From a virus (lineage: Duplodnaviria > Caudoviricetes), in the IMG/VR virus record IMGVR_UViG_3300025288_000061, positions 1 to 33,676 of that record: DNA of 33,676 nucleotides; one strand, written 5' to 3'. Shown one piece after another: positions 1 through 33,676 of this stretch. A model generated the notes under the pieces. That model saw only the letters and a list, made by a program, of their open reading frames with translations, did not search any database and had not been told where the DNA came from. Made by a program: the position numbers and the translations under genes. Numbering within the stretch: the first letter of the stretch is position 1; every line of letters starts with the position of its first letter.

Positions 1-127
1 AGTCACTCCGACTATCACCAGTCTGTACTTTACTTTTTATAACACTGGACTATCAGGCACTCTAGACCTCACAAGTTTGTGCTCTACAAGTACAACAACA
101 ATCGGGTATTGCTTATCTAATAACGCA
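1..127 (+). repeat. Exact 127-bp direct repeat, copy 1 (identical to 32945-33071)
   Basis: agtcactccg...ctaataacgca matches base for base; first mismatch is g128 vs t33072. Confidence 0.95.
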
Positions 128-460
128 GCATTAACAGCGGTGACGACAACAGGATGGAATACTTCAAGTGTTCTAAATATGACTAGATTTATTAGCTACA
201 CGGGTTTAACCGACATAGCTATTGATGATTTTAATATTGAAGCCTGCACAAATTTAACCAATTTTGCAATTGGAACAACACTACTAACATCAAGATATGA
301 TGCAACATTGATTGCTTGGGACGCACAAGAAGCGGTGAACTCATTGACTCCACATTTTGGTGGCTCAAAATACACAGCAGGCGGAGCAGCGGAAGCGGCT
401 AGATCAAATTTGATTTCAACGGATTTGTGGACGATAACCGATGGAGGTGCAGCACCATGA
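2..460 (+). CDS. 5'-truncated head-fibre/adhesin C-terminus, variant A (BspA/DUF285-like repeats)
   Basis: Frame open from base 2; colinear and gap-free with the C-terminus of 32166-33404; about two-thirds amino-acid identity after the shared repeat (YDAxLIAWDAQ, FGGSKYTxGGAAEAAR, DGGxAP). Confidence 0.85.
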   Translation, partial: VTPTITSLYFTFYNTGLSGTLDLTSLCSTSTTTIGYCLSNNAALTAVTTTGWNTSSVLNMTRFISYTGLTDIAIDDFNIEACTNLTNFAIGTTLLTSRYDATLIAWDAQEAVNSLTPHFGGSKYTAGGAAEAARSNLISTDLWTITDGGAAP

Positions 461-639
461 CAGAGACAGGCATAGTAACAAAATGGGTTCTAGTTCACAA
501 TGAGGGCGTTCTAGTTTTAAGAGCGTATCTCGACAATCAAACGCTAGTAAGTCCTTATACGGTCGAGCTCTTTGACACAGAAGAAGAGATTAATAATAGA
601 ATGACAGAACTTGGTTTTGAGATAATAGTTGATGAGTGA
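457..639 (+). CDS. Small fibre-associated protein, variant A (60 aa)
   Basis: ATGA overlap with fibre stop; ELFDTEEEINNRMTELG resembles DYYDTEDEALARVAELN in 33404-33625. Confidence 0.7.
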   Translation: MTETGIVTKWVLVHNEGVLVLRAYLDNQTLVSPYTVELFDTEEEINNRMTELGFEIIVDE

Positions 640-913
640 TAACGAAACACTAGCATCAATCGACAGAAAACTTGAGTCTATCGACGTCAAAGTAAATCGT
701 ATCGATGTTGCTTTTGCTGGAATATCACCAGTTATTTTAGAGCATGGCAGACGGTTATCGAAAGTTGAAGATCTGACGGAGACATTGAGAATGGACGTCA
801 ATGCTATAGCTACGATGCAAAGAGAAGTCAAAGCTCAGTACATTTTATTGGCAGGAATCATTGCAGTATGCACCCCAATTGTCTCTGTTTTTGTGGCTAA
901 ATGGGTTGGATAG
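632..913 (+). CDS. Coiled-coil protein with C-terminal membrane anchor (possible lysis-module protein)
   Basis: Heptad-like N-terminus, hydrophobic tail YILLAGIIAVCTPIVSVFVAKW, located after the fibre genes. Confidence 0.6.
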   Translation: MSDNETLASIDRKLESIDVKVNRIDVAFAGISPVILEHGRRLSKVEDLTETLRMDVNAIATMQREVKAQYILLAGIIAVCTPIVSVFVAKWVG

Positions 914-1160
914 TAGCTTGTTCAATATAATTTCAGAAGATGAGTTTAAACGCACCTTCTATGACATGAAACAAGTTAATCAACGACTCATGGACGAATG
1001 GCTAAAAGACCCAACTAAGAAACTTTATCTAGCCGTCATTGACCGAGTGTATCAAGGGGGTGAGGTTGTTGATCGACAAAAAACTTGAAAAACGCTTTGC
1101 TATTGCGTTTTGGATTATTGCATCTGGATTGGTTGCTAGTTTGATTATTTGCGGTCTTGC

Positions 1161-1646
1161 ATGATACTAGAATTAGCTTCATTTTTAGGTACCTCAGTTG
1201 GCGGCAGTCTATTTGGTATGCTGAGGGATACTATTTCAAGCAGAAGACAACAGGCTATTGATGATAAAAAACTTGACCATGAACTTAGGCTTGCAGACAA
1301 AAAAGCTTTAAAGGATTACTATGAGAGCATTCACAAGCCAAGTAATGAAGGCAATTATTCTCCCATGTCTTATGTTATTGCTTTCCTCGTGTGCCTACTT
1401 GGAGTCACGTACTGTTACGCAACAATTACGTGCTTTGCAGAAAACCCAGAACTCATCATCTATTCAAAAGACCCAAGCGATGACTCCAGAACAATTTCAA
1501 TCTTGTTTGGAGCCATCGAGTGGGATATTGCAAATAATAAAATTTTATCTATGTCGAAAATCGGCCTTGGTTATCTTATGTGCTATCCTATTATTTTTAC
1601 TCTGTCTCAAGTTATCACAGGCGACAAGCCTAGATCAAGAAGATAA
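1161..1646 (+). CDS. Membrane protein, holin-like candidate
   Basis: N-terminal LASFLGTSVGGSLFG, charged helix, then two hydrophobic segments; last gene of the rightward arm; ATG at 1161. Confidence 0.5.
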   Translation: MILELASFLGTSVGGSLFGMLRDTISSRRQQAIDDKKLDHELRLADKKALKDYYESIHKPSNEGNYSPMSYVIAFLVCLLGVTYCYATITCFAENPELIIYSKDPSDDSRTISILFGAIEWDIANNKILSMSKIGLGYLMCYPIIFTLSQVITGDKPRSRR

Positions 1647-1651
1647 AGATT

Positions 1652-1897
1652 TTAAGTAAATGAATTAAGCCAGTCTGAAAAATCTTTAGTAAATACAGCA
1701 TCCAAAAGATCAATATCTCTCTTAAAATTTTCGATTATTTCTTCTTCATCTGTCCATTCGCTTAATTCATAAATTGAACACAATGTGCTTTTTGTAAGGT
1801 ATAAATAAGCTAAGTGATTAGAAAGTTTAAAAACTGTGAACTTATGAGGATAATACCTAGTCTCAAGACGTTGTTTTAGAATTTTTAGATCAATCAT
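1652..1897 (-). CDS. Hypothetical protein
   Basis: ATG at 1897 inside the AGGTTTCGGAATGA junction; last gene of the leftward arm. Confidence 0.55.
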   Translation of the reverse strand: MIDLKILKQRLETRYYPHKFTVFKLSNHLAYLYLTKSTLCSIYELSEWTDEEEIIENFKRDIDLLDAVFTKDFSDWLNSFT

Positions 1898-2403
1898 TCC
1901 GAAACCTTCTTCCAATATTTATAAAAACATTCTTTATGCACTTTGCCTATAACATCATTTTCGAAAGCCCAATGCTCCTGACAAATATGGCATTTGCTAG
2001 AACAATACATAACCATAAACAACAAGAATAAAGGTATTAATATTTCTTTAGTCATCACTTACCATTAAGATATTCATTTATTTTACTGCAAGTATAAGCT
2101 ATGTCTATTCCAATAAAAAAAATAATAAACATAATATGAAACAAAACTAGCACAATATAAGTGTCATGTGTATGTTGTGTTAAGTAAAAATAATATATTA
2201 ATGAGACTAAGACAAAATAGTATTTAATCATTCTTTCACCTCTTCAACCTTCTCCCAATGATCAGGTACAAAAATATAACCTTTCTCTATCATACTTTCT
2301 TGCTTAACATGGCAACAAAATGCAGGAATACAAATTATTGTAAACAATACAATTATCTCAATTATATAAATAGGATCCTTTCTTATAGCATCTAATAATT
2401 TCC

Positions 2404-2589
2404 TCATACCTTCACCCCACTAAACATTTGTTGAGTCTTCTTGAAGTGCCGTTTAGCACTTACTTTACTTGAGAAACAGCGACTCTTTCCAATGAATAAA
2501 TTGCCGTTGTCATTGTCTTGACTTATAGTCCAACACCAAAGATTTGTCTCTTTGTACCGTTTGAATTCAACTTTCATTTCAGCATTCAT
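2404..2589 (-). CDS. Small protein, weakly DUF1508/YegP-like
   Basis: WCWTI...NGNLFIGKSRCFSSKVSAKR pattern; ATG probably near 2589. Confidence 0.4.
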   Translation of the reverse strand: MNAEMKVEFKRYKETNLWCWTISQDNDNGNLFIGKSRCFSSKVSAKRHFKKTQQMFSGVKV

Positions 2590-2822
2590 ATATTGTATTT
2601 CCCCATTTCTCCTTGTCGTGAATTGATTTGATTGCAGCGGCCACAAACGCGGTTGCCGCTGCTTTCAAACTTGTTTTGGCACCTTAAACACTTTCTGACT
2701 TTTGAAGGTGGCGTTCTTATTAAGTATTCTTGAACATACTTTTTTTGATAGACAAATTCCCAATATTCTAGGTCTTTTTTCTTAGTCTCTATTTCAATGT
2801 CTTTTGCTCGCTTCATGCTCAT
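2586..2822 (-). CDS. Small Zn-ribbon protein
   Basis: RKCLRCQNKFES...RVCGRC, two CxxC pairs. Confidence 0.6.
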   Translation of the reverse strand: MSMKRAKDIEIETKKKDLEYWEFVYQKKYVQEYLIRTPPSKVRKCLRCQNKFESSGNRVCGRCNQINSRQGEMGKYNI

Positions 2823-2982
2823 TTAATCACCTTTTATTTTAATAAACTCTTCTAATGCGTCCTTCAACATTTCAAGACTTTCAAGTGCGCTCTCTGCATC
2901 GTGTAGAGTTGCTATCTGAGCTCCTGCATGTGGCTCAGTTTCGATAATGCTGCAATGGCCTATCCACCTAAAATCAAACATT

Positions 2983-3183
2983 TCATTTGCTCCAAATAAA
3001 TCCAATGATTGATACGATGAGTGTTAGTTGCGTTGCCGTAAAAATGATACTTGCTAAATTACTTTCTTTGAGTCTATTAATAGCAACTTCGTATTTTAAG
3101 ATAAAGATATTATCTATTACCAGTAGAAACATCATTAGTATCACTAAGCTTGATAATATTAGTTTTAAAAATATTTCATTCAT
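2983..3183 (-). CDS. Small two-TM membrane protein
   Basis: Two hydrophobic stretches; coupled to neighbouring ORFs. Confidence 0.5.
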   Translation of the reverse strand: MNEIFLKLILSSLVILMMFLLVIDNIFILKYEVAINRLKESNLASIIFTATQLTLIVSIIGFIWSK

Positions 3184-3452
3184 TTGTTTTCCTTCCAATC
3201 TATTGTGTTTGGTTTACTTATTGCTAAAACTACAGACCTATCAAAAATACTTATTGCTGCAATCAACTTTTCCAGAGTCTCTTTCAACTCGTCGCGCTCT
3301 TTTTCAAGATTCAAGTATCTTAATAAATATTCGCTTTTCTCTTCATGTAAGCAAAACTGGCAACATGGTGAGCATAAGTAAATTAGCTCACCACGATGTT
3401 TTTTACACAAACTTAAACCTTGCAAGTCTGTTTCTATTTTGTTTTCACTCAT
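3180..3452 (-). CDS. Hypothetical Cys-rich/coiled-coil protein
   Basis: GAGG SD then ATG; CKKH...CSPCCQFC; LEKERDELKE segment similar to LKKERDELRA in 4453-4833. Confidence 0.6.
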   Translation of the reverse strand: MSENKIETDLQGLSLCKKHRGELIYLCSPCCQFCLHEEKSEYLLRYLNLEKERDELKETLEKLIAAISIFDRSVVLAISKPNTIDWKENK

Positions 3453-3464
3453 TCCGAAACCTCA
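3445..3464. repeat. 20-bp direct repeat tcactcattccgaaacctca (second copy 4449-4468; 14-bp partial copy 1894-1907)
   Basis: Exact match by eye; on the minus strand it reads SD + overlapping stop/start (GAGGTTTCGGAATGAGTGA). Confidence 0.85.
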
Positions 3465-3634
3465 TCATCATATTGTTTGTTTACTTCATTCATAGTGACT
3501 ATTAATAACTCCTGAACATTTTTTAATTCATTTGCAATTCGATCCTCGTCATCTGCTTTATAGCTAGTTATATAAAAGCAATTTCCGTTTTCAGTACTCG
3601 GCATTTCTACTCTTATCGAGCTACCGGTTGCTAA

Positions 3635-4456
3635 TCATGTAAAGCACCCTGCGTGATGACATCGGTCTTCTAACGCAGGACGCATCAAATCAAAAAGGTC
3701 TGGCATATCGAAGTTTTTCTTTAATTCCCTTAAATTACCTTGCCCCAGACCAGAGCCGCCGCGTCCTAAATTGCCATTATTTCGAGCGTTTTCCTCTATT
3801 ACACAAGCTTTCTCATATAAATCAGGATGATTTTCATACATACTTTTCCATTCGTGAACTCTCATATTTGGACACATAAAGCAAGATGATTTCCCGATAT
3901 TCAGCCCTTCCGATTTGCAAATATTATTGCATTCCTCGCGACCTATACCCCAAGCAACTAATGGATACCACGCGGTAAAATTAGGCACATCACCTCTCTT
4001 ACATGCGGAAGTAATACGTCCAGACTCGTCAGCGTCATAACCGACGGCAAACGATCCTTCTTGAAATCTGTTGGTTTTTCTCCATCTGTCCATCGGCTGA
4101 ATTTTCCATTTCGAGGTGCATCCTGCTAGGCCGTATGCTTTGGATGGCAAGTGGCCAGTTCTTAAACAATTTTCATGAAGCGGCTCAAATCCAATAACTT
4201 CTCCTTTAACCCGCTCCCAACGGACAACTGTTATATCTTGCCAGCCTTTGCACCATGTCGTCATCCGATCAACGTGCTCAAGAGTCCACGGCATTTCGGA
4301 ACCAGTGTCGGCAAAAAGAATCCAGTCTGGTTTTAATCCTCGCTTTCTGCACTCAATAATCATAGTTGTCGAATTAATACCGCCCCCGAAATTTATACCC
4401 CATTTTTTTGTTGGTGGAGTTTTACTCATGCCCAATTTTAAAAATTTCTCACTCAT
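3635..4456 (-). CDS. PAPS-reductase-like (PP-loop adenine nucleotide alpha hydrolase) protein
   Basis: NFGGGINST PP-loop, FADTGSE, CTSKWKIQP, VGYDADE, WYPL, KSSCFMCP. Confidence 0.85.
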   Translation of the reverse strand: MSEKFLKLGMSKTPPTKKWGINFGGGINSTTMIIECRKRGLKPDWILFADTGSEMPWTLEHVDRMTTWCKGWQDITVVRWERVKGEVIGFEPLHENCLRTGHLPSKAYGLAGCTSKWKIQPMDRWRKTNRFQEGSFAVGYDADESGRITSACKRGDVPNFTAWYPLVAWGIGREECNNICKSEGLNIGKSSCFMCPNMRVHEWKSMYENHPDLYEKACVIEENARNNGNLGRGGSGLGQGNLRELKKNFDMPDLFDLMRPALEDRCHHAGCFT

Positions 4457-4833
4457 TCCGAAACCTCACATTCAATCTGTTCAGATAAAGGCTTTAATAT
4501 TGCAGGTGCTCCACAATACTTTTTAATTTTATCATGAGTTAGATACTGAGGTTCCACAGCAGTTAGAACTGAAAAAGCTAAAGCCAATCCATTATAGAGA
4601 CCTTGCATGTAATCGTCTTCAATGCACTCTTCTTGGATTCTAATTAAGTTGTCTAAGTTGCTTATGTTTCTGTTGTTTTCAGCTCTCAACTCGTCACGCT
4701 CTTTCTTCAAACTAAAAGCCTCTTCACAACCAATAATTTGAGTAGTGTATTTTACTTTGTTAACCAAAAGTTCAGGTATTAAACGATAACCTTCTATGCC
4801 CTCGCTAGTAATTAAATAATGCGTTTCTTTCAT
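4453..4833 (-). CDS. Hypothetical protein
   Basis: Operon position, ATGA coupling, YMQGLYNGL motif. Confidence 0.65.
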   Translation of the reverse strand: MKETHYLITSEGIEGYRLIPELLVNKVKYTTQIIGCEEAFSLKKERDELRAENNRNISNLDNLIRIQEECIEDDYMQGLYNGLALAFSVLTAVEPQYLTHDKIKKYCGAPAILKPLSEQIECEVSE

Positions 4834-4949
4834 TGCTCTTGCTCCATATCATAATCACTCATCTTACTCCCCTCCCAAAACATCATGCATTGCAACAAAA
4901 CACGCCAGCGCTATGTAGGCGCATACGGCTAGAAATATAAATAATGGTT

Positions 4950-5903
4950 TCATTTTTTAGCCTCTCTTAATGCTTTTCCAGCGCCTTTCTCGTTTGCAGC
5001 ACTTGGTGCAGGAGCTGGGAAGTTATCTAACTGATTGATTAAACTCGTTTGAACTATTGCAACGTCGGCTTTTTTAACAGGTACGCATAGGCTCTTGATA
5101 ATGTCCGCATATTCTGGTAATACTATAAGTATAGCCGTATCTGTGTGGCATGCTCTGAGAACGACTTTCAGCTGAGTTAGAAGCACATCACGTCTTGAAT
5201 AAAGCGCGTCCAGTTTGTCTTTCTCATCTAAAATTTTCTTGTACCAAGGATCATTTACACTCACATTTTTTCTGGGCTCCGTTTGCGATAATTCTTTTCC
5301 TAAATCATAAAATTTAAAATGCCCAGTTTCTTTTTCCCTTATATACACAGTTGAATTATACTCAAAATGATTGGGGTATTCGCTCATAATCTTTCTAATT
5401 TTAAGAGGGTAAATGTTATCATACATTAATGATATTGCTTTATATACCTCCTTCTCTTGATCCTCAATGACACTTCCAGTCTTTGCTTTGATTATAGCAT
5501 CACAAATACTATCCCTGTGATAATTTGTTACTCTCATGTTATTCTCCTTGCCTTTTAAAGTTGTTCCAATATTCAATTTTTGCTGGGTCAGTGTGATTCT
5601 CTGCCCATTTTTGACCCTCTTCTCGTATGATTCGTTTGAGTCTTGAACTTCATCCTCAACATCTTCTTTGTGCGGCCAATCAAGTCCCTGCGTGGGTTTT
5701 ATATCATAAATTTCTAAGTTCTTAGCATAGTTATATACTTCACTCCAATGCTTGAAAGTACCGCTCCATGTTAAATGCATCCAAATTACATCGGAAATTC
5801 GTTTGTACTCTATGCTTAAATATTCAGGATCATAAACATCCTTTAATGCTGCCTCTTCCAAGTTTTTAGGTAAAGACTTAAGCCATTCTCTTGCTGTTTT
5901 CAT
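4950..5903 (-). CDS. Hypothetical protein; C-terminal part (from ATG 5537) resembles Nmad5-family phage proteins
   Basis: 317-aa ORF with an internal AAGGAG-N6-ATG at 5537 giving MRVTNYHRDSICDAIIKAK; family call from memory only. Confidence 0.55.
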   Translation of the reverse strand: MKTAREWLKSLPKNLEEAALKDVYDPEYLSIEYKRISDVIWMHLTWSGTFKHWSEVYNYAKNLEIYDIKPTQGLDWPHKEDVEDEVQDSNESYEKRVKNGQRITLTQQKLNIGTTLKGKENNMRVTNYHRDSICDAIIKAKTGSVIEDQEKEVYKAISLMYDNIYPLKIRKIMSEYPNHFEYNSTVYIREKETGHFKFYDLGKELSQTEPRKNVSVNDPWYKKILDEKDKLDALYSRRDVLLTQLKVVLRACHTDTAILIVLPEYADIIKSLCVPVKKADVAIVQTSLINQLDNFPAPAPSAANEKGAGKALREAKK

Positions 5904-6620
5904 TTACTTAACCTCAGTTAAAAGACCTTTAACATACTTCCTACAAAGCTCAACTCTATCAGCGATGGCATCAAAGCAAGATTCATCACGCTCAAATTCA
6001 AATGTTTTTATGCGATATTTCAATGGTACATCGTTATAATTTATGGCATGTCTGTCGATCTCTTTGGGAGTCGTCACAAGCACATAATCAAGACAGGCGC
6101 GAGGTTTATTTGCTATTATCATGTACCCTTGAAGCTGCCACCAATAACCAACGTCAGGCACTTCATTTTCAAAAAGAGGGAAGGTGTTTTGATCCCAACT
6201 GCATTTAATGTCTCTAGCGTAAATGGTGTTCAAGATATCAGGCGTTCCGATGATATACTCACTTTCAAAAGTCGATTGATTCTTTTCGTACTCTATGCCG
6301 TAATATTCAGAAACTAGACTAATGGCCTCATCCTCACATTCTAGGCCCTTCTCTACATATTTATTGTGAAGTTGTGGCCTAGTACCGTAGAGTTGCTCCT
6401 TGACCCATTGTTTGCAATATGATTTTGCACCTTGTGGCAACTCTGAATTATCACGAGCCCATATGGCTTTTGCGTATTCAATTTTCATGTTGTCAGTCAT
6501 GGGCTTGTCACGCGCCTCAAGCTCTGCAATCTTGGCAAGTTGGGACTGTGAAGCCCCAACATTACCAGCCATGATGTCAGCAATCGCGCTGCACCTTATT
6601 TTGAAAGGCTTAATTTTCAC
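5904..6620 (-). CDS. YqaJ/lambda-exonuclease-like PD-(D/E)XK nuclease
   Basis: RCSAIADIM, KGLECEDEAI, GTPD...DIKCSW, YWWQLQGYM; adjacent to the annealase. Confidence 0.85.
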   Translation of the reverse strand: MKIKPFKIRCSAIADIMAGNVGASQSQLAKIAELEARDKPMTDNMKIEYAKAIWARDNSELPQGAKSYCKQWVKEQLYGTRPQLHNKYVEKGLECEDEAISLVSEYYGIEYEKNQSTFESEYIIGTPDILNTIYARDIKCSWDQNTFPLFENEVPDVGYWWQLQGYMIIANKPRACLDYVLVTTPKEIDRHAINYNDVPLKYRIKTFEFERDESCFDAIADRVELCRKYVKGLLTEVK

Positions 6621-7375
6621 GCTTGCACCTCGCCATCAATTGACTTTTGGATTTTGCGCCATTCTTCCTTTAATCGCACATAACTGATTGTTTTAGCCTC
6701 AATTTCAGCAATCAAGCCGCCATCAAGTTCGACTTCATGCTCTGCACACTTTGCAAGAAAGCCGTCAATTTGCTCCTGAGTAGCTGGCGCTTCTGTCAAA
6801 ACTGGAGCCTCAACTTGTGTTTGTGGCTTTTCAATCACAGTCGCATAGACAGCCTTTTCTTCGGGATAGTCCATAGCCTCTTCACGACTGATTAAGCCTT
6901 GAAGCACGTCTGGAAACATATCGCGCAAAGCAAAGCCACGAGCACGAAACTGCAACATGCGCTCTGGATATTGAGACCAAGGGCCTTGTTTGCCCCAAAG
7001 CTTTGCAACCTTTGCTTGGTCAACACTGAATGTGGTCACTTGCTCAGGTTGACCTCTCCTCTTGGTTTTGCATACCGCTGTCATGTTAGATTTATCAAAT
7101 TCTTCAACTACATACTCACAGTGCTCGGAATTGCGCACTAGAGCAAGCATGGCATCACCGTAGATTGACGGCTTACCATTGATGACCGCAATGTTTTGAA
7201 GAGCTTGAAGCGGCTTTAAACCTAGCTCAAGCCCCCATTGTATACCAACAAAAATGTCCTCGGGCTTGCCTTGATAAGCGGTTGGCACCATCTTCGTTTT
7301 TGCGATCATTTGCGAAAATTTATGCAAATCTTCAAAAGACTTGGGCGCTACTGCGAGCGCTAATTTATTACTCAT
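6617..7375 (-). CDS. recT: RecT-like single-strand annealing protein
   Basis: VPTAYQGKP, GLELGLKPLQALQNIAVINGKPSIYGD, WSQYPERMLQFRARGFALRDMFPDVLQG; SD AAGGAG. Confidence 0.85.
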   Translation of the reverse strand: MSNKLALAVAPKSFEDLHKFSQMIAKTKMVPTAYQGKPEDIFVGIQWGLELGLKPLQALQNIAVINGKPSIYGDAMLALVRNSEHCEYVVEEFDKSNMTAVCKTKRRGQPEQVTTFSVDQAKVAKLWGKQGPWSQYPERMLQFRARGFALRDMFPDVLQGLISREEAMDYPEEKAVYATVIEKPQTQVEAPVLTEAPATQEQIDGFLAKCAEHEVELDGGLIAEIEAKTISYVRLKEEWRKIQKSIDGEVQA

Positions 7376-7407
7376 CTTTACGTTCTCCTTTTAAAAATGA
7401 TGGTGTA

Positions 7408-7435
7408 AAATTATCAAGCGCTTCCTGAGTGTCAA
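7408..7435 (-). promoter_or_regulatory. Leftward sigma70-type promoter
   Basis: Minus strand TTGACA-N16-TAATTT with TG extension, in the divergent intergenic gap. Confidence 0.6.
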
Positions 7436-7544
7436 GAGGCGCTTTTGAAATATTTTTTAAAAAGTTTTGTAAAAAAGTTTTCGGGACCAGCTTGCCTTTT
7501 TTTGATTGCGACTAGATTTGAGATTCACTTTTTAGGAGAAAAAA

Positions 7545-8594
7545 ATGGAAGTAGATTTAATAGAGTTAGACAGTGCCACAGCATTGACAGCATTTACTCA
7601 AGATGGTGGGCTTGATCCGTTTGTTCTTGAAATAAAAAATATGGTCGAGTCGTTTGAACACGATTTAACAACAGCAACGGGGCGAAAGAAAACAGCTTCT
7701 CTGGCGGCAAAAGTATCAAAATTCAAGGTTTATTTAGATGAAACTGGAAAGTCTTTGACAGAAGACTGGAAAGCAAAATCTAAGGTGGTTGATCAGTCGA
7801 GAAAGAAAATTAGAGATGAGCTAGACGCGCTTAGAGACGAGGCTAGAAAGCCTTTGACACAATGGGAGCAAGCGGAGCAAGCTAGAGTCGATAGAATAAA
7901 GACTTCAATTAATGATATTAAAAATGTTGATGTTTATGGCATTGATGCGCTAAAACAAAGACTAGAGTATGTTAAATCATTGGATATTAGTGAAACATAC
8001 TATTTAGAGTATTTTGCAATGGCCATAGGCGCACAAAACAGCGCTATCGAGTCTCTAAACGCAACGCTAAAGATTGAGGAAGAACGAGAACTGCAAAGGC
8101 TAGAGCTTGAAAAATTACGCGCAGAATCAGAAGCTAGAGCCAAATCAGATCGAGAAGAGGCTCTAAGAAAAGAGGGCGAGCTAAGAGCGCAGCGTGAAGC
8201 CGAAGAAAAGATTAAAGCAGAGCAAGAACGTGCAGAAGCGGAAAAGAAAGAAGCGATTGCAGAGGCAGAGCGTAAGGAGTTACAAGCTAGAAGACAAGCA
8301 GAACAATCCGAACTGGAATACAAAGAGTCTATTGCTAAAGCAGAGCAAGCGCAGCGTGAAGCCGAAGCTAAGGCCGCAAGAGCTGAGAATGAGGCTAGAG
8401 CAAAGATTGAGGCTGAAAAGCAAGTTGAAATAAAAAGAATTGAGGCACTTGAGGCAAACAAAGCGCACAATAAAAAAATAAAAAGCGAGTCGAAAGCTGA
8501 TTTGATTGCTTTGGGATGCAGTGAAGAAATGGCCATAAAAATAATTATTGCTATTGATGAAAAAAAGATCAGAAATCTATCTATAAAATACTGA
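7545..8594 (+). CDS. Long coiled-coil early phage protein (E/A/K/R-rich)
   Basis: SD AGGAG; GRKKTASLAAKVSK...LDETGK...RDEARKPLTQWE followed by a low-complexity helix. Confidence 0.8.
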   Translation: MEVDLIELDSATALTAFTQDGGLDPFVLEIKNMVESFEHDLTTATGRKKTASLAAKVSKFKVYLDETGKSLTEDWKAKSKVVDQSRKKIRDELDALRDEARKPLTQWEQAEQARVDRIKTSINDIKNVDVYGIDALKQRLEYVKSLDISETYYLEYFAMAIGAQNSAIESLNATLKIEEERELQRLELEKLRAESEARAKSDREEALRKEGELRAQREAEEKIKAEQERAEAEKKEAIAEAERKELQARRQAEQSELEYKESIAKAEQAQREAEAKAARAENEARAKIEAEKQVEIKRIEALEANKAHNKKIKSESKADLIALGCSEEMAIKIIIAIDEKKIRNLSIKY

Positions 8595-8605
8595 GGATTA
8601 ATCAA

Positions 8606-8908
8606 ATGGAATTAGAGTATGAATTATCATTGTCAATGCAAGACCCAGTGCATATAATAGTGCACGTTATTGTCAACAAATTCGACCGAAACCTCGACTA
8701 TGAGTTTGAGATAACTGCGATCGAACACAAAGGAGAATTTGAGGACAATGCTTTAACATTGCCTGTATCACTGTTAAGCAAGGATTTCGTCGCGAAAATC
8801 GACGATCAATTGAACAGTGAGCACACTTTTGAAGCGATGGTTTTAGAAGAAATCGAAAAAGCTTTTGAGCGATTAGATGAAAGAGATTTGGAGGCTGAAA
8901 ATGACTAA
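8606..8908 (+). CDS. Acidic hypothetical protein
   Basis: SD GAGGA, operon position. Confidence 0.65.
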   Translation: MELEYELSLSMQDPVHIIVHVIVNKFDRNLDYEFEITAIEHKGEFEDNALTLPVSLLSKDFVAKIDDQLNSEHTFEAMVLEEIEKAFERLDERDLEAEND

Positions 8909-9116
8909 CTATCAACTTTGGGCCGAAACGGCCCTAAAATTAAACGGTATGAGTCTACGCGACTTGTACGACTTCTACAACTGCACTAGGCCGGAATGGA
9001 TTCGAGCGCTTGGACCTAAGCCAACTCAGCGCTTGATGAAGCTTCGAGCGCGATTGCTAAAGGATGCGCGAAAAAACGCGGAATCTCTTTTCTCCGTTTT
9101 GAATGGGGCGAAATAA
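8901..9116 (+). CDS. Small basic protein, possible Cro-like HTH
   Basis: SD GGAGG before ATG 8901; LKLNGMSLRDLY...TRPEWIRAL pattern. Confidence 0.4.
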   Translation: MTNYQLWAETALKLNGMSLRDLYDFYNCTRPEWIRALGPKPTQRLMKLRARLLKDARKNAESLFSVLNGAK

Positions 9117-9264
9117 TGCCGATTAGAATTTTTTCAACGACTCTTTTGACAGGAGCAATTTTGAACGAGCTTGGATTTTCATTTAAAGAAGACTTTAAGT
9201 TTTTTTCATTGATTTTAGTTTATCAGTTTTTGATCATAACAGCGATTTATGAGGGTAAAAAATA

Positions 9265-9447
9265 ATGCGACTAAAAAAAGGTGAAGCTTGCGGCTATATC
9301 GTGAAAGCTGAAAAGAGCTATTTATGCGACGACTGCGGGCATGAAATTTTAGCGAGGACGTGGCACGCAAAAGCAAAAGCATTCCGACAAGATGCAATCA
9401 GGTTGTGTCAAATATGCGAACCTATACCAATGGAGATGATGGTATGA
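9265..9447 (+). CDS. Small Zn-ribbon protein
   Basis: CDDC...CQIC. Confidence 0.55.
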   Translation: MRLKKGEACGYIVKAEKSYLCDDCGHEILARTWHAKAKAFRQDAIRLCQICEPIPMEMMV

Positions 9448-9550
9448 CCACAGAATTTTTGGATCACATGGAAAGTTCAATGATACATGGACTATGTTTC
9501 ATCATAGTTATTGGGCTCATAGTTTACGGTATTATTTTTCACGGGTGGCT

Positions 9551-9877
9551 ATGAATGAGCGAGAAACAAAACGTAATCTTGACGTTCAACTTTCCAATGC
9601 CAACGTGGAACAGAATACTAGCGATGCATCACTGGGAAAGAAAAAAGCTCAGAGATTCTATCCACAAGCTCGTTGCAAAGTCATTGTTTATTCATACAGA
9701 AAGCGGGACACAGATTGTGACGGAATCAGCGCGAAAGCTCTCATCGACGGGTTGGTGCATGTCGGAATATTTGAGGATGATTCGTCCAAATTCATTGAAA
9801 GCTACGAATCAAAAGTTATTAAAATCAAAAGCACAGAAGAAGAAAAAACAGTTTTAGAAATCATTTACAAGGAGTAA
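9551..9877 (+). CDS. RusA-like Holliday junction resolvase, catalytic-half frame
   Basis: RKRDTDCDGISAKALIDGLVHVGIFEDDS fits the RusA-type D-x-D...K...D...DD pattern; ATGA overlap with the upstream ORF. Confidence 0.7.
   Translation: MNERETKRNLDVQLSNANVEQNTSDASLGKKKAQRFYPQARCKVIVYSYRKRDTDCDGISAKALIDGLVHVGIFEDDSSKFIESYESKVIKIKSTEEEKTVLEIIYKE
9555..9857 (+). CDS. Overlapping ORF carrying a RusA-type N-terminus
   Basis: LTFNFPMPTWNRILAMHHWERKKLR resembles the P-S/T-x-N...HW N-terminus of RusA-like proteins; open for 100 codons over the catalytic frame. Confidence 0.5.
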   Translation: MSEKQNVILTFNFPMPTWNRILAMHHWERKKLRDSIHKLVAKSLFIHTESGTQIVTESARKLSSTGWCMSEYLRMIRPNSLKATNQKLLKSKAQKKKKQF

Positions 9878-9883
9878 GAAAAA

Positions 9884-10105
9884 ATGACAAAAGATGATCT
9901 AAAAAGAGAGAACAGCACTATTGAAGATGCTAACTCAAAAATGATGGGAGTAATATCAGGGTTAGAAAAATCGTGCGAAAAGAAAGACTTAGAAATTAAA
10001 AGTCTAATGGAATTTATTAACGTCTTGAAACGCGACATAGTTTTATTGAAAGACGATTTAATTAGCATTTATAAAGAACATTTTGAACTAATCAGGAACA
10101 AATAA
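9884..10105 (+). CDS. Small coiled-coil hypothetical protein
   Basis: SD AAGGAG. Confidence 0.6.
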   Translation: MTKDDLKRENSTIEDANSKMMGVISGLEKSCEKKDLEIKSLMEFINVLKRDIVLLKDDLISIYKEHFELIRNK

Positions 10106-10106
10106 A

Positions 10107-10684
10107 ATGAAGAATAAAGAAGATATAAAAAAGACCTTGAATTTTTAGTGAAGAATCACGGTAAGAGGTGCTTTTTTGATGGTGATGCCGATGTACTATC
10201 TGGATATGATTCTGATCTGACCTCATGTTGGAAAGGCCAGAATATCGTTGGTAAAAAATGCGAGCTAATCCAAGAGCCAGAAGACGAGACTTTAAAATAT
10301 CGTGAGGCTGTAGAAAAGGCTAATCGAGAAGGAGAAAAGCTTCAGTGGACTTATCTTAAAAAAGAGAAATGGATAGATAGATTCGATGATAAGCAAGGCG
10401 AGCCATTGTTTTGGGATGACCACAACTACCGCATAAAGCCAAATCAAGAGCCAAAAATTATCCCTTGGACGGCTGAGACTTGTCCGTTTCCGCTTGCGAT
10501 AAGGCAAAAAAGCTGGCCAAAAGGAGTGTTTATAGTGGCTATATTTACAAATGAAGAAGGCGTCTTGGTGATAGATGCAGCATGCAATGACATTCAAGTG
10601 TCATTTGGAGATTTATCAGATCCAGAACAGGGTTGGGAGCAAAGAAACGGTCAGCCTTGTGGGGAGGTTGTGGATGGAATCTAA
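10107..10684 (+). CDS. Hypothetical protein, apparently needing a -1 shift at 10127-10133 (or starting at GTG 10148)
   Basis: SD-led ATG 10107 frame stops after 13 codons; A-AAA-AAG joins it to the 178-aa frame. Confidence 0.55.
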
Positions 10685-10855
10685 CATAACACTTACAGGC
10701 GCAATTAGAGAAATCAAGCGTCTAAAAGAAGAAAAGGAGGAGATCGAGAAGATGTTTTCTCTTCTCAGTATAGAGCACATTAGACTTATTTTGAATGGAT
10801 TAAACAATGATTGAAGATACTTTTAAGTCTTGCGAGCTTTGCGGAAGGAAACAAA

Positions 10856-11125
10856 ATGAGTATAAAATTAATTAATAAATCAGAAGAAACTGAGCAGGAC
10901 GACATCATATCAATGAGTGAAATGAAGCAGCTTGAGGTTTGTGTTGTGATTGATGGTGGTGATGATGGTCATGTAATTATGCGTACCGCAAGCATCGCCA
11001 ATTTTGAAGTAATGGACTTAACTAATCCGAGGCGAGGTTCTTGTTGGATTGATATTAATAATGCTAAATATACAAAAGTTCGACGACTACGCAAAGGCGA
11101 GAAATACTTGCTTGAGCTGAGTTGA
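10856..11125 (+). CDS. Hypothetical protein
   Basis: AAGGA SD before MSIKLINK. Confidence 0.55.
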   Translation: MSIKLINKSEETEQDDIISMSEMKQLEVCVVIDGGDDGHVIMRTASIANFEVMDLTNPRRGSCWIDINNAKYTKVRRLRKGEKYLLELS

Positions 11126-11171
11126 TTTTAAAATAGACTTGAAGTAAATGATTAGATAGTAGAATCAACAC

Positions 11172-11227
11172 AGAGGGCCGCCGTTGCAACGGTTGCGTGA
11201 CTCCTTCGCGAGGCCCTCTTTTTTTTT
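11172..11227 (+). terminator. Branched hairpin plus T-run (terminator or small structured RNA)
   Basis: AGAGGGCC (11172-11179) pairs with GGCCCTCT (11212-11219), encloses two sub-hairpins, followed by a T-run. Confidence 0.7.
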
Positions 11228-11477
11228 AAACCGAGGAGATTTTCGAAGGATGGAAAACTTCAAATTTGCAAAGCTAAAATTGAACTAGACGCATTTGACG
11301 AGAGTAAACTAATTAAGCTTGCAACAAATGATTATATGGTAGAATACGATTAAGAATAAACGAAAAATAGTGTAAAGTGCGGTCGGGTTGCTCCTTCTGA
11401 TTTCCACCTTAACTCCAAGTGGCGCTATTTTTATTCTTACTTTCAAATGGAGTTTGTTTAAATTGGGAGTTCCAGAA

Positions 11478-11750
11478 ATGGAATATAAAGATTTTCAAAG
11501 GGTAAATAAACTAGAACCGCTAGTTCGTGATATTTGGGTGTCGTGTGGTGGTGCACCAGAGTTTCTTAGTAACTATCACATTATTGCAATAAATGAGTTT
11601 TTAGCCAATCATGATATAAGCGTTTTTTATTCAATATCAAAAGCTTTAGAAGGAATACCTTGGCGAACAGATGATAGGTATTTTTGTATTTTAATGGCAA
11701 TGATGCTCGAATATTCTGTTGTAGGAAAATGCGAGGGTTACAAAATATGA
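11478..11750 (+). CDS. Hypothetical protein upstream of the initiator
   Basis: SD GGGAG before ATG 11478; stop overlaps the next start (ATGA). Confidence 0.6.
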   Translation: MEYKDFQRVNKLEPLVRDIWVSCGGAPEFLSNYHIIAINEFLANHDISVFYSISKALEGIPWRTDDRYFCILMAMMLEYSVVGKCEGYKI

Positions 11751-12541
11751 AGTGGTTTAAACACTCTTGCACAGCTAGAGACGATCAAAAGATTTCCAAA
11801 TTAATGGATGAACTTGGACTCGAAGGATATGGGGCCTACATGATTATTTTAGAGGTTGTCGCTCATGAAATGGGACCTCAAAATAACTGTTTCGCTGAGT
11901 TTTCACTAAAAAAATGGGGAACATTTTGCCAAGTTTCTCCAAAAAGATTCGCAAAGTTTGCTGAAATTATGGCAAACTTATTGCTGTTTGATGCGGATAT
12001 TTCAGAAAAAAACTGCAAAATAAATATACCTAACCTATTGAAATACAGGGACAACCACACAAAGAACTTGCAAGTTGCTGACAAGAAAGTTTCCCTAGAT
12101 AAAGATAAAGAGAAAGAGAAAGAACAAGATAAAGAGAAAGATAATAAATCTATGGCCCCTAAAGTGGCCGTTGATTATTCAGAAGACTTTGAAACCTTTT
12201 GGAAACTTGGTATTGATTGTCATCGCAAGAACGAAAATAAACAGAAAGTTTTCGAGAAGTACAGAGCTAGAAGAAATTCAGGCATCAAAGTCGAAGATTT
12301 GCTTTTTGTCGCTGAAAGGATTTTTCTAAATAACCAGCGCGTTGACAGCATTGAGTTTAGAACTGGCCTGTTTACGTCTCTTGGCTCTGACATGGCCGTC
12401 AAACAGATTCTAGCTGGTGAACGATTCGGGGACGATGCTTTGGGGATCAAAAAAAGCAAATCATTAAGCAATGCAGAAATGACGATGCAATCAACTAAAA
12501 ATTTAATGGATAAAATAAACAACGGAGAATCTTTTTTTTAA
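11747..12541 (+). CDS. Phage replication initiator (Lin1244/DUF4373-like N-terminus)
   Basis: MKWFKHS...DDQKISKL...GLEGYGAYMIILE; DKDKEKEKE linker; YSEDFETFWK C-terminal domain. Confidence 0.75.
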   Translation: MKWFKHSCTARDDQKISKLMDELGLEGYGAYMIILEVVAHEMGPQNNCFAEFSLKKWGTFCQVSPKRFAKFAEIMANLLLFDADISEKNCKINIPNLLKYRDNHTKNLQVADKKVSLDKDKEKEKEQDKEKDNKSMAPKVAVDYSEDFETFWKLGIDCHRKNENKQKVFEKYRARRNSGIKVEDLLFVAERIFLNNQRVDSIEFRTGLFTSLGSDMAVKQILAGERFGDDALGIKKSKSLSNAEMTMQSTKNLMDKINNGESFF

Positions 12542-12549
12542 GGTAAATT

Positions 12550-13128
12550 ATGACTAACGAACAAAAGCAAACTATTTTATTAAAAGAACTAGGCAAAATG
12601 TTTTTAGCTACTGGGCAAGGCGCTAGTGAAGCTCAGATAGCCGCTTACATTGATTATTTAAGGGAAGCTGCCGTTGAAAATCACAGCAGCTTTGAAGATG
12701 TTATTAAAGCGATTAGACAGACAGCAAAAGAATGCGATTATCCACCAAGAGTATCTGAGATAATCAAGCATTTAAAGCCAAGCCAAGAAGACATGGACGC
12801 AGAGCTAAGCGCGATGACATCCGATGCTATGAAAACAATCAGGCGACTTTTAGCGGAAGGCAGGGGCGAAAGACCACGCTTTGAGAATGCGACTTTACAG
12901 CAAGCATACAACGCAACGATGCAAAGAGAGTGGAACGACTGTGACGAGTTTGACAGGTATTTTGCTATGACGCTCAAAAAGAACTTGACATCATTCAAAG
13001 GATCGGGCGCTTATCAGCAATCTTTGCAGCTTCAAGAGGCCCAAGAAAAACAGGAGCGACTTGATTATTACAAAAACGGCGGTGGAATGTTTCATTTAGA
13101 TACATCTAAAACTGAGTCTATAAAATGA
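12550..13128 (+). CDS. Probable helicase loader/inhibitor-like replication protein
   Basis: Directly follows the initiator; DVIKAIRQ...DYPPRVSEI motif typical of that slot. Confidence 0.5.
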   Translation: MTNEQKQTILLKELGKMFLATGQGASEAQIAAYIDYLREAAVENHSSFEDVIKAIRQTAKECDYPPRVSEIIKHLKPSQEDMDAELSAMTSDAMKTIRRLLAEGRGERPRFENATLQQAYNATMQREWNDCDEFDRYFAMTLKKNLTSFKGSGAYQQSLQLQEAQEKQERLDYYKNGGGMFHLDTSKTESIK

Positions 13129-13544
13129 CCTACAAGCCACAAGAAAAGGAAATTAAAACCGACGCGGATGCAGAGCACAGGGCCAAAATGCACAGGGCAT
13201 GGCTTGAAGATCAAGAAGCTAATAACTTGGGCGGTGACGAGCTTATGAGGCATGGCGACGGTTGCGTCTGGCTTGGAATTGCAAGCAAGGGCTGTCCTTA
13301 TGGTTTGCCTGTTACTTTTGCCGACCCGATGTTCATCAAAAAAGTCAAAGAAAAATTCATTAAATGGGATTTTTCAGGGAATAAAACTCAAAATCTTGGG
13401 GGTGTAAAACTCACTCAAGAGGAAGTCAAAGAGAGACTGTACCAGATTATGGCAGAATTACGCAAAATTAACGCGAAATTTAAGGCTCCAAATGCCAAAG
13501 CATACTCATCACACAGCCTAGACATTCAAACGGCTTATAATTGA
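13125..13544 (+). CDS. Hypothetical protein
   Basis: ATGA coupling. Confidence 0.6.
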   Translation: MTYKPQEKEIKTDADAEHRAKMHRAWLEDQEANNLGGDELMRHGDGCVWLGIASKGCPYGLPVTFADPMFIKKVKEKFIKWDFSGNKTQNLGGVKLTQEEVKERLYQIMAELRKINAKFKAPNAKAYSSHSLDIQTAYN

Positions 13545-13588
13545 AATTTGAGCGTTTTCACAATTCACACTAACAACGAGATAAAAAC

Positions 13589-13975
13589 ATGACAGACGAA
13601 GAAAAATATGAATTTTATAAAAAATACAAAGGTAAGAAAATTGAATTTTCAGATGATGAAGATTTTAAAACTATTTTTCGTAGAAAATTAGCATTCGTAA
13701 CACTTGGTGATATTAATTATTCTTTCATTTGCGAATATGGCGACGAATTTAAATACGCCCGAGCAAGACAACGCAGACCTAAATTTGGGGATAAAGTTAA
13801 GGCTTGGGATGACATTGTAAAACCATTAATGCCCAACGATGGCACTTACATAGCTCATGTCGGTGGTGATTTTCCTCACATTGTTGCATCAAGACATTCA
13901 AATTTTTATAATCTTCCAACTGCCGAGGGCGTAAAAGCTTTCTCTTATAAAAACGTAGAGGTAATAGACCAATGA
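13589..13975 (+). CDS. Hypothetical protein
   Basis: 128-aa ORF in operon orientation. Confidence 0.6.
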   Translation: MTDEEKYEFYKKYKGKKIEFSDDEDFKTIFRRKLAFVTLGDINYSFICEYGDEFKYARARQRRPKFGDKVKAWDDIVKPLMPNDGTYIAHVGGDFPHIVASRHSNFYNLPTAEGVKAFSYKNVEVIDQ

Positions 13976-14325
13976 ACATACTAGAAAAAATATTCGGAAA
14001 GAAAAAAGATAACTATCTTGAATCATTGTCTTACAAGGACGCCACAATAAGATTGCAAGCGCAGACAATAAACGATCTGCGAGAAATTACAGATACGCAG
14101 AGCGCTGAACTGATGAGCTTGAATCGAGAGATTGAAAAGCTCAATGCAATTAAAAATAGCGAGAAGGAATTAAGGCGCATTAAAGCAAGCCTACGCGTCC
14201 TTAAAATTGACTGTAGCAAGTACAAATGCAGCCAGAGAGCATACCAAAAATTTGAAGATAGGCTGAGAGTGAAAGACGACAAAACTCTGGATGAAATCTG
14301 GGAAGAATTGGAGGTCAAACAATGA
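13972..14325 (+). CDS. Coiled-coil hypothetical protein
   Basis: SD GAGG, ATGA coupling. Confidence 0.6.
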   Translation: MNILEKIFGKKKDNYLESLSYKDATIRLQAQTINDLREITDTQSAELMSLNREIEKLNAIKNSEKELRRIKASLRVLKIDCSKYKCSQRAYQKFEDRLRVKDDKTLDEIWEELEVKQ

Positions 14326-14498
14326 GCCCACAGTTCCTAGATGAGATTGTTTTGGACTTAATAAGGGAACTTGTTAGACTAAAAGAAAAGACTATAAAAA
14401 GGCCCTGTCTACGTTGCAGACAACCGCATAAAGGCACAAATGCAGAAATCATTGTAATCAATGGTTACGCATCATAATGAGCGAGTTATCTCGTTTGG

Positions 14499-14534
14499 GG
14501 GTGCAAGATTCTCCACTTGCATCCATTTTTTTTT
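14499..14534 (+). terminator. Intrinsic terminator
   Basis: GGGTGCAAG-attctcca-CTTGCATCC then T9; a second stem AAAAGCAGG/CCTGCTTTT plus T-run follows at 14547-14612. Confidence 0.7.
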
Positions 14535-14633
14535 ACTTGGAGAAATAAAAGCAGGTTAAACTCAACTCTCATAAACTGGGCGATGGTTTTAATTTTCAGC
14601 CTGCTTTTTTTTATTTACTTTGGAGATGGATAG

Positions 14634-14747
14634 ATGGAAAAACTAAAAATTATATTTTTTGCATTTTTTATATTTTCGCTGATTTCGTTTTATCTGCTGT
14701 CCGTGTTTGTGTCGGCGCTATTCTTTATCGATTTACTTTGGAGATAA
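14634..14747 (+). CDS. 37-aa hydrophobic peptide
   Basis: MEKLKIIFFAFFIFSLISFYLLSVFVSALFFIDLLWR with GGAG upstream; not in the ORF track. Confidence 0.45.
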   Translation: MEKLKIIFFAFFIFSLISFYLLSVFVSALFFIDLLWR

Positions 14748-14749
14748 AC

Positions 14750-14950
14750 ATGAAGAAGTTTAGATTTTTCGTACATTTCAAAGGTTGTCGTAAAGCTACG
14801 GATTGGATTTACTGCGATTCTGAGATGGAAACAACAACTTCTTTTTTATCTAAAAGAGGTGAACATAATGGAGTCGTTGACGAAAAAGGAAACACTCACT
14901 ACATCAATTGGGATAATGTGAACTATTCTAAATGTGAAGAGGTCAAATAA
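14750..14950 (+). CDS. Hypothetical protein
   Basis: SD GGAG before MKKFRFF. Confidence 0.55.
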   Translation: MKKFRFFVHFKGCRKATDWIYCDSEMETTTSFLSKRGEHNGVVDEKGNTHYINWDNVNYSKCEEVK

Positions 14951-15474
14951 TGGGATTAAAAGACGATGTGACAACAGCTTTTTCGGAGTACGAACAGAAA
15001 CTTTGCACTAAAGATCAAGCGAAAGCGTACATTTTGCAAAAAGCGCATCAATATAATCATCAGCTGAACGTCGATAATTATAACCTCGGCAAGTGCTGCA
15101 TGATCTTCATCGAAGAAGAAAGAGGCTCTGAAAAATGGCAAGAAGCTCAAGATTTTTTTGAAGGAATGGTTGCTCCACTTTCTGACTCTGAAAAAGCTAA
15201 AAAGCAACTAGAGCACACGATGAATCTTTTTAAGCTCAAGAAAAAAGAGGCTGAGTTTGAAATTATGAAGAAGAAACTTGATGATTACGAGACTAGGAAT
15301 AAGAAGGCTGTCATAAAATTCACTGGCGACCAGTTCAAACATTTTGTTAAAAAAATGCAAAAGGGAATTGATCGTGGACATGACTATGCCGAGATTGAGA
15401 TTGAGAACGGAAAGAATGAGTACAAATTGCATCTTTACAGTGAGCGTAAAGAAGATGAAAAACCTCGTTTGTAA
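14950..15474 (+). CDS. Hypothetical protein
   Basis: SD GAGG, TAATG coupling. Confidence 0.6.
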   Translation: MGLKDDVTTAFSEYEQKLCTKDQAKAYILQKAHQYNHQLNVDNYNLGKCCMIFIEEERGSEKWQEAQDFFEGMVAPLSDSEKAKKQLEHTMNLFKLKKKEAEFEIMKKKLDDYETRNKKAVIKFTGDQFKHFVKKMQKGIDRGHDYAEIEIENGKNEYKLHLYSERKEDEKPRL

Positions 15475-15558
15475 AATTTTTGTCTACACAACTCTGGTCA
15501 TTGCTTACATTGCTTTAGCCTGTTTTGTCGCTCTTTTTGTTTGAGCTTTTCAATAAAA

Positions 15559-15586
15559 TTGGCTTTGTTACGCTCAACGCTATAAT
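15559..15586 (+). promoter_or_regulatory. Promoter immediately before terS (leaderless geometry)
   Basis: TTGGCT-N16-TATAAT, ATG 6 nt after the -10 box, no SD. Confidence 0.55.
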
Positions 15587-15592
15587 TTTTAA

Positions 15593-15976
15593 ATGAGCAA
15601 TCCCGTAGGAAGACCAACAAAGTACAATGAATCGCTTTGCAGCGAGGTTATTGAGCTAATGAAGCAAGGCGCTTCTATCGAGGAAATATGCCTAGATTTA
15701 GATATTTGCATACAGACTTTCTATAATTGGTGTGAAGAACACCCAGAATTTTTAGAGTCCAAAAAAAAGGGGGAAAGTTTTTCCAGGGGATGGTGGCTTA
15801 AAAATGGGCGATTAAACCTAGAGAATAAAGACTTTTCTTATACAGGTTGGTACATGAATATGAAAAATAGATTTGGTTGGGCAGACAAGCAAGAGATCGA
15901 CCACAAAAACGACGGCGGCAAGTTTCAAAGCATTTCGCCCCATCAATTCGTGACGGGTTGCCAAGAGGAAGATTGA
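15593..15976 (+). CDS. terS: Terminase small subunit
   Basis: GRPTKY, HTH ([16 protein letters not shown]), [16 protein letters not shown]; directly upstream of terL. Confidence 0.85.
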
Positions 15977-17286
15977 GCCATCTATGGCTTATTGTAATTA
16001 CATCAATGAAAATAAGCTGTAAATATCAACCGCTTTGGACACAAAGCTATAGAGTTGCTATTTTGTCTGGTGGTCGTGGTAGTGGAAAATCGTTTGCCGT
16101 ACAAACATTTATAAGAGATCTTAGTTATCAATCTGGTCATAAGATAGCAAACACAAGGTACACTCTAACCAGCGCAAAAAAGAGTATAATACCAGAATTT
16201 TCTCAAAAACTAGAACTTAGCAAATCGCCATACAGTGACAGAGCTATGCTGCATGATTTTGATTTAGTGGATAACACATATTCTAATACTAAATCTGGAT
16301 CAGAGATATTTTTTCTTGGGCTAAAAACATCTAGTGGGGTTCAGACCGCTAGTTTAAAATCAATAAATGACCTCACAACTTTTGTGCTTGAGGAGAGCGA
16401 GGAACTTCCAAATGATGGTAGTGAAACAGAAGAATCAACTTATGATAAGATTTCAAACAGCATAAGAAACGTAAATAAGGAGCTTAGGGACATCCTGCTA
16501 TGGAATCCAACAACATTTGATAGTTTTGTCTATAAGCGATTCTTTGCGGAAAGGGGCGTGGACATTACTTTCAACGGCATCAAAGACGACGTGCTATATA
16601 TCTACACGACTTACTTAGACAACCTTGAAAACCTGCATCAATCTTTTATCGACAAAGCAGAGCAGACGAAAGCGGCAAATCCAAATCGGTACGACCATAT
16701 TTACCTAGGCTATCCGACTAAGCAAAACGAAAACGCGCTATGGAAGCGGGATACAATGATCTCACCTTACCGAGTTGACTCATCACCTGATCTAAGGCGC
16801 ATTGTTGTTGCAGTCGATCCAAGCGTTTCAGAAGGCAAAGAAGAAAACGACGAGTGCGGCATTGTGGTCGTAGGACATGGATTCGATGACCATTTTTACG
16901 TGCTTAGAGACGCAAGCGGCAGGATGAGCCCCCTTGACTGGGCAAGGACTGTGATTGCACAGTACGTTGATTTCAAGGCTGATAAGATTGTGGCTGAGGT
17001 CAATCAAGGCTTTGCTCTTGTTGAACTGAATATCCAAAACGTGCTCAAAAATGCGCCTGTAAAATCAGTCGTCGCGAAAAAAGGCAAGATGACAAGAGCG
17101 GAACCCGTTAGTGCGCTATATGAAGAAGGGCGAGTGCATCACGTAGGCCATTTTAAAGAGCTAGAAAGCCAGATGTGCAGCTACACAGGCGATCCAAAGC
17201 AGAAGTCACCCGACCGAATGGATGCGCTTGTCTATGCCCTCACTGAGTTGGCCTTTCCTGATGATAAACCCCTATTTTTTGCCTGA
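15973..17286 (+). CDS. terL: Terminase large subunit (start TTG 15973 or ATG 16006)
   Basis: Walker A GGRGSGKS, Walker B FVLEE, WNP coupling motif, nuclease VAVDPS...DECG...[11 protein letters not shown]. Confidence 0.95.
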
Positions 17287-17357
17287 GCTATTGAAATTTT
17301 GAGTTAACTGTCAAAATGGTGTTCTCACGCATCGCGTTTTAAACACTGCGAAAATTG

Positions 17358-17388
17358 AAGGTCGGTTTCCTAACTGGCCTTTTTTTTT
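17358..17388 (+). terminator. Intrinsic terminator after terL
   Basis: AAGGTCGGTT-tcct-AACTGGCCTT then T-run. Confidence 0.75.
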
Positions 17389-17441
17389 ATATATTCTTTG
17401 CGTAAATTTGCTCATGTAGTCAATTCGGCTAAAATGTCCGA

Positions 17442-18689
17442 ATGAAATTATGGCCATTCGGTAAAAACATCAAAGCCTCGATAGGCGAGTTCATCTACAC
17501 GATGAAGCATAGTTTTAGTTCTGATAATTTCGACGCATACGCAAAAGAGGGCTATGCCTGTAATCCAACCGTTTTTGCTTGCATTGATTTAGTTGCGAAG
17601 TCGATGGCGGCCATACCGCTAAAAGTGAAAGTTAGAGGCGAGTATGTTGAGGGTCACCCACTTGAAAAGCTTTTGAAACAACCCAATCCAGATGAAGGAG
17701 GTGTTGAATTTCGCATTGCGGCTGCGTCTTGGTATCTCATCACAGGCAATTGCTTCACTCAAAAACTCATGCAAGGGAAAACTCCAACGCAGCTCTTAAA
17801 CTGGCAGCCATACAATTGGAGTATAATGCGCAATACTGGCAACCCTTTACCTTTGCGTTATATCTTCGGGAAAGGCCAAACTTTTGAGAAAAACTTTGAA
17901 GTTGATATTTTCACTGGCAAAAGCGAGATCATGCATTGGAGATCATTCAATCCATCACGTGAAAGTAGCGAGTTTGGGCAAGCACCGCTAAAAGCCGCAG
18001 CTTCAAGTGTAGACAGCGCAAACGCATCGAGGCTATGGAACTATAGCACTACACAAAACAGCGGCAGCGCATCAATTCTAGTTACGACTGAACAAGAAGT
18101 TACACCAAAGCAACAACAACAACTAGAGCAAAGCTTAGTTGAAAAATGGATGGGTCCGAAGAACGCAAATAAAATTAAAGTAATGGGTTCAGCGTCTAAA
18201 GTTCAAGTGATCTCGATGACGCCCAAGGACATGGAATGGCTAAATGGATTAAAGCTAAATGCGCAAGAAATATGCTCTGTATTCAAAACGCCAACTCAAC
18301 TTTTGGGAATCGAAGGTTCACAAACTTATGCAAACTTTGCCGAGGCGCGTGTTGCTATGGCAGTTATGGCGACTATGCCTTTGCTGACTCTATACGTTTC
18401 GGAGCTAAATAGATTTTTAGCCTCGGATTTTGGACCAGATGTTGAAATATACTTTGATAAGAACGACGTTGACGCATTAGAACCGTTAAGACGTGAAGCT
18501 AGAGCCGAAAAACTTGCGACAAGTGTCTTAACAATCAATGAAAAACGCGCTGTAATCGGATATGAGAGAATTGAAGAAGAGGATGCCGACTCCCTATTTG
18601 TATCACCACAAGATATACCGCTTGGCCTCAATATGTATGAAAGTGACATGAACGACCAAGGGCAAGGCAAGAGTGTACAAAAGAAATAA
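17442..18689 (+). CDS. Portal protein, HK97 family
   Basis: NPTVFACIDLVA, HPLEKLLKQPNP, G+APL, EICSVFKTP, TYANFAEAR, LTINEKRAVIGY. Confidence 0.95.
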   Translation: MKLWPFGKNIKASIGEFIYTMKHSFSSDNFDAYAKEGYACNPTVFACIDLVAKSMAAIPLKVKVRGEYVEGHPLEKLLKQPNPDEGGVEFRIAAASWYLITGNCFTQKLMQGKTPTQLLNWQPYNWSIMRNTGNPLPLRYIFGKGQTFEKNFEVDIFTGKSEIMHWRSFNPSRESSEFGQAPLKAAASSVDSANASRLWNYSTTQNSGSASILVTTEQEVTPKQQQQLEQSLVEKWMGPKNANKIKVMGSASKVQVISMTPKDMEWLNGLKLNAQEICSVFKTPTQLLGIEGSQTYANFAEARVAMAVMATMPLLTLYVSELNRFLASDFGPDVEIYFDKNDVDALEPLRREARAEKLATSVLTINEKRAVIGYERIEEEDADSLFVSPQDIPLGLNMYESDMNDQGQGKSVQKK

Positions 18690-20491
18690 TGGCACTCGCA
18701 AAGACAAAGCGCGAGAAGCTACAAGAAGCAGCAAGACAGCTTAGACAGCGCGCCATCTTAGAGCGTTGGCTCATGCCACGCATGAGAAGAGAACTAAGGC
18801 TGATGGCGACTGATGCGGCTACAGGATATACCGAGGGCGGGATGGAGAGAGCACTTGTAACTATTGACTCTCATAAAATCGCAATTGAAGGATTGCTGAA
18901 TACATTTTATGAAAAGGTCATCACTAAGACAAGTGAAGGTCTAAAAGCTTGGCTTCCGACAATCGAGAAGAAAGACTTTTTTGGCGCTGTAGACAGGCTC
19001 ATAAACTACTTTCGCGGCACAGCATTAAGCAACTCTGTCTCAATCGCTGAGACAACAAAAGATGAAGTCAGGCAGATCATGGAGCCGATGATTGCCAACT
19101 TTGAAACCGAAGGAACTATCGCCAAAGCGATTGAAAGCAAACTCAAAAAACAATCGCGCTCAAGAGCTCAGATGATAGCGCGGACGGAATCGGGTATTGC
19201 AGTCAGCAAGAGCCAATTCGATTTAGTTCAAGAGGTCGAGACTTTGCCGATGAAGAAAGAGTGGGTCACAACGTTTAGGGACTCAAGAGACTCACACAAA
19301 GATATTGACGGCACTAAAATAGAAAAGCATGAAGCATTTAAGGTGAGACGTCAAAACGGTGGCTATGATCAGATGCAGCATCCGCACGACAGAGCGGCAA
19401 GCGCTGGGAATATATACAACTGCCTGCATCCATCAACCGTTATCGGGCTTTGCCATCCTAATAAACTCTTCAGAAGGCATTATGTCGGTGAAATAATCGA
19501 GATTGAAATAAGTTCTGAACATAAACTCACCGTTACCCCTAACCATCCTATACTGACCAAGCTTGGATGGAAGAGTGCAAGGCTCATTAATGAAGGTGAT
19601 GAGCTGATCGTAGACGCTGTCAGAGATGGTATCAATTCCGTGAACGTTGATATAGAAGCACCGAAAGCCACAGTAGGCGAGATGTACGATTCTTTTTTGA
19701 AGAATCGGTATCTTCCAAGCGTCACCAGTGGAATTGTGGATTTCCACGGCGACGCCACCAATCCCGACGTCGATATTATAAGCGTAGACAGGGAGTTGAT
19801 GAACAGCATCAAGCCCACGTTTGAGACACCCATCGAGAAAGGACTTCTCCAGTTTTCCGAAACGAGCAGAGTTTGCTTGATGGACGAAAGCGCGATGGAC
19901 GAGTTCATGTTCAGATCGCTTCTTTCCTCGAACTGCGTCGTGAGCGGCTTTGGTGATTTTCTTGATGTAGTCAGGGCTTGCCTTGCTAAATCTGATCCTC
20001 ATGGCCTCGCTGCCAGTTCTGGGCTTGAGTCCGAGCTTTTTCATGCAAAAGCTTATTGTATTTCTCTCGCATCCAAGGACTTTCGACATTTTAAGAACGG
20101 AATCGCCCTTGATGTAGAGATATTCGACTTTATCAATAACGAGCTCCCAAGGCTTTTTTCTGATCTCAGCGCCAACACTCTTGAGCCCAGCATATACGGT
20201 GCAATTAGATATTCCTATGAGTTTAGCTATCTCGAAAGACTTTTTCCCAGACTCATAAAGTTGTTTGATTCTTTCATCTCTTTTAGATTTTTGAGTAAAA
20301 GGCTCTCCGTTGACGTCGTGACCAAGATTAGTACTCATGAATATGATGGGCCTGTTTATAATATTGAAGATACCAAGTCATTCTATAGCGCATCTACAAT
20401 AATTAATCATAATTGCATGTGTGTAATGATATTCGTACCTGCTTTCGACGTTGGAGATTTTGACGAAGAGGCGGCTTATGCTGACGACTAA
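18689..20491 (+). CDS. MuF/SPP1 gp7-like minor head protein, intein-containing precursor (269 aa after splicing)
   Basis: RAQMIARTE, KKEWVT...RDSH, HPHD...GNIYN|CMC motif rebuilt once residues 245-575 are removed; follows the portal. Confidence 0.9.
   Translation: MALAKTKREKLQEAARQLRQRAILERWLMPRMRRELRLMATDAATGYTEGGMERALVTIDSHKIAIEGLLNTFYEKVITKTSEGLKAWLPTIEKKDFFGAVDRLINYFRGTALSNSVSIAETTKDEVRQIMEPMIANFETEGTIAKAIESKLKKQSRSRAQMIARTESGIAVSKSQFDLVQEVETLPMKKEWVTTFRDSRDSHKDIDGTKIEKHEAFKVRRQNGGYDQMQHPHDRAASAGNIYNCLHPSTVIGLCHPNKLFRRHYVGEIIEIEISSEHKLTVTPNHPILTKLGWKSARLINEGDELIVDAVRDGINSVNVDIEAPKATVGEMYDSFLKNRYLPSVTSGIVDFHGDATNPDVDIISVDRELMNSIKPTFETPIEKGLLQFSETSRVCLMDESAMDEFMFRSLLSSNCVVSGFGDFLDVVRACLAKSDPHGLAASSGLESELFHAKAYCISLASKDFRHFKNGIALDVEIFDFINNELPRLFSDLSANTLEPSIYGAIRYSYEFSYLERLFPRLIKLFDSFISFRFLSKRLSVDVVTKISTHEYDGPVYNIEDTKSFYSASTIINHNCMCVMIFVPAFDVGDFDEEAAYADD
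19421..20413 (+). mobile_element. Intein (331 aa) inserted in the MuF N-C-x-C motif
   Basis: Block A CLHPSTVI, block B LTVTPNHPILT (TxxH), GWKSA..I.EGDEL, block F YDGPVYNIE, block G IINHN followed by +1 Cys. Confidence 0.92.
19433..20338 (-). CDS. Antisense-encoded putative homing endonuclease (HTH-HTH, NUMOD3-like linker, Vsr/DUF559-like nuclease) nested in the intein
   Basis: 301-aa ATG-started ORF; LYESGKKSFEIAKLIGISNCTV and LYIKGDSVLKMSKVLGCERNTI tandem HTHs; RGKKRSEHE; LEKSF...HQLPVYAYNIDVGIGGVAVEIH...RIVHLAYCGFRCFYI. Confidence 0.8.
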   Translation of the reverse strand: MSTNLGHDVNGEPFTQKSKRDERIKQLYESGKKSFEIAKLIGISNCTVYAGLKSVGAEIRKKPWELVIDKVEYLYIKGDSVLKMSKVLGCERNTISFCMKKLGLKPRTGSEAMRIRFSKASPDYIKKITKAAHDAVRGKKRSEHELVHRAFVHQANSARFGKLEKSFLDGCLKRGLDAVHQLPVYAYNIDVGIGGVAVEIHNSTGDAWKIPILQKRIVHLAYCGFRCFYINVHGIDTISDSVYDQLITFINEPCTLPSKLGQYRMVRGNGEFMFRTYFNLDYFTDIMPSEEFIRMAKPDNG

Positions 20492-21166
20492 ATGAGCAAC
20501 GTACCACCTAGCAAAAGAGAACAGCATCTGGCAAAGTCTGGCGTTGAGCTAAAGTCAGACGATACGCAGCTTGACGTTGCCGCATGGCGAGAAGCACAGG
20601 CAACAAAGCTAGATAGTATAGAAGCGCTGATTATAGCCACAAATGCAGCCTTGGCAGGTACGCTCATAGCACGCTCATCAACTCATGAAAATGTCCATTT
20701 AGGCAAAACGTTCTTAGCTTTCCACAATTCATCATCACTAGCAAATGGCTCTAACATCAATATTTTTTTTGAGACGAGTGCCACCACAAGCGCTGCACCT
20801 CACATCGTCATTGATGCAAGCGGCAGCTTGGCGTTTCAGTTTGAGGTCTTAGAAGGGCCAACAGTTACGAGCGGAACTGGAACGAGTCAATCTGTTTTTA
20901 ATAAAAATCGTCAGTCGGCAACAACGTCTTTAGTCTATGACAACGCTTCAACACCTGTTCAAAATAAAATGTCTATTGATGTTACTGTGACGGCTGATGG
21001 TACGGTGATAAGTGACGATTATCTACCAACAGGCAAAAGCTCTGGTGGTATATTAGACTTTGGGCGAGAGTTGATTTTGAAAGCCTCAACTAAATACGTG
21101 TTTAGACTCACATCGTTAGAAAATAATAACATTTGCCACATCAATTTAGACTGGTATGAACCTTAA
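20492..21166 (+). CDS. Hypothetical beta-rich protein, probably virion-associated
   Basis: S/T/G-rich, lies inside the head module. Confidence 0.6.
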   Translation: MSNVPPSKREQHLAKSGVELKSDDTQLDVAAWREAQATKLDSIEALIIATNAALAGTLIARSSTHENVHLGKTFLAFHNSSSLANGSNINIFFETSATTSAAPHIVIDASGSLAFQFEVLEGPTVTSGTGTSQSVFNKNRQSATTSLVYDNASTPVQNKMSIDVTVTADGTVISDDYLPTGKSSGGILDFGRELILKASTKYVFRLTSLENNNICHINLDWYEP

Positions 21167-21202
21167 TTTGACAACGGAACGCGAAAAGGGAAAATATCAC
21201 TC

Positions 21203-21904
21203 ATGGAAATGAAACGATTATTTTGTCCAATCCAATTTAAGATGGAAGACGAGTCATCCACTCGTGGCCATTTTAAGGGGCATGGTGCCATATTCGGCAA
21301 TGTTGACTTAGGTGGTGACGTTATTCAAGCTGGTGCTTTCGCCAATACTCTCGTAGAGTGGAAGAAAGACGGTATGTTACCTCAGCTTTTATGGTATCAC
21401 AACAATGAGGAAATCATTGGTGAATGGACTAAAATGGAAGAGGACGAGAAGGGCCTTTATGTAGAAGGCAAGCTTTGGATTAATGGCGAGTCGAGAATTG
21501 AACGCGCTGTTCAAGCTTATAACGTGATTAAATCGAACTCAGTCAAAGGTTTGTCGATTGGATATAGAGCAAAAGAACAAGACTATCAAGAGCAAATGGA
21601 CGGCTCAAATATACGAATTTTAAAAGAATTAAAATTGTACGAAGTATCAATAGCCCCGTGGGCTATGAATCCTATGGCGTCAGTCACAGGGGTAAAAACA
21701 ATGATTGACACAAATGGGGACATTCTATCCAAAAGAGAAGTTGAGAAAATTTTGAGGGATTCAGGACTTTCTAAGAAACAAGCGTTAGCGTTCGTGGCTA
21801 AGGGTTACGATGGAATCAAGCGAGATGCTGATTTAAACGATGGTGACTTGTTGGAAATTCTCAAATCAATATCAAAACTTTCAACAACTATTCTAAAAGG
21901 TTAG
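21203..21904 (+). CDS. Prohead maturation protease, HK97 family
   Basis: FKGHGAIFGNVDLGGDVI, LLWYH, GLYVEG, GLSIGY, LYEVS...AMNP. Confidence 0.95.
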   Translation: MEMKRLFCPIQFKMEDESSTRGHFKGHGAIFGNVDLGGDVIQAGAFANTLVEWKKDGMLPQLLWYHNNEEIIGEWTKMEEDEKGLYVEGKLWINGESRIERAVQAYNVIKSNSVKGLSIGYRAKEQDYQEQMDGSNIRILKELKLYEVSIAPWAMNPMASVTGVKTMIDTNGDILSKREVEKILRDSGLSKKQALAFVAKGYDGIKRDADLNDGDLLEILKSISKLSTTILKG

Positions 21905-21908
21905 ACAA

Positions 21909-23150
21909 ATGAGTGAAGTACTCGAAATCAAAGCCCAAATTGACAAAATTGGGGAAGCATGGGAAGCTTCTAAAAAAACAAATGATGAATTGCTTTTGAA
22001 GCAAAAAAATCTTGAAGGCGGTCAAGCAGAGCTTAAAGAAAAACAGGCTAAAATTGACGTAGCTTTGAACGACGCGCTTGAACTAAAGAAAACAATCATG
22101 GAAGTTCAAGACGCTGTGAAACGAGTATCGAACTCTTTTATTAGTCCAGAATCAAAAGCAGATCTAAGAGATTTTAGCGATGCTTTTAAGGTATGGGTAA
22201 AGAAAGGCATGCCTCATGACATAAAGAATTTAGGCTTGAGTGAAAAGCAAGAAAAGGCTTTGCAGTCAAATATTGATCCTCAAGGCGGATATACCGTAAA
22301 CCCATTCATGGGCGCTATTGAGAAGATTTTGTTTGATACTTCCCCAGTTCGTTCGCTTGCGCGCACTATCACTATCGGAACCGACGAGTATGTTGGTTAC
22401 TTAGACGATAACGAGTTTGGTGCAGGTTGGATCGGTGAAGTTGGCTCACGTTCTGACACCTCAACGGCTGACATTGGAAAAGTAACAATTCCAGTTCGCG
22501 AAATGTATGCACGCTTTACGCTTACTGAACGCTTGCTTGAGGATTCGTCTTGGAACATTGAGCAATGGGCCACTCAACACGTAGCAGATAGGTTCGGACG
22601 CTTAGAAGCTACTGGATATGTAACTGGTTCTAGTCCAAATCAACCTCAAGGTTTAGCTACAGCAACGGCTAAAACTTCAAACGGAGACGTCTACACACGC
22701 GATCAAATTGGTGCTATTCTTGCAGCTTCAACTACTGCTATTACTAAGGATGAACTCGTTAGTCTTAGAGCATTGTTAAAAAGTAGTTATCGAGCGAATG
22801 CTTATTTCTTTTATAATCGAGACACTGAAGCTTATATCAGAAAACTAACAGATGGACAAGGAAATTATTTGTGGCAACCTTCTTATCAGTTGGGTGAAGC
22901 AGATACTTTAATTGGACAAAGAACCGTTGTATTTGAAGACATGGCAGACCGTGCTGCTTCTGCAATTTCAGTCGGGCTAGGTGACTTGAGAAACTCTTAC
23001 TTGATTGTTGACCGTGTTGGAATGAGTGTTTTGAAAGACCCGTTCACGGCTGCGTCTAGCGGAAAAGTGTACTTACACATGCGCAAGCGTGTTGGTGGTG
23101 GAATCGTGAATTTTGATTCTATGAAATATCTCAAACAAGCCGCGTCTTAA
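21909..23150 (+). CDS. Major capsid protein, HK97 fold with delta domain
   Basis: Coiled-coil N-terminus, GGYTV, LLEDS, LTDGQGNYLWQP, RKRVGG. Confidence 0.95.
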   Translation: MSEVLEIKAQIDKIGEAWEASKKTNDELLLKQKNLEGGQAELKEKQAKIDVALNDALELKKTIMEVQDAVKRVSNSFISPESKADLRDFSDAFKVWVKKGMPHDIKNLGLSEKQEKALQSNIDPQGGYTVNPFMGAIEKILFDTSPVRSLARTITIGTDEYVGYLDDNEFGAGWIGEVGSRSDTSTADIGKVTIPVREMYARFTLTERLLEDSSWNIEQWATQHVADRFGRLEATGYVTGSSPNQPQGLATATAKTSNGDVYTRDQIGAILAASTTAITKDELVSLRALLKSSYRANAYFFYNRDTEAYIRKLTDGQGNYLWQPSYQLGEADTLIGQRTVVFEDMADRAASAISVGLGDLRNSYLIVDRVGMSVLKDPFTAASSGKVYLHMRKRVGGGIVNFDSMKYLKQAAS

Positions 23151-23167
23151 TCAGGAGGGTATAGAAA

Positions 23168-23566
23168 ATGACTAAAGACCTAAAAAATAACATCAAAATA
23201 GTACCAACAATTCTTCCTGTTAATGCGACAGGCAATACCACTGGTGTTGCCGTTGCACTGGCAGGGTATGAGAGTTGCATTGCTGAAATCACGGCAACAA
23301 CCGCCTCTGTAGGCGGAACGTTCAGACTGACTGAGTGCGCTACTTCTGGCGGTTCCTACACAGACGTTGCAGTTGCCGACATTATCACGACTGGAACCTA
23401 TAATTTGACGACTGGAATTGCAGTTGTTGAAGACGAAGCCGTTTCGGTAGGATATATTGGAACCCTTGGATTTATCAAAGGTGTGTTCACGCATAGTGCA
23501 ACTGGTGTAATCTCTGCTAATGTAATCCTTGGAAATTCTTTAATAGCACCTACTGGAGCCAACTAA
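23168..23566 (+). CDS. Probable capsid decoration/cement protein
   Basis: Small beta-rich T/G/A/V protein right after the capsid gene; SD GGAGG. Confidence 0.55.
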   Translation: MTKDLKNNIKIVPTILPVNATGNTTGVAVALAGYESCIAEITATTASVGGTFRLTECATSGGSYTDVAVADIITTGTYNLTTGIAVVEDEAVSVGYIGTLGFIKGVFTHSATGVISANVILGNSLIAPTGAN

Positions 23567-23569
23567 GCA

Positions 23570-23815
23570 ATGAGCAAAGAGATTGAAGTCGTTTTTAATC
23601 AGGACTTGAAAGCTTACCCAAACGGCTTCACTCTTTGCCATTTTAAAAAGGGGCAGCGAGTTTCGTTGCCCTTTGATTTCGCTATGGCTCAACTTGAGGC
23701 GGGTATTTGCTCTAAGTTCGAGAACCGAGAAACAAAGCCATTTGTTGAGCCTATCGAGATTAAAAAAACTGGATTATCTGAAAAGGCTTTATCAAAAAAA
23801 GGCAAGGCTAAGTGA
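23570..23815 (+). CDS. Small hypothetical head-module protein
   Basis: Position; basic C-terminal tail. Confidence 0.6.
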   Translation: MSKEIEVVFNQDLKAYPNGFTLCHFKKGQRVSLPFDFAMAQLEAGICSKFENRETKPFVEPIEIKKTGLSEKALSKKGKAK

Positions 23816-24465
23816 TTAGAAGCAAAGTTACCGTTGCGCCTACATCTGAGCCAATCACTCTAACCGAGCTAAAGGCTCATTTACGCATCACAGGCACGGC
23901 AGAAGACACACTTTTAACTGACTACATAGAAACGGCCAGAATTATGGTCGAAGACATTACGGGTCGGAAACTTATCAATCAAACTTTAGTTGGATACACC
24001 GATTCATTTTCAAGTGACAATAATGGCCAAGTAAAAGGAGAGTGGTGGAGTGGTGTTAGAGTCGGCACATATTTCACGCACATTTTAAACGGCAAGACAT
24101 TCATTGAGCTTGACTGGACGCCCATTTCAAGCATCACAAGCGTTTATACAGTCGATGATGATGCAAGCGAGACGCTTTACGCTTCGACTAATTATTATTT
24201 AGATAATTTCGACAATGACATGAAATCTAGAATCTATCTGACTGAGAACGCAGAAATCCCAACAGGGTTACGCTGTCAGAACGCTATCAAAATTACTTAT
24301 GTTGCAGGGTACGGAGCCACAGCGGCAAGCGTTCCAATGAGCTTAAATCATGCTGTGAAGCTCATGGCTGCCGAGATATACAACAAGCGCGGTGACTGCG
24401 AAGATTGCGCTTTAAACGCAGGAGTGCTGCCTACGCTGCAGCAATATAAAATCATGAGTTTATGA
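23812..24465 (+). CDS. Head-tail adaptor (gp6-like)
   Basis: EPITLTELKAHLRI...ED.LL..YI.TAR..VE..TGRKLI.QT; YVAGYG...VP. Confidence 0.9.
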   Translation: MIRSKVTVAPTSEPITLTELKAHLRITGTAEDTLLTDYIETARIMVEDITGRKLINQTLVGYTDSFSSDNNGQVKGEWWSGVRVGTYFTHILNGKTFIELDWTPISSITSVYTVDDDASETLYASTNYYLDNFDNDMKSRIYLTENAEIPTGLRCQNAIKITYVAGYGATAASVPMSLNHAVKLMAAEIYNKRGDCEDCALNAGVLPTLQQYKIMSL

Positions 24466-24815
24466 AAATATGTTCATCACATTTTGACGCATACTGTGAA
24501 GTATTTAGCCGCAATGCAATAAGTGATGGCGCAGGTGGTCAGGCTGGCCCATGGGCAAGCAAAGTATTCTTGTGGGTTGCCGTTGATCAGGCTAACGCAA
24601 ATGAATCGCTTAATGAAGGCGGTTTAAAAACAGTTAGGCGCGTTTCGTTTTATTGCAACTACAGGACTGACTTGCTTACTACAGACAGAATTTCTCTTGA
24701 CTCAGTAAATCACAACATCACATCAATAACGCGAGTCGACGCCAACGGAAAGTCAGCATATCGCGGCAAGTTTTTGCGCATAGACACAGATTCAAGCGAG
24801 TGGTTTGGGGTCTGA
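24462..24815 (+). CDS. Head closure protein (SPP1 gp16-like)
   Basis: SDGAGGQ...W, YRTDL...DRI; position. Confidence 0.75.
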   Translation: MKICSSHFDAYCEVFSRNAISDGAGGQAGPWASKVFLWVAVDQANANESLNEGGLKTVRRVSFYCNYRTDLLTTDRISLDSVNHNITSITRVDANGKSAYRGKFLRIDTDSSEWFGV

Positions 24816-25254
24816 AGTTAAAACAACTATCAAAGGGCTTGAGTCTCTTATCAAATCTTATCAAGAAAGATCAGATAGAGCGCTAAAGATTAACGCTGAG
24901 ACAATGAGCACTATTGTTTCATTGGTTGAGGGTAACGCTGAAAAGCTGATTAGGAACAAAACGTCAAAGGGAAAGGCTACAAGATACAATCCAAAGCGCA
25001 CGGTGACAGTTTCGGCAGAAGGTAAGGCACCAAATAGCGACTTGGGCGATTTGATTAAAGGCATAGTTCATGATGTTAAAAAAACAAAAAGAGGACTCGT
25101 TATTGGTACGATTCGATCCAAAGCGCCTTATTCATTCGATTTGGAATATGGCACTGAAAAAATGGCCAAGCGCCCATTTATGAGGCCAGCTTTAAAGGGT
25201 AGTCGAAAGCAGATATTAAAGATCATTGCAGAGGGCTTGAAGCGTGCACTATGA
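24805..25254 (+). CDS. HK97 gp10-like neck protein
   Basis: SAEGKAPNSDLGDL, APYSFDLEYGTEKMAKRPFMRPAL. Confidence 0.85.
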   Translation: MGSEVKTTIKGLESLIKSYQERSDRALKINAETMSTIVSLVEGNAEKLIRNKTSKGKATRYNPKRTVTVSAEGKAPNSDLGDLIKGIVHDVKKTKRGLVIGTIRSKAPYSFDLEYGTEKMAKRPFMRPALKGSRKQILKIIAEGLKRAL

Positions 25255-25645
25255 TATAATCACCGTTGCGGTTGCTCGTTGCCTTGCAGATGCAAACATA
25301 TCATCATTGGTAGGCACAAAGGTTTACAATAACGTGCCTAAGGGCACGGTTAGACCTTATTTAGTTGTCACCGTAGATGATGCCGTGAATCTTCCAGACA
25401 AGACATCTGGCGAGCTATTCACAGAGCTTGAGTTGACGTTCGACCATTGGGATGAGTCGTTTGGGCAAAAGAACATTTTGATGATGGCGAATTATCTCAC
25501 GGATGAGTTTCATCTGAACTCTTTAACTCTCACTTTAGGTTCAAGAAATTTGCTGATGATGAGAGAAAGATATAATTCATTTCTGGAAAGTGATGGGCTT
25601 GCTTATCACGGAATAACAACATTTAGACTGCTCATAGAGGATTAA
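25244..25645 (+). CDS. Tail terminator (DUF3168-like)
   Basis: KVYNNVP...PYLVV, YHGITTFR; position. Confidence 0.75.
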   Translation: MHYDIITVAVARCLADANISSLVGTKVYNNVPKGTVRPYLVVTVDDAVNLPDKTSGELFTELELTFDHWDESFGQKNILMMANYLTDEFHLNSLTLTLGSRNLLMMRERYNSFLESDGLAYHGITTFRLLIED

Positions 25646-25651
25646 AAAAAG

Positions 25652-26050
25652 ATGGCTGATAAATTTCTTGGCATCAGCATGGTGCTTCAATTAAACGTAT
25701 TGTCTTCATACACCACAATAGGTGGTTGTGTCGCGCATACATTGGTGATCAACAATGAAACCATTGACGTATCCGATAAAGATAGCTCAAGATGGTCAGA
25801 CAAGCTTGCCGCAGGTGCACGATCTCTAGATGTTAGTTTCAATGGTTGGGTTAATGATGATACGACTTTTGCTTTGATTGAAACAGCAGCCGAGGCTCAT
25901 TCTGTGCTTGACCTAAAATTGCTTTACGGTGACTCAAAAACTGTCACTTCTAACTTTTATGTCAATAGCTTTACATATACTGGTGAGTACAACGGTTCTC
26001 AAACGTTCGCCTGTACTCTAGCTCATGACGGCATCCCAACGTTCGCATAA
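25652..26050 (+). CDS. Major tail tube protein
   Basis: YTTIGG...INNETIDVSDKDS..W...GARSLDVSFNG, YTGEYNG..TF. Confidence 0.85.
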   Translation: MADKFLGISMVLQLNVLSSYTTIGGCVAHTLVINNETIDVSDKDSSRWSDKLAAGARSLDVSFNGWVNDDTTFALIETAAEAHSVLDLKLLYGDSKTVTSNFYVNSFTYTGEYNGSQTFACTLAHDGIPTFA

Positions 26051-26424
26051 TGGCTAATAAACTTAGAGCAGCTTTCGACATTGTCTTGAATGGCAAGGAG
26101 TACACGCTTAGACCTACTTTTGAAGCCATTGCCTTGTTTATGGATAAAACTGGCATGGACCCTTTTGAAGCTTGGGCTAAGTGTCAAGAAGGCGGGAAAA
26201 TCAAGACTATAGTTGGCGCTATATGGGCTGGAATAGCTGGTGAATCTGTGCTACAAGGCAAGCGTGATTATCCGAGCTACACAAAGATCGGCGAAGAGTG
26301 TCAAGCACATGGTTTTCCAGAGTGCTTTGAATTTGCAATCAAGTTTTTAACGAATGCAACCGCGAGCGATGCAGCCTTAAAAAAGTTAAGCGAGACGGAA
26401 GCGCCAACGTCTCCGAACGAGTAA
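26050..26424 (+). CDS. Tail assembly chaperone (gpG-like)
   Basis: LNGKEYTLRPTFEAI; between tube and tape measure. Confidence 0.8.
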   Translation: MANKLRAAFDIVLNGKEYTLRPTFEAIALFMDKTGMDPFEAWAKCQEGGKIKTIVGAIWAGIAGESVLQGKRDYPSYTKIGEECQAHGFPECFEFAIKFLTNATASDAALKKLSETEAPTSPNE

Positions 26425-26669
26425 CTAAAATTGAGTGGTGGCGCTATCCATCGCAGCTTATCAAGACTTTCCATATTAGTCCGAATGATGCTTGGAATTT
26501 CACACTCAAAGAATATTTTAATATTATCGAATGCGACAAGAAAGAACATGAAGTTGATTACAGTCAGGTCGATATGAGTAAAGAAGCATTAGACAAGTTT
26601 GTTTCTCGTCATGAAGAGAACAGACAGAAGAGACTTGCTAAAGAGTCAAAACTAAAGGGTATGGCTTAA
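26379..26669 (+). CDS. -1 frameshift extension of the tail chaperone (gpGT-like)
   Basis: In-frame A-AAA-AAG at 26379-26385; -1 frame open to TAA 26667-26669, containing ISPNDAWNFTLKEY, filling the gap before the tape measure. Confidence 0.85.
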   Translation, partial: KKVKRDGSANVSERVTKIEWWRYPSQLIKTFHISPNDAWNFTLKEYFNIIECDKKEHEVDYSQVDMSKEALDKFVSRHEENRQKRLAKESKLKGMA

Positions 26670-26673
26670 CGTA

Positions 26674-28359
26674 ATGGCAAAGGCTGATGAACTAATTATT
26701 GAAATCAAGGGCGATGTTTCCGACGTCATCAAAAAGTTTGATCAAATCTCTGATTCAGCAGAGAACACAGCCAAGAAATCAGCTACATCATTTGGAAATC
26801 TAGGTGGTGGCATCGCCAACGTAGGCAAAGCGCTTGCTCCATTTGCTGCGGCAATTGCCGCAGCGCAGGCAGCAACAGCGCTACTTCATGGTGCTATTGA
26901 AAACTTAAACAACGCAAAAGGCTTGAGCTTGACCGCAAGCCGTTTGGGTATTGCGACAACAAGCCTTCAAGAGTTTAATTTTGCCGCGAAATCGTCTGGA
27001 ATAGACAGCAATATACTTGCTGATGCAATGAAAGATTTGACCGTAAAAATCAAAGATGCATCAATTGGGGCAGCATCTTATGAAGAGGCATTAAATCTAG
27101 TTGGGCTAAAATCTAGAGATCTGGTTAATATGCCTGTTGATAAGCAATTTCTTGCCTTCGCTGATGCAATATCAAAGGCTGATAATGCGACTAGACGATT
27201 TGTTCTTGATGAAATAAACGATAGTATGTTTCAGCTATTGCCGCTGATGGACAAAGGTGCCGAGGGCTTCAAGGAAATGGCCGAACGAGCGCATGAATTG
27301 AACGCGGTTCTGAGTGATACCGAGCTCAAAGAAATGAATGAAGCCACAACAAAAATCAATGAAATGAATGCGGCTTGGGATGCAATGGGCAATAAAGTCA
27401 CTGCTATCGTGTCTGGTCCTTTAGCTGCATTTGCCAACGCTGCCACAAAGGTTTTAAACATTCTTACCACTGGCTCAAGCGGTGGTCAATCTGGCTATGG
27501 CGCAACATCTGGAGTGCTAGGAGGCACTAGGGGGCTAACTGGTCGCAACGGCTTAGGAGACGGACTATTTCAAGTATCTGGCGGAACAACAAGAGCAGAC
27601 GATGAAGCAGCCGCAGCGGCCAACGTTGCCGCAGGCGCAGGACGCGGCACAGGTTTCGCACTCGGTGGTGCATTTGCTACGGATGCCGATCAACAATTGG
27701 CCAGTGATGTGTTTGGCCAAAGTCAGGAAGGCGATTCTATGATGACTGGAATGCCTTTTATCTTCACCGAGGAAGGTAAGACCATGCTTGAGACTATGAG
27801 AGAAGAGGAACTTGAAGCACAGAGAGCATTCAACGCTTCATTACAAGCATTAGAAGAGGCTAATCAAGACTACAATAAAAAGCTTTGGGAATCAGGATGG
27901 AAAGGCAAATCCGAGATTATGAGCAAGACATTAGGATCAATGACTGTTCTTATGAATTCAGAAAATAGGAAGATGTTTGAAATTGGGAAGGCAGCAGCTA
28001 AAGCACAAGTCGCAATCGACACACCCAAGGCGGCCATGAGCGCTTACAGTGCAATGGCAGGTATCCCATACGTTGGACCAATTTTAGGCGTAGCAGCGGC
28101 AGCGGCGGCGATAGCATCTGGAGCCCAACAAATGCAGTCTATAGACAAGCAATCGTTTGGAGGCGCAAGCGTAGGCGGTGGCATAGGTGGAGGTGGAGCC
28201 TCACCAGATGTGGCACAATCTGCCGCGCCTGCAAGAAACGTGACCGAGGCAACAATAAATGTTCAAGGCGATGGATTTGTTTCAGCAGATCAGGTCAGAG
28301 GATTGGCCGCGAGCTTACGACAATTTCAAGCAGATGGAGGGGAGTTAGTAATAAAATGA
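26674..28359 (+). CDS. Tape measure protein (561 aa)
   Basis: ELIIEIKGD start, Ala/Gly-rich helices, IPYVGPILGVAAAAAA. Confidence 0.9.
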   Translation: MAKADELIIEIKGDVSDVIKKFDQISDSAENTAKKSATSFGNLGGGIANVGKALAPFAAAIAAAQAATALLHGAIENLNNAKGLSLTASRLGIATTSLQEFNFAAKSSGIDSNILADAMKDLTVKIKDASIGAASYEEALNLVGLKSRDLVNMPVDKQFLAFADAISKADNATRRFVLDEINDSMFQLLPLMDKGAEGFKEMAERAHELNAVLSDTELKEMNEATTKINEMNAAWDAMGNKVTAIVSGPLAAFANAATKVLNILTTGSSGGQSGYGATSGVLGGTRGLTGRNGLGDGLFQVSGGTTRADDEAAAAANVAAGAGRGTGFALGGAFATDADQQLASDVFGQSQEGDSMMTGMPFIFTEEGKTMLETMREEELEAQRAFNASLQALEEANQDYNKKLWESGWKGKSEIMSKTLGSMTVLMNSENRKMFEIGKAAAKAQVAIDTPKAAMSAYSAMAGIPYVGPILGVAAAAAAIASGAQQMQSIDKQSFGGASVGGGIGGGGASPDVAQSAAPARNVTEATINVQGDGFVSADQVRGLAASLRQFQADGGELVIK

Positions 28360-29144
28360 ACTATCCAGTAGTATTGTATAACAACGCACTGAAGCAGACT
28401 GGCACAACTGTCACTTATGGTGGAACTGAAACAGACGGGTTTAATAAAGAAAGCGCTTACGATTATAAAGATTTCTCTACGTTCAAACCACAAGTGAGCG
28501 CGACGACAGATCTTGATTTTACTATGCCAGCTAATACCGACATTGACTCGATCGGTATCTATATGCAGCGAACAGGAAATAGCGGAACCTGTACGATTGA
28601 GCTTTATTACGAGACGGCTCCTGCAACTTACACGCTTTTAAAGACGATTAGTGCAGCAGATGGAAAGCTAACGCTAGAGACATTCACAGGCGTAACAGTG
28701 TCAAGCGGCAATGATATAAAAATTCGTTTCATACTGGGCACAGGCCCTTTTTACGTGCGTCAAATCATGGTCGGCAAGCGCACGACAATGGAACAAGGGC
28801 ATTATGTCGGTGTGAACCCGCCAACACTTTCACAAGGCTTTATTCAAACCAACAATCTATCAGAAAATGGCGCCATTCTAGGTTCAAACGTCAAGCGCAT
28901 TGATGTAAAGAGCAAGCTATCACTAAATCACTTGACTGAGACTTGGGTTAGATCAACGTGGGATCCTTTCGCAATTCATGCAGCAAAAGGGCGAGGATTC
29001 TTCTATCAGTGGAATCCAACAGAATACTCAAATGAGGTTGTTTATTGCGTAGCCTCAAAGGTTGGAACGCCAAGTAATATCCAGCCTACACCTTTGATGG
29101 CTGTAGACATGGACCTGATTTGTAGACAGCCAGATCCAGCATGA
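28356..29144 (+). CDS. Probable distal tail protein
   Basis: Directly after the tape measure, beta-rich. Confidence 0.6.
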   Translation: MNYPVVLYNNALKQTGTTVTYGGTETDGFNKESAYDYKDFSTFKPQVSATTDLDFTMPANTDIDSIGIYMQRTGNSGTCTIELYYETAPATYTLLKTISAADGKLTLETFTGVTVSSGNDIKIRFILGTGPFYVRQIMVGKRTTMEQGHYVGVNPPTLSQGFIQTNNLSENGAILGSNVKRIDVKSKLSLNHLTETWVRSTWDPFAIHAAKGRGFFYQWNPTEYSNEVVYCVASKVGTPSNIQPTPLMAVDMDLICRQPDPA

Positions 29145-30955
29145 GTTATGAAACTCTAAAAATTGAAGTAGGCAAAGAGTCCGTCACGATTCTTGAACTA
29201 GATTTAGATGCTTGCTCTTTAGTTTACGGAAATGCACCTTGTACAGCGTCAGGAGCAGCCGCACTGAAATGTTTTAACACTTTCGGAACGTGTCAAGATA
29301 CTGTTAATTTCGCAAAGACTACAAAGACTTTTAGATTTTCAGATAGAATCATTGATGGAGTGCAAGCAACAGGTGACGCGCCAACATTCCCAACGATAAC
29401 AAGCATAAGCCACAGTCCAACTCAATTGAACCCATCCAAAGGTCTTGGTATTCGCGCAACCGTCAATATTCAGCTTACTGACCATCCTTGGAGTGACGTT
29501 GGAATTGACCCATATTTGAGTGATAGAACTTATGACCCAGAAGCGAGATCAACATTTTGGGGCAAGCTTTTAGCGCGTCAGCAATATTATGAGGGTCGAG
29601 TCATGCGAGTTAAACAAGGCTATCTTGAGGCAGATGGAACCTATGACGCGGCAAACTTTTCAACTCGTCAGTATATCATAAGCTCAATCACGGGTCCAAC
29701 CCCAAGCGGAAAAATCACGATCGAAGGAAAAGACCCTTTGAAGTTTGCAGACAATTCACGCGTTCAAGTTCCAGCCCCGACCGATGCTGAGCTAACAAGC
29801 GATATAAACAATTCAACGACCTCCATAGGGGTGACTGATGCAGGTGGCTTAATTAGCGCGGCATATAGCGCAGGTCAACCTTGGATTCGAGTTGACGATG
29901 AAATTATGCTCATTACAGGCGTCTCAGGTTCAGCGCCAAGCTTCACTCTGACAGTGACACGCGGCACAGCACCAAGCTTCTACGCGACACCAAGCACCGC
30001 AGACGCGCACGACGAAGAAGCCACTGTCCAGATATGTAGACTATATGAAGATGCACCAGTTGACGACATTATCTACGATTTGCTTGTGAACGACACAGGC
30101 ATTAGCTCAGGATTCATCGACACGGCAGCATGGCAAGCAAAGATGGATGATGGCTATCAAGCATACACATTCAGCACGCTTTTAACAGAGCCGACAGGCG
30201 TTCAACAACTTCTAACCGAGCTGACAGAACATACATTTTTGCTATGGTGGAACGAAAGAACTCAAAAGATCGAGCTTGATACTTTACTGCCAAGAGCGGC
30301 AGACTACGGACTATTCACTGATGAGACGACTTTTATTTCAGGATCGACATCGGTAGCCAAAAATTCAAGCGGAAGATTAAGCCGAATCTATTTTTATTAT
30401 GGACACAGAAACCCAACCCTAGAAATGGACAAGGCACAATATTTTGAGCGCATAGAAGCTGATATTAACTTGACTGTAGAGGGTGAAAACGCTTACGACG
30501 ACACGCGGATTAGATCAATATGGTCAAGATGGTTGCCAACAGCAAAACGATCGGTCGTTTCTGAAATCACTACCCGCTTGCTGAATGAGTACAAAAAAAC
30601 AAAGACGGTCATCACCTTTGTAATTGATCCGAAAGACGACGATGCTTGGACTGGGGATATAGTAAGAATCAAAACTCGTCAGGTTGTAGACCAATTCGGT
30701 GAACAGATCGAAGACAACTATCGTGTGCTTGAAGTCTCAGAAAACCACAGCGAAAAAGGGATTATTTACAAATATGTTGCCCACTCCATGAACGATGTTG
30801 GTAGACTTGGCGTAATCACTCCAGACCTGTATAATGGAAGCGCCTTTCCTGATTACTCCGCAGCAACAGACGAATTGAAAGCACGATACGCATTTATAGC
30901 ACCTGATTCAGGGGTATTTACTTCTGACAGCTTGGAGGCTTACGTAATACGATGA
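29141..30955 (+). CDS. Probable tail tip/hub protein
   Basis: 604 aa, position, N-terminal four-Cys cluster, IRVDDEIM...VTRG insert. Confidence 0.65.
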   Translation: MSYETLKIEVGKESVTILELDLDACSLVYGNAPCTASGAAALKCFNTFGTCQDTVNFAKTTKTFRFSDRIIDGVQATGDAPTFPTITSISHSPTQLNPSKGLGIRATVNIQLTDHPWSDVGIDPYLSDRTYDPEARSTFWGKLLARQQYYEGRVMRVKQGYLEADGTYDAANFSTRQYIISSITGPTPSGKITIEGKDPLKFADNSRVQVPAPTDAELTSDINNSTTSIGVTDAGGLISAAYSAGQPWIRVDDEIMLITGVSGSAPSFTLTVTRGTAPSFYATPSTADAHDEEATVQICRLYEDAPVDDIIYDLLVNDTGISSGFIDTAAWQAKMDDGYQAYTFSTLLTEPTGVQQLLTELTEHTFLLWWNERTQKIELDTLLPRAADYGLFTDETTFISGSTSVAKNSSGRLSRIYFYYGHRNPTLEMDKAQYFERIEADINLTVEGENAYDDTRIRSIWSRWLPTAKRSVVSEITTRLLNEYKKTKTVITFVIDPKDDDAWTGDIVRIKTRQVVDQFGEQIEDNYRVLEVSENHSEKGIIYKYVAHSMNDVGRLGVITPDLYNGSAFPDYSAATDELKARYAFIAPDSGVFTSDSLEAYVIR

Positions 30956-31188
30956 GCAGCCTAGACTATGAAAAAATATTGAATATTTATTGGCCTGTGA
31001 TTGAGGCTTGCCAAGAGATACAAGCAGACTATTTGGGTAAGCTACCTAATAAGCATAAGGATAAGCCTAGAATAGCTCCTGATTCAGTTGGGCACATGAT
31101 AAACATGCTTATCCAAGCAAGGCTTAAAATGCCAATTAAACGAGAAATAGTACAGATTGAAGAGTCAGACTTATGCCAACAACAGTAG
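30952..31188 (+). CDS. Hypothetical protein
   Basis: SD GGAGG, ATGA coupling. Confidence 0.5.
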   Translation: MSSLDYEKILNIYWPVIEACQEIQADYLGKLPNKHKDKPRIAPDSVGHMINMLIQARLKMPIKREIVQIEESDLCQQQ

Positions 31189-31697
31189 GCGCATTTACAG
31201 ACATTGACGATGGGGCGCTTGACGCAGAAAGCCCAATTACTGAGTCCATGATGACTTCGCTAAGGGATAATGCTTATTGGATTATCGCAGGCAAAACAAA
31301 GACAACCGAGAGTGCAGCGAATAAGCTTTTAGAAACGTCAGGATCTGGTGGGCTGCAATGGACTCTATCTAGTAGCGTTGGTGGTGCGAATGGAACTAAG
31401 GGGGTTGGTGCAGTTTCCATTAATCCAAGTGCGCCCACGCAAATTGCCGCTGTTAGTGATAGAATTTTGTTGATAACTTTGACAAGACCCGCCGGAGAGG
31501 ATTACCATATAGTCATTGACTCAAGCGACGAAACCTATACTGTTAACTTTATAGGCAGCACACAAAGTGGCACTCTTACAAGTTCGTATATAGAACTTTT
31601 TACAACTAATATTTTCTTTCAAATAAACGGATCAAACTATGAGTTTTATGAGACAGACGGTTCAATGGTATATAGTTACTCATATTTATGGATTTAA
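31173..31697 (+). CDS. Probable minor tail/fibre protein
   Basis: IDDGALDAESPITESMMTSLRDN N-terminus, S/T/G-rich. Confidence 0.6.
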   Translation: MPTTVGAFTDIDDGALDAESPITESMMTSLRDNAYWIIAGKTKTTESAANKLLETSGSGGLQWTLSSSVGGANGTKGVGAVSINPSAPTQIAAVSDRILLITLTRPAGEDYHIVIDSSDETYTVNFIGSTQSGTLTSSYIELFTTNIFFQINGSNYEFYETDGSMVYSYSYLWI

Positions 31698-31748
31698 AGC
31701 TAATCTTGAATAATTCGACAACAAAACCAACAAGGATAAAATAGAACA

Positions 31749-31886
31749 ATGGCGACAGCACTACTCACAAACGCAACGACGAACACAAGCGGCACACCTG
31801 TCACGATTGACGGAGGCGGCTATAAGATCGTAAGATTTTACGGCACGTTTGACACTAAAGAGAAAACTTATTTTAAAATAAATTGA
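31749..31886 (+). pseudogene. 45-codon ORF, possibly a truncated virion-protein gene
   Basis: AAGGA SD; MATALLTNATTNTSGTPVTIDGGGYKIVRFYGTFD, then an abrupt AT-rich end. Confidence 0.4.
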
Positions 31887-31893
31887 GGATATA

Positions 31894-32157
31894 ATGGTTG
31901 ACACATTTGATAAACAAGCAACTGGATTGGATAGTCCAGCTAGCAACGCTTTTGCTATCACGCCGCACGACACGAATGAGCTTACTACTGTCACTCGCGG
32001 CATTTACATCGGCGCAGCTGGAGATATAGCGCTAACTACAGTCGGCGGCGATTCAGTGACATTCGTTGGGCTTTTAGCTGGATCGATTTTGCCTGTTCGC
32101 GCCAACATCGTCAAATCAACAGCGACAACAGCAACAAGTTTAATTGGACTATATTAG
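31894..32157 (+). CDS. Head spike base protein (RcGTA Rcc01079-like)
   Basis: GLDSPASNAFAITPHD..EL...TRGIYIG.AGDI...GDSVTF..L.AGSILPVRA..V..T.TTAT.LIGL. Confidence 0.8.
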   Translation: MVDTFDKQATGLDSPASNAFAITPHDTNELTTVTRGIYIGAAGDIALTTVGGDSVTFVGLLAGSILPVRANIVKSTATTATSLIGLY

Positions 32158-32165
32158 ACAATAGT

Positions 32166-33404
32166 ATGTTAGGAATTGGTCTATCAATTGGCATGAATGG
32201 TGGTAGTGTTGCAGCGCCTCCAGATTTAGACAGCATGATCTTATTGATCACATCGCACACAGATAACACTTTCAGAATTGACTTACAGAACGCCGCAACC
32301 AATATCACAGTCGATTGGGGCGATAGTACAAGCGACGTTATCACTACTTACAACCAAGCTGAATTAGATCACACCTACCCAGATCCAAGCACTCAATACA
32401 CAGTTACAATTTCGGGTCAGTTTGGGGGCACCCGATTTATTACAAATGACACATCAAGGGTCAACGAAATTCAACAATGGGGAACAACAGCTTGGACAAA
32501 CGCAAGCTTCGCTTTTCAAAGTGCATCAACTTTATCTATCACAGCTACAGACTATCCAAACGTTTCAGCAGTAACTACATTTCAAGAGATGTTTGGTTAT
32601 TCTGGAATACCATCAATCGACACAACAAATTGGGACACATCAAGCGGTCAAAGTTTTAACGGTATGCTGTCCGGTTGCACGTCTCTAGTCACCGCCAACG
32701 TCACAAATTTAGTTCAGGCCTCTGCAACGATACTTACACAATTATTTGATGGATCAAATAATGCGAGTTTAGTTATAACTGGTATAAACACTTGGGTGCC
32801 AACAAATGTGTATACTTGCTATCGTATGTTTCGAAACTGCAAGTTTGTAAGCTTAGACTTCTCCGCTTTAGTTTTTGGCGTCAATGTAACATGGGAAGAA
32901 ATGTGTAGAGGTATGACTAATCTAACCACCTTCACTAAACCAACAGTCACTCCGACTATCACCAGTCTGTACTTTACTTTTTATAACACTGGACTATCAG
33001 GCACTCTAGACCTCACAAGTTTGTGCTCTACAAGTACAACAACAATCGGGTATTGCTTATCTAATAACGCATCACTCACAACTGTTACAACGACGGGTTG
33101 GGTCACTTCAAACGTCACAAACGTGTCTAATTTTATTAGCAGTTCAGGCATAACTACAATAGGTTTGGCCGATATGAATATGGAGGCTGTCACCCTAACA
33201 ACAAATTTTGCAACTGGAACGACGCTTTCTACTGCCACTTATGATGCGGCTTTAATTGCTTGGGACGCTCAGAACTTAGTTGATAGCTTAACATGGAACT
33301 TTGGCGGTTCAAAATACACAGGTGGTGGGGCGGCAGAAGCGGCAAGAGCAAGTTTGATAAGCACGGATTCACTCACAATTTTAGATGGCGGAGTAGCCCC
33401 ATAA
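32166..33404 (+). CDS. Head fibre/adhesin, variant B: short anchor peptide, PKD-like domain, BspA/DUF285-like repeats
   Basis: MLGIGLSIG N-terminus after the spike base gene; TVDWGD...HTY...YTVTISG; QWG, WDTS/WVPTNV/WVTSNV..MF repeats. Confidence 0.75.
   Translation: MLGIGLSIGMNGGSVAAPPDLDSMILLITSHTDNTFRIDLQNAATNITVDWGDSTSDVITTYNQAELDHTYPDPSTQYTVTISGQFGGTRFITNDTSRVNEIQQWGTTAWTNASFAFQSASTLSITATDYPNVSAVTTFQEMFGYSGIPSIDTTNWDTSSGQSFNGMLSGCTSLVTANVTNLVQASATILTQLFDGSNNASLVITGINTWVPTNVYTCYRMFRNCKFVSLDFSALVFGVNVTWEEMCRGMTNLTTFTKPTVTPTITSLYFTFYNTGLSGTLDLTSLCSTSTTTIGYCLSNNASLTTVTTTGWVTSNVTNVSNFISSSGITTIGLADMNMEAVTLTTNFATGTTLSTATYDAALIAWDAQNLVDSLTWNFGGSKYTGGGAAEAARASLISTDSLTILDGGVAP
32945..33071 (+). 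repeat. Exact 127-bp direct repeat, copy 2
   Basis: Identical to 1-127. Confidence 0.95.
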
Positions 33405-33625
33405 TGTCTAACATATCAATAGATGAACATGGGATCAGCGATTGTATTTGTAACGGCCAGCATTGGCTTGTTGTCTATCAAGGAACAAAGTTAGCATTCT
33501 TTGGACAGCACTCGGGCGAGACAACGACAAAGGGAACGATTGATTACTACGACACAGAAGACGAGGCATTGGCAAGAGTAGCCGAATTGAATCTTGAAGA
33601 TACTTTTGGATTTTTTAGCAGATGA
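33404..33625 (+). CDS. Small fibre-associated protein, variant B (73 aa)
   Basis: TAATG coupling with the fibre stop; counterpart of 457-639. Confidence 0.7.
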   Translation: MSNISIDEHGISDCICNGQHWLVVYQGTKLAFFGQHSGETTTKGTIDYYDTEDEALARVAELNLEDTFGFFSR

Positions 33626-33676
33626 GTGAAAATCACACAGATACGCTTATCAATACGCTGATTGGTCTTGTTGGAG
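33622..33676 (+). CDS. 3'-truncated ORF (MSENHTDTLINTLIGLVG...)
   Basis: ATGA overlap; positional counterpart of 632-913. Confidence 0.4.
   Translation, partial: MSENHTDTLINTLIGLVG

Follow-up and report, generated by a model that had tools for sequence, protein, structure and literature searches.

In the window, by which we mean the whole 33,676-nucleotide stretch of DNA analyzed here, the MuF-like head morphogenesis gene carries an intein of which about 900 bp are read on both strands, and the product of the antisense frame, judging from its structural model, is likely to act as a homing endonuclease of the Vsr-like kind. This double coding is genuine, with selection acting on both strands, and the layout itself is already described. 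The locus represents a clean natural case in which selection switches strands along a single element.

The MuF intein and the frame opposite to it

The window is a tailed-phage contig in which the genes on the plus strand follow the order terminase, portal, MuF, prohead protease, capsid, connector, tail, and tape-measure, with MuF placed between the portal and the prohead protease/capsid genes (Table 1); the metagenome runs that best contain it are labelled groundwater or aquifer. The MuF open reading frame scores 30.5 bits with Phage_Mu_F (cut-off, 29.6) and matches phrog_15127 with an E value of 2e-54. Its product comprises a 244-aa N-extein, the 331-aa intein, and a 25-aa C-extein.

Table 1. 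Location of the features considered in the window
Feature	Position	Strand	Basis or remark
Phosphoadenosine phosphosulfate reductase family gene	3635-4456	-	phrog_424, E 1e-33
RecT-like annealing protein and exonuclease pair	5904-7375	-	could support homing repair
MuF-like head morphogenesis gene, 600-aa precursor	18689..20491	+	ORF list; Phage_Mu_F and phrog_15127 matches
Class-1 intein, 331 aa	19421..20413	+	C1, TPNH, VYN, HN; Cys+1 at 20414-20416
Intein block B, TPNH	19535..19546	+	overlapped by 3' part of antisense ORF
Intein block F, VYNI	20354..20365	+	motif; no preceding His, Ile in place of Leu
Predicted homing endonuclease ORF, 301 aa, ATG to TGA	19433..20338	-	codon-aligned with sense intein
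Two HTH modules (residues about 17-54 and 63-102)	20033..20290	-	profile matches and model
Family motif AHDAVRG (residues 132-138, helical linker)	19925..19945	-	conservation
Vsr/DUF559-like nuclease core (residues 159-255)	19574..19864	-	E164, Q181, D190, E199; K209
Candidate antisense -10 hexamer, block G	20406..20411	-	5/6 match
224-aa gene between MuF and prohead protease	20492-21166	+	phrog_5335

A preliminary description of this DNA had proposed that the MuF frame reads through a complete intein, and the motifs, the Pfam Intein_splicing match (39.1 bits; cut-off, 35.8), and the intein-free alleles agree on this point. The features of a class-1 intein are all present, namely, C1 (encoded at 19421), a block B TxxH (TPNH, residues 39 to 42), a block F (VYN, residues 312 to 314), the terminal HN ending at 20413, the following Cys+1, and a Hint fold; the insertion is in frame, at a site (N|CxC) that is empty in homologues. 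In particular, three intein-free relatives (P0019, P0020, and P0021) align to the MuF protein of the window leaving a 331-residue gap at N|C, and since the gap in the alignment with the 269-aa P0019, which is 70% identical, corresponds exactly to the intein, the boundaries of the latter are fixed. Moreover, H42 is invariant across 75 inteins. In the AlphaFold model obtained with these 75 inteins, a Hint domain is predicted with confidence from the two ends of the intein (pLDDT of 92 to 98 for residues 1 to 60 and of 84 to 98 for residues 291 to 331), with inteins and Hint domains as best structural matches (Z of 13.7, rmsd of 2.6, 111 aligned residues). The center is modeled with low confidence (pLDDT of 32 to 65 for residues 121 to 290) and returns only generic helix matches at a Z of about 5, in line with the expectation of a poorly structured sense insert devoid of an endonuclease fold.

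On the minus strand, the 301-aa ORF was found inside the intein as originally reported, and the codon boundaries of the two strands coincide, because sense CAT at 20336-20338 (intein codon 306) and sense TCA at 19433-19435 (intein codon 5) are both in frame and provide the antisense ATG and TGA, respectively. The 3' part of the ORF extends over the splicing region of blocks A and B, covering the TPNH codons. Such a long open frame is not expected by chance: TTA, CTA, and TCA account for 6.2% of the 4,444 codons of 12 other window genes, so that a frame of 301 codons would be free of stops with a probability of about 4e-9, or of about 2e-14 once the 32 Leu and 32 Ser residues of the sense protein are given. 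The antisense frame in phase with those 12 genes stays open for at most 98 codons, and 10 antisense stops occur in the N-extein of MuF itself (244 codons).

Dual-coding family and selection on the two strands

A tblastn search with the antisense protein matched 119 of 50,697 phage records. The best phage matches were in the Gordonia phages Vivi2, Fosterous, Affeca, and Angelicage, under MuF-like genes (34 to 36%), and homologues occur in phages of Salmonella, Escherichia, Klebsiella, Pseudomonas, Vibrio, Aggregatibacter, and others; cultured carriers of the element include Gordonia phages and the Escherichia phage Snoke. In the annotated records inspected that have the nuclease inside MuF, only the sense gene is listed, which means that annotation pipelines miss the nuclease. 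We gathered loci from 24 of the 119 phage records, the best 80 of 166 viral matches, all 12 genome matches, the best 80 of 123 metagenome matches, and 3 more, which together with the window gave 200 loci, 142 of them distinct (the copy of the window included). The opposite codon-aligned frame is stop-free across the nuclease match in 139 of the 142 distinct loci, a fraction to be read considering that the loci were collected by nuclease similarity, most of them via the AHDAVRG word, which favors intact nuclease frames; the other two antisense phases of the same loci contain 2 to 48 stops. It had been asked at the outset whether both frames stay open in homologues, and they do with three exceptions: L024, where the nuclease is free-standing, L122, and L175, where the stop lies outside the intein.

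Parsing of the two intein ends succeeded in 128 of the 142 loci, the remaining 14 being cut off or unparsed, and after dropping L122 and the mis-parsed L193, 126 inteins were grouped at 70% identity in 109 clusters. C1, the terminal Asn, and Cys+1 are conserved in all 109 clusters and TxxH in 107; all 109 occupy an N|CxC-like site of the MuF/minor-capsid type. Our small MuF profile did not match about half of the exteins, which were assigned through motif and position alone.

Some members deserve separate mention. Two intein size classes, of about 270 and about 320 aa, pair with one- or two-HTH nucleases (L013, L016, L020 to L023, and L026, among others), and five inteins (L051, L054, L099, L140, and L189) are longer, with 347 to 416 aa and extra sequence. 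The member L114 lies on a Bathyarchaeia MAG contig, where the C-terminal intein end was not detected. In L122, a TGA at intein codon 21 breaks the sense frame and leaves the nuclease frame intact; a sequencing error, a pseudogene, recoding, or an incipient split intein are candidate explanations.

The dN/dS ratios, calculated by the Nei-Gojobori method and pooled over 21 independent pairs sharing no sequence, showed that the sense center evolves almost neutrally (0.92 and 0.80) and that purifying selection acts there on the antisense frame (0.27 and 0.39), as predicted at the outset. In the splicing ends (first 60 plus last 30 codons), the reverse was found, with 0.25 and 0.21 for the sense frame and 0.87 and 1.03 for the antisense frame. 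It follows from this reversal that the nuclease tail lying over blocks A and B is mostly a passenger there. Most of the differences in the center affect sense position 1, which corresponds to the wobble position of the antisense codons. The comparison of the window with L029, its nearest DNA relative, gives the same picture, with center identities of 54% antisense versus 40% sense and end identities of 57 to 60% sense versus 27 to 42% antisense. Codon-aligned antisense frames do mirror the conservation of the sense frame, and this could in principle make the minus ORF a mere shadow of a conserved sense protein; nevertheless, selection in the center runs the opposite way, and it is the minus product that has a confident nuclease-like fold whereas the sense center does not, so that this explanation was rejected and we assign it a practically negligible probability.

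Antisense protein and its putative start signals

The AlphaFold model of the antisense protein, built with 15 antisense proteins (pLDDT of 81), contains two HTHs, a helical linker, and an alpha/beta core. The HTHs are supported by HTH_Cbp1 (E of 2e-9, below its own cut-off) and by a profile match to 2LVS (E of 2e-8). When the core was searched against 48,161 chains, the top three matches were 1CW0 (Vsr; Z of 9.3, rmsd of 3.1, 109 aligned residues), 3HRL (Z of 8.8), and 3R3P (I-Bth0305I; Z of 8.2), Z values of 8 to 9 that exceed the typical best of the background only slightly. Furthermore, the family profile matches 3HRL (E of 1e-6) and 3R3P (E of 0.0019), and 10 of the 15 family members, the window protein not among them, match Pfam REase_MTES_1575. 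The core is detectable only through family profile and fold: Foldseek alone gave no match at an E value of ≤0.001 for the model, and the single minus protein returned from Pfam, NCBIfam, and PHROGs only HTH matches and weak HNH-labelled PHROG matches in its N-terminal part. Thus, profiles and fold model, with Z values of up to 9.3, agree with the proposal of two HTHs followed by a Vsr/DUF559-like core. For the 'NUMOD3-like' basic stretch, no NUMOD family was returned by any of the three databases. The AHDAVRG motif of the linker is invariant in 15 of 15 proteins collected without the motif as a filter; its conservation in later loci is circular, because those were collected using it.

Concerning the catalytic residues, E164, Q181, D190, E199, and R216 are conserved in the family and kept in the window protein, E164 being present in 106 and D190 in all of the 110 family members. 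His213 and Asp222 of I-Bth0305I, reported as sites of inactivating mutations (PMC3239194), correspond to K209 and L213 in the window, and at the Asp222 position there is no conserved Asp anywhere in the family. A His 4 to 14 residues after E199 occurs in 86 of the 110 members and is absent from the window nuclease. Therefore, of the EDxHD assignment made originally, E164, D190, and the HTH/Vsr-like domain order stand and the His213/Asp222 equivalents do not, and the protein, likely a homing endonuclease of the Vsr-like type, falls short of full EDxHD membership.

The codons of the C-terminal end of the intein suggest how this protein may be expressed. Block F was located in 106 of 109 clusters; the residue preceding it is His in 85, coded by CAT in 77 (extein background, 0.40), and its Leu is coded by CTC in 77 of 97 (background, 0.23). 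Read on the opposite strand, the HVYNL of most relatives corresponds to a GGAGG-type ribosome site and an ATG. Compared with synonymous shuffles, Shine-Dalgarno words occur in 77 clusters versus 19 to 23 expected, a -10 box matching at least 5/6 in 78 versus 22 to 31, and a -10 box placed over the Ile-Ile of block G in 36 versus 12 to 14; the clusters are related, and the counts are not independent events. We are inclined to believe, with some reserve, that the catalytic end of the intein is at the same time an expression cassette for the nuclease, in which the block G Ile-Ile codons provide the antisense -10 box and the HVYNL codons of block F the GGAGG and ATG. If so, a single 100-bp stretch would serve splicing on one strand and the start of transcription and translation on the other, which would account for the founding of a family across many host phyla by a single antisense capture and for the ability of the nuclease to leave the intein as a free-standing gene with only relics of the start signals, as in the Acinetobacter phage P1068.

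The copy of the window is atypical, with no antisense Shine-Dalgarno sequence and an ATG 5 codons further in. In addition to the -10 candidate in block G, a second 5/6 candidate is present at 20358-20363; a matching -35 was found for neither. A sigma-70 scan of positions 19200 to 20900 returned 6 sites versus 3.0 ± 1.6 in shuffles, and the best minus-strand site (20657-20630) was discarded as a promoter, being indistinguishable from chance.

Since the ribosome site and the His213/Asp222 equivalents are missing, the nuclease activity of this particular copy is uncertain. One could suppose that the family homes and that, in the window and a small clade around it (L029, P0004, and P0005), the nuclease is dead or weakened, kept as a DNA-binding protein or decaying slowly. 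The K209 in place of His213 and the absent Shine-Dalgarno sequence point in this direction; however, the five conserved residues listed above are retained, the ORF is uninterrupted and, in the comparison with L029, shows higher conservation than the sense frame, and P0004 is full length at 83%. Furthermore, many ordinary window genes also lack a clear Shine-Dalgarno sequence (19 starts inspected) and 24 of the 110 family members, including the Jerseyvirus-type L013, also lack the His. We regard a dead or weakened copy as unlikely, though deserving consideration. In the reading with the expression cassette, the ribosome site and the general-base His were lost in the clade of the window, and this clade may rely on a different catalytic arrangement.

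Probable mobility of the element and relation to known systems

In our opinion, it is highly probable that this is a mobile MuF intein, whose plus frame self-splices and whose minus-strand HTH-HTH-Vsr-like protein cuts intein-free MuF genes, spreading the element. The sense intein is predicted to excise itself from the 600-aa precursor, yielding proteins of 269 and 331 aa, and its center would be a tolerated passenger loop removed through splicing. The nuclease would be transcribed from an antisense promoter, in most relatives within the block G codons, and translated from the ribosome site and ATG in block F; it would then cleave near the N|CxC codons of the intein-free allele, and the cut would be repaired from the intein-bearing allele, possibly with the aid of the phage RecT-like and exonuclease genes. 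Expression of the nuclease from its own strand may, as the preliminary description proposed, decouple homing from late MuF expression.

We infer homing of the MuF intein from sequence comparisons. In Jerseyvirus-type phages, the extein was matched in 482 records and the intein in 72, a patchy occurrence to which the three intein-free alleles of the window's MuF also belong. A screen of extein versus intein identity gave only 2 discordant pairs, one per direction, and does not show recent homing; at the DNA level, no close intein-free allele was found in IMG/VR, and contigs from four DNA runs, two of them possibly the source of the window, showed no intein-skipping joint and no variants. The Gordonia phages Keitabear (L019) and Angelicage (L014) have near-identical N-exteins with clearly different inteins of the family at the same site, which suggests independent invasions or replacement.

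In the Acinetobacter phage P1068, the nuclease is a gene of its own (L024:1063-1956), convergent with the 3' end of a MuF gene that has no intein and whose site reads PM|CKC; the same protein is present in IME285 and BUCT629, and L200 is listed together with L024 as free-standing. Upstream of this nuclease, an antisense stretch resembles, by eye, broken blocks F and G; a block F/G profile gave no score on it. The protein groups with the intein-borne nucleases of Vibrio, Aggregatibacter, and Klebsiella phages in a quick, midpoint-rooted tree, which alone cannot orient the free-standing form; the simpler interpretation is that it arose when the intein was lost. Such a member beside an intein-free MuF gene, together with the two HTHs, would also suit an antisense protein that serves the phage, either as a regulator or as a nuclease against host or competitor DNA, and that the intein merely shelters. 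We consider this improbable, given the strict tie to a single insertion site in very divergent MuF genes, the presence or absence of the element varying among close phages, and the domain order shared with I-Bth0305I.

With regard to known systems, I-Bth0305I (PMC3239194) and the window protein share the N-terminal HTH/NUMOD pair and the C-terminal Vsr-like core, and the E and the first D (Asp196) of its EDxHD motif align with E164 and D190; I-Bth0305I, however, is intron encoded on the same strand as its host gene, whereas the window nuclease is antisense in an intein. A system reported in 2009 (PMC2677866) likewise combines an intein and a separately translated Vsr-like nuclease in one locus but has a split intein and three nonoverlapping coding regions on the same strand. 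A cyanobacterial dnaX intein with a homing endonuclease encoded out of frame, for which a dN/dS analysis is reported (bioRxiv 10.64898/2026.09.14.751524), resembles the window in that purifying selection acts on an overlapping nuclease frame and the intein frame is relaxed; it differs in the LAGLIDADG-type nuclease, the +2 frame, and the bacterial dnaX host. A hidden out-of-frame HNH within a phage methylase has also been described (PMC11855218).

The preliminary description knew of no standard account of this layout, but one is already available: Gosselin, Arsenault, and Gogarten (bioRxiv 10.1101/2025.01.02.630785) describe full inteins with an antisense VSR-like endonuclease in actinobacteriophages, report that minor capsid inteins carry only noncanonical endonucleases, and cite antisense LAGLIDADG inteins back to 1998. 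In our search of the literature, from which subscription journals and bioRxiv supplements were excluded, nothing was found on start signals of antisense homing endonucleases in phage inteins; the main text of the preprint does not mention promoter, ribosome, start codon, or synonymous, and its sections considered here contain neither block F/G codons as antisense start signals nor breadth beyond actinophages nor the free-standing Acinetobacter form. The inteins of that preprint and the window have in common the contiguous intein, the sense center without recognizable structure, the antisense VSR-like nuclease, and the long helical N-terminal part. Their nuclease matches 1CW0 (Z of 10.6, residues 144 to 267) and 3R3P, as does the core in the window, and their host genes include the minor capsid gene, MuF being the host in the window. 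Different from the preprint, which concerns actinophages only, the family of the window reaches far beyond them. Since the layout is in print, the value of the present analysis lies in its extensions, that is, the breadth of the family, the switch of dN/dS between the strands, the antisense start signals embedded in the intein, and the form that stands free of it, the last two being the parts most worth following.
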